From positions 2,236,226 to 2,300,225 of the forward strand of contig OZ242182.1 of assembly GCA_965205835.1 (NCBI GenBank): a stretch of 64,000 nt of DNA, written 5' to 3'. The position numbers were made by a program, and so were the translations under genes. Positions 1 to 64,000 of this stretch are shown here, piece after piece. This DNA comes from Nitrospinales bacterium (GTDB lineage: Bacteria; Nitrospinota; Nitrospinia; Nitrospinales; VA-1). Each line of letters opens with the position of its first letter. Position 1 is the first letter of the stretch. The notes below the pieces were generated by a model. It worked only from the letters and a program-made list of their open reading frames with translations. It made no database searches and was not told the DNA's origin.

Positions 1-1
1 T

Positions 2-1036
2 TATACATCGAATCCGGACACGGCTACCGGCGATGGTGTTGCGGTGGCTTATCGAGCCGGAGCACAAATCGCCAATATGGAATTTTTCCAGTTCCATCCT
101 ACCTGCCTGTTTCATCCGAAAGCGAAATCGTTTCTCATTTCAGAGACGGTGCGGGGCGAGGGCGGAATCTTGCGTCTGCAAAACGGCGACACGTTCATGG
201 AGAACTATCACTCTTTAGGCTGTCTGGCTCCTCGTGATGTGGTGGCACGGGCCATCGACTACGAAATGAAAATGAATGGCAACGACTATGTCCTTCTCGA
301 TGCGACGCATCTTGAGGGTTGCCGCATTCGCGAGCGTTTCCCAAATATTTATAATACCTGTCTGGAGTTCGGATTCGATATGTCGCGGGAGCCTGTTCCC
401 GTTGTGCCGGCAGCGCATTATATGTGCGGCGGACTGGTGGTGGACGTCAACGGTCAGACCAATATCAAAAGGCTTTTTGCCAGTGGAGAGATATGTTTCT
501 CCGGTCTGCATGGTGCCAATCGGCTGGCCTCCAACTCCCTGCTGGAAGGACTGGTGCTCTCGCACCGTGCGGTGGAAAAAGCGGTGAAGTTGTTTAAGGA
601 GTCCAAAAGTTCTAAAAGCCCGTTGGAGCGGATTCCTGAATGGGACCCCGGAAGCGCGGTGGACAGTGACGAGTCGGTCATTGTATCACACAACTGGGAC
701 GAGATCCGCCGATTAATGTGGAACTATGTCGGCATTGTTCGATCCGACAAGCGTCTAAAACGGGCGGAGTGCCGCATTCAGCTTCTGCTGGAAGAGATTC
801 AGGAATATTACTGGAACTTTAAAATCACCAAGGACACGCTGGAGTTGAGAAACATCGCCATCACGGCGCAGTTGATCATTCAAGGAGCCATGACCCGGAA
901 AGAAAGCCGTGGTTTGCACTATAATCTCGACTATCCGAAATCCGATGACGCGAACTGGAAAGAGGACACGGTTTCCCAGAGCACTGCTCATCGATTGATA
1001 ACTAAAACCAACCCGAGAATTATGACTCATGAGTGA
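2..1036 (+). CDS. nadB: L-aspartate oxidase, 5' end outside the window
   Basis: The frame is open from position 2 ([20 protein letters not shown]). Motifs [55 protein letters not shown] and RKESRGLHY are present. Confidence 0.95.
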
Positions 1037-3362
1037 AGAAAAAACAGTACACATGCTGATCCGAGATTTTTTTGGCGTGGTTGCGCTCGCCTTCACTGTA
1101 TTTGGCTTGATGGCGTTGACGACTTTTTCTCCCGATGACCCGTCCTTCAATAAAAGTATTACCGGGACGAACGTGGCAAACTCTGTTGGCATGATCGGAG
1201 CTTATTTTTCCGATGGACTGGCGCGGGTTTTTGGCAGTGGTTCATTTTTCTTTCCGGTGATCACGATGCTTTTAGGCTGGGCTTTGATTCGGGGAAAAGA
1301 TTTTCACAACTGGTCGTTGATTTTAATTTCGGGGGTTTTCTTTTTGATCGGACTATGCTCTCTGCTCGCGATCCAGTTCGAGGTTGACCCGTTTTTTGGT
1401 TCGGCGGTCCCGGTTGGCGGTTTGGTCGGCCATGGTCTTGGCGGATTTCTGGTGACATGGTTGAATGCTTCAGGAGCGGCGTTGACCCTGATCACTTTAT
1501 TATTCGTGGCCTTTCTGGTGATGACGCGCATTCCGGCCAACGCTCTGGTGGAGGGAATCGGAAAAATGTTCAAAGCCCTAGCCGCAGTGTCAATATTGGG
1601 GGTGAATGCAATAAAAAATATGACTTTGAAAGGTCTGTTGGCCACCCGGGCTTTGATCAAAAAATTCCAAACGATCGAGAGGATGCAAAAAATTAATAAA
1701 GCGGCGGTGGAGCCGGTGATCGTCACCCGTACCCGGCCTGAACCGGTGGTGAAGATTGAAGAGAAGACAAATAAAGCCAGGGAAGAGAAAGCCGAGTTTG
1801 TTGTTCAGGATCATTTTGCTTTTATGGGATCGTCTGACAAATATCAAGTTCCCCCGCTTTCCTTGTTGGAAGACTCTCCGCCGGATAAAGAAGTTCGGTC
1901 AGAGAAAACCCGCGACGAGATTCTTGCCAGCAGTGCCATTCTGGAAAAGAAGTTGTCCGACTTTGGTATTGAGGGACGGGTGGTTCAGGTTCTGCCGGGT
2001 CCGGTCATCACCTTGTTTGAGTACGAACCGGCACCGGGAGTCAAGGTCAGCCGCATTGTATCTCTGGCGGACGACCTGTCGTTGGCTATGCGTTGTGTAG
2101 GGCTTCGCATTCTAGCTCCTGTACCGGGCAAACCGGTGGTGGGTATTGAGATTCCCAATATGCGGCGCGAGACTATTTATTTTAAAGATGTCATGACATC
2201 AGACGTGTTTCAGGAGTCGGAGTCAAACCTCACTCTGGCGATTGGCAAAGATGTTACCGGCGAACCGGCGGTGCAGGATCTGGCGATCACGCCGCATTTA
2301 CTCATGGCGGGTTCGACCGGGTCGGGTAAAAGTGTCGGACTCAACGCCATGATCTGTAGCATCCTTTTGAATGCCACGCCGGATGAGGTTAAAATGATCA
2401 TGATTGATCCGAAGATGCTGGAGTTGTCTATCTATGATGGTATTCCGCATCTTATTTCCCCGGTGGTTACCAATCCTAAAAAAGCTGCTGCCGCGCTACA
2501 GTGGGCGGTCAACGAAATGGAATCGCGTTACAAAATGATGGCCGAGTGTGGAGTTCGCAATATCGGCGGCTTCAACGATTTTGCGGAGAAACTGCAAAAG
2601 GAATATGGGCTGGAACTGAAAAGCCGCGAAAAAGCCAATAAAGGAGTCAAGCCTAAAGGTGATAAGGACGAGGAAGGCGAGGAGATAATGCCGGAACCGC
2701 CCGCGAAACTCCCCTACATTGTTGTGCTGATTGATGAGTTGGCCGACCTCATGATGGTTGCGTCCAAAGGGGTGGAGGACTCGTTAACCCGGCTGGCGCA
2801 AATGGCACGGGCCGCTGGCATTCATCTGATCGTTGCCACGCAACGGCCTTCAGTGGATGTCTTGACGGGAATCATCAAGGCTAATTTCCCCGCACGCATG
2901 TCTTATAAAGTCACCTCCCGGGTGGACTCCAGAACTATTCTGGATGCCATGGGTGCCGACAAACTTCTTGGTAAAGGCGATATGCTGTTTCTCCCCCCTG
3001 GAACTTCCAAGCTTCATCGACTGCATGGGGTAATGGTCAGCGATGCGGAAATTCAACGTATTGTCGACTTTATCAAGGAGCAGGCAAAACCGCGCTATCA
3101 GGAAGATATCTTCGAGTCGGTGATTCAGGAAGAGAAAGGTGGAGGAGAAGAGGAAGAACCGTTTGATGAAAAATATGATGAAGCCCTTGCCATTGTCGCG
3201 AAAGACCGGCAGGCTTCCATTTCTTACATACAACGGCGATTAAGAATAGGCTATAATCGAGCAGCTCGAATTGTTGAAACCATGGAGAGAGAAGGAGTGA
3301 TAGGCCCATCCGATGGGGTCAAACCCCGCGAAGTCTATGTCAGCCCGATCGAAGTTGAATAG
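1029..3362 (+). CDS. ftsK: DNA translocase FtsK/SpoIIIE
   Basis: N-terminal transmembrane segments, Walker [44 protein letters not shown], and the gamma domain [19 protein letters not shown]. Confidence 0.97.
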
Positions 3363-3678
3363 GGTTTTCGGGAAGAATCTTGTTCTCCTGTTAACGCCGT
3401 TTCTTTTGGTTGCTTTTTGCGCGACCAGGTTGGTTTTGCGGGGATTTACTCCTACCGGGATACAGGCCGCGAAACTGGTGGAAAAGCCAGCTCGATCGTT
3501 ATAAGAATTTCCTCCAGGCAAGAACCTACAAGCGCAAGGGACATGAAAAGGCAGGGAGCCTGGAGAAGACCGTAAATTTTTATAAGAAGCTGAAGAGAAG
3601 AAACTTTTATTTAGGGCTTCCACTTCTGGTCTGCTGGTCTGCCAAACCGTTTTCGACCGTTTTCATAATTGGTGAGCC

Positions 3679-4452
3679 ATGCAAGGTTCCACTGCCGCTG
3701 ACCAGGACGATTTTCTCTTTATCCTGTTAGGGGCCAGCAACTTGGCGCGGGGCTATTCTGCCCTGACTCGAAAAATTTCCCACAATATTTTACAAGTCGA
3801 GTTTGTCAACGCGATGGGACCAGGCCGAGGTTATTGCGCCCGAGGAGGATTTTTCAATTTCACCTATTCTCCCATTGGTGAATGCCGGGTTATGGAATCT
3901 GCCAAAGCTTATGCGGAACGTGGTTCTCGAATGGCGGTGCTATTGACTGATATCGGCAATGATATCATGTATGGAGTGCCTGACCCTTCTCTCATTAAAT
4001 GTCTGGACAGCCTGATCGAAAAACCTCTGCAATGGAACGCCGAGGTTTTTGTGACCTCTATTCATGTGGATGTATCCAAAGATATGGGAAAGGCCTCCTT
4101 CAAGCTATTGAAGGCCATCTTTTATCCAAAAAGTCCGGTGACTTTTGAGCAGGCCGATGCGGCGGTAAAAAAGGTAAATCATTACCTTGTAGAAAAATCA
4201 CGGCAGAGCGAGCGGGTTCATTTAGTGAGTGGACTGGGCGCATTCTGTGGCGTGGATAAAATCCATTACAGTCTGCAAAAAAGTCATCTTGCCTGGTCGC
4301 GCGTTGCCAATACAATGCTTTCGGTGCTGGGTGTGGCCTCCGATGGGAATGTTGGTCCGGGTTCCACGATAGTTTCTCTTTGGCAAGGTCTGAACCACCT
4401 GATAACTTCTGATATGTTGAGGGTCAGAAAAAAGCCGAAAGGGTTTTTCTAG
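3679..4452 (+). CDS. SGNH/GDSL-like hydrolase family protein
   Basis: 257-aa ORF with a block I-like LLGASN, block III-like DIGND and block V-like DKIHY. Confidence 0.65.
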   Translation: MQGSTAADQDDFLFILLGASNLARGYSALTRKISHNILQVEFVNAMGPGRGYCARGGFFNFTYSPIGECRVMESAKAYAERGSRMAVLLTDIGNDIMYGVPDPSLIKCLDSLIEKPLQWNAEVFVTSIHVDVSKDMGKASFKLLKAIFYPKSPVTFEQADAAVKKVNHYLVEKSRQSERVHLVSGLGAFCGVDKIHYSLQKSHLAWSRVANTMLSVLGVASDGNVGPGSTIVSLWQGLNHLITSDMLRVRKKPKGFF

Positions 4453-4491
4453 AAAATTTTTATTGGCATTCCAGGGTGCCGAGGGTCTTTT

Positions 4492-5235
4492 ATGGAACAT
4501 TGTCTTGCCATTATCCGGATAGGGGCGTACATCATTGTTTTTGTTATGTTTGTGATGATCGGCGTGTTCGTGCATATTTTGTTTTTTATGTCACCACCAC
4601 GACTTTTAAGATGGCTCGTTTTCTTTGAGCAATGGTGGGCCTGCGTGACTTGCAGGGTCTTCAATATTCATGTGCGGATTGAAGGAAACGCAAAGATAAA
4701 ACCGGGATCGCTGATTGTCGCCAACCATGTCGGCTCGCCGGATATTTTTGTTTTGGGCGTATGCTTTAAAGGGTTCTTCGTTTCCAAAGCCGAGATCGCC
4801 GATTGGCCCCTGTTCAACTGGCTGGCCCGGTTGGGGATGACCATTTTTGCGGACCGGAGCAAACGCCATCAGGTGAAAGCTGTCATCGGGGAAATTGAGG
4901 CACGATTAAAAAGTGGGCATTCCGTGATCCTGTTTCCTGAAGCCTGGGCGACCGATGGAACCGATGTGGAACCCTTCAAGTCGGCGGTTTTCGAGGCAGC
5001 GGTTCTTGCTGATAGGCCTGTTGTGCCTGTAGAGATTCACTATCATGACGGCCATCAGCCGACGGTTGCCTGTTATGGAGATAGTTTCATCAGCCATATC
5101 ATGGTACTGCTGAAAACACTCAGGCTTTCAGTGACGGTAACGGTGCTGCCGGAAATTTTAGCGGGCGCGGACCGGCAAACCCTGGCGGCAAAAAGTTACC
5201 AGGCCATTCGAGATAAACACATCCATCACCACTAG
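4492..5235 (+). CDS. Lysophospholipid acyltransferase (PlsC/OlsA-like)
   Basis: Catalytic HX4D motif NHVGSPD, plus FVSKAEIADWP and LFPEA motifs and an N-terminal hydrophobic segment. Confidence 0.9.
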   Translation: MEHCLAIIRIGAYIIVFVMFVMIGVFVHILFFMSPPRLLRWLVFFEQWWACVTCRVFNIHVRIEGNAKIKPGSLIVANHVGSPDIFVLGVCFKGFFVSKAEIADWPLFNWLARLGMTIFADRSKRHQVKAVIGEIEARLKSGHSVILFPEAWATDGTDVEPFKSAVFEAAVLADRPVVPVEIHYHDGHQPTVACYGDSFISHIMVLLKTLRLSVTVTVLPEILAGADRQTLAAKSYQAIRDKHIHHH

Positions 5236-5490
5236 CCGTGTACCCCCTTGCGGGGCATAAAAGTTAATGAAGGGATAACACAGAGGTAGATAGCAATAGT
5301 TTATTGCGCCGAGATGCCGATTGAAGGTAAGATGAGGCCGTTACAATTTACCAGTAGGGGGGCACAATCCACCCACTCGGCGTCGGGCCAATGAGCAATG
5401 ATCCATGAGGCCGAGAGAATATTTGCCCGCAGGATAAAGATATTGCCATTTACCAGTGGAGGCACTCCACTTTTTTGTGAAGGATTCAAC

Positions 5491-5997
5491 ATGATTCATC
5501 CTTTTAAAGGTCGGAAACCGGAGATTGACGGTTCTTCTCTGGTGGTAGAAAGCGCGCAGATCATCGGTGATGTGAAGGTTGGAGAAGAGAGCAGTGTGTG
5601 GTTCAACGCGGTGATTCGCGGCGATGTCAATCACATCCGCATTGGCAAGCGCACTAATATTCAGGATGGTTGTGTCCTGCATGTGGCGCGCAAAACCCTG
5701 CCGCTGATTGTCGGCGATGAAGTGACAGTGGGCCATAATGTCACCCTGCACGCCTGCACTATTCGATCGCAATGCCTCATCGGTATGGGAGCGATTGTTA
5801 TGGACGGCGCGGAAGTGGGGGGACAGTCCATCGTTGGTGCCGGTTCCCTGGTGACCCCGAACACGAAGATTCTGCCGAAGAGCCTGGTGCTGGGTTCGCC
5901 GGCGAAAGTAAAACGGGAACTGACTGAAGAAGAAATTCGCGGCATCCGCGAATCGGCCGCCAACTATGTCAGCGATATTGAAACTTACCTCGATTAA
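5491..5997 (+). CDS. Gamma carbonic anhydrase-like hexapeptide-repeat protein (YrdA/CaiE family)
   Basis: IIGDVKVG, AVIRGDVNHIRIG, TNIQDGCVLH, TVGHNVTLHAC and LVLGSPAKVKR motifs. Start placed at ATG 5491, the family-typical N-terminus, rather than 5398. Confidence 0.92.
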   Translation: MIHPFKGRKPEIDGSSLVVESAQIIGDVKVGEESSVWFNAVIRGDVNHIRIGKRTNIQDGCVLHVARKTLPLIVGDEVTVGHNVTLHACTIRSQCLIGMGAIVMDGAEVGGQSIVGAGSLVTPNTKILPKSLVLGSPAKVKRELTEEEIRGIRESAANYVSDIETYLD

Positions 5998-6002
5998 GAC
6001 GG

Positions 6003-6896
6003 ATGACTGAATCTGCCCCGTTCAAGGTTTTGATTGCGGTGCTGGGCGGTAGCGGGGCCTATCATCTTCTCACCAGGCAGGTCCTTGGTCAGGAAAAAGA
6101 CTGCCAAGTTTTTCAAACCCCTTATGGCGAAAGCGCGCCGATTCATTACTTCAGCTCTAAAAGTCGGGACTTTTTATTTTTATCCCGCCACGGTGAAACC
6201 GATTATTCCATCACCGCTCCTTTTGTTAATTACCGCGCCAATATTTACGCCCTGAAAAAATGTGGGGTCAAGAGAGTCATTTCATGGTCCGGTCCGGGAA
6301 TCATCAACACCACTTTCAAGCCGGGAGATTTTGTGGTGCCGAACGATATCATAGATGAGACGCGCAACCGCGAGACCACGTTTTTTAAGGATACGGGAAT
6401 CGGGTTCATCCGCATGCACCGACCCTTCTGTCCGCAGATTGCCAGCACCCTGCATGACACTCTGCACTCGAGCGGACTGCCCCATCATGAACAGGCGGTC
6501 TATGCCTGCACCGAAGGGCCACGTTTGGAAACCCCGGCGGAGATCCGCAAACTACGCCTGTTGGGTGCCGACTTGGTGGGCATGACTCTTGCCCCGGAAG
6601 CCTTCCTGGCTCGGGAAATGGAAATATGCTACACGCCGTTCTGCTACCTGACCAATTATGCCGAGGGAGTAAAGCCCAGAGAATTTAAAAAGGGGGAATT
6701 GTTTGAAGGCATGCAGACCCAAGAAGAACGAAAGCAGGTCGATGCGGCAATACAAAAATTTCCTCAACTGATCGGTGCGGTCTTTGAAAGTTTGGATGGC
6801 ATCCCACGTACCTGCGATTGCCCGGAAGCTATGCGTCGCTACAAAGACAAAGGCCTGCTTGGCGTAGGGCCAATGGGCCAAGACTCGAAAAGCTGA
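6003..6896 (+). CDS. MTAP-family purine nucleoside phosphorylase, probably 6-oxopurine/methylthioinosine-specific
   Basis: LGGSG, FLSRHG, VNYRANIYAL, EGPRLETPAE, ADLVGMT, PEAFLAREMEICY and TNYA motifs. Confidence 0.9.
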   Translation: MTESAPFKVLIAVLGGSGAYHLLTRQVLGQEKDCQVFQTPYGESAPIHYFSSKSRDFLFLSRHGETDYSITAPFVNYRANIYALKKCGVKRVISWSGPGIINTTFKPGDFVVPNDIIDETRNRETTFFKDTGIGFIRMHRPFCPQIASTLHDTLHSSGLPHHEQAVYACTEGPRLETPAEIRKLRLLGADLVGMTLAPEAFLAREMEICYTPFCYLTNYAEGVKPREFKKGELFEGMQTQEERKQVDAAIQKFPQLIGAVFESLDGIPRTCDCPEAMRRYKDKGLLGVGPMGQDSKS

Positions 6897-7297
6897 TGAA
6901 AAAGCGTTTGCTCGCTACTCACTCCCGTGGGAGGAAATATAGCAAAGGCTTTTTGAAGCCTCCAGTACAGTTTGCTGGCAGAGATAGCTATTGTTAATTG
7001 GATCCAGCGGTTTGGCCGGTCGGGCCAGGCTTCGAATCCACCGTAGACCTCTTTGAATCCATTTTGTGGGAGATACTCGGTGGCGCGACGGCTGGAGATG
7101 CCGTGGTAGCAACAAACAATCAGAGGTTTTTCCTTGTCAGCCGATTCGACATACCCTTTAACATTTCCATTGTTCAGGGAAAATACGTTCAGGATGTGGC
7201 CGACGGAGTAAGACCTTGGGCCGCGGATATTGACCACATTCGCGGAATCTTCTTCAACCATTACTTGTGCTTTGTGAGGACATGGTTCCTTAAACAT
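6839..7297 (-). pseudogene. GlpE-like rhodanese (thiosulfate sulfurtransferase), apparently decayed
   Basis: Active-site loop CYHGISS and GGFEAW are present. The conserved DIRD reads NIRG, about 3 aa are missing before GGFEAW, and the frame reads ~55 aa further into the 3' end of the convergent phosphorylase gene. Confidence 0.65.
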
Positions 7298-7372
7298 GGT
7301 TTGCAATCCTTTATAAGGTCCGGACATCGTATACAATACGACCAACCCGAAAAATAGTTCCAATTAAATTTA

Positions 7373-8050
7373 ATGCCACTTTCTGAACTGGAAAAATCTT
7401 TTAATAGCGCAAAAGAAAATGTTTTGCCGGCTGCGATGTTGGCGGCGACCATTCCACTGGTCGATGCTTACCAGCAGGCTCGAAAGTATGATTCGGCGGT
7501 GCGTTGCTTGCGGGAGGTGTTATCTGTAATTCGGAAAAAAGGAGAGATCGATCAGGAGGCGGTGGTTTTGACTACACTTGGTACCACTTTTTGGGAAAAG
7601 GCGCAGTTGCAAAAAGCTTTGGACCAGTTCAGTCTGGCTCTGGGCCTGTTTAAACAGTCTGGTGACAAGATGGGGGAACGAGCCACTCTGGCGATGATGG
7701 GCATTACTTTCTGGCGCAAATGCGAATGGCAAAAAGCGTTGGAAATCCTGGCCGATGTTTTTTGCGAGGCAGATAAACTGGTTGTTGATGACAGGTTCAT
7801 GTCGGTGCAGGGAGCGTTGGAGAGAGGCGTTGCTACTTTGCGGAACCGGGTGCGCATGGGGCGCGGACTTCAAGACCCTTTGAGAATTTTACAGCCGTTG
7901 TTTTCTGGCTGTGTTTTGCATCGAGTGTTGGGAAACCGCGAGCAGTTTGAACTTTGGCTGGATGAAGCAGTGACTTTGGCGGAGTCGTTGAATAAAACCA
8001 ATATTCTCGATGCCGCCCAGAGCATCAGGCAGCTGGGCGGCCCAGTTTAA
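7373..8050 (+). CDS. Tetratricopeptide-repeat protein
   Basis: Helical TPR-like repeats (EAVVLTTLGTTFWEKAQLQKALDQFSLAL; RATLAMMGITFWRKCEWQKALEIL). Confidence 0.75.
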   Translation: MPLSELEKSFNSAKENVLPAAMLAATIPLVDAYQQARKYDSAVRCLREVLSVIRKKGEIDQEAVVLTTLGTTFWEKAQLQKALDQFSLALGLFKQSGDKMGERATLAMMGITFWRKCEWQKALEILADVFCEADKLVVDDRFMSVQGALERGVATLRNRVRMGRGLQDPLRILQPLFSGCVLHRVLGNREQFELWLDEAVTLAESLNKTNILDAAQSIRQLGGPV

Positions 8051-8948
8051 TCCAGGTCAATTCGTTTTTGTTATGGAACAGATGTAGGACCCGGCTATTA
8101 GGAATGGCGGCAAACTTGTCCGCGACGGCAAGGTCGGGTCTGCCTTTAAACTTAATTGTGCAGATGAAGTTTTTGCAGATGCCCGATTCCACCCATTTTA
8201 GAACCCATTCATAAAGTTTGTCCGGGTAGCAGACCACATCCGAGAACAGCCAGTCAATGCGGTGATTCTTGAACTCCTCCGGCAGAAGCGTGAACGCATC
8301 ACGTTTCTGGAATGAGACGCCCTTTAATTCGGTAGCTGATTGAGATAATGGTGATCGGTCGATGCTCAAAACCTCTGCTCCGCATTGCTGAATCACCCAG
8401 GCCCAACCCCCTGGGCTGCCCCCAGCGTCTATACAGAACTCACCCGATTGCGGTGTCATGCCGGTGAGAGTGAGAGCTTCGTAAAGTTTTAAATAAGCGC
8501 GGTTGGGCGGCCCATTTTTGTCTTCGACGAAATGCGCTTCGCCGTTCGGGAATGGACTCGAACACTTCGTCGACGCGAGCAGGGTGTTTTCGTCCAGAAG
8601 CGTGAAGGTTCCTGGCGGGACTTGTGGAAAAGAAGGAGGAAAACTCAGGGGTTTAGAGCTCACCGGCGGGAGCTTTCCCAGAATTAGTTTGGCGCGGCGG
8701 TGGAGGGTGTGCGAATAGAGGCACCAGTTGCGGTGCAGGGATTTTAGTTTGTTGGCGGCATCGTTGATCGAGTCGATTTCAAGGACGACAGGATTTTCCC
8801 AGATATTCTGTGCCCAGCGCGCCAGTTTGGCAGGTTGAGAGGAAAGCACCAGCCGGTCGTGCACCGCAACCGCTCCATCAAGTTCTTTCAACAGGGGTTC
8901 GGTGAACCTCTCCGCCGCTAAGTAAGCTGATTTTATTTCAGAAGTCAT
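8025..8948 (-). CDS. FtsJ/RlmM-like SAM-dependent rRNA methyltransferase
   Basis: PPNRAYLKLYEA, the SAM motif IDAGGSPGGW, WLFSDVVCYP and ICTIKF match the RlmM catalytic domain pattern. Confidence 0.82.
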   Translation of the reverse strand: MTSEIKSAYLAAERFTEPLLKELDGAVAVHDRLVLSSQPAKLARWAQNIWENPVVLEIDSINDAANKLKSLHRNWCLYSHTLHRRAKLILGKLPPVSSKPLSFPPSFPQVPPGTFTLLDENTLLASTKCSSPFPNGEAHFVEDKNGPPNRAYLKLYEALTLTGMTPQSGEFCIDAGGSPGGWAWVIQQCGAEVLSIDRSPLSQSATELKGVSFQKRDAFTLLPEEFKNHRIDWLFSDVVCYPDKLYEWVLKWVESGICKNFICTIKFKGRPDLAVADKFAAIPNSRVLHLFHNKNELTWIKLGRPAA

Positions 8949-9047
8949 TGGACGGGATCATACCGGTTGCCATGAACCAGCTCAAGCATTAAAGTGTAAA
9001 GCTGGGATGAGTTGTGCCAGGCAAGAAGGTTAAGAAAAAATATCACG

Positions 9048-9099
9048 TCTTCGTCACGTTGTTCCTGAGAATGACAAACCGGCGTTTCCTGTCATTCTG
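9048..9099. repeat. Degenerate palindromic intergenic repeat, family A (GAATGACA...TGTCATTC)
   Basis: Inverted arms gaatgaca/tgtcattc. Segment 9066-9099 matches 14171-14204 at 29 of 34 nt. Confidence 0.75.
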
Positions 9100-9406
9100 T
9101 GGCGCGCTATTGGTCCGCATCGGTTCGGATGTGACCAGTACCTGGTCCGCTCTACTAATTTATCTTGAACCATGGTATACTACCGGCATAGCGGTGCTAT
9201 TAATGTTTTGGAATGGCGATCTGAATTAAAAAGCAGTGTTTCAGAGATTAAATCAGAGCTTAGCCTAACTATCATTCTGACTCTGTTTGTTCCGTTGCTC
9301 TGGAGAATACTTTCCCTATGAATGGAATGAAATCACAACTTCTGTTTTTCTGCTTGGGGCTGAGAGTTCGGTTTTAGGTTTTAATTTGAGGGCGCGAAGA
9401 GTGAAT

Positions 9407-9443
9407 TTGAGCGTCTTGGCTGAAGCCGCGCTTCTGGCAACCC
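9407..9443 (+). repeat. REP-like element, family B, copy 1 (upstream of rpsT)
   Basis: ttgagcgtcttggctgaagccgcgcttctggcaaccc matches 9812-9848 at 33 of 37 nt. Confidence 0.85.
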
Positions 9444-9550
9444 TGCCAAGGGAGAGGATTGAGGAATAAAGTATAAAGCACAATTCATTATTAGTTGCCT
9501 CCCGGTTTGGGGTGGCAGGTTTTTAACATTCAACATATGAGGGACAGTTC

Positions 9551-9808
9551 TTGGCTAATCATAAATCCGCGTTGAAGCGCAACCGGCAAAACCTGAAGAG
9601 AAATGAAAGAAACAAAGGTTACCGCACCCTGGTTAGGACGTTATCCAAAAAAGTGCGCACCGAAGCTGAGGCAGGCAACAAAGAGCAGGCCCGGAAAGAA
9701 TTAAAGGTTGCTGAGAAAGTTATCGCCAAGGTTGGTGGTAAAGGCATCCTCCACGCCCGCGCCGCATCCCGAAAAATTTCCAGCCTTACCCGGTTGGTCG
9801 ATCGCTGA
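9551..9808 (+). CDS. rpsT: 30S ribosomal protein S20
   Basis: MANHKSALKRNRQ and KGILHARAASRKISSL; TTG start with GAGGGA upstream. Confidence 0.96.
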   Translation: MANHKSALKRNRQNLKRNERNKGYRTLVRTLSKKVRTEAEAGNKEQARKELKVAEKVIAKVGGKGILHARAASRKISSLTRLVDR

Positions 9809-9811
9809 ATA

Positions 9812-9848
9812 TTGAGCGGCGCGGCTGAAGCCGCGCTTCCGGCAACCC
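9812..9848 (+). repeat. REP-like element, family B, copy 2, with a perfect hairpin; possible terminator for convergent rpsT/holA
   Basis: GCGCGGC-TGAA-GCCGCGC at 9819-9836; direct repeat of 9407-9443. Confidence 0.85.
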
Positions 9849-9860
9849 CCAGCCTTGCAT

Positions 9861-9890
9861 TGTTATTTTGAGCGATAGTAAAGAATCTCG
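9861..9890 (+). repeat. Family A repeat half-copy
   Basis: tgttattttgagcgatagtaaagaatctcg aligns to 14195-14223 at 23 of 30 positions with one gap. Confidence 0.55.
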
Positions 9891-9959
9891 CTTCTCTGTT
9901 TTTTTTGGACTTACGCAAAGCCTTTCCAGCCGTGCTAACCCATCGTCCATTCAGTAGTA

Positions 9960-10991
9960 CTATTGCCAATTGTCCCTGGCAGCTCGTCGGTCATGCCTAG
10001 TGCAGAGATTGAGGACCAGGGTTTGCATCGTTGCCAAGGGGTCCTGCGAAGTGGACTTCAAGTTTCTATCGGCTTTTACCAATTCGAAATATCCGTTGCG
10101 CAGTTGTTGTGTGCTGAACCGGCTGGTGTATTGCGAAGCTTTATCCACCGCATAAGGGTTGGCTCCCATAATTTTCGCAATCTGACCTGATGGCAGATTT
10201 TTTTTCTGGTAATGTTTTACTTCCCAGATCATTCGAAATTGCCATGCAAGGGCACCGAGGATTTTTATGGGTTCTTCTCCGTGATCAATTTGATTGTTGA
10301 GCAGATGGAGTGCTTTTCCAGGATTTTTTATCTTCAATGCATCGGTCAGGGCAAAAACATTTTCCAACTTGCTTTCTCCCACCACTTCAGCGATATCCTG
10401 TTCTGAAACAGATTTGTTTTTGCCAACAAAGAGGAGAGTTTTTTCCAATTCCTTTGCCAGAATCCCTGGTCGGGCTCCCACCCTGTTTATCAGAAAGCGG
10501 GCCGCATCAGAGGATAGCGAATAACTTTTTTCTTCAGCCCGTTTCCGCAGCCAGTTTGTCAGTTCACTTTCTCTAGGAGCTTCGCAGGCGACTGCGGTTT
10601 TTAATCTTGTCAGTGCTTTAAATAATTTTCTTTTGCGGTCTACCTTGTCAGCGGTAATGATGAGACAGGTTTCAGAAATGGGAGACTCGGCGTAGTCCAT
10701 GAGGGCTTGGGCATCCTGATCCTTGGGGACAGCCTCGTGCAGATTACGCACCACCACTAGTTTTGTTCCGCCCGTGAAAGAGAGAGTTCTGGCAGATCCC
10801 AGCCAGTGGCTCAGCATGCTTTCACGGGCATCGAAGGTTTCCAGGTTGAAGTCCTGGTTATCATCGGTGATCCATTGGTGGCGTAGTGCCCGGATGACTT
10901 CGGTTTGGTAAAAGGTTTCCGGCCCATAGAGAAAATAGAAAGGCTCTGTTTGGCCTTTGGAAATTCTCAGGATTAAGTCGTCAGGAGTCAC
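9960..10991 (-). CDS. holA: DNA polymerase III delta subunit
   Basis: YFLYGPE, FNLETFD, LSFTGGTKLVVV, NVFALTDA and EEPIKILGALAWQFR; standard position after leuS-lptE. Confidence 0.94.
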   Translation of the reverse strand: MTPDDLILRISKGQTEPFYFLYGPETFYQTEVIRALRHQWITDDNQDFNLETFDARESMLSHWLGSARTLSFTGGTKLVVVRNLHEAVPKDQDAQALMDYAESPISETCLIITADKVDRKRKLFKALTRLKTAVACEAPRESELTNWLRKRAEEKSYSLSSDAARFLINRVGARPGILAKELEKTLLFVGKNKSVSEQDIAEVVGESKLENVFALTDALKIKNPGKALHLLNNQIDHGEEPIKILGALAWQFRMIWEVKHYQKKNLPSGQIAKIMGANPYAVDKASQYTSRFSTQQLRNGYFELVKADRNLKSTSQDPLATMQTLVLNLCTRHDRRAARDNWQ

Positions 10992-11005
10992 AATGGAATA
11001 GCGGA

Positions 11006-11518
11006 TTAAAACTGGTCAATGAGTAGACTCACCAGCCGGTTGCCCAGTTCGTTATAAGCCTCTTCCAAGGCGGCAAGCCGGGCCGATTCGGTTTTGACAA
11101 TATCAGAGGAGGCTTTGTAGTCCCATTTGGTTTGGAATTTTTGTTTCAGGTAGGGTTTGTTATTAACTTTGTCAATCACTTCAATATCCACACCCAGTTT
11201 CACGATATAATCTGAAGCGAAATCATCGGAACTGAATGAGACAGCCTTCAATTCGTAATAAAAAAGGTTTCCCCTCATCACCATATCGGCTTGGCTTTTG
11301 CGGACAACTTTAAGCCTTCCGTCCGTGATGTAGGAATTAATAATGGCACTTGTCAATTCCCGGTGAATTTCCGGTTCCGTGGAGCTATTGGTGAACACGG
11401 GGATGGAGAGGGTTTTTAAGTGCGGTGGCATGGAGGAACCAGCTCCTACGAGATGATACCCACACCCACCCAGGAGCAGGGCGAACAATATCCAGAATTT
11501 AAACGGTATTCGTTTCAT
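11006..11518 (-). CDS. lptE: LPS assembly lipoprotein LptE
   Basis: Lipobox LLGGC followed by GYHL, LSIPVFTNSS..PEI. The start ATG at 11518 overlaps the leuS stop (ATGA). Confidence 0.88.
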   Translation of the reverse strand: MKRIPFKFWILFALLLGGCGYHLVGAGSSMPPHLKTLSIPVFTNSSTEPEIHRELTSAIINSYITDGRLKVVRKSQADMVMRGNLFYYELKAVSFSSDDFASDYIVKLGVDIEVIDKVNNKPYLKQKFQTKWDYKASSDIVKTESARLAALEEAYNELGNRLVSLLIDQF

Positions 11519-14022
11519 TGGATAACGATGTTCACAAGCTTTTTGGGAATGACGATAACTTTTTTGATTTCTTTGTCCTGGGTCCATTCCAGAATTTTGG
11601 AATCTTTTAGCGACAGGGCTTTTAACTCGTCTTCGCCTATGCCGGATGCGACAGAAATTTTCTGCCTCACCTTACCATTGACTTGCAGGACGATCAACAT
11701 TTCATCGGTTTGCGTCAGAGTCTCTTTGTATTGAGGCCAGGCCCATTGATCCAGAACTTTAGCAGGCTCCATTATCGATGCCATTTCCTCGGCAATGTGT
11801 GGAGCAAAAGGTGACAATGTCAGGACCAATGTTTCCAGAGCTTCCCGTACGGCCGGCTTTGTTGTTTCGTCCCGGTTGTTTTCCCACCATTCCTTGAAGC
11901 TGAAGAGATGGTTGACCAATTCCATAATCGCGGCAATGGCGGTATTGAACTGCATCCTTGTTTCAATATCATCTGTCACCCGTCTTATGGTGATATGGGT
12001 CATTCGCCGAAGGGCTTTGATTTCGGAAACGGCGGTGGTGAAAGATTCTCCCGGCAATGCGACCGATTTAACGTCCCCGATGAATTCGCCGAAAATGCGC
12101 CACACTCTTTTTAAAAACCGCGAGCATCCTTCCACACCTTGGTCGCTCCATTCCAAATCTTTCACAGGTGGAGCAGCGAACAGGATGAAGACTCGGGCCG
12201 TGTCGGCACCATAGTTGTTGATGATTTTGTCTGGATCCACGACATTGCCTTTGGACTTGGACATCTTGGCCCCATCTTTAATGACCATACCTTGTGTCAG
12301 CAGGCGGGCAAAAGGTTCCGGGACCTCGGTCAACTCAAGATCGTTCAACACCAGGTTGAAGAACCGGGAATAAAGCAGATGCAAAATGGCGTGTTCGATG
12401 CCGCCGACATATTGGTCGACCGGCATCCAGTAGTCATTGTTCTCTTTGCTGAAAGGTGCTTGCTCCAATCGGGGTGACGTGTAGCGGTCAAAATACCAGG
12501 AAGAGCAAAGAAAGGTATCCAGTGTGTCGGTATCTCGACGGGCACTGGCTCCGCATTTTGGGCAGGAAACTTTATAAAATGACTCCAGAGCGTGCAAAGG
12601 AGACTGGCCTTTTTCTCCCAATTGCACGTCGAGGGGCAACTCGACTGGTAGCTGGTCTTCGGGGACAGGCACGATTCCGCAGTCTGAACAATGGATGGCC
12701 GGAACGGGTGTTCCCCAATAACGTTGCCGGGAAACCCCCCAGTCGCGAAGCCGGTAATTGATCGTGGCTTTTCCGATGCCTTCTCTTTCCAGATGTCGGC
12801 AAACCGCCCGGCGCGCTTCCTGACCGATCAGGCCATCGAAAGAACCGGAATTCACCATAGTGCCGTCGGCGGTGAATGCCTGGGCACTGGCACCCACCGG
12901 GCCGGTTTCAGGTTGAATGACCACCCGGACGGGTAAATCGTATTTGCGGGCAAAATCCAGATCGCGCTGGTCGTGGGCAGGAACAGACATGATCGCGCCG
13001 GTACCATAATCCATGAGCACGAAGTTGGCTGTCCACACAGGAATAGATTCTCCCGTCAAGGGATTCACGGCGTGAGCGCCGGTGAACACGCCTTCTTTTT
13101 CGCCGCATTCGCTGGTTCGGGTAATGGTGTCCTGTATTTTTACCTTTTGCACAAAAGCATCAATGGCCTTTTCCTGCTCGGTTCCGTGCGATAGTTTTTC
13201 GGTGAGCGGGTGCTCGGGAGCCAGTACCATAAACATTGCTCCATATAAGGTGTCGGGGCGGGTGGTGAATGCTTTAATGGTCTCATCGCTTTCCTGGATT
13301 TTAAAGTCCACTTCCGCACCGAAACTTTTGCCGATCCAGTTCGTCTGCATGGTCAGCACCTGTTCTGGCCATTTTCCTACAAGGGTTTTACAACCTTCTA
13401 AAAGCCGATCTGCATAGTCGGTGATTTTGAAGAACCAGCCTTCCTGCTGTTTCTGCAGGACTTCGTTATCGCATCGCCAGCAACAGCCGTCCACAACCTG
13501 TTCGTTGGCGAGCACCGTTTGGCAATCTTTGCACCAATTGATGGTGGAGTTTTTTCGGTAGGCGATACCTTTTTCGAGGAATTTTAGAAAAAGCCACTGG
13601 TTCCATTTATAATAGCCGGGATGGCAGGTGGCGATTTCGCGGTCCCAGTCGTAGCTGAGCCCAAGTGCCTTAATCTGCTTTCGCATGGTGCGGATGTTTT
13701 CAAATGTCCACTCGGCAGGGTGGGTCTCGTTTTTAATGGCGGCGTTCTCGGCGGGCATTCCAAACGCGTCCCAGCCTAAAGGGTGAATAACGTTAAAGCC
13801 TTGCATGCGTTTGAATCGGGCCAGCGCATCGCCGATGGTGTAGTTGCGGACATGGCCCATGTGGATTCTCCCGGAAGGGTAGGGAAACATTTCGAGCAGA
13901 TAATATTTTTTTTTGGAAGAGTCCAGTTCAGCTTTAAACGATTTATGTTCTTCCCAGTAAGCCTGCCATTTGGCTTCGATGGAATTTGGTTCGTAGGGGG
14001 TCATAGAAGGAGCGTTGTTCAT
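11515..14022 (-). CDS. leuS: Leucine--tRNA ligase
   Basis: MFPYPSGRIHMGH (HIGH), GWDAFGMPAENAAI, YGTGAIMSVPAHDQRD and KMSKSKGN. Start is probably 14022 or 14004, not 14112. Confidence 0.98.
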   Translation of the reverse strand: MNNAPSMTPYEPNSIEAKWQAYWEEHKSFKAELDSSKKKYYLLEMFPYPSGRIHMGHVRNYTIGDALARFKRMQGFNVIHPLGWDAFGMPAENAAIKNETHPAEWTFENIRTMRKQIKALGLSYDWDREIATCHPGYYKWNQWLFLKFLEKGIAYRKNSTINWCKDCQTVLANEQVVDGCCWRCDNEVLQKQQEGWFFKITDYADRLLEGCKTLVGKWPEQVLTMQTNWIGKSFGAEVDFKIQESDETIKAFTTRPDTLYGAMFMVLAPEHPLTEKLSHGTEQEKAIDAFVQKVKIQDTITRTSECGEKEGVFTGAHAVNPLTGESIPVWTANFVLMDYGTGAIMSVPAHDQRDLDFARKYDLPVRVVIQPETGPVGASAQAFTADGTMVNSGSFDGLIGQEARRAVCRHLEREGIGKATINYRLRDWGVSRQRYWGTPVPAIHCSDCGIVPVPEDQLPVELPLDVQLGEKGQSPLHALESFYKVSCPKCGASARRDTDTLDTFLCSSWYFDRYTSPRLEQAPFSKENNDYWMPVDQYVGGIEHAILHLLYSRFFNLVLNDLELTEVPEPFARLLTQGMVIKDGAKMSKSKGNVVDPDKIINNYGADTARVFILFAAPPVKDLEWSDQGVEGCSRFLKRVWRIFGEFIGDVKSVALPGESFTTAVSEIKALRRMTHITIRRVTDDIETRMQFNTAIAAIMELVNHLFSFKEWWENNRDETTKPAVREALETLVLTLSPFAPHIAEEMASIMEPAKVLDQWAWPQYKETLTQTDEMLIVLQVNGKVRQKISVASGIGEDELKALSLKDSKILEWTQDKEIKKVIVIPKKLVNIVIQ

Positions 14023-14147
14023 AAAGAAAGATTTAATCAGTAATGAAAAAAAGAATTCTAACATACTCCCCCACTCACTCTGCCTCCAAGCAGGAAAATC
14101 AAATCCCCTCAACCCTCCTTTGTCGGGGAGAACTTTGCATAACCCCG

Positions 14148-14238
14148 GATCCTTCGTCGCCTTCGACTCATCAGAATGAAAAACCTGCGTTTCGTGTCAT
14201 GCTGAACACAGTGAAGAATCTCGTTGTATGTCATTCTA
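14148..14238. repeat. Family A palindromic doublet (REPIN/MITE-like) plus an extra half-site
   Basis: Left arm gatccttc...tcagaatga pairs with right arm tcatgctga...gaagaatc. A further tgtcattcta lies at 14229-14238. Confidence 0.7.
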
Positions 14239-14350
14239 AGGCTGGAGGACCCCGAACACCTGCTCCTCAAAGCGGTGGAACAAAATGGACGCGATCAAAT
14301 CCATATTCGCAGGGTCGTCTTTAAGATAGAGAACCTTGAAACTGCCATCG
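14236..14350 (-). pseudogene. Fragment resembling a CheY-like receiver domain N-terminus
   Basis: Translation FKVLYLKDDPANMDLIASIL resembles the receiver beta1-alpha1 consensus (VLYIEDNPAN..L...IL). It stops after about 35 aa at the repeat. Confidence 0.45.
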
Positions 14351-14462
14351 TGGTTTCCATGACCAGAAAACTCTGGCCAAATGGCGGACTTTGGTTCTTT
14401 AATGGACAGAATACGATATAAAGGGGTTTTTACGGAGGGGGGATGGTTTTTTATGTAGAGCA

Positions 14463-15716
14463 TTAAATCGCTAAGAGTTTTGTGATGGTTTGGGCCATTT
14501 TTTCAGAGGCACCTTGTTGTTTCGTGATGAAGGAACGGGCTTTTTTAGCCAGTTCCTGGCGCAGGCTTTCATTTTCCAGCAGGGTTTGCGCTCTTTCTTT
14601 TATGTCTCCAGAATTTTGTACTGGTAAAGCCAGCTCCTGGGCTTTGTCGGCGATATGGCTGATATTCTCAATAAAAGGCCCATGCATGACTGGCAGACCA
14701 TAATATAGAGGTTCAATCAGACTGTGGCCTCCACCCGGCGGGACCAGGCTCCGGCCTACAAATGCGATTTGCCCCAGTGAATAAACCTTGGCCAATTCAC
14801 CCATCGTGTCAAGAAGGATGACAGTTTTTGCGGGTTCCGGCGACGACCGCAGGGTGAAAGCAATGTTTTCCTTTTTAAGTAGGCTGACCACCTCTCCCAC
14901 TCGCTCTATTCTTCGTGGAGCAAGAATCAAAACCAGGTTGGGGTGATTCGGCATCAGTTGCCGGTGCGCGTCCAGAATAATTTCTTCTTCGCCGACATGG
15001 GTGCTACCTGCTATCCATACTGGTGTGTCCGCGTCTAGTTTGAAACTCTGGCGTAACCGTTCTTTTTCCTCGTTGGTCAGGGGTTGCAGTGCGTCGTATT
15101 TCGGATCACCCATCACCTCGATACGCTTGTGGTTCACACCCAGTGCCAGAGCGGCTTTTTCTCCATGGGTGTTTTGCATGCCGAGTCGGTGAAACTTTTG
15201 GAAGGTGTCTTTGAAAAGGGAGCCGGTGCTGAGATATCGTCGGGCAGACCGTTCCGAGAGTCGACCGTTGCATAAAAGAGCAGGAATATTTTTTCTATGT
15301 AACAGATCGATCAAGCCTGGCCAGAATCCGGTATCGGTGACGACATAAATATCCGGATGGATTCGGCTCAAAGCCAGTTGGGTGAATGGCAGGCAATCCA
15401 GTGGATGAAAAAACACGCTGTCGGCGAACCCCGAATTGAGCACTGTCGCATAGCCCGAATCGGTGGTGACGGAAAGTGCGATAACGAGCTCCGGATTCTT
15501 CTCACGGACCCGTTGAAGAACCGGTGTCGCGGCCACGATTTCTCCCATCGATAGAGCATGAAACCAGAGGATTTTTTTGCCCAGCGTTTTCGGAACCCAT
15601 CCGAAATGATGGGCTAGTCCTTTCCACTTATGCTTGGAGAACAGGGTCGTGAGCGCAAATAGTGGTATGAGAAGGACGGCGACAAAAAGGGATAGAAAGT
15701 GATAAAGATAAATCAT
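14463..15716 (-). CDS. waaA: 3-deoxy-D-manno-octulosonate (Kdo) transferase, paralog 2
   Basis: LWFHALSMGEI, NGRLSERS, GDPKYD, WIAGSTHVGEE, LILAPRRIER, LLDTMGELAKVY and GGHSLIEP. Confidence 0.92.
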   Translation of the reverse strand: MIYLYHFLSLFVAVLLIPLFALTTLFSKHKWKGLAHHFGWVPKTLGKKILWFHALSMGEIVAATPVLQRVREKNPELVIALSVTTDSGYATVLNSGFADSVFFHPLDCLPFTQLALSRIHPDIYVVTDTGFWPGLIDLLHRKNIPALLCNGRLSERSARRYLSTGSLFKDTFQKFHRLGMQNTHGEKAALALGVNHKRIEVMGDPKYDALQPLTNEEKERLRQSFKLDADTPVWIAGSTHVGEEEIILDAHRQLMPNHPNLVLILAPRRIERVGEVVSLLKKENIAFTLRSSPEPAKTVILLDTMGELAKVYSLGQIAFVGRSLVPPGGGHSLIEPLYYGLPVMHGPFIENISHIADKAQELALPVQNSGDIKERAQTLLENESLRQELAKKARSFITKQQGASEKMAQTITKLLAI

Positions 15717-15748
15717 CGAAACGGGTGTCCTATCAGGAAATCCCGGGC

Positions 15749-16996
15749 TTATGTTGATTGGATGAGTTCAATATTCCTTTTTAAGGCACCGTTGTTGGCC
15801 TTGACGGTTTTTTTCGCAGACTGTCCCAGCGTCTGGCATTCGCCCGTATTTTTCAGCAAACGTTTTAAAACATCGTAGAGTTCTTCTATATTTTGCAGTT
15901 GCAGGCCACCCCCAGACTGTGTGAGAAGTTCCGCTTCTTCTTTAAAATTATTCATGAATTTGCCGAACAGCACCGGCTTTCCCAATGCCGCAGGTTCGAG
16001 AATGTTGTGGCCGCCAAACCGGGGATTGAATCCGCCCCCGACATAGGTCACGATTGCGTTTTTGTAAAAGGCATTGAGTTTTCCCAGGCTGTCTACTAGT
16101 AAGACAGCACCTGTAAAGTTTATCAGATCATCCTGTTTGGAGAGCAGGGCATAATCCACTTCGAATTCTCGAATCAAGTCTTCAACTTCCCGGCATCTTT
16201 CCATATGTCTGGGGGCAATCACCCCGATCAGGCTGGGAAACTCTTTTTGCAATTCAACCAATGCTTCCATGATAGGGCCTTCTTCCCCCGGCCGAGTGGA
16301 ACCAAAAACCAGAACCCGGGAATCGGGCTTCCATTCAGGATGGTATTTGTCCCCGGTTTCGATGGAAGTCACATCGAATTTTATATTTCCCGTTACCCGG
16401 ATTTTTTCTCGCACCACGCCCAATTGTAAAAACCGGTCTGCATCAGTCTGGGACCGCATTGAAAATTGTTCGACTGCATCTGTCATCCATAAAAAGAAGG
16501 CTGGAAGTTTTCCATAGTTCTGAACCGATTTTTCCGACACCCTTCCGTTTACTTGAATGACGGGAATACCCCGGCGTTTACACTGCCGGAGCAAAGCAGG
16601 CCACAGCTCTGCTTCGATCAAGACCAGTTTGGAAGGTTGTAAACGCTCAAAGACTGGATTCAGCCAGATGGGGAAATCCAGTGGCAATTTGAATACGTTG
16701 GGAAGTTTTTCTTCCAGGGCCAGCGCATAACCGGTGGGAGTAAAAGTAGACAAGGCGATCGGTCGGGATCCCTCTTCCTTTACGAGGCCCGCAATGAGGA
16801 TTTTGGCCAGACGAACTTCTCCCACCGATGAGGCGTGAATCCACAACGTGTCTTTTAATTCTGGCAGGGATCGGGCTCCCGCCATTTTCCCTCTGATCTG
16901 ATCGCGGAAAGAGGAGGAGACAAGTGCCTTTAAAATAAGAAAAGGAGAAGCCAAAAGCAGCAGCCCTCCTGTCAGAATATAATACAAAAAATCCAT
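15749..16996 (-). CDS. waaA: 3-deoxy-D-manno-octulosonate (Kdo) transferase, paralog 1
   Basis: LWIHASSVGEV, EAELWP, NGRVSEKS, TGNIKFD, GSTRPGEE, IAPRHMER and GGHNILEPAALG. Confidence 0.94.
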   Translation of the reverse strand: MDFLYYILTGGLLLLASPFLILKALVSSSFRDQIRGKMAGARSLPELKDTLWIHASSVGEVRLAKILIAGLVKEEGSRPIALSTFTPTGYALALEEKLPNVFKLPLDFPIWLNPVFERLQPSKLVLIEAELWPALLRQCKRRGIPVIQVNGRVSEKSVQNYGKLPAFFLWMTDAVEQFSMRSQTDADRFLQLGVVREKIRVTGNIKFDVTSIETGDKYHPEWKPDSRVLVFGSTRPGEEGPIMEALVELQKEFPSLIGVIAPRHMERCREVEDLIREFEVDYALLSKQDDLINFTGAVLLVDSLGKLNAFYKNAIVTYVGGGFNPRFGGHNILEPAALGKPVLFGKFMNNFKEEAELLTQSGGGLQLQNIEELYDVLKRLLKNTGECQTLGQSAKKTVKANNGALKRNIELIQST

Positions 16997-17002
16997 AGGC
17001 TG

Positions 17003-17014
17003 GGAGTATACTCC
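17003..17014. promoter_or_regulatory. Perfect 12-bp palindrome GGAGTATACTCC in the waaA/lpxK divergent gap
   Basis: The sequence is its own reverse complement and contains the -10-like TATACT on both strands. Confidence 0.5.
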
Positions 17015-17043
17015 TAATTCATTGTGGATTTGGCTGAAAAATC

Positions 17044-18129
17044 ATGTCTGAAATTTTCTATAAAATCATATCGCCCGATCGGAAATGGTATTGGTTTCCG
17101 GTTTTTGCGACCCTGAAGCTCATTTCCTTTGTTTATTTACTGGGGCACCATTTTCGTCTCTGGGCCTACCGTTGGGGGGTTTTCCCCAGCCACAAACTCG
17201 ACTGCCGAGTGATCAGCGTGGGCAACCTGACGCTGGGCGGAACAGGAAAAACACCCTTTGTCATGATGATTGCCGAAACCCTCAGGGGGAACGGACTCAA
17301 GCCCGCTATTCTCACTCGGGGTTATGGTGGAAAATCCGGCGACCCGGTCAATGTGGTCTGCGATGGAAAACAAACGTTGCTTTCTCCGGAAAGGGTCGGC
17401 GATGAAGCGGTTATGATGGCGGAAAAACTCAAAAACGTTCCAGTGTTAACCGGGCCAGACCGTTATCAGACAGGGCAGTATGCGCTCGATCATTTTGGCG
17501 TTGACACGCTGGTTCTGGATGATGGGTTTCAGTACCTGGCTTTAAACCGCGATCTGGATATCCTGCTGTTTGATCATTTCAGGCCGCTCGGTAACGGCCA
17601 TCTGTTTCCGGCGGGGGAGTTGCGCGAACCATCAAGTGAAACAAGAAGGGCGGATATGGTTTGCTTCACCCATTATTCTGGTGGTTCCATCAATTTTGAT
17701 TCACGCCTGTTGGGTTCTGTTCCCCAGGTCAAAACGCACCTTCGCCTAGATTCCATAACTCGCATGGATGATGAGGAAGTGTTGGATATGGAAATAATAA
17801 AAAATAAACCGGTTGCAGCGTTTTGTGGGATCGCCAAACCGGAAGGGTTCAAGCAGATTTTACTGGATTCGCAGATTCAACTAAAATTTTTCAAGTCTTT
17901 TCCCGATCATCATCCTTACACCTTACGGGATATTAAAGAACTGGAATCCCGCACGATAAAAGAGGGCGCCCGGTTCCTTCTGCTTTCAGAAAAAGACGCA
18001 GTGAAGCTCAAGGAGATGAAATTCACCCTGCCTTTTTTCAAAGTGGTGATCGAACTTGAAATTCTGGAAGGACGTGAGACCTTCAACAAACAACTGCTCG
18101 GTCAACCGGCGAGCCGCCAGAGGCAATAG
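17044..18129 (+). CDS. lpxK: Tetraacyldisaccharide 4'-kinase
   Basis: VISVGNLTLGGTGKTP, ILTRGYGG, GDEAVMMA, LVLDDGFQY, GELREP, AFCGIAKP, FPDHHPY and SEKDAVK. Confidence 0.96.
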   Translation: MSEIFYKIISPDRKWYWFPVFATLKLISFVYLLGHHFRLWAYRWGVFPSHKLDCRVISVGNLTLGGTGKTPFVMMIAETLRGNGLKPAILTRGYGGKSGDPVNVVCDGKQTLLSPERVGDEAVMMAEKLKNVPVLTGPDRYQTGQYALDHFGVDTLVLDDGFQYLALNRDLDILLFDHFRPLGNGHLFPAGELREPSSETRRADMVCFTHYSGGSINFDSRLLGSVPQVKTHLRLDSITRMDDEEVLDMEIIKNKPVAAFCGIAKPEGFKQILLDSQIQLKFFKSFPDHHPYTLRDIKELESRTIKEGARFLLLSEKDAVKLKEMKFTLPFFKVVIELEILEGRETFNKQLLGQPASRQRQ

Positions 18130-18217
18130 CCCATTGAGCCGAGAAGCTAATTGGGCACGAGATCAAGACATGCCATTCCCCAGCGGAGGTGCTCCGCGGG
18201 CACACTGGTAACTTACA

Positions 18218-18676
18218 ATGATTGGTTTTAAATCCCTCAGTTCAAACCAGAAGTTTATGTTGAACATTCTGGTTCCGATGCTTTACCTGGTTCCCTTGGT
18301 GCTGGCTTATGCGGGCCCGAAAAATTTCGGTTTCGGGTTGCCTGGCCTGGTTTATGCGGGACTGTCCATCGGGGCGGTGGGTGTTCTGTTATGGATTGCC
18401 GCAATGTGGTCGCTGGGATCTTCGCTCGCCGTTCTGCCGGGAACAGACCATTTGGTCACCCATGGGGTTTACCGGGTTTTTCGCCACCCGATTTATATAG
18501 GAATTGTTTTAACGTTGAGCGGATTGTTTGTGGCTTGTGGCTCCATGCCCTGTCTGATTTATGTGTTTATGGTGGTGATCCCATTGAATATCTTCCGCGC
18601 CCAGACCGAAGAGAAAGTTCTGTTGGAACAATTGGGCTCTGCCTATCAACAATACAAGGATTCCACACTTTTTTGA
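18218..18676 (+). CDS. Isoprenylcysteine carboxyl methyltransferase / PEMT-family membrane methyltransferase
   Basis: Transmembrane segments plus LVTHGVYRVFRHPIY and EEKVL...G.AYQQY motifs. Confidence 0.85.
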   Translation: MIGFKSLSSNQKFMLNILVPMLYLVPLVLAYAGPKNFGFGLPGLVYAGLSIGAVGVLLWIAAMWSLGSSLAVLPGTDHLVTHGVYRVFRHPIYIGIVLTLSGLFVACGSMPCLIYVFMVVIPLNIFRAQTEEKVLLEQLGSAYQQYKDSTLF

Positions 18677-18686
18677 AAACGGGGCC

Positions 18687-19922
18687 ATGAAAATAAAATT
18701 CCGAGCTTTGCTGACCCAGTGCGGGGACCCTGTTGAAAACGGCGAGCTGATTATTGATGGCGGCAACATTGTCGAGATATCAACAACGCAATCGGGAGAT
18801 TCAGAAAATGATGATGCGGATCTTTCCGACTGCCTGCTCATGCCGGGATTTGTCAACGCGCATTGCCACCTTGGTTTGACGGCCCTCGAAAAAAAACTTT
18901 CTCCTTCTGACTCATTTGCGGATTGGGTTCGTGTGTTGATCCCATTGAATTCCGCTCTCGATAACGAGAGCCGGGTTCGGGGAATTCACGCAGGTGCGGA
19001 AGTGATGAAACGTTCCGGCGTGACCGCGTTGGGAGATTATGTTGCCGAGCCTGAACTGTTGCCCGTGATTGGTGGGCTGGGTTTTCGCTCGGTGTTGTTC
19101 CTGGAGACGACGGGATTTCAGTCCCAAAAAGCGTTGGCGCTTTGCAAAAACCTGGAAGAGGTTTTAAAACGTGGATGCGTTTCTCCGCTTTATCAGCTAG
19201 GTTTGGCGCCGCATGCGCCTTATTCTGTTTCTCCCGATCTGTTCCGGCATCTTGCACAACTGGCCGAGGAGTATCATTGTCCGCTTTCCTGTCATGTCGC
19301 GGAAATTAAAGAGGAGTCCAGGTTTCTTGTAATCGGTGACAATTCACTGGAAGAATTGTTAAAGGAGAGGTCCGCTTGGGATCCCGAATGGCGGCCTCCT
19401 TATAAAACGCCAATGCAATATCTTTCTTCTCTTGAAATTCTGGATCATCTTATCGCTGTGCATTGCAATTTTGTTTCGGACGATCTGGATATTATGAAAG
19501 AGAAAAAAGTCAGCGCGGTGTTTTGCCCCAAGAGTACCGAGTGGTTTGGCCGGACGCAATTCATGCCGGTTCGCGCTTTGCTGGATCGGGGAATGACCGT
19601 GGCTCTTGGAACCGACTCGCTGGCCAGTAATGATTCCCTCAACTTTCTCGACGAGTTGCGTATGGCCGATAAACTTTTGCCCGATGTAAGCCGAAGGGAA
19701 ATACTCACTATGGCGACCTCCGGGGGTGCAGAGGCCTTGGGATTGCAGTGCGGCACCCTTGCGCCTGGACAGAAGGCCGATTTGATTGGATTCCGCGTTT
19801 CCCCTTCCTATTCAGGGTTTTGGTGGGATGTGCCCTTCGAATCTCACCGCCATGAAGTGGATTTTTATGGGGTGGATGGGGAACCTGATGCCCTTTTTTT
19901 CCCATTTGGCCCCAAAGCTTGA
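18687..19922 (+). CDS. Amidohydrolase superfamily deaminase (MTA/SAH- or aminofutalosine-deaminase-like)
   Basis: PGFVNAHCHL (HxH), PHAPY, HVAE, AVHC, ALGTDS and G.LAPGQKADL. Confidence 0.88.
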   Translation: MKIKFRALLTQCGDPVENGELIIDGGNIVEISTTQSGDSENDDADLSDCLLMPGFVNAHCHLGLTALEKKLSPSDSFADWVRVLIPLNSALDNESRVRGIHAGAEVMKRSGVTALGDYVAEPELLPVIGGLGFRSVLFLETTGFQSQKALALCKNLEEVLKRGCVSPLYQLGLAPHAPYSVSPDLFRHLAQLAEEYHCPLSCHVAEIKEESRFLVIGDNSLEELLKERSAWDPEWRPPYKTPMQYLSSLEILDHLIAVHCNFVSDDLDIMKEKKVSAVFCPKSTEWFGRTQFMPVRALLDRGMTVALGTDSLASNDSLNFLDELRMADKLLPDVSRREILTMATSGGAEALGLQCGTLAPGQKADLIGFRVSPSYSGFWWDVPFESHRHEVDFYGVDGEPDALFFPFGPKA

Positions 19923-20350
19923 CGGGAAACACGAATTTCCGTATACCTACATCAATATAAAAAGAATTATTTTGCTTGGGGTCGTATGCCAAGACGGCTC
20001 ATTTCTGCAAGGTCAAGCTTCAGGTCGATCCAGGAAACGCGGGACAAGGAGCATTTAAAGAAACCTTCCAAGAAGCGGGAAACAGCTCGCCAAGGTTCTG
20101 GCGGGAACCAGTTTTGAAAACGGCTCGTTTGGGCGGCAAGATGTTTTTTTTCGGAAATTAAGACGAGAAGGAAAAAAACCTGGTATTTGGGGGCTTCCAG
20201 TGTTAGAATTCTCCGCTTGATGGTGCGGGTGGGGTGTTTTTTTCTATTAAAAGACATTTGCCCATGCTATATAGTGCGTTGCGATATCACCCTTTCATGG
20301 CAATACATCCTGTTAATCTCAATGAAATGGCTGGAAGCCTCCAGTTTTTA

Positions 20351-20379
20351 TTGAAACTTTGAAAGTAAAAGTGTAGCAT
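20351..20379 (+). promoter_or_regulatory. Putative sigma70 promoter of the tRNA cluster
   Basis: TTGAAA-17 nt-TAGCAT about 20 nt upstream of tRNA-Thr. Confidence 0.6.
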
Positions 20380-20399
20380 GGAAGTTTTTTATTTGCTGA

Positions 20400-20475
20400 G
20401 CTGGCGTAGCTCAGTTGGTAGAGCAGCTGATTTGTAATCAGCAGGTCGGGGGTTCGAGTCCCTTTGCCAGCTCCA
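20400..20475 (+). tRNA. thrU: tRNA-Thr(TGT)
   Basis: Cloverleaf with anticodon arm ctgat-ttgtaat-cag, TTCGA loop and encoded CCA. Confidence 0.97.
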
Positions 20476-20576
20476 GTTTTAATTGACTGGTTTAAAAAGG
20501 ATTCCGGTGCCCCGCAATGGGGGTTTGGGCTGGGCGATGACTGACTGTGGGGTTGCGATGGTTCACCCATAATAGC

Positions 20577-20658
20577 GGGGAGGTTCCCGAGTGGCCAAAG
20601 GGAACAGACTGTAAATCTGTCGGCTCAGCCTTCGGAGGTTCGAATCCTCCCCTCCCCA
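20577..20658 (+). tRNA. tyrU: tRNA-Tyr(GTA), CCA not encoded
   Basis: Acceptor ggggagg/cctcccc, anticodon arm acaga-ctgtaaa-tctgt and a long variable arm. Confidence 0.96.
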
Positions 20659-20682
20659 TCCTGAATTTGGTTGGATGAACTT

Positions 20683-20759
20683 GCGGGAATAGCTCAGTTG
20701 GCTAGAGCGTCAGCCTTCCAAGCTGAGGGTCGCCGGTTCGAGTCCGGTTTCCCGCTCCA
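20683..20759 (+). tRNA. glyT: tRNA-Gly(TCC)
   Basis: Acceptor gcgggaa/ttcccgc, anticodon loop cttccaa and encoded CCA. Confidence 0.97.
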
Positions 20760-20790
20760 CCTTTGGCCGGGTATTGAGTCGGTATTTAAC

Positions 20791-20865
20791 GCCCACGTAG
20801 CTCAGTGGTGGAGCACTTCCTTGGTAAGGAAGAGGTCATCGGTTCAATCCCGATCGTGGGCTCCA
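20791..20865 (+). tRNA. thrT: tRNA-Thr(GGT)
   Basis: Acceptor gcccacg/cgtgggc, anticodon arm cttcc-ttggtaa-ggaag and encoded CCA. Confidence 0.96.
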
Positions 20866-20962
20866 GGTTTTCATTGGGCGGTTCTTGGGTTTGATAGGGA
20901 TTTTAACGTCTTGCAACCGTTAGGGGGTGAGGCTGTCGGGTGCAAAGGTTGAGTAAAAAATT

Positions 20963-21112
20963 ATGAGAGTTATCGTTCATTTGGCATGTTCTGGTTGTAA
21001 TCGGAAGAATTATTCGGGGACTAAAAACAAGAAGACCACCACGCAGAGGTTGGAATTCAAGAAATATTGTAGATTTTGCAGAAAACACACCCCCCATAAG
21101 GAAACCAAATAA
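20963..21112 (+). CDS. rpmG: 50S ribosomal protein L33, Zn-binding type (not in the ORF track)
   Basis: Manual translation: [49 protein letters not shown]. Confidence 0.96.
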
Positions 21113-21216
21113 AGAAAAACTAGATGGTTGGGAGTGAGAGCGAATGTCTGGGTGATCAGGCAGGCGGAAGTATTCCTCCCCTTTCTACTTCTACGAACTG
21201 GCGCGGATTCCGAATT

Positions 21217-21289
21217 AGGTCAGTAGCTCTAACGGTAGAGCATCGGATTCCAAATCCGAGGGTTGGGGGTTCGAATCCCTCCTGGCCTG
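21217..21289 (+). tRNA. trpT: tRNA-Trp(CCA), CCA end not encoded
   Basis: Acceptor aggtcag/ctggcct, anticodon arm tcgga-ttccaaa-tccga; standard position before secE. Confidence 0.96.
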
Positions 21290-21310
21290 TTGAGACATGG
21301 TTGAGGGCAT

Positions 21311-21493
21311 ATGATTGAAAAAGCTTTTGGATTTTTGGCTGAGGTGAGAGCTGAGGTCAAGAGGGTGACCTGGCCTACCCGTGCAGAGGCTATGGGTGGT
21401 ACCGCCGTGGTGGTTGTGGTGGTTTTGGTGATGGCCTTGTTTTTGGGGATTGTCGATGCGATTCTCTCGAAGATTGTGCAGAGTCTTATATGA
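21311..21493 (+). CDS. secE: Preprotein translocase SecE
   Basis: FLAEVRAEVKRVTWPTR followed by one transmembrane helix. Confidence 0.95.
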   Translation: MIEKAFGFLAEVRAEVKRVTWPTRAEAMGGTAVVVVVVLVMALFLGIVDAILSKIVQSLI

Positions 21494-21516
21494 TATCTGA
21501 CGGAGGTACCTTATCC

Positions 21517-22041
21517 ATGCAATGGTTTGTTATTCACACCTATTCCGGCTTTGAGAAGAGGGTGAAGTTAAGCATAGAAGAGCAGTTCGGGCATTCCAAC
21601 TATAGCGAAAACTTTGGGGAGGTGGTTATACCGACCGAAGAGGTGGTTGAAGTGCACAAGGGTAAGAAAAAAGTTTCCTCAAGGAGGTTTCTCCCAGGAT
21701 ATATCCTGATCAATGTCGAGATGAATCAGGATATCTGCTACATGATTAAAAATACTCCTAAAGTCACTGGTTTTCTAGGTGGGGGGGGCAAGCCTGTTCC
21801 TCTGTCGGAGGAAGAGGTCGGGTTGGTCAAGAACCAGATTAAGGGGGAATCCGCGCGGCCCAAGCCGAAATTCTCTTTTGAGAAAGGTGAGAGTGTGAGG
21901 GTTATAGAGGGGCCGTTCCTGAATTTCAATGGAACTGTTGAGGGTGTCAATCATGACAAAGGTAAAGTCAGAGTTATGGTTTTGATTTTTGGGCGTCCCA
22001 CTCCGGTGGAATTGGAATTTCCCCAGATCGAACGGGTGTAA
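21517..22041 (+). CDS. nusG: Transcription termination/antitermination factor NusG
   Basis: WFVIHTYSGFE, LPGYIL, TPKVTGF and the KOW motif GESVRVIEGPF. GGAGG lies upstream of ATG 21517. Confidence 0.97.
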   Translation: MQWFVIHTYSGFEKRVKLSIEEQFGHSNYSENFGEVVIPTEEVVEVHKGKKKVSSRRFLPGYILINVEMNQDICYMIKNTPKVTGFLGGGGKPVPLSEEEVGLVKNQIKGESARPKPKFSFEKGESVRVIEGPFLNFNGTVEGVNHDKGKVRVMVLIFGRPTPVELEFPQIERV

Positions 22042-22094
22042 CCCGGGTGGGTTTAATCAGTGTGGAATGGGCAGATAAATAAGGGAGGCAGGTT

Positions 22095-22523
22095 GTGATA
22101 ACAAAAAAAGTGACGGGTCAGATCAAACTACAAATTCCTGCCGGGCAGGCCACACCGTCGCCGCCTGTCGGCCCGGCATTGGGTCAGCACGGTGTGAACA
22201 TTATGGATTTTTGTAAATCCTTCAACACTAAAACCCAGGGTCATGAAGGAAGCATCATTCCTGTAATCATTGATGTTTATAAGGACAAGAGTTTTTCTTT
22301 TATTACAAAATCTCCTCCTGCTTCGGCTTTGTTGAAGCAGGCCGCGGGGATCGCAAAAGGTTCCTCGAATCCGAGTAAGGAGTTTGTCGGCAAGGTGACC
22401 GAGGAGCAGGTTCGAGAGATTGCGAAAGTTAAAATGGAGGACTTGAATGCTGGAGATGTTGAAGCCGCGATGCAGACTATAAAAGGCTCGGCAAAAAGTA
22501 TGGGTCTGACCGTTGAGAATTAA
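22095..22523 (+). CDS. rplK: 50S ribosomal protein L11
   Basis: [34 protein letters not shown]. Confidence 0.98.
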
Positions 22524-22547
22524 CCGTAAGCAGGCAGGAATAAAATT

Positions 22548-23237
22548 ATGGCAAAGCATGGAAAAAGGCACAGGGCGGGCGCGGAAAAGGTTGACCCTGA
22601 TACCCGGTATGAGTTGAAGGAAGCCTTGGGGTTGGCGGTCGCCGTCAAATGTGAAAAGTTTGATGAGTCGTTGGATGTGGCTGTCCGGTTGAGCGTTGAT
22701 CCCAGGAAAGCCGATCAAAATATCCGCGGTAGCGTTGTGTTGCCCATGGGGACGGGAAAGAAGTTTCGCGTGTTGGTATTCGCAAAAGGTGAAAAAGAAA
22801 AAGAGGCCAAAGATGCTGGTGCGGAGGTTGTTGGCGGTGATGATTTGGTCGCGAAGATCCAAGGCGGGTGGATGGAGTTTGACCGTGTGGTGGCCACTCC
22901 CGACATGATGGGTCAAGTAGGCAGGCTGGGAAAAATCCTGGGTCCTCGAGGGTTGATGCCTAATCCTAAAACGGGCACGGTGACTTTTGATGTCAGGCGG
23001 GCCATTGAGTCTATTCAGGCCGGCAAGGTGGACTATCGGGTTGACAAGAGTGGTATCATCCACGCCTCTTTAGGTAAAGCCAGTTTTTCGGTGGAAGCTT
23101 TAGAGGAAAATTTTCATGCCCTCATGACAGCTCTTGTGAAGGCCAAGCCGGCCTCAAGCAAGGGACATTATGTCAAGGGAGTTTCAGTGTCAACGACTAT
23201 GGGTGTTGGGGTTAGAGTGGCTTATACGCCCAATTGA
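22548..23237 (+). CDS. rplA: 50S ribosomal protein L1
   Basis: [32 protein letters not shown]. Confidence 0.98.
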
Positions 23238-23292
23238 TAGGTAAGTTTTTCGTTCCTTTGGAGCGGAAGACGGAATGAGAGGGGTGGCTGAC

Positions 23293-23820
23293 GTGCCAAA
23301 CGTAGAAAAGGTGAAGAAGGTTGAAGAATTAAACGGACTGTTTCTAAAGGCCAAGTCGGCTGTTCTTGCGGACTATCAGGGAATTGAGGCTCCTGGGTTG
23401 ACCCGGTTGCGCGGTCATATGCGGTCCAGGTCTGTGGATTTTCGGGTGGTTAAAAATACCTTGGCCCGGCAGGCCGTAAAGAACACTCCTTTTGATTTGC
23501 TGGATGAGGAGTTTAAGGGCCCGGTTTCTCTGGTGATCAGCTTTGAGGATATGGTGGCTCCTGCCAAGGCTCTGGCGGAGTATGCGAAGTCCGGAGTTGA
23601 GAAGGGTCCTAAAGTGATTTGCGGTGTGGTTGGGGGGAAGAAGATCTCTCCTGCAGAGGTTAAAGCTCTTGCGGACCTGCCTTCTAGGGAGGTTCTTATT
23701 TCCCAAATGCTGGCGGTTTTCAATGGGCCTGCGACAAATTTTATCGGTGTTTTCGGTAGCCTGTTGAGAAAGTTGGTGGGGACGCTGGACGCGGTTCGCG
23801 AGAAAAAGACATCCGAATAA
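23293..23820 (+). CDS. rplJ: 50S ribosomal protein L10
   Basis: DYQG, FRVVKNTL and LADLPSRE. Likely GTG start at 23293 (alternative ATG 23275). Confidence 0.95.
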   Translation: MPNVEKVKKVEELNGLFLKAKSAVLADYQGIEAPGLTRLRGHMRSRSVDFRVVKNTLARQAVKNTPFDLLDEEFKGPVSLVISFEDMVAPAKALAEYAKSGVEKGPKVICGVVGGKKISPAEVKALADLPSREVLISQMLAVFNGPATNFIGVFGSLLRKLVGTLDAVREKKTSE

Positions 23821-23904
23821 ACCGGCCTGTAGAGGGCCATTGTAATGATATTTTTTTAAATTAAACCAGGTTTTGGATACCACAATTATTGAAAGGAGGG
23901 CGTA

Positions 23905-24282
23905 ATGGCCATCACAAGGGAGGAGGTAGTTTCCTTCATAGATTCTATGACTGTTTTGGAAATGTCTGGGTTCGTAAAAGAATTGGAGGATAAATATGGT
24001 GTGACCGCGGCGGCACCCGCGGTTGCGGTTGTTGCGCCTGCGGGGGGTGGAGAAGCTGCCGCTGAAGAGAAGACAGAGTTTGACGTGGTTCTTACTGCGG
24101 TAGGCGATAAGAAAATCCAGGTTATCAAGGAAGTCCGGACCATTACAGGCTTGGGTTTGAAAGATGCCAAGGATTTGGTAGAAGGTGCTCCAATGGCAAT
24201 CAAAGAAGGTGTGAAAAAAGAGGAGGCCGAAGAAATTAAAACGAAAGTTGAAGCGGCTGGTGGAACGGTGGAGGTTAAGTAA
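23905..24282 (+). CDS. rplL: 50S ribosomal protein L7/L12
   Basis: [34 protein letters not shown]. Confidence 0.98.
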
Positions 24283-24363
24283 CGGAGACCCGGGATAGTA
24301 ATTTTACCCACGTCTTAACAGGTAAACTTTCCGTTAATCTTTCTTTTAGAAGGATATAACCTT

Positions 24364-27300
24364 ATGTCGAAGAACCGTTCCCAGAGAGCACTAGGCAATT
24401 TTAGAAAAAGAAAAAACTTCGCCCGGATTCCTACGGTCATAAATATTCCCGATCTGATCGAGATCCAGAAAAAATCATTCGAATATTTCCTGCAATGGGA
24501 CGTCACTCCCAGCGAACGTGTGTTGAGGGGATTGGAAGAGGTCTTTAGCGATGTCTTTCCGATTTCTGACCTGAATATCAATGCTCGTATTGAGTATGCC
24601 GGCTTTGAGGTTGGTATCTGGGAGTGCGGTTGCGGCGAGTTCAAGGAACTCGGCGGCCCGGCTGTGGTGTGTTCCACCTGTAAGCAGGAAGTCACCTACA
24701 AGGAGAAGCATAAGCTTAGCGAGTGCAGGCAGAAAGGCCTCACCTATTCTGATCCGATAAAAATACTGGTCCGCCTGGTTCTTTTTGATCGGGAAGCGGT
24801 GGATGTCAACGCCCGTAACTTAAAGCACTTGCGGGATAAAATTATTGTTGAAGAGGTCAAGCGTCCACAAACCACGAAAACTCTAATTTCCGCAAAAACG
24901 CCGGTCACCGATGATATTCTGAAGCTTTTGACGACCGAAAAGGTTTCCCAGGTCACCGTCAACTCTGTCAGGGAAGTCAAAGAGCAGAAAATATTCCTCG
25001 GTGAAATGCCGATGATGGGTCCGACCGGAACGTTTACGATAAACGGAGTCGAGCGGGTCATTGTCAGCCAGATGCACCGTTCCCCCGGGGCATTTTTCTC
25101 ACACGATAAAGGCAAATCCCACGCCAGCGGCAAGATTCTTTTCTCGGCAAGGATCATTCCTGACCGGGGTTCATGGGTGGACTTCGAGTTTGACATTAAA
25201 GACATTCTGCATGTCAAAATTGACCGCCGTCGCAAATTGCCCGCGACTATCCTGCTTCAAGCCTTCGGCATGGACAATAAGACCATTCTGAAAACCTATT
25301 ATGCGATTGAGAAAGTTAGTATCAGTGGTAAGGGTTCTCGATGTTTCATGAGTAGCAAGAACCTGATGATTGGGTTCAAGGTTAAAGAGGATGTGATCGA
25401 CTCTAAAACCGATGATGTTTTGCTCAAGTCAGGTAAGAAGGTTACGGCAGCCGTCGCTAGAAAGCTGGGCAAAATGTCCCGGTCGGTGAAGGTTGAGATT
25501 GATCCTGAAAGCCTGATTGGCCAGTACCTGTATGATGAAATCATTGACCCCGAGACTGGCGAGATAGAGGTTGAGTCAAATCAGGAAATCACCGAAGGCG
25601 TTTTTAAAATTATAAAAAAGAATAAGCTCAGCGGGATTCAAATTCTTCGTATCGATGAAGAATCCTCCGACACTGTGATTCGCGATACCATGGTTGCGGC
25701 CAAGACCCAGACCCAGGATGATGCTATTCGTGAAGTTTACAAGAGGTTGCGTCCGGGAGATCCCCCAACACCTGAAATCGCAAGGTCATTGTTCGACAAT
25801 CTGTTCTTCAACCCCAAGCGATATAATTTATCTGTTGTTGGCAGGACCAAGATGAACCAGAAGTTTGGGTTGGACGTTTCTCTGGAAAACCGGTTGTTGA
25901 CCTTGGAAGATTTGGTTGCTGTGGTGAGATACATTGCCGATCTTAGAAATGACATCGGTGTTATCGACGATATCGACCATCTCGGTAATCGCAGGGTTCG
26001 CGCTGTGGGAGAATCGCTGGAAAATCAGTTCCGTGTGGGGATGGTGCGAATGGAGCGGGCTATCATTGAGCGCATGTCTATCCAGGACCTGGATGTTTCC
26101 ATGCCGCATGACCTGATTAACTCTAAACCTGTGACCGCCGCGATTAAAGAGTTTTTTGGTAGCAGTCAGTTGTCCCAATTTATGGACCAGACCAATCCCT
26201 TGTCCGAGGTGACACACAAGAGACGGTTGAGTGCTTTGGGGCCAGGTGGTTTAACCCGGGAGCGGGCGGGATTCGAGGTGCGGGATGTGCATCCAACGCA
26301 TTATGGACGTATATGTCCCATCGAAACTCCGGAAGGCCCGAATATTGGGCTGATCGCTTCCTTAAGCACATATGCCAGGGTGAATGATTATGGTTTTATT
26401 GAAACGCCTTATCGCAAGGTGGAAAATTCGGTTGCGAAAGACGATGTGGATTTCCACAATGCCTTGATTGAGGATAAATTTATTATCGCTCAAGCTAACG
26501 TTGATTTGGATGAAAAAATGAAATTCGTCCAGCCTATCGTGTCGGCCAGAAAGGGCGGTGATTTCATTTTATCTCCCAGCGAAAAAATAGATTATATGGA
26601 TGTGTCGCCGAAGCAGTTAATCAGTGTGGCTGCGTCTCTAGTTCCTTTTCTTGAAAACGATGATGCTAACCGGGCTCTGATGGGTTCAAACATGCAGAGG
26701 CAGGCGGTGCCCCTTTTACGGGCTGAGGCACCTCTGGTGGGAACCGGTATGGAAGCGATTGTGGCTCATGATTCCGGAGCGGTGGTGGTCGCTGAAAATA
26801 ATGGCACCGTCATCAGTGCCGATGCGACTCGCATTGTTGTGTGCGCCGAAAAGAAGCCCGAAGGTAGGATCAAGACAAAGCGCAGCCAACTGGCTTCGAA
26901 TGTGGATATTTACATGCTGAGCAAATATCAGCGGTCGAACCAGAACACCTGCATCAACCAGCGCCCTCGAGTGTCTTCGGGAGACAAGATCAAGCGTGGT
27001 GATGTGCTCGCGGATGGACCTTCCACCGATCATGGCGAGCTGGCTTTGGGTAGAAATATCCTGGTGGCGTTCATGCCTTGGGGTGGGTACAACTTTGAAG
27101 ATGCCATCATCGTCAGTGAAAAACTGGTTAAAGAAGATGTGTACACCTCCATTCATATTGAAGAGTTTGAGGTGGAGGCCCGTGATACCAGGCAGGGTAA
27201 AGAGGAAATCACCCGCGATATTTCCAATGTAGGAGAAGACGCCCTGAAAAATTTGGACGAAAGCGGAATCATCCGCATTGGTGCCAGTGTAAAGCCTAAT

Positions 27301-28581
27301 GACATTATGGTTGGTAAAATCACGCCCAAGGGTGAGACCCAACTGAGTCCGGAAGAAAAACTTCTCAAAGCGATCTTTGGCGAAAAGGCCGGAGATGTGC
27401 GCGATACTTCTCTCAGGGTTCCTCCCGGAATCCATGGAACGGTGATCGACGTCAAGGTCTTTTCCCGTAAGGGGATCGATAAAGACTCGCGAACCCTTGC
27501 TATAGAAGAGGAAGAAATAGCGCGCATTGAAAAGGACTATGGTGATGAGATAAAAATAGTGAAAAGTGAAACCGAGAAAAGCATGCGTTCCCTTCTCGCG
27601 GGCCAGGCGGCGACAAAGTCCACAACGGTAGGGCGTGTCACATTTAAGAAGGGTCAGGAAATTGATGAAGCGTTGATTGCTAGAATGAGCATTAAGGACC
27701 TCGCTAAAGTCCCGGCCAAAGGGGTTGATGGCAAAGTGCTTCTGGAAATGGAGAGTACTTCCAAGGACCAAGTCCAGATTCTGAAGTCCATGCAGGAGGA
27801 AAAGGTTTCACGTCTGAAAAAAGGCGATGACCTGGCCCCGGGTGTGATCAAGCTGGTAAAAGTATTTATGGCCATGAAACGCAAATTGCAGGTGGGCGAT
27901 AAAATGGCAGGACGCCACGGTAATAAGGGCGTGGTTTCGACCATTGTTCCGGAGGAGGATATGCCCTATATGGAAAGTGGTCAGCCGATAGAGTTGATCC
28001 TCAATCCTTTGGGCGTGCCTTCGCGAATGAATGTCGGCCAGATTCTGGAAACCAATTTGGGTATGGCTGCCAAGGCCGTAGGTGAGCACATGGCTACACC
28101 GGTGTTCGATGGTGCCCGTGAAGAAGAAGTCAGGCAACTGCTGATCGAGGGCAGATGTTCTGAATCGGGAGAGATTTCGCTTTTTGATGGCAGAACCGGA
28201 AATTATTTCCGCCAAAAAGTGATGGTGGGTTATTTGTATATGCTCAAACTGCATCATCTTGTCGATGATAAAATCCATGCGCGGTCTACCGGTCCGTATT
28301 CCCTGGTGACTCAGCAACCTCTTGGAGGTAAGGCTCAGTTTGGCGGGCAGAGGCTTGGGGAGATGGAAGTCTGGGCGCTGGAAGCTTATGGTGCTGCTTA
28401 CACTCTGCAGGAAATGCTCACGGTAAAATCTGATGATGTTGAAGGCCGCAAGCGCATGTATGAAGCAATTGTCAAAGGAGACACCCATTTGAATCCCAGC
28501 CTGCCTGAATCGTTCAACGTTCTGGTTAAAGAGTTGCAGAGCTTGGCCATTGATGTTGAGTTGATCGAGTCGGAAAAGTAG
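24364..28581 (+). CDS. rpoB: RNA polymerase beta subunit, with N-terminal lineage-specific inserts
   Basis: [56 protein letters not shown] and [16 protein letters not shown]. Confidence 0.99.
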
Positions 28582-28688
28582 AGGCCCCTCACATAGTTTT
28601 TAAAGCCGCCGGATGTTGATTCTCCGATGGTGTGGATCATGTAGAGAAATTTATAGCGGTTTGCGAAAACCTTAAAAAGGAGAAGTCC

Positions 28689-31600
28689 GTGGTGGATAGC
28701 CTGACATATTTTGATAAGCCAAAAAACCCCATTATGTTTGATGCCCTTCGCGTGCGGATTGCGTCCCCGGAAAAAATCCGCTCATGGTCTTATGGGGAGG
28801 TTAAGAAACCTGAAACGATTAATTACCGGACTTTCAAGCCTGAAAGAGACGGGTTGTTCTGTGCTAAGATTTTTGGGCCCGTCAAAGACTGGGAGTGCAC
28901 CTGCGGCAAATATAAAAGGATGAAGCATAAGGGTGTCATCTGTGAGAAGTGTGGCGTTGAAGTCATTCTCTCGAAGGTGCGCCGGGAACGTCTGGGGCAT
29001 ATTGAACTGGCCAGCCCAGTTGCCCACATCTGGTATTTCAAGGGTCTGCCTAGTCGTCTCGGGCATTTGCTGGATATTCCCCTGAAAGATCTTGAGCGCA
29101 TTATTTATTTTGAAAATTATGTGGTGACCAACCCCGGTGACTCGGAGATGGAAGTTGGCCAGATTTTGGACGAAGAAACGTATCGGGAAATGGAGATGGA
29201 GTTCCCCGACACGTTCCGAGCCATGATCGGCGCTGAAGGGGTTGCGGAACTTCTCAAGCCGATGAATCTGGATACCCTTTCAGTGGACTTGAAGGAGGAG
29301 ATGGTCACCACCAAGTCGGTGATGAACCGAAGAAAAGTCGCCAAGCGGTTGAAGATTGTTGAGGCGTTTCGTAAGTCAGGCAACAAGCCGGAATGGATGA
29401 TCCTTCAAGTTGTCCCCGTGATTCCGCCTGAATTGCGCCCCTTGGTTCCTCTGGATGGCGGGCGGTTTGCCACCTCTGACCTGAACGATCTTTACCGACG
29501 TGTGATCAACCGGAATAACCGGTTGAAACGCTTGCAGGAGTTGAAGGCACCGCAGATCATCATCCGAAATGAAAAGAGAATGTTACAGGAAGCCGTTTCG
29601 GCTCTGTTTGACAACGGGCGTAGGGGCCGCACCTTGCGCGGAACCAACAAGCGTCCCTTGAAATCTTTGAGCGATATGCTCAAGGGTAAGCAGGGTCGGT
29701 TCCGGCAAAATCTGCTGGGTAAGCGAGTGGATTATTCCGGTCGGTCCGTTATCGTTGTTGGGCCGCATTTAAGATTCCACCAGTGTGGACTGCCAAAGAA
29801 AATGGCACTCGAGTTGTTCAAACCGTTCGTGTTCAACCGGCTGGAAGAAAAAGGTTATGCGGCAACGATCAAGACCGCAAAAAAAATGGTCGAACAGGAA
29901 CGCGCTGAGGTCTGGGAAGTATTGGAAGAGGTGGTGAAAGGCCATCCCATTCTGCTCAACAGGGCACCAACACTGCATCGATTAGGTATTCAGGCGTTTG
30001 AACCTTTGCTGATTGAAGGCAAGGCCATTCAGGTGCATCCGATGGTATGTACTGCTTTCAATGCCGACTTTGATGGCGATCAGATGGCGGTCCATGTCCC
30101 GCTTTCCATGGAAGCGAGAACCGAATGTAAGTTGCTGATGATGTCTTCCAACAATGTGTTGTCTCCTTCAAACGGAAAACCCATTGCTGTTCCCACCCAG
30201 GATATAGTTTTGGGTTGCTATTACATGACCAAGATTCGCGGTAATGTGAAGGGGGCAGGTAAGGTTTTCTCGGGCCAGAAAGAAGTAGTGGCGGCTTACA
30301 ATGCGGATGAACTCGATTTGCAGGCTCAAATTATCGTTCGCCTTGAAGGGGTGTTGACCCAGACCACAACGGGACGGGTGCTTCTCGGTGGAGTGTTTCC
30401 AGAAGGGTTGCCGTTCGAACTGGCAAACCGACAGATGGATAAAAAATCCTTGTCTGATCTTTTCTCCATGTCTTTCCTTGTGGTGGGGCGGGAAAAAACC
30501 GTATCCCTGCTGGATGAAGTCAAGGAGCTGGGATTCAAATACGCCACCGAGGCGGGTCTCAGTATTTCCATTGACCAGATGCGCATTCCCAAAACCAAAA
30601 CTCAGTTGGTGGATAAAACCAGCGATGAGGTTCTCAGGGTTCATAAGCAATACCGCGATGGGCTCATCACCAATGGTGAAAGGTATAACAAGGTTATTGA
30701 TATCTGGGCGCACGTCACGGAAAAAGTATCTGAAGAAATGTTTAAAGAGCTGGAAACAGAAGACGAGGCCACCGTTATTGGGAAAAACAACAAGGACTTT
30801 AACTCGATTTTCATCATGGCGGACTCGGGAGCCCGGGGAAGCGCGCAACAGTTGCGGCAGTTGGCTGGAATGCGTGGCTTGATGGCCAAACCCTCGGGAG
30901 AAATCATCGAAACGCCGATCACCGCAAACTTCCGCGAAGGTCTTTCGGTCATTCAGTATTTCATTTCTACGAATGGAGCCCGCAAGGGCTTGGCGGATAC
31001 CGCGCTTAAAACGGCAAACTCGGGTTACCTCACCCGCCGACTGGTGGATGTAGCGCAGGATATGATTGTTCAGGAAGAAGACTGCGGAACTTTGAAGGGC
31101 ATTGATGCGATATCCCTGGTGGAAGCCGGTGAAATCATCCAGCCTTTGGGAGAAAGAATTTTAGGGCGGACGGTTCTTGAAGACGTGGTCGATCCTTTTA
31201 CCGGGGATGTGCTGGCCAAGGCAGACAGTCTGATTGTCGAGGAAACCGTGCTGGATATTGAAAATGCCGGTATCGAAAAAATTAAAATGCGATCCTGCCT
31301 GACCTGTGAATCCAAGCAGGGGGTTTGTATCAAATGTTACGGGCGCAATATGGCTACCCTGCAATGGGTGGAAGTGGGTGAGCCGGTAGGTGTTATTGCG
31401 GCGCAGTCTATTGGTGAGCCGGGAACCCAGCTTACCATGCGAACTTTCCATATTGGCGGAACGGCCAGCCGGGTGGTTGAGCAAACCACTTTGAATACCA
31501 AGCGGGGAGGAATCGTCAAGTATATGGGTCTTCGCACTCTCAAAAACCGTAACGCAGAAACCATTGTTATTAACCGCAACGGAAGTCTTGTGATTCAGGA

Positions 31601-32777
31601 TGAAACCGGCCGCGAAAAAGAGAAGTTCCCGGTTGTGTACGGAGCTAAGCTTAAAGTTGGCGACGGACAGGAGGTGCAGGAGGGTCAGACTTTGGTCGAA
31701 TGGGATCCTTATACCAACGCTATCTTGACAGAAGTTTCTGGAACCATTGCTTTCGGCGATATTATCGAAGGCGTGACTATGAAAGAAGACTTTGATGAGA
31801 TTACCGGTCTCTCCACCAAAGTTATCATCAGTCATCGTGATGAGAAAAAACAACCGCAGATTTCACTTGAGGATGAGAAGGGTGACACGGTGCGTCGCTA
31901 TGTCCTGCCTGCTGGCGCCAACATCAACGTCAGCGAAGGTGATATGGTGAGTGCTGGAGACTTGATCGTAAAGATTCCCCGCGAATCGGCGAAAACCAAA
32001 GACATCACCGGCGGATTGCCGCGTGTGGCCGAGCTTTTTGAGGCTCGCAAACCGCATGAGCCGGCGACGATTACTGAAATTTCAGGTACGGTGAAGTTTG
32101 GTGGATTCGTTAAGGGCATGCGTAAGGTCATCATTGTGAGTAAATCCGGCGATGAATACGAATACCTGATTCCGCGTGGCAAACATATCAACGTCCATGA
32201 AGGCGATGAGGTGGTTACCGGCGAACCTCTGATGGACGGTGCCTCCAACCCGCATGATATTTTACGGGTATTGGGAGAAGATGAATTGCAGAAATACCTG
32301 GTGAATGAAGTGCAAGAGGTTTACCGTCTCCAGGGCGTGCAGATCAATGATAAGCATATCGAGGTTATCGTGCGGCAAATGCTCAGGCATTTGGTCATTG
32401 AAGATGCAGGCGATACGGGATTTCTGGTTGGAGAACAGGTGACGAAGAAAGTCTTTAACCTGGCCAATCAGGAAGCCATCAAGAATAAGAAAAAACCAGC
32501 TAAAGGTGCTGCGGTACTCTTGGGAATTACTAAATCGTCGCTCAGCACGGAAAGTTTTATTTCGGCAGCATCTTTCCAGGAAACCACTCGTGTCCTCACA
32601 GAGGTGAGCGTGAGCGGCAAGCGAGATAACTTGGTCGGGTTAAAAGAAAATGTGACTATGGGAAGGTTGATCCCGGCAGGTACGGGATGCCGAGCATATA
32701 GCGGAATTCGCATTGAAGAACCTGAAATTGAAGGGGCTGAACAGACGGAAGACCAAGCTCTGGTTACGGCGGAATAA
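28689..32777 (+). CDS. rpoC: RNA polymerase beta' subunit
   Basis: [28 protein letters not shown] and [15 protein letters not shown] start at 28689 or 28692 follows AAGGAG. Confidence 0.99.
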
Positions 32778-32804
32778 AAAACAGGGGAAGCCCTTATTTT
32801 TTGC

Positions 32805-32832
32805 TTGACTAAGTGATTTTCAATGCTACAAT
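32805..32832 (+). promoter_or_regulatory. Putative sigma70 promoter of the str operon
   Basis: TTGACT-16 nt-TACAAT with an extended -10 (TGC TACAAT). Confidence 0.75.
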
Positions 32833-32955
32833 TGCGATTTTTTCACGCCTATATCCAGCCTGATATAACCCTTTGTTTTTATTAACTTCATTGGGTATTT
32901 TCAGATTTATTCGGTGACCATTTTGCGTGGATTGCCTTTTTGGGAGGTATCTTTT

Positions 32956-33330
32956 TTGCCTACGATCAGTCAGCTGGTAAAAACCGGTCGGAAAACGCCG
33001 GTCAGAAAAAGCGATAGCCCTGCTTTAAAAGCGTGTCCACAGAAGCGCGGGGTTTGTGTTCGGGTTTACACATCTACGCCCAAAAAGCCTAATTCGGCTC
33101 TCCGAAAAGTGGCTCGAGTGAGGTTGACAAACGGAATGGAAGTCACCACCTATATTCCTGGTGTGGGTCACAATTTGCAAGAGCACTCCATTGTTGTGAT
33201 TCGCGGAGGCCGAATTAAAGATTTGCCTGGGGTTCGGTATCATGTGGTCCGTGGGAGTCTGGATACGCTTGGCGTAGAAGGTCGGATGCAGAGCCGATCC
33301 AAATATGGCGCGAAGAAGCCTAAAAAATAA
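32956..33330 (+). CDS. rpsL: 30S ribosomal protein S12
   Basis: TTG start gives MPTISQLV; [10 protein letters not shown] and [13 protein letters not shown] are present. Confidence 0.98.
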
Positions 33331-33345
33331 TCATCGGTAACTATT

Positions 33346-33816
33346 ATGGCAAGAAGAAGAGGGGCTCAGAAAAGAAAGATCACTCCTGATCCAAAGTTTA
33401 ATGATCTCCTGGTCGCTCGCTTTATCAATTGCATTTTGCGCAAGGGCGAGAAGGGGAAGGCCGAAAGTATCCTTTATACGGCATTGGACAGTGTTGCTGA
33501 GAAGAGTAAGGAGGAGCCTTTGCGGGTTTTTCGTAAGGCGGTAGAGAATGTGGCACCTTTATTGGAGGTGCGGTCCCGGAGAGTCGGAGGTGCCACTTAT
33601 CAGGTACCGGTTGAGGTGAGAGAAAGTCGCAGGCAGGCTCTTGGTATTCGATGGGTGATCCAGAATGCCAAGGCACGTTCCGGCAGATCAATGGCTGAAA
33701 AATTGACCGGCGAGATTCTGGATGCTTTCGGAAACTCGGGTGGGGCGGTTAAGAAAAAAGAAGAAGTCCATCGGATGGCGGAGGCGAATAAAGCCTTTGC
33801 TCATTACCGCTGGTAA
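33346..33816 (+). CDS. rpsG: 30S ribosomal protein S7
   Basis: [26 protein letters not shown]. Confidence 0.98.
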
Positions 33817-33835
33817 TTGGAGATTATTTTTTTAA

Positions 33836-35938
33836 ATGGGTAAGAAAATACAACCTGAGAAAACCCGGAACATAGGAATCATCGCTCATATCGATGCCGG
33901 TAAAACCACCACTACCGAGCGTATTCTCTATTACACGGGTAAGAGCCATAAGATTGGCGAGGTGCATGACGGCAATGCGACGATGGACTGGATGGAGCAG
34001 GAGCAGGAGCGGGGAATCACGATCACCTCGGCGGCGACAACTTGTTTCTGGCAGGATCATCAGATCAATATTATTGATACGCCTGGTCATGTGGATTTTA
34101 CGGCTGAGGTGGAAAGGTCTTTGCGGGTTCTCGATGGAGCTGTAGGCGTGTTTGATGCTGTCAGCGGTGTGGAACCTCAGTCTGAAACGGTTTGGCGTCA
34201 AGCCAGTAAGTACCGTGTTCCCAGAATTTGTTTTGTCAATAAGATGGATCGGGCGGGAGCAAACTTCCCGGGTTGTATCCAGCAGATGGTGGACAAGTTG
34301 GGTGCTCATCCTGTTGCCGTTCAGCTCCCTTTAGGGGCTGAGGCAGATTTTCTGGGTGTGATTGACCTGATTGGTATGAAAGCTAATGTTTATTCGGATA
34401 CCAAGAACAGGGGAGAAACCTTTGATGTGGTGGATATCCCAGTGGAGTACCGGGATCAAGCAGAAGAGTACAGGGAAAAACTGATCGAGTCGGCCTCGGA
34501 TGTGGATGACGCGATTATGGAAAAATTTCTCGGTGGCGAAGAGGTGTCGCGGGAAGAAATTATTGCGGCCTTGAGGAAAGGAACTTTGGAGTCCAAGTTT
34601 ACCCTGATTTTATGTGGGGCCGCGTTTAAGAATAAGGGCGTGCAACAACTTCTGGATGCCGTCGTCCTTTACCTCCCTTCCCCGCAGGAACTCAAAGCCA
34701 TCACTGGCACCAATCCCAATACTCAGGAAGAAGAAACCCGCAGGCTGGATTCCAAAGATCCGCTTTCGGGGCTGGCTTTTAAAATCATGACCGATCCCTT
34801 TGTGGGTCAGTTGGCGTTTGTGCGTGTTTATTCTGGCCGGTTGACCAGCGGTTCTTATATCTATAATTCGACGAAGAATGAAAGGGAGCGTGTGGGTCGG
34901 CTCTTGAGGATGCACGCGAATAAGCGGGAAGAGGTTGATTTGGTGCAGGCGGGTGATATTGCTGCGGTGATCGGGTTGAAGAAATCTTATACTGGGGACA
35001 CGCTTTGCGATCAGGACCATCCGATTATTCTTGAAGCGATTCAGTTTCCTGAGCCGGTTATTTCTGTTGCCATAGAGCCTAAAACCAAGGCGGAGCAGGA
35101 CAAACTCTCCGATTGCCTCGTTAAACTCCTTCAGGAAGACCCCACGTTTAAAGTCCGTGTTGATCCGGAGACAAGTCAAACTGTTATTTCGGGAATGGGT
35201 GAGTTGCATCTTGAGATTTTGGTTGATCGAATGCGTCGTGAATTCTCTCTCGATGTGGATGTGTCTAAGCCTCAGGTGGCTTATAGGGAAACTATTACCA
35301 AGGCTGTCGAACATGAAAATAAATACGTCAAGCAGAGTGGGGGTCGTGGCCAGTATGGTCATGTCGTTATAAGGGTCGAGCCGAGAGAGTCTGGGTCGGG
35401 TTTTGAATTTATCAATAAAATTGTTGGCGGCACGATTCCTCGTGAGTTTATTTCTGCTGTTCAGAAGGGTGTTGTGGAGGCGATGGGCCGAGGCATTATG
35501 TGCGGATATCCCACAGTGGATGTTTCGGTGACGTTGCTGGACGGGTCGTTTCATGATGTTGATTCTTCGGAAATGGCATTCAAGATTTGCGCTTCCATGG
35601 CTTTTCAGGAAGCCTGCAAAAAAGGATATCCTCAGTTGCTGGAACCGGTTATGGATGTGGAGGTCGTTACACCTGAAGAGTTTATGGGCGATGTTATCGG
35701 CAGGCTGAATTCCAAGCGCGGCAAGATTAAAGACCTTGCGGATCGTGCTGGTGCCAAGGTGATTCGAGCGGAAGTTCCTCTCTCTGGGATGTTTGGGTAT
35801 TCCACCGATCTTCGGTCGGCAACCCAAGGGCGTGCGGATTACTCAATGGAGTTTGCCATGTACGAGAGTGTTCCCGCCGCGATTGCTGAAGAGTTGGTGG
35901 CTAAGGCAACTGGATCTAAAGAGAAATTAGCAGTTTAA
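33836..35938 (+). CDS. fusA: Elongation factor G
   Basis: [36 protein letters not shown] and [11 protein letters not shown]. Confidence 0.99.
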
Positions 35939-35975
35939 CTAAAAATTATTTGAAAATACTTTGGAGTGAACCAGC

Positions 35976-37166
35976 ATGGCTAAAGAAAAATTTGTTCGTG
36001 ACAAGCCACATATAAACGTTGGAACCATTGGTCATGTTGACCACGGAAAAACGACTCTTACCGCGTCGATTACAGAGGTTCTGTCTAAGAAGGGATTCGC
36101 TGATACGATCGCCTTTGATCAAATTGACAAGGCTCCTGAGGAAAAAGAGCGGGGTATCACCATCGCGATTGCTCATGTTGAATACAATACCGAGAACCGG
36201 CATTATGCGCATGTGGACTGCCCGGGTCATGCTGACTATGTTAAGAACATGATCACTGGCGCGGCGCAGATGGATGGCGCGATCTTGGTAATTTCTGCCA
36301 ATGACGGCCCGATGCCACAAACTCGCGAGCATATTCTGTTGGCTCGACAGGTGGGTGTTCCGAAGATCGTTGTGTTCATGAATAAATGCGACATGGTTGA
36401 CGATCCTGAACTGCTTGATTTGGTTGAACTGGAAGTGCGAGAGTTGTTGACCAAATATGAATTTCCTGGAGGCGATGTTCCTGTGATTCGCGGAAGTGCA
36501 CTGCAGGCGCTGGAAAACCCAGAAGATGAAGAAAAAACAAAGTGTGTCTGGGAGTTGATGGAAGCTATTGATACTTATTTCCCGGTTCCGGATCGTCCGG
36601 TTGATAAGCCTTTCTTGATGCCGATTGAGGACATTTTCAGTATTTCCGGGCGTGGAACTGTTGCGACTGGGCGTGTTGAGACAGGGGTCGTCAAGGTTGG
36701 TGAAGAAATTGAGATCGTAGGGTTCAAGGAAACAATGAAGACCACGGCTACTGGTGTGGAAATGTTTCGCAAGCTTCTTGATGAGGGGCGTGCCGGGGAA
36801 AACGTGGGTATTCTGTTGCGCGGAACCAAGCGTGAAGAAATCGAGCGAGGGCAGGTTCTGGCCAAGCCCGGGTCCATCACCCCGCATACTAAATTCAAGG
36901 CGGAAGTTTATATTCTGACCAAAGAGGAAGGCGGAAGGCATACTCCGTTCTTCAATGGTTACCGTCCGCAGTTTTATTTCCGGACCACTGACGTGACCGG
37001 TGTCGCAACCTTGCCGGCGGGTGTTGAGATGGTAATGCCGGGAGATAATGTCGCGATGGAGATAACGCTTATTACGCCTGTGGCAATGGATAAAGAACTT
37101 CGTTTTGCTATCCGGGAAGGCGGTCGTACAGTTGGTGCCGGAGTTGTGGGCGAGGTTGTTGAATAA
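35976..37166 (+). CDS. tuf: Elongation factor Tu
   Basis: [28 protein letters not shown] and EGGRTVGAG. Confidence 0.99.
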
Positions 37167-37474
37167 TGAGTGACCAGAAAATAAAAATCCGGCTCAAGGC
37201 TTACGACCATAAACTGCTGGATTGGTCGGTAGGGGAAATTGTGGAAACCACTCGGTGCACAGGTGCCAAAGTGGTGGGTCCGATTCCATTGCCTACAATA
37301 AAAAATAAATGGACTGTTTTGCGTTCCCCTCACGTGGATAAAAAATCCCGTGAGCAATTTGAAATCCGAACGCATAAGCGGGTTCTTGAAATCCTCGAAC
37401 CGACTCCTCAAACCGTAGATGCATTGATGAAGCTGGATCTGTCGGGGGGCGTTGATATTGAGATCAAGCTTTAA
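37166..37474 (+). CDS. rpsJ: 30S ribosomal protein S10
   Basis: [29 protein letters not shown]. Confidence 0.98.
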
Positions 37475-37486
37475 CGTAGAGAAAAT

Positions 37487-38107
37487 ATGAGTGCTCTAAT
37501 TGGAAAAAAAATCGGCATGACCGAGGTGTTTACGGACAAGGGAGATTGTGTCCCGGTCACCGTAATACATGTGGAGCGTTGTGTGCCGGTTTTGAAGCGA
37601 ACCGAAGAGAAAGACGGATATCAGGCTCTCATGCTGGCGTATGGAACCCGTAAGCCGAAGCATACTAATAAGCCTTTGCAAGGGTTCTATGACAAGCTTA
37701 AGGTGGAACCCGCAAAAATTCTCCGGGAGTTCAGAGGGCAGGATGTGGATGACGAAGCCGTAGGCAAGCCGCTTAAGGTGGATATTTTCAGTGAAGGCGA
37801 TAGTGTTCAGGTGGTGGGTGTCACCAAGGGAAAAGGTTTTTCCGGGGTTTTCAGGCGGTTCAATTATGGCGGTGCACCGGCTTCTCATGGTCATCATGAA
37901 AGTTATCGCGGAACCGGTTCGATAGGCATGCATACTTATCCGGGGCGGGTTCTAAAGGGCACCGGTATGCCGGGGCGGATGGGTGGCAAAAAAGCCTGCT
38001 TGAAAAACCTGAAAGTGGTCCGGGTTGATGTAGAAAATAATGTGTTGTTGCTCAAGGGGGCAGTCCCCGGAGCCAATGGTGGAATCGTCAGTATGTTTAA
38101 ATCTTAA
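37487..38107 (+). CDS. rplC: 50S ribosomal protein L3
   Basis: GKKIGMT, KGKGFSG, MPGRMG, KGAVPG. Confidence 0.97.
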   Translation: MSALIGKKIGMTEVFTDKGDCVPVTVIHVERCVPVLKRTEEKDGYQALMLAYGTRKPKHTNKPLQGFYDKLKVEPAKILREFRGQDVDDEAVGKPLKVDIFSEGDSVQVVGVTKGKGFSGVFRRFNYGGAPASHGHHESYRGTGSIGMHTYPGRVLKGTGMPGRMGGKKACLKNLKVVRVDVENNVLLLKGAVPGANGGIVSMFKS

Positions 38108-38124
38108 GAGACGAGTCTTTGGTC

Positions 38125-38751
38125 ATGCCGACAATAGATATTGTAGACAGTAAAAATAAAAAAGTGGGGACGGTAGAGGCTCTCGACAGTGTCTTTGACG
38201 GCCGGATTCGCGAAGAGTTGGTGCAAAGGTATGTGACCATGCAGTTGGCGGCCCGCCGAGGTGGCAACGCGGCGACCAAACAGAACAAAGGGGAACTGCG
38301 TGGCAGTGGTGCCAAGCCTTGGAGGCAGAAAGGGACGGGCCGTGCTCGTGCGGGGAATACTCGATCGCCCATTTGGCGCGGTGGCATGACCGTTTTTGGG
38401 CCTAGCCCGAGAAGTTATGCGTTCCAGCTTTCCAAAAAGTCTAAAAGGATCGCGATTAAATCAGTTTTGACGGAAAGGCTGAAAGGGCAGAACTTCACGG
38501 TGGTTGATTCGCTGAACCTCGAGAATCCCAAAACCAAAGACGCTGTAGCTTTGTTGGCCAGTCTGAGCCTTCCCGCAAAAACGCTATTTCTTGTTTCGGA
38601 AAAGAACACCAACCTGCAACTGGCGGTTCGTAACTTGCCTCAGGTGGATGTGCTTTTGGTTGATGGGATCAATGTTTTTGACTTGTTGGTTCATGAGCGG
38701 ATTGTCTGTACTCCTGAAGCACTTAAAAAGATTGAGGCGCGGTTGAATTAA
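38125..38751 (+). CDS. rplD: 50S ribosomal protein L4
   Basis: KPWRQKGTGRARAG, WRGG..FGP. ATG at 38125 (alternative TTG 38119). Confidence 0.97.
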   Translation: MPTIDIVDSKNKKVGTVEALDSVFDGRIREELVQRYVTMQLAARRGGNAATKQNKGELRGSGAKPWRQKGTGRARAGNTRSPIWRGGMTVFGPSPRSYAFQLSKKSKRIAIKSVLTERLKGQNFTVVDSLNLENPKTKDAVALLASLSLPAKTLFLVSEKNTNLQLAVRNLPQVDVLLVDGINVFDLLVHERIVCTPEALKKIEARLN

Positions 38752-39038
38752 TGGAGATGTATCGAGTTATAGAGAAACCGCTGGTCACGGAAAAGGGTAC
38801 GGATATGCTTGCCGAGGGAAACTGGGTGGTGTTCCGGGTGAACCCCGAGGCCAATAAAATTCAGATCCGGGAGGCGGTGCAGAAGATTTTTGATGTGAAA
38901 GTCCTTCACGTCAATACCCAAGTTGTGCGGGGTAAGCGCAAACGGTTCGGTAAGACCATGGGCCAGACGAAAACCTGGAAAAAGGCCATGGTTCAGTTGA
39001 AAGAAGGGGATAAAATTCAAATTTTTGAGGGAGCGTAA
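38751..39038 (+). CDS. rplW: 50S ribosomal protein L23
   Basis: PLVTEK, FRVNPEANK, WKKAMVQL. Confidence 0.97.
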   Translation: MEMYRVIEKPLVTEKGTDMLAEGNWVVFRVNPEANKIQIREAVQKIFDVKVLHVNTQVVRGKRKRFGKTMGQTKTWKKAMVQLKEGDKIQIFEGA

Positions 39039-39044
39039 GCGGTA

Positions 39045-39875
39045 ATGCCGATCAGGAAGCTAAAACCCAGATCACCTGGTGTGCGATCCCAGACTATTTC
39101 TGGTTTCGATGAGATTACCAAATCGACCCCCGAGAAAAGTCTTCTCGTTGCTATAGCAAGAAAAGGTGGACGCAATAACCACGGTCGTATCACTGCTAAA
39201 AGGCGGGGTGGCGGGCATAGGAAGCAATACCGGGTTATAGATTTCAAGCGGCGGAAGGATGGCATCCCGGCGGAAGTTGCGGGTATTGAATACGATCCCA
39301 ACCGTAGCGCACGCATCGCCCTTCTGTCTTATTCGGATGGCGAGAAGCGTTATATCGTTTCTCCCGCCAAGCTGAATGTGGGAGATGTGTTGATATCGGG
39401 CGAGACGGCTGATGTCCGCGTTGGTAATTGTCTCCCTCTGAGAAATATTCCCGAAGGCACCTTGATTCATAATGTAGAGATGCGTCCGGGCAAGGGAGCT
39501 CAGATTGCCCGTAGTGCTGGCAGTAGTGCTCAGCTGATGGCTAAGGAGGGGGAGTATGTAAACCTCAAGCTCAAGTCAGGGGAAATTCGATTGGTTCATA
39601 AAAATTGCCGGGCAACGATTGGCACGGTGGGTAACGCCGATCATGAAAATGTTTCCATTGGTAAAGCAGGGCGTGTGAGATGGATGGGACGCAGGCCTCG
39701 TGTTCGCGCGGTAGCGATGAACCCGGTGGATCACCCTATGGGTGGTGGTGAAGGCCGGTCTTCAGGAGGTCGGCATCCTTGTAGTCCATGGGGTCAGATG
39801 GCTAAGGGATTGAAGACCCGTAAGGTTAAAAAAGTATCGGATAAATTTATTCTCAGTCGTAAGAAGAGAAAATAA
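39045..39875 (+). CDS. rplB: 50S ribosomal protein L2
   Basis: [37 protein letters not shown]. Confidence 0.98.
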
Positions 39876-39900
39876 ACTGTTTGTAAGCTGAGGTTTTGGG

Positions 39901-40182
39901 ATGGCTCGATCATTAAAGAAAGGCCCGTTTGTCGATTCGCATTTGCAGGATAAAATCGAGGAGATGAACCGGAGGAATGAAAAGAAGGTGTGCAAGACAT
40001 GGTCGCGCCGGTCCACTATCACTCCGGACTTTGTTGGGCATACCATATCGATACACAATGGTAAAAAGTTTTTTCCTGTTTTTATATCGGAAAATATGGT
40101 TGGGCATAAATTAGGTGAATTTTCTCCTACACGGGCATTCAGGTCGCATGGGGGTAAAACCAAAAAAGCAGTCACCAAGTAA
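39901..40182 (+). CDS. rpsS: 30S ribosomal protein S19
   Basis: [27 protein letters not shown]. Confidence 0.98.
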
Positions 40183-40194
40183 TACAGAGGTATC

Positions 40195-40536
40195 GTGGAA
40201 GTTAGGGCTTTACTCAGACATACAAGAACGGCACCGCGTAAGGCGCGGTTGGTAGCTGATTTGATTCGCGGAAAAAACGTGAACGATGCGATCAATATTC
40301 TTACGTTTACCCGCAAGCGGGTGGCGGAAAAGCTTCAAAAACTGCTGAAATCGGCTATCGCTAACGCGGAGGAGAACCATAAGGTTCTCGATGTGGATGA
40401 TCTGGTGATTAAAAATATTCAGGTCGATGAAGGGGTGACTTGGAAAAGGAATATGCCGAGAGCGCGAGGAATGGCGACCATGATTCAAAAGAAGACCAGT
40501 CATATTACTTTGATACTGGAAGAAAAAGAATCTTAA
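40195..40536 (+). CDS. rplV: 50S ribosomal protein L22
   Basis: APRKARLVADLIRG, PRARG, TSHIT. Confidence 0.97.
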   Translation: MEVRALLRHTRTAPRKARLVADLIRGKNVNDAINILTFTRKRVAEKLQKLLKSAIANAEENHKVLDVDDLVIKNIQVDEGVTWKRNMPRARGMATMIQKKTSHITLILEEKES

Positions 40537-40548
40537 GGAGATAAAAGC

Positions 40549-41238
40549 GTGGGTCAAAAAGTTCACCCTTACGGGTTCCGGTTGGGATTCAGCAAGACTT
40601 GGATATCTTCCTGGTACGCGAGGAAAGGATATTCTGGCCAGTTGATTGAGGATATGGCCCTCAGGAAACATATTTTCAAGACGCTTTCTCACGCGGGTAT
40701 CTCCCGGGTGGAGATTGAGCGTTCGGCAAGTCGCGTAAGGATCAATATTTATACAGCGCGTCCGGGCATAATCATCGGGAAAAAGGGTCTTGAGGTTGAC
40801 AGGCTGAAAGAGGAACTGCAGAAGGTCATGTCTGGAAAACAGGTCAACCTTAATATCAAAGAGGTGCGTCGTGCCGAGCTGGACGCGGCTTTGATCGGAC
40901 AGAATATCGCCCTGCAATTGGAAAAAAGAGTTTCGTTTCGTCGGGCAATGAAAAAGAGTGTGATCTCGGCGCTGAGATTTGGGGCCAAGGGAATTAAAAT
41001 ACGGGTATCGGGTCGGTTGGGTGGTGCGGAAATTGCCCGCAGTGAATGGTACCGGGAAGGCAGGGTTCCTCTGCATACTCTGAGGGCGGATATCGATTAT
41101 GGGACCGCGAATTCCAACACCACCTTTGGGATTATCGGGGTGAAGGTGTGGGTTTATAAGGGAGATATTCTCCCGGGTAAGGAGATCGAGCGGCCAAAAG
41201 GATTCCAGGGAAAAGAAAAGGGAAAAGCTTCGGCCTGA
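40549..41238 (+). CDS. rpsC: 30S ribosomal protein S3
   Basis: [37 protein letters not shown]. Confidence 0.98.
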
Positions 41239-41267
41239 TTTGCGTGTGAGGCCTGATTTGCGTGAGA
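41232..41267 (+). repeat. 18-bp tandem duplication spanning the rpsC stop codon
   Basis: ggcctgatttgcgtgtga followed by ggcctgatttgcgtgaga (17 of 18 identical). Confidence 0.85.
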
Positions 41268-41320
41268 CCTAACTTCGGGCGTTATGCCTGGCTATAAATG
41301 TTTATTGGGGATGATGCATC

Positions 41321-41731
41321 ATGTTGATGCCCAAAAGAGTTAAGTATAGAAAGCGCCATAAGGGGCGGATGCGTGGCACAGCCTACCGGGGAGGGTCTCT
41401 GGATTTCGGCACTTACGGTCTGCAAGCTCTGGAATGTGGTCGCATCAGCAATCGGCAGATTGAGGCGGCCCGTATCGCGATGACCCGCCATGTTAAACGT
41501 GGGGGGAAAATCTGGCTACGGATTTTCCCTGACAAGCCGGTTTCCAAGAAACCGTTGGAAACAAGAATGGGTAAGGGTAAAGGCAATCCGGAGTTTTGGG
41601 TGGCCGTTGTAAAACCGGGCCGTATGCTTTATGAAATGGAGGGTGTGCCGGAAGATGTTGCCAAAGAGGCGTTTCGCCTGGCGGCGCATAAGTTATCAGT
41701 ATCTACCCGGTTTGTTGTTAAGCAAGCCTGA
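41321..41731 (+). CDS. rplP: 50S ribosomal protein L16
   Basis: [27 protein letters not shown]. Confidence 0.98.
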
Positions 41732-41753
41732 TTGGAAAAGTGAGAGACGTATT

Positions 41754-41990
41754 ATGAAAGCTGAAGAAGTCCGAGGGCTTTCCGAAAAAGAACGGGAAGA
41801 GAAAATAGTCGACATTGGCCAGGAAATATTTAACCTAAGGTTGCAATTGGCCACGGGAAAGATAGAAAATCCTGGCCGCCTTCGGTTTCTTAGAAGAGAT
41901 ATTGCTCGGTTGAAAACGATCCAGAACGAAACCCGGGCTTCTGAGAAAAGTTCAGCGAAACAGGAAAATAAAGCAGGTTCTGATAAATAA
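41754..41990 (+). CDS. rpmC: 50S ribosomal protein L29 with a C-terminal extension
   Basis: FNLRLQLATGKIENPGRL...RRDIARLKTI; real start ATG 41754. Confidence 0.95.
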   Translation: MKAEEVRGLSEKEREEKIVDIGQEIFNLRLQLATGKIENPGRLRFLRRDIARLKTIQNETRASEKSSAKQENKAGSDK

Positions 41991-42041
41991 AGCTCGGGTT
42001 TTTGAGTAACCCCGAGCATTAAACAGGAATAGGAAAAGCTT

Positions 42042-42314
42042 TTGCGGAAAACGACTAGAAAAACCCTGATGGGCCTTGTGGTGAGTAACAAAATGGATAA
42101 AACCGTTGTTGTGCGAGTGGAGCGAAAGTTTATTCATCCTAAATTCAAAAAAGTGGTGAAGAGTTCCCGCAAATTCAGCGCCCACGACGAAAAGAACGAA
42201 TGCTGTCCTGGTGATTTCATCAGCATCCGCGAAACCCGGCCTTTGAGTAAAACCAAGTGCTGGCGTTTAGTGGAAATCATCAAGAAGGGCGAGGAGGCGG
42301 ATAAAGCGTCATGA
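42042..42314 (+). CDS. rpsQ: 30S ribosomal protein S17
   Basis: [20 protein letters not shown]. Confidence 0.97.
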
Positions 42315-42679
42315 TTCAACTACGAACCGTATTAGATGTGGCAGACAATTCCGGAGCCAAGGTGGTTCAGTGCATCAAGGTGCTGGGAGGGTCGCGTCGC
42401 CGTTATGCCCGCATTGGGGATGTTATTGTGGTCGCGGTCAGAGAAGTTGATCCGCAAAGCAGTCTTAAAAAAGGTGAGGTGAAAAAGGCTGTGGTGGTGA
42501 GAACCCGTAAAGAGATCCGCCGCTCTAATGGAACTTATATCAAGTTTGATAATAATGCCGCTGTTCTTATCGGTGACACTAAAGAGCCGGTTGGAACGCG
42601 AATTTTTGGCCCGGTGGGCCGTGAGCTGCGTGCTAAACGCTATATGAAAATTCTTTCGCTTGCTCCGGAGGTGTTGTAG
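42311..42679 (+). CDS. rplN: 50S ribosomal protein L14
   Basis: [28 protein letters not shown]. Confidence 0.98.
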
Positions 42680-43017
42680 TGAAAAGGGTTTCTTACAAGC
42701 GCCACCTGAAAAAAGACGATATCGTTCAGGTGATTGCTGGAAAGGAAAAGGGAAAGAAGGGGAAATTACTGGCCATTTTTCCGGAAGAACAACTGGTGAC
42801 GATTGAAAAACTCAATATGGTTAAGCGTCATATGAAAGGCGACGGCAAGTCCCGGCAACCCGGCATTATAGAGAAGGAAGGTAAGATTCATATCTCCAAT
42901 GTCCTGCTAGTCAGCGACAAGGTGGGTAAAGGAGTGCGAACCAAGCTGAAAAAGCTTGAAGATGGAAAACGAGTCCGCGTTTGTACGAAAACCGGCGATG
43001 TCTTGGATAAGGTGTAG
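42679..43017 (+). CDS. rplX: 50S ribosomal protein L24
   Basis: KOW motif [21 protein letters not shown]. Confidence 0.97.
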
Positions 43018-43018
43018 C

Positions 43019-43558
43019 ATGGCAAATTTAAAGGCAGCCTATTTTGAAAAGCATCAAGCTGTCATCCAGAAGGAATTGGGTTTTGGTAATGTGATGCAGG
43101 TTCCCATGATGACAAAGATTACTGTCAATATGGGGTTGGGTGAGGCATTGCAGAACTCCAAATTGATCAAGTCGGGAATCGATCAGTTGCGCGTGATTAC
43201 CGGGCAACAGCCCGTAATTACTAAAGCGAAAAAATCCATTTCCAATTTCAAATTACGGGAAGGGGTTTCCATCGGTCTTAAAGTAACTCTCAGGGGAAAC
43301 AGGATGTATGAGTTTTATGAGCGGTTGGTCTCGTTTGCGCTTCCCAGGGTTCGAGACTTTAAGGGTTTGCCTCCCAAGGCGTTCGATGGGCGAGGCAACT
43401 ACACGATTGGGATTAAAGAGCAATTGATCTTCCCGGAAATTGAGTTTGATAAGATTGAGAAGGTAAAGGGGATGAATATCACGATCACCACCTCAGCTAG
43501 GAATGATGAGCAGGGCCGGTGTTTGTTGACCCATATGGGGCTACCGATTAGAAAGTAA
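43019..43558 (+). CDS. rplE: 50S ribosomal protein L5
   Basis: [27 protein letters not shown]; start ATG 43019. Confidence 0.97.
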
Positions 43559-43564
43559 AGGAAT

Positions 43565-43750
43565 ATGGCAAAGAAATCACTAATCGCCAAGGCGAAGCGG
43601 GAACAGAAATTTAAAGTACGCCAGTATAACCGATGTCACATTTGCGGCAGGCCGCGGGCGTTCCTCCGTAAATTTGGCATGTGCCGGATTTGTTTTAGGG
43701 AAAGAGCTTTGCGCGGTGAGATACCAGGTGTTACCAAGGCGAGTTGGTAG
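43565..43750 (+). CDS. rpsN: 30S ribosomal protein S14, type Z (Zn-binding)
   Basis: RCHICGR...[18 protein letters not shown]. Confidence 0.97.
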
Positions 43751-43787
43751 TTTAATATAATTATTTTTTTTGGGAGTAAAGTTCTAC

Positions 43788-44180
43788 ATGATGACCGATC
43801 CTATCGCTGATCTGTTTACCCGTATTCGAAACGGGTTGATGGTCGGACATCCGAGAGTTGATGTCCCCGACTCAAAGATGAAAGCTCGTATCGTGGAAAT
43901 TTTAAAGGACGAGGGGTATATCAAAAATTTCCGGATATATGATGATAATTTGCAGGGGATCATCCGGGTGTATTTGAAGTATAAAGATGGCCAGCCGGTG
44001 ATTCGCGGGATCAAGCGAATCAGTAAACCCGGACGGAGAAACTATGTCAAGCGGGATGAGGTCCCCAAGGTTCTTAACGGGCTGGGGCTTGCCATCCTGT
44101 CCACCTCTTCGGGGGTGATGACCGATCGTGAATGCAGGGGAAAAGGGGTTGGGGGAGAAGTGCTGGGTCACATCTGGTAA
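43788..44180 (+). CDS. rpsH: 30S ribosomal protein S8
   Basis: [30 protein letters not shown]. Confidence 0.97.
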
Positions 44181-44254
44181 ACCTCTGTGGGGGTCAATCA
44201 TCCTTTTTAGAAACAAATACTTAATTAAAACTGAAATTTTATAGAAGAGTTAAC

Positions 44255-44800
44255 ATGTCTCGAATTGGAAAAAAGCCGATCACTGTGCCTTCTGGGGTAG
44301 ATTTGAAAGTCAATGGGTCAAACGTAGCGGTAAAAGGACCCAAGGGGCAGTTGCAGCGCGACCTGCATCCCAGTATGAAGATTGAGTTGAAGGATGGTAT
44401 GGTGAGCGTGATTCGACCGACTGACGGAAGGCTGGATCGCTCCCTACACGGGCTGACGCGTACCCTGATCAATAATATGGTGGTGGGGGTTACGGATGGT
44501 TACTCCATCCAACTTAATATTGTCGGAGTGGGTTATAAGGTGGATATCAAGGGTAAAAACCTGGTCTTAAATCTTGGGCATTCTCATGCGATCAACTACC
44601 CGGCTCCTGAGGGCATTGAGTTTGATGTGGACAATAAAAAAAATGCGATCGTTATAAAAGGAGCCAATAAAGAACGGGTTGGACAGACTGCTGCGGAGAT
44701 TCGCGGTTTTCGTCCGCCGGAACCTTATAAGGGAAAAGGGGTCATGTACTCCACGGAAAGAATACGCAGAAAGGCCGGTAAAGCGGCGACTAAAGGGTAA
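44255..44800 (+). CDS. rplF: 50S ribosomal protein L6
   Basis: MSRIGKKPI, RPPEPYKGKG. Confidence 0.98.
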   Translation: MSRIGKKPITVPSGVDLKVNGSNVAVKGPKGQLQRDLHPSMKIELKDGMVSVIRPTDGRLDRSLHGLTRTLINNMVVGVTDGYSIQLNIVGVGYKVDIKGKNLVLNLGHSHAINYPAPEGIEFDVDNKKNAIVIKGANKERVGQTAAEIRGFRPPEPYKGKGVMYSTERIRRKAGKAATKG

Positions 44801-44804
44801 TCTT

Positions 44805-45170
44805 ATGAAAACCTCTGAACGGGAACGGCTGCGACTGCAAAGAAAAAAAAGGATTAAGCTCAAAGCACAGAAACAAACGAGCCGACTCCGGTTGACAGTG
44901 TTCCGAAGCACCAAACATATGTATGCTCAAATTGTTGATGACAATGAAGGCAAAACCCTTGTGGCGATGTCAACACTTTCTCCAAACTTCAGAGAGCGGA
45001 TGAAGGCTGGAGGCAACCTCAAAGCGGCAACGTTGGTGGGTTCTCTCGTCGGTGAAGCGGCGGTAGCTAAGGGCATCAAAGAAGTTTATTACGACCGAAA
45101 CGGATTTCTGTATGCCGGGCGTGTCAAGGCTTTGGCCGATGCGGTTCGGGAAAAAGGAATAAAATTTTAA
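44805..45170 (+). CDS. rplR: 50S ribosomal protein L18
   Basis: RLTVFRSTKHMYAQ, DRNGFLYAGRV; start ATG 44805. Confidence 0.97.
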   Translation: MKTSERERLRLQRKKRIKLKAQKQTSRLRLTVFRSTKHMYAQIVDDNEGKTLVAMSTLSPNFRERMKAGGNLKAATLVGSLVGEAAVAKGIKEVYYDRNGFLYAGRVKALADAVREKGIKF

Positions 45171-45188
45171 TCCATAACGCAGGAGGAA

Positions 45189-45674
45189 GTGTTGCGACAA
45201 CGGGACCAGGACAAACCCACAGATTTTGTTGATAAGATTGTCAAAATCAACCGTGTGGCCAAGGTTGTGAAAGGCGGTCGTCGTTTCAGCTTCAGTGCGT
45301 TGGTGGTGGTTGGCAATCGGGAAGGCAAGGTTGGCTGGGGTTTGGGAAAGGCCAATGAGGTTCCTGAAGCAATACGCAAAGGTGTGGAGAAAGCCAAGAG
45401 GGACATGGTAACAGTGAGCCTCGAGGGTTCTTCCATCCCTCATGAAGTGATAGGGGCTTATGGGTCGGGCCGGGTCTTGATGAAGCCGGCGTCAAGAGGT
45501 ACCGGTTTGATAGCAGGAGGTGCTGTCCGGGCAGTTTTGGAGGCGGTTGGTGTTCGCGATATTTTGACTAAATGTTTGCGTACCAATAACCCGCATAACG
45601 TGGTCAAGGCGACCATTCAAGGGTTGACTGTTTTGCGTGACGCAAAAGAATGTGTCCGCATGCGCGGCAAATAA
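45189..45674 (+). CDS. rpsE: 30S ribosomal protein S5
   Basis: [28 protein letters not shown]. Confidence 0.98.
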
Positions 45675-45703
45675 TGGGCCCCGAATTTTACTGAGGATTA
45701 AGA

Positions 45704-46138
45704 ATGTTGCGTTTATCAAATTTGAAGGGGCCAGACCGAAAACATAGAAAACGGATAGGCCGTGGTATTGGCTCTGGGACCGGAAAAACTTCTGGCAAGG
45801 GACAAAAGGGGCAGAAATCTCGTTCAGGTGGAAGTCCACATCCGTGGTTTGAGGGTGGGCAGATGCCGCTTCAGCGAAGGTTGCCCAAGCGTGGGTTTAT
45901 CAATATCTTTAAGAAACAGTTTGAGGTCGTTAATGTGGGCGATTTGGCTCGCTGTGCCGGGGTTGACCCGGTGACCCCGAAAGTGATGAAGGAAAAGGGG
46001 TTGATCAAAAAAACTGAACTAGTGAAAATTCTGGGATGTGGCGAGCTGAAGGAATCGTTGAATGTTCATGCGCATAAATTCAGTGGTTCGGCGCAGGCCA
46101 AAATTGAAAAATCCGGAGGAAAGGCTGTTAGCCTCTAA
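45704..46138 (+). CDS. rplO: 50S ribosomal protein L15
   Basis: [41 protein letters not shown]. Confidence 0.98.
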
Positions 46139-47455
46139 ATGAGCGGTGCTGAGAGTTTTGGCAATATTTTTCGTGTGCCCGAGCTGAAAAAACGGATTCT
46201 TTTCACGCTTGCGCTTATAGTTGTTTATCGGATCGGTGCTCATATCCCGACTCCGGGAATCAACTCTGTGGCGTTGGCAGAATTGTTTGCTCGGGCCCAG
46301 GGCACTATCCTGGGATTTTTCGATATGTTCTCCGGCGGTGCGTTAAGCCGGTTGACGATATTTGCGTTGGGCATCATGCCCTATATCAGCTCATCGATCA
46401 TCCTGCAGCTGATGACGATTGTTTCTCCCACCTTGGCAAGATTGAAAAAGGAAGGGGAGCAGGGGCAGAAAAAAATCACCCAGTACACCCGGTATGGGAC
46501 GGTGGTGCTGAGTACGATTCAGGGTTCCGGAATCGCTGTGGGACTGGAAGCAATGAAAAGCCCGAGCGGGGGAATGATTGTCCATGAACCGGGTTGGTCG
46601 TTTCGAATGATGACGGTTTTGACCCTGACCGCTGGAACTTGTTTTTTGATGTGGTTGGGTGAACAGATTACCGAGCGAGGGATCGGAAATGGAATTTCCC
46701 TGATTATTTTTTCCGGGATTGTTGCCGGAACTCCGGCGGCAATTTTTCAGTCAATGGACTTGATGGGTACGGGCGAAATGTCGGTGCTCGTTATGTTGTT
46801 CCTTCTGGTATTGATGGTTGCGGTGGTTGGGGCCATCGTTTTTACGGAAGGAGGGCAACGCAGGATTCCGATCCAATACGCGAAACGGGTGGTGGGTCGG
46901 AAAATGATGGGTGGCCAGGCAACGCATCTGCCTTTGAAGGTCAATACGTCGGGGGTTATCCCGCCGATTTTTGCTTCGTCCATCATCATGTTTCCGGCGA
47001 CGATTGCCCAGTTTATCAGTCACCCGTGGATGCAGACGGTTTCGGCGATGTTGACCCCCGGAACCATTGTGTACAGTCTGATTTTTGTTGGAGCGGTGTT
47101 TTTCTTTTGCTATTTCTATACGGCCGTCATTTTCAACCCGGTTGATGTGGCGGACAATATGAAAAAGCATGGAGGGTTTGTGCCGGGAATCAGGCCGGGG
47201 GCGAAGACTTCCGAGTACATCGACACGATCCTTTCAAGGATCACGTTTTATGGGGCAACGTATCTTTCTTTAGTCTGTATTTTGCCGGATTATTTGATAA
47301 AATACTTCAATATCCCGTTTTACTTTGGTGGAACAAGCCTTTTGATCGTTGTGGGTGTTTCTTTGGATACTATGCAACAAATTGAGTCTCACCTGGTCAT
47401 GAGAAATTACGACGGTTTTGTTAAAAAGGGGCGATTGAAAAGCCGAAGAGGCTGA
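46139..47455 (+). CDS. secY: Preprotein translocase SecY
   Basis: [42 protein letters not shown]-like VPGIRPG and [11 protein letters not shown]. Confidence 0.98.
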
Positions 47456-47458
47456 TTA

Positions 47459-48100
47459 ATGAGATTGATTCTTTTAGGCCCACCGGGAGCTGGAAAAGGC
47501 ACCCAGGCTAAAATGTTGAAAGAAAGATTTCAGATCCCGCAGGTATCCACTGGTGATATTTTAAGGCAGGCGGTTAAGGATAATACGGAGCTGGGCATTC
47601 AGGCCAAATCGTTTATGGATGTGGGTCAGCTGGTTCCGGATGATGTAGTGATCGGCTTGATAAGGAAGCGTATCAAGCAGGCCGATTGTGAAACAGGGTT
47701 TATCTTGGATGGGTTTCCACGGACCATCGTTCAGGCCGAAAAACTTTTGGAAAACTTGACCGAAATGGGCTTGACGATTGATAATGTAGTGGACTTGGAA
47801 GTTGATGCCGAAGAGGTGATCAACCGGTTGACCGGACGAAGCACCTGCCTGGATTGTGGCAGCATGTTTCATGAGGAATCCCGACCTCCAAAAGTTCCGG
47901 GGGTTTGTGACGGTTGCGGTGGTACCTTGGCTCAGAGGCAGGACGACCATAAGGATACGATTTTGAAGCGGCTGGAGGTTTATCAAGAATCCACCGCACC
48001 CTTAAAGCAGTTTTATAAGAAGCAGGGAAATCTGAAAACAGTAGTAGCCAGAGGATCTGTAGAAGAAATTTTTTCCTGCGTTTTAGAAATGGTAAAGTAG
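47459..48100 (+). CDS. adk: Adenylate kinase with a C4 Zn-binding LID
   Basis: GPPGAGKGTQ, ILDGFPRT, CLDC...CDGC. Confidence 0.98.
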   Translation: MRLILLGPPGAGKGTQAKMLKERFQIPQVSTGDILRQAVKDNTELGIQAKSFMDVGQLVPDDVVIGLIRKRIKQADCETGFILDGFPRTIVQAEKLLENLTEMGLTIDNVVDLEVDAEEVINRLTGRSTCLDCGSMFHEESRPPKVPGVCDGCGGTLAQRQDDHKDTILKRLEVYQESTAPLKQFYKKQGNLKTVVARGSVEEIFSCVLEMVK

Positions 48101-48103
48101 CGG

Positions 48104-48322
48104 ATGTCTAAAGAAGAATCTATAGAAGTAGAAGGCACCATACTTGAGCCATTGCCGAACGCGATGTTTCGGGTGAAGCTGGAGAACGGCCATAAGGTAC
48201 TGGCCCATATATCCGGGAAAATGCGGATGCATTTTATCCGTATCCTGTCTGGAGACAAGGTGAAGGTGCAGCTTTCCCCTTATGATTTGACCCGGGGACG
48301 GATCACCTATCGGTATAAATAG
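48104..48322 (+). CDS. infA: Translation initiation factor IF-1
   Basis: [25 protein letters not shown]. Confidence 0.98.
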
Positions 48323-48337
48323 AAAGAGGACGGAACC

Positions 48338-48451
48338 ATGAAGGTCAGGGCATCGGTCAAGCCAATTTGTATGAAATGCAAAGTCATTCGCCGTCGTGGA
48401 GTTGTGCGGGTTATTTGTGAGAACCCGAAGCATAAGCAACGACAGGGTTAA
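48338..48451 (+). CDS. rpmJ: 50S ribosomal protein L36, Zn-binding type (not in the ORF track)
   Basis: Manual translation: [37 protein letters not shown]. Confidence 0.97.
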
Positions 48452-48469
48452 TTTCCTAAAGGAGAAGCA

Positions 48470-48841
48470 GTGGCAAGAATAGCGGGTGTAGATATTCCCA
48501 AGGATAGACAGGCAAAAATCGCCCTGACCTACATATATGGGGTCGGGCCAAATATCTCTCGGGATATCCTGAAAAAAGCCCAGGTTGGGGAAGAAGTCAG
48601 AATGAAAGATCTGACCGAAGAAGAGGTGACCCGAATCCGTAGTGTTATCGATAAAGATTATGAAGTGGAAGGTGATTTGAGACGTAATGTCAGCATGAAT
48701 ATTAAACGTTTGATGGATATAGGTGCCTATAGAGGGCTTCGCCATCGTAAAGGGTTGCCGGTTAGGGGGCAAAGGACGCATACCAACGGCAGAACCCGAA
48801 AAGGCCCGAAGAAAACCGTGGGCGCACGAGCAAAAAAATAA
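48470..48841 (+). CDS. rpsM: 30S ribosomal protein S13
   Basis: [30 protein letters not shown]. Confidence 0.98.
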
Positions 48842-48853
48842 GGACAAAGATTA

Positions 48854-49243
48854 ATGGATAAAAAAGCAAAAAGCGGTAAAAAAAGGCAAAAGACGGTGCC
48901 GGAAGTAGGGGTGGCCCATATTCAGGCCACGTTCAATAATACTATTGTCACCATTTCAGACATGTCTGGGAATGTGGTGTCTTGGTCTAGCGCTGGTGCT
49001 CAAGGCTTTAAGGGCTCAAGAAAAAGCACCCCGTTTGCAGCACAGGTGGCGGCCGACAAAGCCGCTATTAAAGCACGGGATATGGGGATGAGAAAGTTGG
49101 AGGTTCATGTTAAAGGCCCTGGATCGGGACGAGAGTCCGCAATACGATCTTTGCAGGCTGCGGGAATGGAAGTTCTTGTTATTCGTGACAGGACCCCGAT
49201 TCCGCACAATGGTTGCCGCCCAAGAAAGCGTCGCAGGGTTTAA
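48854..49243 (+). CDS. rpsK: 30S ribosomal protein S11
   Basis: [26 protein letters not shown]. Confidence 0.98.
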
Positions 49244-49272
49244 TTGCATAAAAGCGAAAGGAGAAGCTGAAT

Positions 49273-49899
49273 TTGGCCAGGTATACAGGTTCTGTCTGCC
49301 GACTTTGTCGGCGAGAAGGCATAAAATTATATTTAAAAGGTTCTCGTTGCGAGACGGTAAAATGCGCTATAGAAAAAAGACCGTACCCGCCAGGCCAGCA
49401 TGGCCAGGGCAGGAAAAAGTTCTCGGAATATGGGGTGCAGCTTCGTGAAAAGCAAAAAGTAAAGCGGATTTACGGCGTACTGGAAAAACAATTTCGTAAT
49501 TACTTTTTTGCGGCAGATAAGAAAAAAGGTGTCACCGGTGAAAACCTTCTGCAAAATTTAGAGTTACGGATGGATAATGTTATTTACAGGATGGGACTGG
49601 CCTCATCCAGAAGCACAGCCCGCCAGTTGGTCAGCCACGGTCACTTTACCGTTAATGGGAAAAAGATGAATATCCCTTCCTACATTCTTGGGCAGGGAGA
49701 TACGATAGCTCTGAACCCCAATAAGGTGAAAAAAGCACCGGTTAAAAACGCGATTGAGAATATTAAAGGAAAGACTCTGCCGGATTGGCTATCGTTTGAT
49801 GCGGATAGCAAGCAGGGTGTTGTCCAGACCTTGCCTGCAAGAGAGCATGTGACTATGCCGATTGAGGAGCAGTTGATCGTCGAGCTCTACTCGCGCTAA
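49273..49899 (+). CDS. rpsD: 30S ribosomal protein S4
   Basis: [28 protein letters not shown]. Confidence 0.98.
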
Positions 49900-49978
49900 A
49901 ACTGGACTTGATCCGCACTACATACGAGAGACTAATTAAAAACTGTTTAAGACCCTAAATTAAGAGGTCGGAGGCTTC

Positions 49979-51007
49979 ATGTTCACAGCCCAGGAAATCG
50001 TTAAACCCAAGCGGTTAGAATTTGATAAGAAAAACAAGTCGGAATATTACGGTAAACTCAGCGCGGGTCCTTTCGAACGCGGATATGGAGTGACCATTGG
50101 CAACTCTCTAAGAAGGATGTTGTTGTCATCCATCGAAGGGGCCGCCATTGTGGCCGTAAAGTTTGAGGGAATCTTTCACGAGTTTTCTTCCATTCCAGGC
50201 GTGGTTGAAGATGTTACGGAAATTATCCTCAACCTTAAACAGGTCAACCTCAAGATGACCGGTGAAGCAGATTCTAAACGGGTTTATATCAAAGCCTCGA
50301 AATCGGGCACCATTTGTGCCAAAGATATCACGGCTGACCCGGATATGGAGGTGCTGAATCCCGATCTTCCCATTCTCACCATCGACCAGAACTGTGAGGT
50401 GGAAATGGAGATGATTGTGAAAAAAGGTCGAGGCTATGTTCCCGCCGACCGGCACAACATTGAAAATGAATCTGTGCAGATGATCCCTGTGGATTCCAGC
50501 TTTTCCCCGATCGAAAAGATCACCTATCATGTTGAGAATACCCGGGTCGGGCAATCAACAGATTATGATTCTCTGGTCATGGAATTGTGGACCAATGGAG
50601 GCATCACACCTGAAGATGCGGTGGCGCATGCTGCCAAGATTGTTAAAGATCATATGCAGATTTTTATCAATTTTGATGAAGATCCTGAACCGGTACAACC
50701 CCAAGTCGATGAGAAAAAACAGAAGGTGCTGACAAATATGGCCAAATGTGTGGAAGAGCTCGAGCTATCTGTGCGCTCCTACAATTGCCTTAAAAACGCC
50801 AACATCCAGACTATTGCCGAATTGGTTCAAAAAACCGATAGCGAAATGCTGAAAACCAGAAACTTCGGTCGCAAATCGTTGAACGAGATCAAGGAAATCC
50901 TGGAGGACATGGGACTTCATTTGGGAATGAAAGTCGATGAAGATGATCTTAAACAGATCCTTCAATCCCAGAAGAAAAAAGAGATAGATACCGAAATCGA
51001 GATGTAG
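49979..51007 (+). CDS. rpoA: RNA polymerase alpha subunit
   Basis: PFERGYGVTIGNSLRR, HEFSSIPGVVED and alpha-CTD LSVRSYNCL...NFGRKSL. Confidence 0.98.
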   Translation: MFTAQEIVKPKRLEFDKKNKSEYYGKLSAGPFERGYGVTIGNSLRRMLLSSIEGAAIVAVKFEGIFHEFSSIPGVVEDVTEIILNLKQVNLKMTGEADSKRVYIKASKSGTICAKDITADPDMEVLNPDLPILTIDQNCEVEMEMIVKKGRGYVPADRHNIENESVQMIPVDSSFSPIEKITYHVENTRVGQSTDYDSLVMELWTNGGITPEDAVAHAAKIVKDHMQIFINFDEDPEPVQPQVDEKKQKVLTNMAKCVEELELSVRSYNCLKNANIQTIAELVQKTDSEMLKTRNFGRKSLNEIKEILEDMGLHLGMKVDEDDLKQILQSQKKKEIDTEIEM

Positions 51008-51049
51008 CGGCTCTGTTCGCTGAAGTCATAAGGGGAGTGATAAACAACC

Positions 51050-51550
51050 ATGCGGCATTTAAAGGCAGGTAGAAAATTCGGAAGAAGCTCTGCTCATCGG
51101 AAAGCATTGTTCAGAAACCTTGTTGGGGCCCTTATTCAGAGAGAGCGCATCAGCACCACTTTGGCGAAAGCTAAGGAACTGCGAGGCAAGGTGGAAAAAA
51201 CAATCACACTGGGAAAAAGAGGTACGCTTCACGCTCGTCGACAAGCTTTCAAGCTGGTTCCTGCTAAAGGTGCAGTGCATAAGGTATTTGGTCCGCTGGC
51301 GGAGCGTTACGCTAATCGGTCCGGCGGATATACCCGGATCATTCGAATCGGTCACCGTAAGGGAGATGATGCGCCCATGGCTTTTATCGAGTTGGTAGAC
51401 CGCGACGGCGAGACAAAACCTCCTGCCAAAGCCGCGTCGAAAAAAGCACCGAAAGAAACCCAACCAAAAGTGACGGAAAAGAAGAAAGCCGAACCCAAAA
51501 AAGAAACTGCCAAAAGGGAAACCGCTAAAAAAGACAAGCCCAAGGAGTAA
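51050..51550 (+). CDS. rplQ: 50S ribosomal protein L17 with a Lys/Ala/Glu-rich C-terminal tail
   Basis: [27 protein letters not shown]. Confidence 0.97.
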
Positions 51551-51638
51551 GAAGTAATCCTCACTTGGTGTTGGGCTGTGATTGCAACCTGTCTGCGGTA
51601 AAAGGCTCCCACTGCACTGTGCGGGTAGCGTCAACTGG

Positions 51639-52058
51639 TTACAAGCAGTTTGGCGGCACTCCTGTAGGTCCTTGTTTAAACCTGAAGTTCGTATTTTCCT
51701 TGATATAAATCAAAAGGTCGTCATAACTCTTGAAGTGCTCGGTGAAGCCGTAATCGTCGCCAGTGTATTCGCATGATTCCGTACTGTGTTCGCGGCACAT
51801 ATAAGGCCGGTAATCGTAGATAGCGCATTTGTTGTCCGGCATTAAAAAATTGCAGCGATTGTGGATCATGATGTACCAATCTTTTCGATAGATATAAATA
51901 GAAACGTTTTCGTGCGCGAGCTTCCACAATAAGCTTTCATACTCACGCCGGTCTTCAGGTTCATCAATCCCAAACGCAAAATAATTGCAACAATAAGCCG
52001 GAAGGCATTTTTCACACTGGCTGGTGTCGTCTCGTTTGCTTTTTGTCTTTTTCGCCAT
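51639..52058 (-). CDS. YkgJ-family (CxxCxxCC) cysteine-cluster protein
   Basis: CEKCLPAYCC, then RCNFL....CAIYDYRPYMCR. Confidence 0.85.
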   Translation of the reverse strand: MAKKTKSKRDDTSQCEKCLPAYCCNYFAFGIDEPEDRREYESLLWKLAHENVSIYIYRKDWYIMIHNRCNFLMPDNKCAIYDYRPYMCREHSTESCEYTGDDYGFTEHFKSYDDLLIYIKENTNFRFKQGPTGVPPNCL

Positions 52059-52943
52059 GGATAGATCCTTACTGGGTTGAAAATAAATTGCTGGAGAAGA
52101 GTGAATCCGGTTTTCAGGGAGATTCTATCAGTGGCTATTTTGCCTTGCTGACTCCGCAGAGTCAACCCACCCCTTGGTAGAGAGCTAAGAAGGGACGGTT
52201 CATCAAGCCGAGATAAATGGCTGGCGATGGTTTAAAGGCTTCCACTGGGCGAGGCCCGGCTAGCGTCACGCTGGCACGCGCTGATTGAAGCGGTGTAGGC
52301 CTTTTTGGCAGGCGATAGTCTTTTGGCAGTGACTATCTCGCTGGAAGTGGGGCGACGGTTGATCTTGCCATATTTTTTCTCGCTCGCTTTGCCTGTGGAA
52401 AAATACTGGCCCATGATGTTGATAGGTGTCTGGGGAGATTTTTCGGGCCAGACAAGCCATGATGTTTTCCGTATCCTCCCTTTCCCAAAAATGTGGAGCG
52501 TAACTTCTGACGATGGTCTGTCAACCGGCTTTAAACACAGCTTGTTCACTTTCCAGACGGTTGACTTCGCGGTTTGGACCTCCCATGCTACCTCGACCAG
52601 GTTTGCTAGTCTGGCTTGCGTTTTGGAAGGACTGGGAATTCCGCCATTTGGGTCGCCTCGAGGGGACAGAAACTGGCGGATAAAAGGAGTTGACAAAAAG
52701 TAGAGAACTGGATACAGTGAATGGCATCCGAAAGCTCCCAAGGCAAAATCCCTGATAAAACCGATCAATTATTCATCTGAATTTTTTCGTGCTTTCGCCG
52801 TTGATCATAGAACAAACTCTGCAATCTTACAAAACGCCCAACTATTATTGAACCTTCCCCGTCTTTGAACCTGAGCATCATTCCAAGGGCGTAATTACTT
52901 ATAAGAAAATCATTCCTAACCCCCCTCAAAGAAGCCACAAGCC

Positions 52944-54203
52944 ATGACCCAGATGAACATAGAGGAACTCAAGTCTAAAACTATATCCGAACTCACAAAC
53001 ATTGCCAAGGAACTCAAGATTCAGGGCCATAGTGGGCTTAGAAAGCAGGACCTGATTTTCAGGATTTTGGAAGCCAAGACTGAAAAGGATGGTCTGATGT
53101 TCGGGCAGGGGGTGCTGGAGATTCTCCCGGATGGGTTTGGTTTTCTGCGGGCACCGACTTACAACTACCTTCCAGGTCCTGATGATATTTATGTATCGCC
53201 CTCGCAGATTCGCAAATTTGATATGCGTACCGGTGATACCATTTCCGGGCAGATTCGTTCACCCAAAGACAGCGAGCGTTATTTCGCTCTGCTGAAGGTA
53301 GAGGCGATCAACTTTGAGAACCCAGACAAGACCAAGGATAAAATTTTATTCGATAACCTGACGCCGTTGTATCCCGAAGAGCGAATCCGGCTGGAGACAC
53401 CAGGCGGCAAAGACTATAGTGCCCGGGTCATGGACCTGATGACCCCTATTGGCAAGGGTCAGCGCGGGTTGATCGTGGCCCCTCCGAGAACCGGAAAAAC
53501 CATGTTGTTGCAGTCCATTGCCAACAGCATCAGTACCAATTTCCCGGAAATTGCGTTGATTGTTTTGCTCATTGACGAGCGTCCGGAAGAAGTGACCGAT
53601 ATGGAACGTTCTGTTAAGGGCGAGGTCATCAGTTCCACTTTTGATGAGCCTGCGCAAAGGCATGTGCAGGTTGCTGAAATGGTCATTGAAAAAGCCAAGC
53701 GGCTGGTAGAGCACAAGCGAGATGTGGTCATTCTGCTTGACAGCATCACCCGTTTGGCACGAGCTTACAATGCCATTGTTCCTCCTAGTGGCAAGGTCTT
53801 GTCGGGTGGAGTGGATTCCAATGCCCTGCAGAGGCCCAAGCGATTTTTTGGTGCGGCCCGAAATCTGGAGGAAGGTGGAAGCCTGACTATCATCGCCACA
53901 GCACTTATTGACACGGGAAGCCGCATGGATGACGTTATTTTCGAAGAGTTTAAAGGAACGGGTAACCTGGAAATTGTTCTCGATCGCAAACTGGCAGACA
54001 AGAGAACCTTTCCTTCGATCGATATCAACCGCTCTGGAACCCGAAAAGAAGAGCTTCTGTTGCCCGACGAGGACCTCCAGCGTGTCTGGTTATTGAGAAA
54101 AGTTTTGCTCCCAATGGGCATCCATGATACGGTGGACCTTCTCTTGCAGAAGATTAAAGAAACCAAAACCAACGCCGAATTTCTGGCGACTATGAACTCC
54201 TGA
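52944..54203 (+). CDS. rho: Transcription termination factor Rho
   Basis: [44 protein letters not shown] and [10 protein letters not shown]. Confidence 0.99.
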
Positions 54204-54210
54204 CGGTGAG

Positions 54211-54450
54211 ATGATGAAAGACAGCATTCATCCTGAATATTATGAGACCTTGGTGCGGTGCGCATGTGGGAGAGAGGTGCAGACCCGTACAACTCTGAAA
54301 GACCTTCATGTGGAGATCTGTTCCAAATGTCACCCCTTTTTCACGGGAAAACAGAAGCTCATGGATACTGCTGGTCGCATTGAAAAATTCAAACGCAAAT
54401 ACGCCAAGGCCAAGCCTGCAAGCAGTAGAGAACCAGCCAGTCCCCGATAA
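54211..54450 (+). CDS. rpmE: 50S ribosomal protein L31, Zn-binding type
   Basis: [32 protein letters not shown]. Confidence 0.97.
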
Positions 54451-54473
54451 GCGCGTTTGTCTTCTTTTCCCCT

Positions 54474-54497
54474 CTCCGGGTCCCCCCGGGGATTTTC
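54474..54497 (+). terminator. Possible weak intrinsic terminator after rpmE
   Basis: Stem ctccggg/cccgggg with a 4-nt loop, followed by attttc. Confidence 0.35.
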
Positions 54498-54509
54498 TAG
54501 AAACCACCT

Positions 54510-55574
54510 ATGTTTGATAGGCTGAAATCGGTTGAGAAACGTTATAACGATCTTAACCAGTTGCTCAGTGATCCCAAGATCATTTCCCAGCAGTCCGAGT
54601 TCCAGAAGTATGCCCGGGAGCAATCTGATCTGAGTCCCATCGTCCACCGGTTTCAAGAGTGGCAGAAGATCAGCCGACAGTTGGAAGAGAGTAAAAAAAT
54701 TCTGGATGAAGAGCAAGATCCGGAGTTGATTGAAATGGCCCAGGAAGACATGGTTGATCTGGAGGCCCAAAAGCATAAAGCGGTAGAGGATCTAAAAATT
54801 CTTTTGCTTCCTGAAGATCCTCGCGATGAATGCAACGTTATCGTGGAGATTCGTGCTGGTACAGGGGGCGAAGAGGCGGCACTTTTTTCAAACGACTTGT
54901 TCCGCATGTATTCGAGATATGCCGAAGGGAAAAGGTGGCCAGTGGAAATTTTAAGTTCCAGTCTGACTGGTAAAGGAGGATTCAAAGAAATCATTTTCGG
55001 CATTTCGGGAAAAGGGGTTTATAGCAAACTGAAATATGAAGGAGGCACTCATCGGGTGCAACGGGTTCCGGATACAGAAAGCCAGGGACGCATTCATACC
55101 TCTGCGGTGACAGTTGCGGTTTTGTCAGAGGTGGAGGACGTGGATATCAAAATTAATCCGGCGGATATAAAAATCGATGTCTACCGTTCATCCGGGCCGG
55201 GTGGGCAGAGTGTCAACACGACAGATTCGGCGGTCCGCTTGACTTATATCCCTACCGGAATGATAGTGACCTGTCAGGATGAAAAATCACAACACAAGAA
55301 CCGGGAAAAAGCCATGAAGGTTTTAAGAGCCCGGTTATATGATGAGGAACAAAGAAAGCAACAGGAATCCATGGCCAGTGACCGCAAGCAGCAGGTGGGT
55401 ACCGGTGACCGTAGTGGACGCATTCGCACCTATAATTATCCTCAGGAGCGAGTGACCGACCATAGAATAGGTCTAACCCTACATAAGCTGTCTTTAGTGA
55501 TGGAGGGAGACCTCGTTGAAATTCTTGATGCGTTAACGCTCCACTTCCAAACGCAAGCTCTGAAAGGGGAATAA
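54510..55574 (+). CDS. prfA: Peptide chain release factor 1
   Basis: [11 protein letters not shown], the RF1-type PDT tripeptide in [18 protein letters not shown] and RIRTYNYPQ. Confidence 0.98.
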
Positions 55575-55599
55575 GGTGGAGGCTCTTGAGGAGGTAAAA

Positions 55600-56442
55600 A
55601 TGGAGCAAACCCTCACCTCTTTTATCGATTGGGCTCAGCGCAAACTTTCAGGGGTGGTATCGCCCCGGTTAGATGCCGAAGTCTTAATGGCGCAGAGCCT
55701 TGATATCTCGCGAACGGAATTGATGACGTATCCTGATCGGATATTGAACCGCATCGAGGCGAAAAATTTTTGTTCAAGAATCGAGAGAAGAGTTTTGCGC
55801 GAGCCGGTTTCTTATATTACCGGAGTTCAAGAATTCTGGTCGCTCGAGTTTGCGGTGAATGAAAAAGTCCTGACGCCCCGGTCGGAAACAGAAATTTTGG
55901 TTGAACAATGTTTAAAAGCATTTTCGAAAACATCACCGGTTAATATTCTGGATATTGGTACCGGGTCAGGAATTCTCGCGATTGTTTTAGCAAAAGAAAT
56001 TCCCCAAAGCCAAATCACGGCGATTGAAAAATCGGACCTGGCAGTCGCCATGAAAAATGCTTTGCGTCATGCTGTGGCAGGTCAGGTCCGCTTTGTGTCT
56101 GGTGACCTAATGAAGGTCGACTGGGAAGGGCCGTATCATCTTATTGTTTCCAACCCTCCCTATATTGAATCGGAAAACGTGTCAAAGTGTATGCCCGAGG
56201 TCCGGCAATACGAACCGATCGAGGCTTTGGATGGAGGCAGAGATGGTTTGGATTATTACCGCTTCATCGTTCCGATGGCGTGGGAAAAACTGGAAGAAAA
56301 TGGCTTGCTGGCTTTGGAGGTCGGGTATACCCAAGCCGCAGCCGTGGTCGATTTAATGGAAGGCAGCTATCAGGACATTCAGGTGGTTCAGGATTACTCC
56401 GGTTATGACAGAGTGGTGTTAGCAAGGGCTCTGAATGGATAA
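55600..56442 (+). CDS. prmC: Release factor glutamine methyltransferase
   Basis: REPVSYI, LTPRSETE, DIGTGSG, VSNPPYI and ALDGG.DGL. ATG 55600 follows GAGGAGG (alternative GTG 55576). Confidence 0.97.
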   Translation: MEQTLTSFIDWAQRKLSGVVSPRLDAEVLMAQSLDISRTELMTYPDRILNRIEAKNFCSRIERRVLREPVSYITGVQEFWSLEFAVNEKVLTPRSETEILVEQCLKAFSKTSPVNILDIGTGSGILAIVLAKEIPQSQITAIEKSDLAVAMKNALRHAVAGQVRFVSGDLMKVDWEGPYHLIVSNPPYIESENVSKCMPEVRQYEPIEALDGGRDGLDYYRFIVPMAWEKLEENGLLALEVGYTQAAAVVDLMEGSYQDIQVVQDYSGYDRVVLARALNG

Positions 56443-57688
56443 GATTGTCATAGAGGGCGGACGGCCTTTAGAGGGCACTGTTGAGATCAGTGGAGCCAAG
56501 AACGCGGTTCTTCCTATACTGGCCGCAACGCTTCTGACCCGCGGACGGAATGTTATTGAAGGGGTTCCACAAGTTCGCGATGTGGCAACCATGATTCAGC
56601 TTCTCAAAGATTTGGGAGTGGAAATCGAAAGCAATCGTGGTGAAAAAATTGTTTTAGACACGTCTTGTGCAAATAAGCCGGAAGCACCCTATGGCCTAGT
56701 TTCCACGATGCGCGCTTCTTGCCTGGTTCTGGGTCCCTTGCTGGCCAAGTTAGGCCGGGCCCAGGTTTCTCTGCCCGGCGGGTGTGCCATAGGAGCACGA
56801 CCCATCGACCTCCATATTAAAGGACTGGAAGCAATGGGGGCGAAGGTCTGGCTGGAGCAAGGCTATGTGCATGGAGTCGTCGATGGTCTTAAGGGAGCTC
56901 AATTCTATTTTGATACGGTTTCTGTGACGGGTACCGCGAACCTGATGATGGCGGCATCTTTGGCGGAAGGGAAAACCATTCTGGAAAATACAGCCAAGGA
57001 GCCCGAGGTTGTATTCCTCGCGGATATTTTGAATCAGGCCGGAGCAAAAATTGAGGGTCAAGGCACCGATATGATCACCATTCAGGGGGTCTCATCGTTA
57101 AAGCCAATCGAGTGCCGAATTTTTCCTGACCGCATTGAGGCGGGTACATACATGATCGCAGCCGCTATCACCGAGGGGGAAGTATTGATTGAGAATTGTA
57201 TTCCACAACATGTGGAACCCATTATCCTTAAACTTCAGGAGGCTCAAGTTGATGTGGAAGTCGATGGCTCCTCGATTCGAGTTCGGGGTGGTCGCCCTTT
57301 GACTGCCGTTAATGCCAAGACCGATCCTTATCCAGGGTTCCCCACTGACGTACAGGCCCAGTTTATGGCGTTGATGACTTTATCGAGCGGACAGAGTATT
57401 ATCATGGAGACCGTGTTCGAGAATCGGTTTATGCATGTTGCGGAATTAAAAAGGATGGGAGCTGACATTACGTTGGATGGGCATGTAGCGATCATCAATG
57501 GGGCGCAAAACCTTTCGGGTGCTCCTTTGATGGCTACCGATCTTCGAGCCAGTGCTTCCCTGGTGCTTGCGGCTCTGGCGGCGAAAGGCCAATCTGTCAT
57601 TTCCCGTGTTTACCATATTGACCGCGGATATGTGAGCATGGAAAAAAAGCTTTCCAACCTAGGTGCCCGAATCAAAAGAGTTAAGTAA
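56435..57688 (+). CDS. murA: UDP-N-acetylglucosamine 1-carboxyvinyltransferase
   Basis: SGAKNA, LPGGCAIGARP (catalytic Cys retained), PDRIEAGT, PGFPTD and HIDRGY. Confidence 0.98.
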   Translation: MDKIVIEGGRPLEGTVEISGAKNAVLPILAATLLTRGRNVIEGVPQVRDVATMIQLLKDLGVEIESNRGEKIVLDTSCANKPEAPYGLVSTMRASCLVLGPLLAKLGRAQVSLPGGCAIGARPIDLHIKGLEAMGAKVWLEQGYVHGVVDGLKGAQFYFDTVSVTGTANLMMAASLAEGKTILENTAKEPEVVFLADILNQAGAKIEGQGTDMITIQGVSSLKPIECRIFPDRIEAGTYMIAAAITEGEVLIENCIPQHVEPIILKLQEAQVDVEVDGSSIRVRGGRPLTAVNAKTDPYPGFPTDVQAQFMALMTLSSGQSIIMETVFENRFMHVAELKRMGADITLDGHVAIINGAQNLSGAPLMATDLRASASLVLAALAAKGQSVISRVYHIDRGYVSMEKKLSNLGARIKRVK

Positions 57689-57697
57689 GCCACCCAT

Positions 57698-58813
57698 TTG
57701 ATAGCCAGGGTTATGGACATAACACACCCCCTTCATAGTCAGGATATCCAAAGTTTTTTGTTGTGGATGCCCAACTGGATAGGCGATGTGGTGCTGACGT
57801 TGCCGGTAATACAATCCTTACGCCGCGCATACCCCGTGGCTCGCATTTCTGTGGTCGCAAAATCCCCTTCCAACGAATTGCTTCTTGGACACCCTGCCAT
57901 TGACACAGTTTTAACTTTGCCTTCTGGACCGGAAATTGGTTTTTGGCAAAGAGTTAGCTTTGTGCGCGACTTGAGAAAGTATAATTTTGATGTTGGAGCG
58001 GTGTTTCCTAATTCTTTTGGTTCGGCGTTTCTTTTAAGCCTGACAGGGGCAAGGTGCCGATTGGGTTATAACACTGATGGAAGAGAAATTCTGCTCACTC
58101 ATCCTGTTGCCACAACAGCGTATTTAAAAAAAGCACAGTACCGTGTTGAATATTATTTTAAAATCCTTTCATCTCTGAAACTGGATGCTCCCGACTGTGA
58201 TTTTGCTCCGCTTATTTTACAGGAAGGAGATATCACAACTCGGGAAGTCCTGTTGGATATGGGTATGGATGAGGATGAGGACTTTCTTACCCTTCATCCG
58301 GGGACGTCGAAAGTTGAGCGGAGTTGGCATGTCGAGAGATTTGGCATCTTGTGCCAGAAACTGATCAAAGAGGATGGCAAACGGGTGGTTCTTTTGATGG
58401 GTACGGAAAAAGAATCGGAAGTGCTGAATCGGATCAGAAACTTTAGCCGATCAGAAACGATCAAGATCATTCCTCCGGTTAATTTGAGGGTTTTGACAGG
58501 ACTGTTACGAAAAAGCCAGATGTTCATCGGCAATGACAGTGGAATGATGCACCTTGCGGCAATGGTTGGGGTTCCGGTTCTGGGAATTTTTGGGCCGGGA
58601 AGCCCGGAAGCGAGTGGCCCTTATATTGCCATGGGGAAGCAGGAAATGGTGACACGGAATTTTTCCTGTTCCCCCTGTAAACAGAAATTTTTTAAGGAGT
58701 GTAAACCTTCTCCCCTTTACAAGCCTTATTGTCTTGAAGACATTACGGTGAAAGATGTCCATGAAGGGGTGCACCGACTGCTGAAGCGGCTTGAGAATAA
58801 ATTTCCGAATTAA
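57698..58813 (+). CDS. waaF: Lipopolysaccharide heptosyltransferase II (GT9)
   Basis: PNWIGDVVL, FPNSF.SA, RLGYNTDGR, GNDSGMMHLAA and GIFGP. Confidence 0.88.
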   Translation: MIARVMDITHPLHSQDIQSFLLWMPNWIGDVVLTLPVIQSLRRAYPVARISVVAKSPSNELLLGHPAIDTVLTLPSGPEIGFWQRVSFVRDLRKYNFDVGAVFPNSFGSAFLLSLTGARCRLGYNTDGREILLTHPVATTAYLKKAQYRVEYYFKILSSLKLDAPDCDFAPLILQEGDITTREVLLDMGMDEDEDFLTLHPGTSKVERSWHVERFGILCQKLIKEDGKRVVLLMGTEKESEVLNRIRNFSRSETIKIIPPVNLRVLTGLLRKSQMFIGNDSGMMHLAAMVGVPVLGIFGPGSPEASGPYIAMGKQEMVTRNFSCSPCKQKFFKECKPSPLYKPYCLEDITVKDVHEGVHRLLKRLENKFPN

Positions 58814-58955
58814 AGCGCAATCATTTTTCCTGATTTTCTGAGGGAATAGGTCTTTGCGCTGGCAGGCCATCATAATCACGTATCAATTCTTTTTCCACGG
58901 TTGCCATGCTCGTGATATTGATGGAAGCTGGCACCCCTGACATGGACCCTTTCCG

Positions 58956-59279
58956 TCACTCCGTTTTTACTTTTCCTGAATCCTTCACCTCGCAGATTTC
59001 CACAGGAGGAACCACAACCTTTCCCTTCGCCTGAATAAAGCCTCCCAGTTTTATGACGATGTAGTAGTTATGATAAATCTGACTGTCGACTAGCGCCGCA
59101 TCAATTTTGACAATGGGTTCATTAAATTTTTCATAGAGGCAGAATCCGATGACGCAGTCTTTTTTTCTCAGTTTCAGTATATTTTCTGTTATATGAGCCA
59201 GAGGTGTCATGTCGAGGTCGATAGAGTTCTTATCCGCTTTGAAAATTATATCAAGCGGGGGGATATATCCCGGTGGCAA
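58956..59279 (-). CDS. Hypothetical protein (unrecognised; possibly a fragment)
   Basis: 107-aa ORF with a plausible composition filling the gap between waaF and the DUF2007 gene. No motif recognised. Confidence 0.4.
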   Translation of the reverse strand: MPPGYIPPLDIIFKADKNSIDLDMTPLAHITENILKLRKKDCVIGFCLYEKFNEPIVKIDAALVDSQIYHNYYIVIKLGGFIQAKGKVVVPPVEICEVKDSGKVKTE

Positions 59280-59323
59280 TAAATTTGTTTCGTAAGCCTC
59301 TTGAAATGCTATAGAATAAAAGC

Positions 59324-59722
59324 ATGCGGAGTTGCCCGAAATGTGAGAAAAATTTTTCCGATACGCATTCCCTTTGCTTGGATTGTAATGTAGAGCTTGT
59401 GTCTCAGATGGCGGAGAAGGAGGCTCCTGACCTGGTGATCCTCTGCACGGTTTTAAACGAAGCCAAGGCTCATATTATGCGAGGTTTTCTGGAAAACGAA
59501 GGCATTCCCTGCCAGCTGGAGAACATATCTTTTCACGCAGAGCCTGCACCGGTCGCGGATCTCATGAAGGTTCGTCTTTGGACACTGAGAGGAGATGCGG
59601 AGCAAGCGCGTCAATTACTGGAAGAACGTGAAAGCCTTCAGGTTTGCTCCGTCTGCGAAACCCAGGTGGCTGAGCAGGATGTGGCCTGTCCGCATTGCGG
59701 GGAGCAGTTGGAGGAATGTTGA
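59324..59722 (+). CDS. DUF2007-type (PII-like) protein with Zn-ribbon motifs at both ends
   Basis: CPKC...CLDC, then EAKAHIMRGFLENEGIPC...VRLW...DAEQARQLL, then CSVC...CPHCG. Confidence 0.8.
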   Translation: MRSCPKCEKNFSDTHSLCLDCNVELVSQMAEKEAPDLVILCTVLNEAKAHIMRGFLENEGIPCQLENISFHAEPAPVADLMKVRLWTLRGDAEQARQLLEERESLQVCSVCETQVAEQDVACPHCGEQLEEC

Positions 59723-59732
59723 GCGGAAAAGA

Positions 59733-60419
59733 TCAATCCAAAAACCTGAATCTGAAAATATGCCAGATGGCAGCAAAGCCGTCTTTCCATGTGATTTTTT
59801 TTCCTTCTGAATAGTCTCTGCCACTGTAGGAGATGGGGACCTCATAAACTCGGAATTTGTTTTTTGCGACCTTGGCGGTGAACTCAGGTTCAAAGCCAAA
59901 ATGGTTGGACTTGAAGGCTAGGGAATCGTCCACTTTTTTTGTGAAGACCTTGTAGCCGGTTTCCATGTCAGTCAGGTTCAGGTTGGTGAACATGTTCGAC
60001 AGGGCGGTGAGGAATTTGTTACCAAGGTAATGCCAGTAGAACAATACCCGATGAGGGCCTCCCAGAAATCGAGACCCATACACAACATCGGCCCGCCCAT
60101 CCAGAATGGGTGCCAGCAATGTTCCGTAGTCGGTAGGGTTGTATTCAAGATCAGCATCTTGAATAATGATGATATCCCCATGGGTTTTGGAAAAACCGGT
60201 GCGCAATGCGGCGCCTTTGCCTTTATTGCGGTCATGATAAAGCACCTGAAAATTTTTCCGTCCTTCATATTCTTTCAAGATATCCCGTGTTCCGTCTGTG
60301 GAGAAATCATCGATCAGGATAATTTCCTTCTCGTAGTCGACATCTTCGACTTTGGAAATCAGGGTACGAAGTGTATCGCGTTCGTTGTAAACTGGAATAA
60401 CTATGGAAAGTGTGAGCAA
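59733..60419 (-). CDS. GT2 glycosyltransferase (DPM synthase/ArnC-like)
   Basis: [42 protein letters not shown] and TDMETGYK. Probable TTG start at 60419. Confidence 0.93.
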
Positions 60420-60704
60420 GTTAAGGCTTGGAACAGGGTGTAAATAAAGGAGGCAACGGTGCTGCCTTCTGTTAGAACTATAAGTAGTAGGTTTATTAGC
60501 AACATGATGAAGACAATGAGTCTCAACCACCATTTTTTCGAGTTTTGAGAAAACCCCGGAATTCTGCTAACAAGGCGGTTTTGCTGTCTGGATCAGAGGG
60601 GTTATTCACTAAAGGATTCCAACTATCATTAATGTTCTGTGGATTTTAGAGCAAGAAATATCTAAAGTCTAAAATAATTTTATTGAGATTTGTCTGTAAA
60701 ACTT

Positions 60705-61250
60705 TTAATGGGCCTGGGAATACTTAAACGAAAACTCCATTTTCCGGGATAAAACATTGCCGACCATTCCGGTCAAAATGCCGGTAATCAGGGCCAGCGA
60801 GAAGAAAAAGGGCAGCAGGACGAAAAAGGAAGTCTGTTTTATAAGAAAAAAATAGACACAGATCGCCGTGATGAAGGTATGGGTATAGGCTCCGCAAACA
60901 CTGATGCCAACAAGGCTGAACGGCCCTTTCCCTCTGTTGTAAGCCCCGCACATGGCTGCGGTGCCGGCCAGGCCTCCTGCCATACTGAGAAAAAAGGTGG
61001 GTCCCAAGAATGTTCCCGCAAGAACGGAGCCCAGTATAACCCGAAGCAGGGTAACTATAAAGGCATCGCGGGTTCCTAAATAAACCAGGGCCATCAGGGT
61101 CATCAGGTTGGCCAGCCCCAGCTTGACCCACGGTGTGGGTAAGGGGAGCAGGGCTTCAAGGCGATGCAATATTACCCCCAGGGCCACCATTAAAGCCATG
61201 ATGACTATTCTCTTGTTGTGCGTAATGTCATCGGGCATTCCAGGTTTCAT
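60705..61250 (-). CDS. Gx transporter / heptaprenyl diphosphate synthase component I family membrane protein
   Basis: EALLPLPTPWVKLGLAN, LRVILGS and SLVGISVCGAYTH match the family pattern. Confidence 0.85.
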   Translation of the reverse strand: MKPGMPDDITHNKRIVIMALMVALGVILHRLEALLPLPTPWVKLGLANLMTLMALVYLGTRDAFIVTLLRVILGSVLAGTFLGPTFFLSMAGGLAGTAAMCGAYNRGKGPFSLVGISVCGAYTHTFITAICVYFFLIKQTSFFVLLPFFFSLALITGILTGMVGNVLSRKMEFSFKYSQAH

Positions 61251-62200
61251 TTTCTGTGGTCGGGAGTTAATAGGGTTTGCATGTGAAGTTGGACTGAGTC
61301 GCTCAATGCCTCATAGTCGTAGCCGCCTTCGAGTATGGAGAGTAACCGGCCCTCGCAAACATCTCCGGCAACTCTCATCAATAACTCGGTCATTTTTCCA
61401 AAGCAACCCGTGGTCAGTTGGATTTGGGCCAGAGGGTCATTCTGATGAGCGTCAAAGCCGGCGGAAATAATTATCAGGTCGGGTTTGTAGCGTTGGACTT
61501 CCGGGATCAGTTTGTGTTCGATAACGGATAGATAGTCGTCATCATCTGAGTAGGCGTCCATCGGCAGGTTCAATGTGGTCCTCAATCCGTCGCCGGTTCC
61601 GGTTTCTTCTTTTGCTCCGGTACATGGATAAAAGGGGTATTGGTGGGTGCTACTGTAATAGATGGAGGGGTCACCATAAAACGAGTGTTGGGTGCCATTG
61701 CCATGATGAACATCCCAATCAAAAATAAAAATTTTATTTAGCCCTTGTGCCTTTTGCGCGTACCGGGCGGCAATGCCGACATTGTTGAACAGGCAGAATC
61801 CCATTGCACGGTCCCGTTCGGCATGATGGCCTGGCGGTCGTACAGCACAAAAGGCATTATGGATACTGCCATCGATGATTTGGTCGATGGCATTTATTCC
61901 AGCTCCGGCACTCAACAAAGCAGCATCGTAGGAATCGGCGGAGATGACTGTGTCTGCGTCCAAATGGCGTATCTCGTTTGCGCAACTCTGTTCAACGCTT
62001 GCCGCATAGCCCGCATCATGCACCAGAGCAATTTCTTCCGGAGTGGCCTTGCGGGGTTGTATTGCAATGAGGTTATTGTAGAATTCGGAGGACTCCAGCC
62101 GGTTCTGGATGGCGGTCAACCGACCGGGGTTTTCGGGATGAGGTTCAGTTTCATGCCTAAGATAAAATGGATCTGATACGTAACCCGTTTTATTCATCAT
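61247..62200 (-). CDS. Histone deacetylase-family Zn amidohydrolase
   Basis: HPENPGRL, RPPGHHA, GFCLFNN, DWDVHHGNGTQ, SAGFDAH and LEGGY. Confidence 0.95.
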   Translation of the reverse strand: MMNKTGYVSDPFYLRHETEPHPENPGRLTAIQNRLESSEFYNNLIAIQPRKATPEEIALVHDAGYAASVEQSCANEIRHLDADTVISADSYDAALLSAGAGINAIDQIIDGSIHNAFCAVRPPGHHAERDRAMGFCLFNNVGIAARYAQKAQGLNKIFIFDWDVHHGNGTQHSFYGDPSIYYSSTHQYPFYPCTGAKEETGTGDGLRTTLNLPMDAYSDDDDYLSVIEHKLIPEVQRYKPDLIIISAGFDAHQNDPLAQIQLTTGCFGKMTELLMRVAGDVCEGRLLSILEGGYDYEALSDSVQLHMQTLLTPDHRK

Positions 62201-62354
62201 AAGAACTTTTCCGTTTCAAAGAGCCAGGCGTACCTCCTTGGGGCATGAAGTATTCGTGTCCTGCAAGGGTACAACGAGTCTTTGCCTGTTGCCTCTGCGG
62301 TGAGTAGCCTGAGAGTATCAAAATCCCTAGATCGGATCAACTTTCTTAAAGCTT

Positions 62355-63488
62355 ATGAATCCTGTAGAAAAAAAAGAGCGGTTAGCAGATATTAAGTCAT
62401 TCTCCGAGAGCTTAGGGTTCGACGGATTTGGAGTTGCTAGTCCCGAATCAGGCTTGGCAGGAGAGAGATTTGGAAAATGGTTGGACGCAGGTTACGACGG
62501 TGAAATGGCCTATATGCGGCGCGGCCAGGAAAAGCGAAAAAATCCTGGTCTCGTTTTGGAAGGAGTGCAAAGCATTCTATGCTTTCGCACCAACTACTAT
62601 TCAATGGAAAAGGATATGAGTTATGTTGAGCATCGTGATGTCGCGGATATTTCCATTTATGCTTTGAACAAGGATTATCATGATATTGTCACGTTGCGTT
62701 TGCGTAAGATGGAGGAGAAAATCAAAGAGAAGTTTGATGGGTGCCGGACTCGGATTTATGTGGACACAGGGCCCATTCTCGAAAAGCCTTTAGCCCAACA
62801 AGCGGGCCTGGGGTGGATTGGCAAGCACACCAACCTTCTCACTGAGGGTATGGGGTCCTGGTATTTCCTTTCTGAAATCCTGACGGATGTCGCCCTTCCC
62901 TCATCTCAGCCAGCTGAGGACCATTGTGGGACCTGCAGAAGCTGCATAGATATTTGCCCGACAGATGCCATTATTGCTCCCTACGTTCTGGATTCGAAAC
63001 GATGTATTTCTTATCTTACTATTGAGTTGAAAGGGGTCATACCCGTTGAGTACAGGAAGGCAATCGGCAACAGAATTTACGGTTGCGATGATTGCCAGAT
63101 TGTCTGCCCGTGGAATTCCTATGCGGTTAAAACTGATGACCCGGGCTTTCAGCAGAAGCAGGACACGCTCAAGCTGATGGACCTGATTCAGATCAACGGA
63201 GAAATGTTTAGCCGAAGATTCAAAGGTAGTCCCATTAAACGAATCAAGAGAAGAGGTCTGCTCAGAAATGTGGCCGTTGCCTTGGGCAATTCTGGCAACC
63301 CGCAAGCTATCCCTGTCCTGATCAAGGTGCTGGATGACGAAGAACCGTTGATCCGGGCGCATGTGGTCTGGGCTTTGGGTGAACTTTCAGGGGCCGAGGC
63401 ACTCCCTTTTATTCAAGAAAAGTTGAATAACGAAAAAGAAGAAATTGTCCTCAAAGAACTGGCGAGAGTGGTGGCTCGACTTGCCTAG
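62355..63488 (+). CDS. queG: Epoxyqueuosine reductase
   Basis: GYDGEMAYM, DYH, YVDTGP, GLGWIGK, CGTCRSCIDICPT, CISYLTIE, GCDDCQIVCPWN and a C-terminal HEAT repeat. Confidence 0.96.
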   Translation: MNPVEKKERLADIKSFSESLGFDGFGVASPESGLAGERFGKWLDAGYDGEMAYMRRGQEKRKNPGLVLEGVQSILCFRTNYYSMEKDMSYVEHRDVADISIYALNKDYHDIVTLRLRKMEEKIKEKFDGCRTRIYVDTGPILEKPLAQQAGLGWIGKHTNLLTEGMGSWYFLSEILTDVALPSSQPAEDHCGTCRSCIDICPTDAIIAPYVLDSKRCISYLTIELKGVIPVEYRKAIGNRIYGCDDCQIVCPWNSYAVKTDDPGFQQKQDTLKLMDLIQINGEMFSRRFKGSPIKRIKRRGLLRNVAVALGNSGNPQAIPVLIKVLDDEEPLIRAHVVWALGELSGAEALPFIQEKLNNEKEEIVLKELARVVARLA

Positions 63489-63645
63489 AGGATGCAGAAA
63501 AATATTGATGGGTATTTTTAAGCAATTTCTAACTTCGCATTAGGCAATTATAGGACAAACTGGGTGTCTCTATAAAATCTACCGGAATATGAAAGTGGAA
63601 TTGGGCTGATAAAGCGGGTTTCAGCGCAGTAATCAAAATAAACCG

Positions 63646-63675
63646 TTGATCCCGCATGGATTCCCGCCTTATAAT
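63646..63675 (+). promoter_or_regulatory. Putative sigma70 promoter of hemE
   Basis: TTGATC-18 nt-TATAAT, 36 nt upstream of the ATG. Confidence 0.65.
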
Positions 63676-63711
63676 CGATAGGTTTTAATCCCCTTCTTTT
63701 TGAACAGGTTT

Positions 63712-64000
63712 ATGGACAAGTCGAGCGAGTGCCGTTTTATAAAAGCCTGCCGAGGTGAACCGGTTGATAAAACTCCGGTCTGGTTCATGCGCCAGGCGGG
63801 TCGGTATATGAAAGTTTACCGGGACCTCAAGGAAAAATACGCTTTTATGGAACTGTGCAAGAACCCGGAGTTGGCGTGTGAGGTCACGTTACAACCTCTG
63901 GATGTGCTGGGGGTGGATGCGGCCATAATTTTTGCAGATATTCTTCTTCCTTTAGAGCCAATGGGAACGGGTTTGGAATTTTCAGCGGGAGATGGCCCGG
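63712..64000 (+). CDS. hemE: Uroporphyrinogen decarboxylase, 3' end outside the window (not in the ORF track)
   Basis: Manual translation: [32 protein letters not shown]...[22 protein letters not shown]. Confidence 0.95.

Follow-up and report, generated by a model that had tools for sequence, protein, structure and literature searches.

The window analysed here, a 64-kb (64,000-nucleotide) stretch of a Nitrospina-like genome, contains adjoining rpoB and rpoC genes. The rpoB open reading frame (positions 24364..28581, forward strand) encodes an RNA polymerase (RNAP) β subunit of 1405 amino acids, with Pfam Rpb2 domains 1, 2, 3, 45, 6 and 7. In a Foldseek search, the AlphaFold (AF2) model of RpoB residues 1–620 matched bacterial β chains, with E values down to 3e-48; this search re-identified the subunit as β only. 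The rpoC open reading frame (28632..32777, forward strand) was assigned from its translation of 1381 amino acids, and its true start codon may be downstream of 28632. The encoded β′ subunit has the canonical zinc-binding domain (ZBD) at residues 87–111 (28890..28964, forward strand), recognised in the translation and by a match to the insert profile described below.

An insertion in the β1 lobe of RpoB

Comparison of RpoB with insert-free relatives and with solved β chains delimits an insert of 28 residues (amino acids 85–112; 24616..24699, forward strand). The insert is flanked by a β-strand (amino acids 74–83) and the ECRQKGLTY helix. Its core is a ribbon of 25 residues, amino acids 86–110, contained in the 26 residues translated from 24619–24696. 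The ribbon has two Cys knuckles, Cys88-x-Cys90 (24625..24633, forward strand) and Cys103-x-x-Cys106 (24670..24681, forward strand). These four residues are putative zinc ligands. The knuckles are separated by 12 residues, as in the β′ ZBD, and a basic tail, YKEKHK, follows the ribbon.

A preliminary description of this DNA had stated that model RpoB proteins have only a short loop here. The alignments agree. Insert-free relatives read ...YSLGEPKYDVEEC... at the insert site, and the insert stands in place of two of their residues, 'EP' (...LGEPKYDVEEC...). The solved chains from Xanthomonas, Vibrio and E. coli have 5–6 residues (77–81 in E. coli and Vibrio) opposite RpoB amino acids 85–117. Compared to solved β subunits, the gain is ~28 residues in the β1 lobe (protrusion). 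AlphaFold confidently modelled the insert as a small β ribbon (pLDDT 87–91). The predicted short strands, at residues 85–88, 91–92, 102, 109 and 111–113, lie around both knuckles.

The insert is related to the β′ zinc-binding domain

According to the preliminary description, the RpoB ribbon is a second copy of the RpoC ZBD. Translation confirmed that RpoB residues 86–110 and RpoC residues 87–111 share the spacing C-x-C-x12-C-x2-C, which is also that of the E. coli ZBD (Cys70/72/85/88). Within the 64-kb window, this match in Cys spacing is unique. The two ribbons align without gaps and have 11/25 identities. We assessed this similarity by permutation, holding the four Cys in place and shuffling the remaining 21 residues. 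At least seven identities were obtained with P = 0.002, and a BLOSUM62 score of at least 37 with P = 1.5e-5.

Profile searches with the insert gave the same relationship. Against 177,635 PDB sequences, the best 60 matches were all β′ or γ ZBDs, with E values from 9e-7 to 3e-4. These matches were ungapped over W-E-C-x-C-G-x-Y-K...V-C-x-x-C-G-x-E-V. No β chains were found in this search, and no Rpb2 chains were among the best 60 matches. In a six-frame translation of 1.46 M amino acids, ZBDs scored 25–33 bits, including the RpoC ZBD of the same genome (30.1 bits, E 3.9e-7), whereas other zinc ribbons, such as L33, scored no more than 3 bits. Comparison of the insert and the ZBD by hhalign gave a probability of 97.9% (score 51.5). 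The equivalent comparison with the unrelated L33 zinc ribbon gave 0.6% (score 10). At the level of sequence, the insert was shown to be specifically related to the β′ ZBD, beyond chance.

Structure and domain searches were less informative. With a 34-residue model of the isolated ribbon, most of the top 50 Foldseek neighbours were β′ chains (rmsd 2.2–2.8 Å over 25–26 columns), and nothing was significant (all E values at least 1). Pfam scans of the insert, alone and with its flanks, gave weak sub-threshold matches to Znf_SCAND3 and TerY_C, and none to Rpb1_1. The latter result is uninformative because the genuine ZBD alone barely matches Rpb1_1 (E 0.099).

The insert and the ZBD share W-E-C-x-C-G-x-[YF]-K and C-x-x-C-x-x-E-V, and the models suggest a similar ribbon. 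The differences are in position and charge. The insert sits in the β1 lobe of RpoB rather than at the ZBD location. Furthermore, the basic loop that the ZBD uses for DNA and Q-factor contacts (G-K-Y-K-R-x-K-H-[KR]-G) is absent from the insert, where it is acidic or neutral; the loop charge is −1, compared to +5 in the ZBD, and the net ribbon charge is −2, compared to +3. Across Nitrospinota, the corresponding residues are E-[FY]-x-E-L-G-G-P-G.

Distribution and age of the insert

The 28-residue short form of the insert is found across Nitrospinota, and some Aquificota also have it. Sampled relatives from Myxococcota, Desulfobacterota, Binatia and Nitrospirae lacked it, as did the proteobacterial chains of known structure in the alignment (Xanthomonas, Vibrio, E. 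coli and Caulobacter). Among relatives with the short form (53–85% RpoB identity) the length of the insert is invariant. The Cys residues are less strictly kept. The Cys, those of the first knuckle included, were retained in 36/45 short-form relatives; the remaining nine, from three groups, lacked three or four Cys with no change in insert length. Conservation of the Cys residues in relatives, on which the preliminary description had staked its proposal, is therefore partial, and this distinguishes the insert from the ZBD. The Cys-free variants keep W-E..G-[ED]-[YF]..L-G-G.G-V and are more acidic still (WESEEGEY...). Similar behaviour is found in the C+/C− zinc-ribbon pairs of ribosomal proteins, where the four Cys disappear together but the length and the residues that determine the fold remain. 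Those pairs are paralogues within one genome, whereas the insert variants are orthologues across lineages. Among bearers, the insert had a mean pairwise identity of 0.56, below that of core segments (0.67–0.79) and above that of a variable region (0.42).

A longer form, with eight Cys, is present throughout Acidobacteriota. The preliminary description had mentioned a longer Cys-rich Acidobacteria insert starting with a similar WEC.CG at this site, and this was borne out; more than 110 of 120 genome matches were from Acidobacteriota. The insert is ~61 residues long (WECKCG.L.GLHHLR..C..CG...C..CG...C..CGDPV.L.LKY). It has the same insertion point, first-ribbon spacing and WEC.CG start as the short form, and the tail after its last knuckle matches the short-insert tail. 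Between the two forms, hhalign gave 96.7%. The Acidobacteriota form differs in being ~33 residues longer, with two additional CxxC knuckles, and in a His- and Arg-rich ribbon that is net basic (mean +2.7), compared to −2 for the Nitrospinota ribbon here. It is also less ZBD-like. Sequence searches related it to the ZBD weakly (E 0.0085 at best), and its profile retrieved β′ mixed with other zinc fingers at E values of 0.01–2. A single origin of all insert forms is plausible from the hhalign probabilities (96–97%). We say only plausible because the Acidobacteriota form resembles the ZBD weakly by sequence search.

The insert fits the pattern of a lineage-specific RNAP insertion, being present or absent by phylum and lying between conserved β segments. 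The catalogued β inserts (βi4/SI1, βi9/SI2 and βi11, with BBM2/BEAN and SBHM folds) are likewise phylum-restricted surface insertions between conserved segments. However, they occupy other sites and belong to another fold class. With 28 residues, four Cys, no Pfam domain and ZBDs as its closest relatives, the insert is neither BEAN/BBM2 nor SBHM but a small predicted Cys4 ribbon. Unlike the catalogued inserts, it is paralogous to a core domain in the partner subunit. A 2024 survey of BEAN/HABAS domains placed β insertions at five sites, all outside the N-terminal part of the domain concerned here, and did not mention zinc (PMC11515920). The insert is also unlike the C-terminal Cys4 ribbon of Rpb2 and archaeal subunit B, since it is N-terminal (amino acids 85–112 of 1405). 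Full-text searches of the literature within reach found no description of a zinc ribbon in β.

An exhaustive representative search also returned other candidates. P0044, P0069, P0073, P0086, P0117, P0170 and P0186 are long repeat proteins with many weak stretches and are unrelated. P0098 resembled a β′ with two ZBDs, but a stretch of 122 residues is repeated in it exactly, so that an assembly artefact is probable.

Origin and possible role

We consider it probable that the insert is an old, phylum-level insertion in the β1 lobe with a 25-residue core paralogous to the β′ ZBD, and that it acts as a structural or protein-docking knob with one zinc. A segment of rpoC, or an earlier copy of the ZBD, would have been grafted long ago into the loop after β1 strand 2, and would since have been retained under selection. 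As a source, rpoC appears the most economical. At 25 residues, the ribbon is too short for a tree showing the direction of transfer. In this genome, the four Cys would bind one zinc and so stiffen the ribbon. The ribbon would then form a knob on the surface with a structural or protein-docking role, unlike the ZBD, which offers a docking surface for nucleic acid and Q factors. We favour a knob over a nucleic-acid binder because the basic loop became acidic or neutral and because versions without the Cys have survived at unchanged length.

The preliminary description had proposed a domain duplication within the operon. The relatedness to the ZBD is supported; the evidence does not extend to a recent event private to this lineage, to which we attach next to no weight. 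Adjacency of rpoB and rpoC would suit such an event, and the two motifs do start alike in DNA (tgggagtgc...tgcggc), their first 9 and next 6 bases being identical, as the preliminary description had remarked. However, the overall DNA identity of 39/75 bases is that expected from the peptides and codon usage (37.6 ± 2.2; P = 0.35), which rules out DNA likeness as a sign of recent duplication. Moreover, other phyla, and relatives with as little as 53% RpoB identity, carry the same insert. The insert is also as similar to the ZBDs of other genomes (11.1/25) as to the ZBD of its own genome (11/25), and this excludes concerted evolution of the two. An old insertion at the level of phyla, with no sign of recency, is favoured by these comparisons. 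A different origin, in which a generic zinc ribbon arose by convergence or came from an unrelated donor and resembles the ZBD through fold constraints, is distinctly unlikely. Zinc ribbons are indeed short and recurrent, and the weak Pfam matches, the lack of significant Foldseek matches and the mixed Acidobacteriota profile are what such an origin predicts. Against this, the Pfam result carries no information, and the ZBD has the same rare C-x-C arrangement in its first knuckle and exactly the same x12 spacing. In addition, the best PDB matches were all ZBDs despite the many ribbons in the PDB, and the unrelated hhalign control was negative.

The preliminary description had also suggested binding of nucleic acid. 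A second functional ZBD, contacting upstream fork DNA, the non-template strand or nascent RNA much as the β′ ZBD touches spacer DNA and ligands of the RNA exit channel, is unlikely. Homology to the ZBD is consistent with this role. So too is the location, as the β1 lobe is at the upstream bubble and lines the template-strand tunnel (PMC4593161, PMC4593229). The basic YKEKHK tail beyond the ribbon would allow some nucleic-acid contact, and the Acidobacteriota ribbon is net basic. Conversely, the basic loop is replaced, here and across Nitrospinota, and the Cys-free variants are even more acidic. Furthermore, Qλ docking uses β′ residues 75, 78–79 and 82–86, which fall exactly within the diverged loop of the insert and so count against a ZBD-like role with nucleic acid. 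The suggestion is thus weakened. That the insert is a tolerated and functionally neutral surface decoration is very unlikely. The insert occupies an exposed loop, short in most bacteria, and three groups of relatives lost zinc ligands while retaining the insert, as a decoration might. Yet the length of 28 residues is invariant, the W-E..G-[ED]-[YF]..L-G-G.G-V pattern is kept in Cys-free forms and across 53–85% RpoB identity, and conservation of the insert exceeds that of the variable region.

For the structural or docking knob, the most likely effect would be on stability of the β1 lobe, or on binding of a lineage-specific partner in initiation or repair coupling, because the knob sits on the lobe with the tunnel and the CarD and Mfd docking strand (PMC4593161, PMC3001067, PMC4593229). 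Where the ribbon lies relative to DNA, σ and the CarD/Mfd strand is inferred from topology and the literature. A bolder possibility, and a rather unlikely one, is that a ZBD paralogue on the opposite pincer docks a lineage-specific initiation or repair factor in three phyla, with Cys loss an adaptation to zinc scarcity. If so, it would be the first example in which a core domain of RNAP has been copied between its two large subunits.

Lineage-specific inserts of bacterial RNAP tune initiation, pausing and factor binding. To our knowledge, every insert described to date consists of repeats of a small set of folds (BBM2/BEAN and SBHM). The insert in RpoB would instead duplicate a core functional domain from the partner subunit, and would therefore document domain exchange within the enzyme. 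Its bearers are environmentally dominant, namely the marine nitrite oxidisers of Nitrospinota and the Acidobacteriota of soil; we know of no structural study of the transcription machinery of either phylum. If zinc binds, RNAP with the short form would carry one more zinc than the E. coli core, and two more with the eight-Cys form. The Cys-free variants provide a natural experiment on the importance of the metal. The practical value of the insert is modest for now, pending proof of a function.

The same β1 lobe contains a second, larger insertion (amino acids 146–198; 24799..24957, forward strand), identified by alignment to solved β chains. It occupies the loop linking β1 strands 3 and 4, immediately ahead of VKEQK, which corresponds to E. 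coli I117-K118-E119, and has 53 residues compared to 2–3 in the solved chains. The AF2 model predicts a long hairpin arm, formed by residues 129–147 and 196–216, with a small tip. This second insertion is confined to Nitrospinaceae-level relatives, and every sequence that has it also has the first insert.

An insert in the N-terminal part of RpoB

The window has the usual rplKAJL-rpoBC gene order. The rpoB gene (24364-28581) is a 1405-aa ORF in which Pfam identifies all Rpb2 domains, and rpoC (28632-32777) is a 1381-aa ORF. As listed, rpoC has a GTG start ~25 residues before the conserved N-terminus (window 28632-28720); the real start codon may lie further downstream than 28632. Five tRNA genes (20400-21289) precede the nusG-rplKAJL-rpoBC block, which is an ordinary arrangement.

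On alignment with solved β subunits from Xanthomonas, Vibrio and E. coli, RpoB residues 85-117 correspond to only 5-6 residues (77-81 in E. coli and Vibrio β). Close relatives without the insert read YSLG-EP-KYDVEEC at this site. Since only EP is found there, the insertion consists of 28 residues (RpoB 85-112; window 24616-24699, forward strand) replacing two. We modelled RpoB residues 1-620 using AlphaFold2 (132 aligned sequences, mean pLDDT 77). The whole model matched bacterial β chains in the PDB, with E values down to 3e-48, and pLDDT was 87-91 over residues 71-140. In the model, a strand (74-83) leads into short strands (85-88, 91-92, 102, 109 and 111-113) about both cysteine pairs, and the conserved helix (118-124) comes next. 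The host domain is the β1 lobe, which in bacteria corresponds to the protrusion of Pol II Rpb2; the ribbon leaves the lobe after strand 2.

Kinship with the β′ zinc-binding domain

The preliminary description held that RpoB carries a second copy of the β′ zinc-binding domain (ZBD), produced by duplication within the operon. The two peptides that it quoted, RpoB 86-110 and RpoC 87-111 (window 28890-28964, forward strand), are exact translations of the DNA. Both have the spacing C-x-C-x12-C-x2-C, and 11 of 25 residues are identical without gaps. A C-x-C first knuckle is unusual for zinc ribbons. When the four cysteines were held and the remaining 21 residues shuffled, P was 0.002 for at least seven identities and 1.5e-5 for the observed BLOSUM62 score. 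The likeness is real and non-random.

We then built a 34-column profile from 13 inserts of the Nitrospinota type and compared it with all 177,635 distinct sequences in the PDB. Every one of the 60 top matches was a β′ or cyanobacterial γ subunit (E 9e-7 to 3e-4), each aligning ungapped with E. coli β′ 69-94; no solved structure containing the insert was found by this search. In a six-frame translation of the window and 120 fetched loci (1.46 million residues), β′ ZBDs ranked next after the insert's own family (25-33 bits, E 5e-8 to 1e-5). For other zinc ribbons in the same set, such as that of ribosomal protein L33, the score did not exceed 3 bits. Similarly, hhalign gave 97.9% probability (score 51.5) for insert against ZBD, and 0.6% (score 10) for the control comparison with the L33 ribbon. 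A model of the isolated ribbon (AlphaFold2, pLDDT 80) had no significant Foldseek match, as expected at 34 residues; its top 50 neighbours, none significant, were mostly β′ chains (2.2-2.8 Å over 25-26 columns). Hence, paralogy with the ZBD is well supported by several largely independent tests.

A recent duplication is not supported. At the DNA level, insert and ZBD are identical at 39 of 75 positions; given the two peptides and the codon usage, 37.6 ± 2.2 would be expected. Furthermore, the insert is no closer to its own ZBD (11/25) than to those of other genomes (11.1/25). Nothing points to a recent event. Separately, one protein from the searches (P0098), a 365-aa β′ fragment, contains an exact 122-residue duplication spanning the ZBD. 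The exact repeat is most likely an assembly artefact and not a real double ZBD.

Distribution and cysteine conservation

Relatives with the names Nitrospina, Nitrospinaceae, Nitrospinae and Nitrospinota have the same 28-residue insert, even where RpoB identity falls to 53%. When 1.84 billion representatives were searched exhaustively with a profile, 217 proteins were returned at E ≤ 0.001. In many, a longer stretch rich in cysteines comes after the N-terminal portion of the insert; cluster look-ups assigned these variants to Acidobacteriota and, in one case, to Hydrogenivirga, an Aquificota genus. A degenerate DNA pattern encoding [FY]-x-[IVL]-G-x-W-x-C-x-C-G-x11-C-x-x-C matched the window once (zero expected by chance) and at least 120 loci when one genome per species was searched. 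All 120 matches listed are RpoB at the insert site. More than 110 of these are from Acidobacteriota, across all classes, and the remainder includes a Nitrospinaceae chromosome, a Nitrospinota MAG and an Aquificota MAG. The remaining top-ranking RpoB matches of the window that bear a Myxococcota, Desulfobacterota/Geobacter, Binatia or Nitrospirae name showed no insert. What had been described as an extra domain of this polymerase is actually an old insert common to several phyla.

Two Aquificota versions occur (P0065 and P0194 from Hydrogenivirga; locus L114 from the MAG). In one, the first knuckle is C-x-x-C and the loop is longer (WECGNCRSELPNDVVGGVGVKCPNCGG); the other is Nitrospinota-like (WRCNCGEFRGLGGPNVVCERCGQKV). 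Five MAG loci labelled Clostridia, Eubacteriales or Eisenbacteria (L012, L013, L035, L039 and L063) have typical Acidobacteriota- or Aminicenantes-type inserts and are probably mis-binned or mislabelled.

Among the matches listed, the Acidobacteriota insert, in all classes, has ~61 residues and eight cysteines at the same site (e.g. L003, 3520, minus strand; L067, Bryocella elongata). The x12 spacing is kept in its first ribbon. Because its tail past the last CxxC knuckle (CGDPV.L.LKYDV.EC) matches that of the short form, the long form looks like the short form with ~33 additional internal residues, comprising two extra knuckles. The Nitrospinota insert resembles the ZBD more closely than it resembles its Acidobacteriota counterpart: the six-frame search gave 30 bits for the ZBD and 14-19 for the Acidobacteriota form, and the hhalign scores are 51.5 and 39.1, respectively.

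Conservation of the cysteines holds for most relatives but not all. Thus, 36 of 45 short-form sequences keep all four, whilst nine, in three groups, lack three or four. The groups are WET[VS][DE]GEF... (n=2; P0222, labelled Nitrospinaceae, has lost 4/4 and P0006 3/4), WESE[ED]GEY...GENTHRP (n=6) and WEGGGEEY (n=1). All nine inserts are full length, give or take one residue, and retain W-E, G-[ED]-[YF] and L-G-G.G-V. The pattern resembles the C+/C- switch seen in zinc ribbons of ribosomal proteins. Judged from these sequences, some lineages can dispense with the putative metal site. Among bearers, the insert has a mean pairwise identity of 0.56, between the 0.67-0.79 of core segments and the 0.42 of a variable region, which argues that the insert is under constraint. 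The Cys-poor relatives are P0222, P0006, P0235-P0239, P0242, P0254, P0247 and P0061; the last (WESNGEEV...) is a further Cys-free variant outside the nine.

A 2024 survey of β and β′ insertional domains lists five lineage-specific β sites, all of BEAN type; none is in the N-terminal segment that holds our insert, and zinc is unmentioned (PMC11515920). In the Lane and Darst numbering, βi4 begins at E. coli residue 225 (Opalka et al., 2010). Inserts i1-i3 are therefore upstream, and one may be the site described here. No account of a zinc ribbon in β, or of its ZBD likeness, came up in full-text literature searches. This lineage-specific RNAP insert may itself already be catalogued in earlier surveys; its ZBD ancestry probably is not.

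Possible role on the β1 lobe

The β′ ZBD docks factors such as Qλ via residues 75, 78-79, 82-86, the basic loop and its surroundings (10.1101/2022.03.25.485794). The preliminary description suggested that the RpoB ribbon could bind nucleic acid or a lineage-specific factor. Two basic features, the YKEKHK tail and the ribbon of the Acidobacteriota form, are consistent with nucleic acid binding. However, the loop between the knuckles has a charge of −1 in the insert compared with +5 in the ZBD, the whole ribbon −2 compared with +3, and Cys-free variants are even more acidic. Nucleic acid binding is not supported. Since an acidic loop replaces the basic one, and the Cys-free variants go further in this direction, we consider it more probable, on sequence grounds, that the ribbon is a knob on the β1 lobe with a structural or protein-docking role than that it is a second nucleic acid-binding ZBD.

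The core of the β1 lobe is a four-stranded sheet with helices behind, and the RNAP-interacting domains of Mfd and CarD dock on edge strand 4 (Thermus I108-K109-E110, E. coli I117-K118-E119) (PMC3001067; PMC4593161). The lobe lies in the upstream part of the transcription bubble and is one wall of the tunnel through which the template strand is guided (PMC4593229). The loop between strands 3 and 4 contains a second insertion (53 residues; window 24799-24957, RpoB 146-198). From the topology, the ribbon and this second insert are predicted to lie at opposite ends of the β1 sheet. The second insertion directly precedes VKEQK, which corresponds to the docking strand I117-K118-E119 of E. coli, and AlphaFold2 models the insertion as a long hairpin arm whose small tip consists of a helix and a strand. 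Only Nitrospinaceae-level relatives have this insertion, and never without the zinc-ribbon insert.
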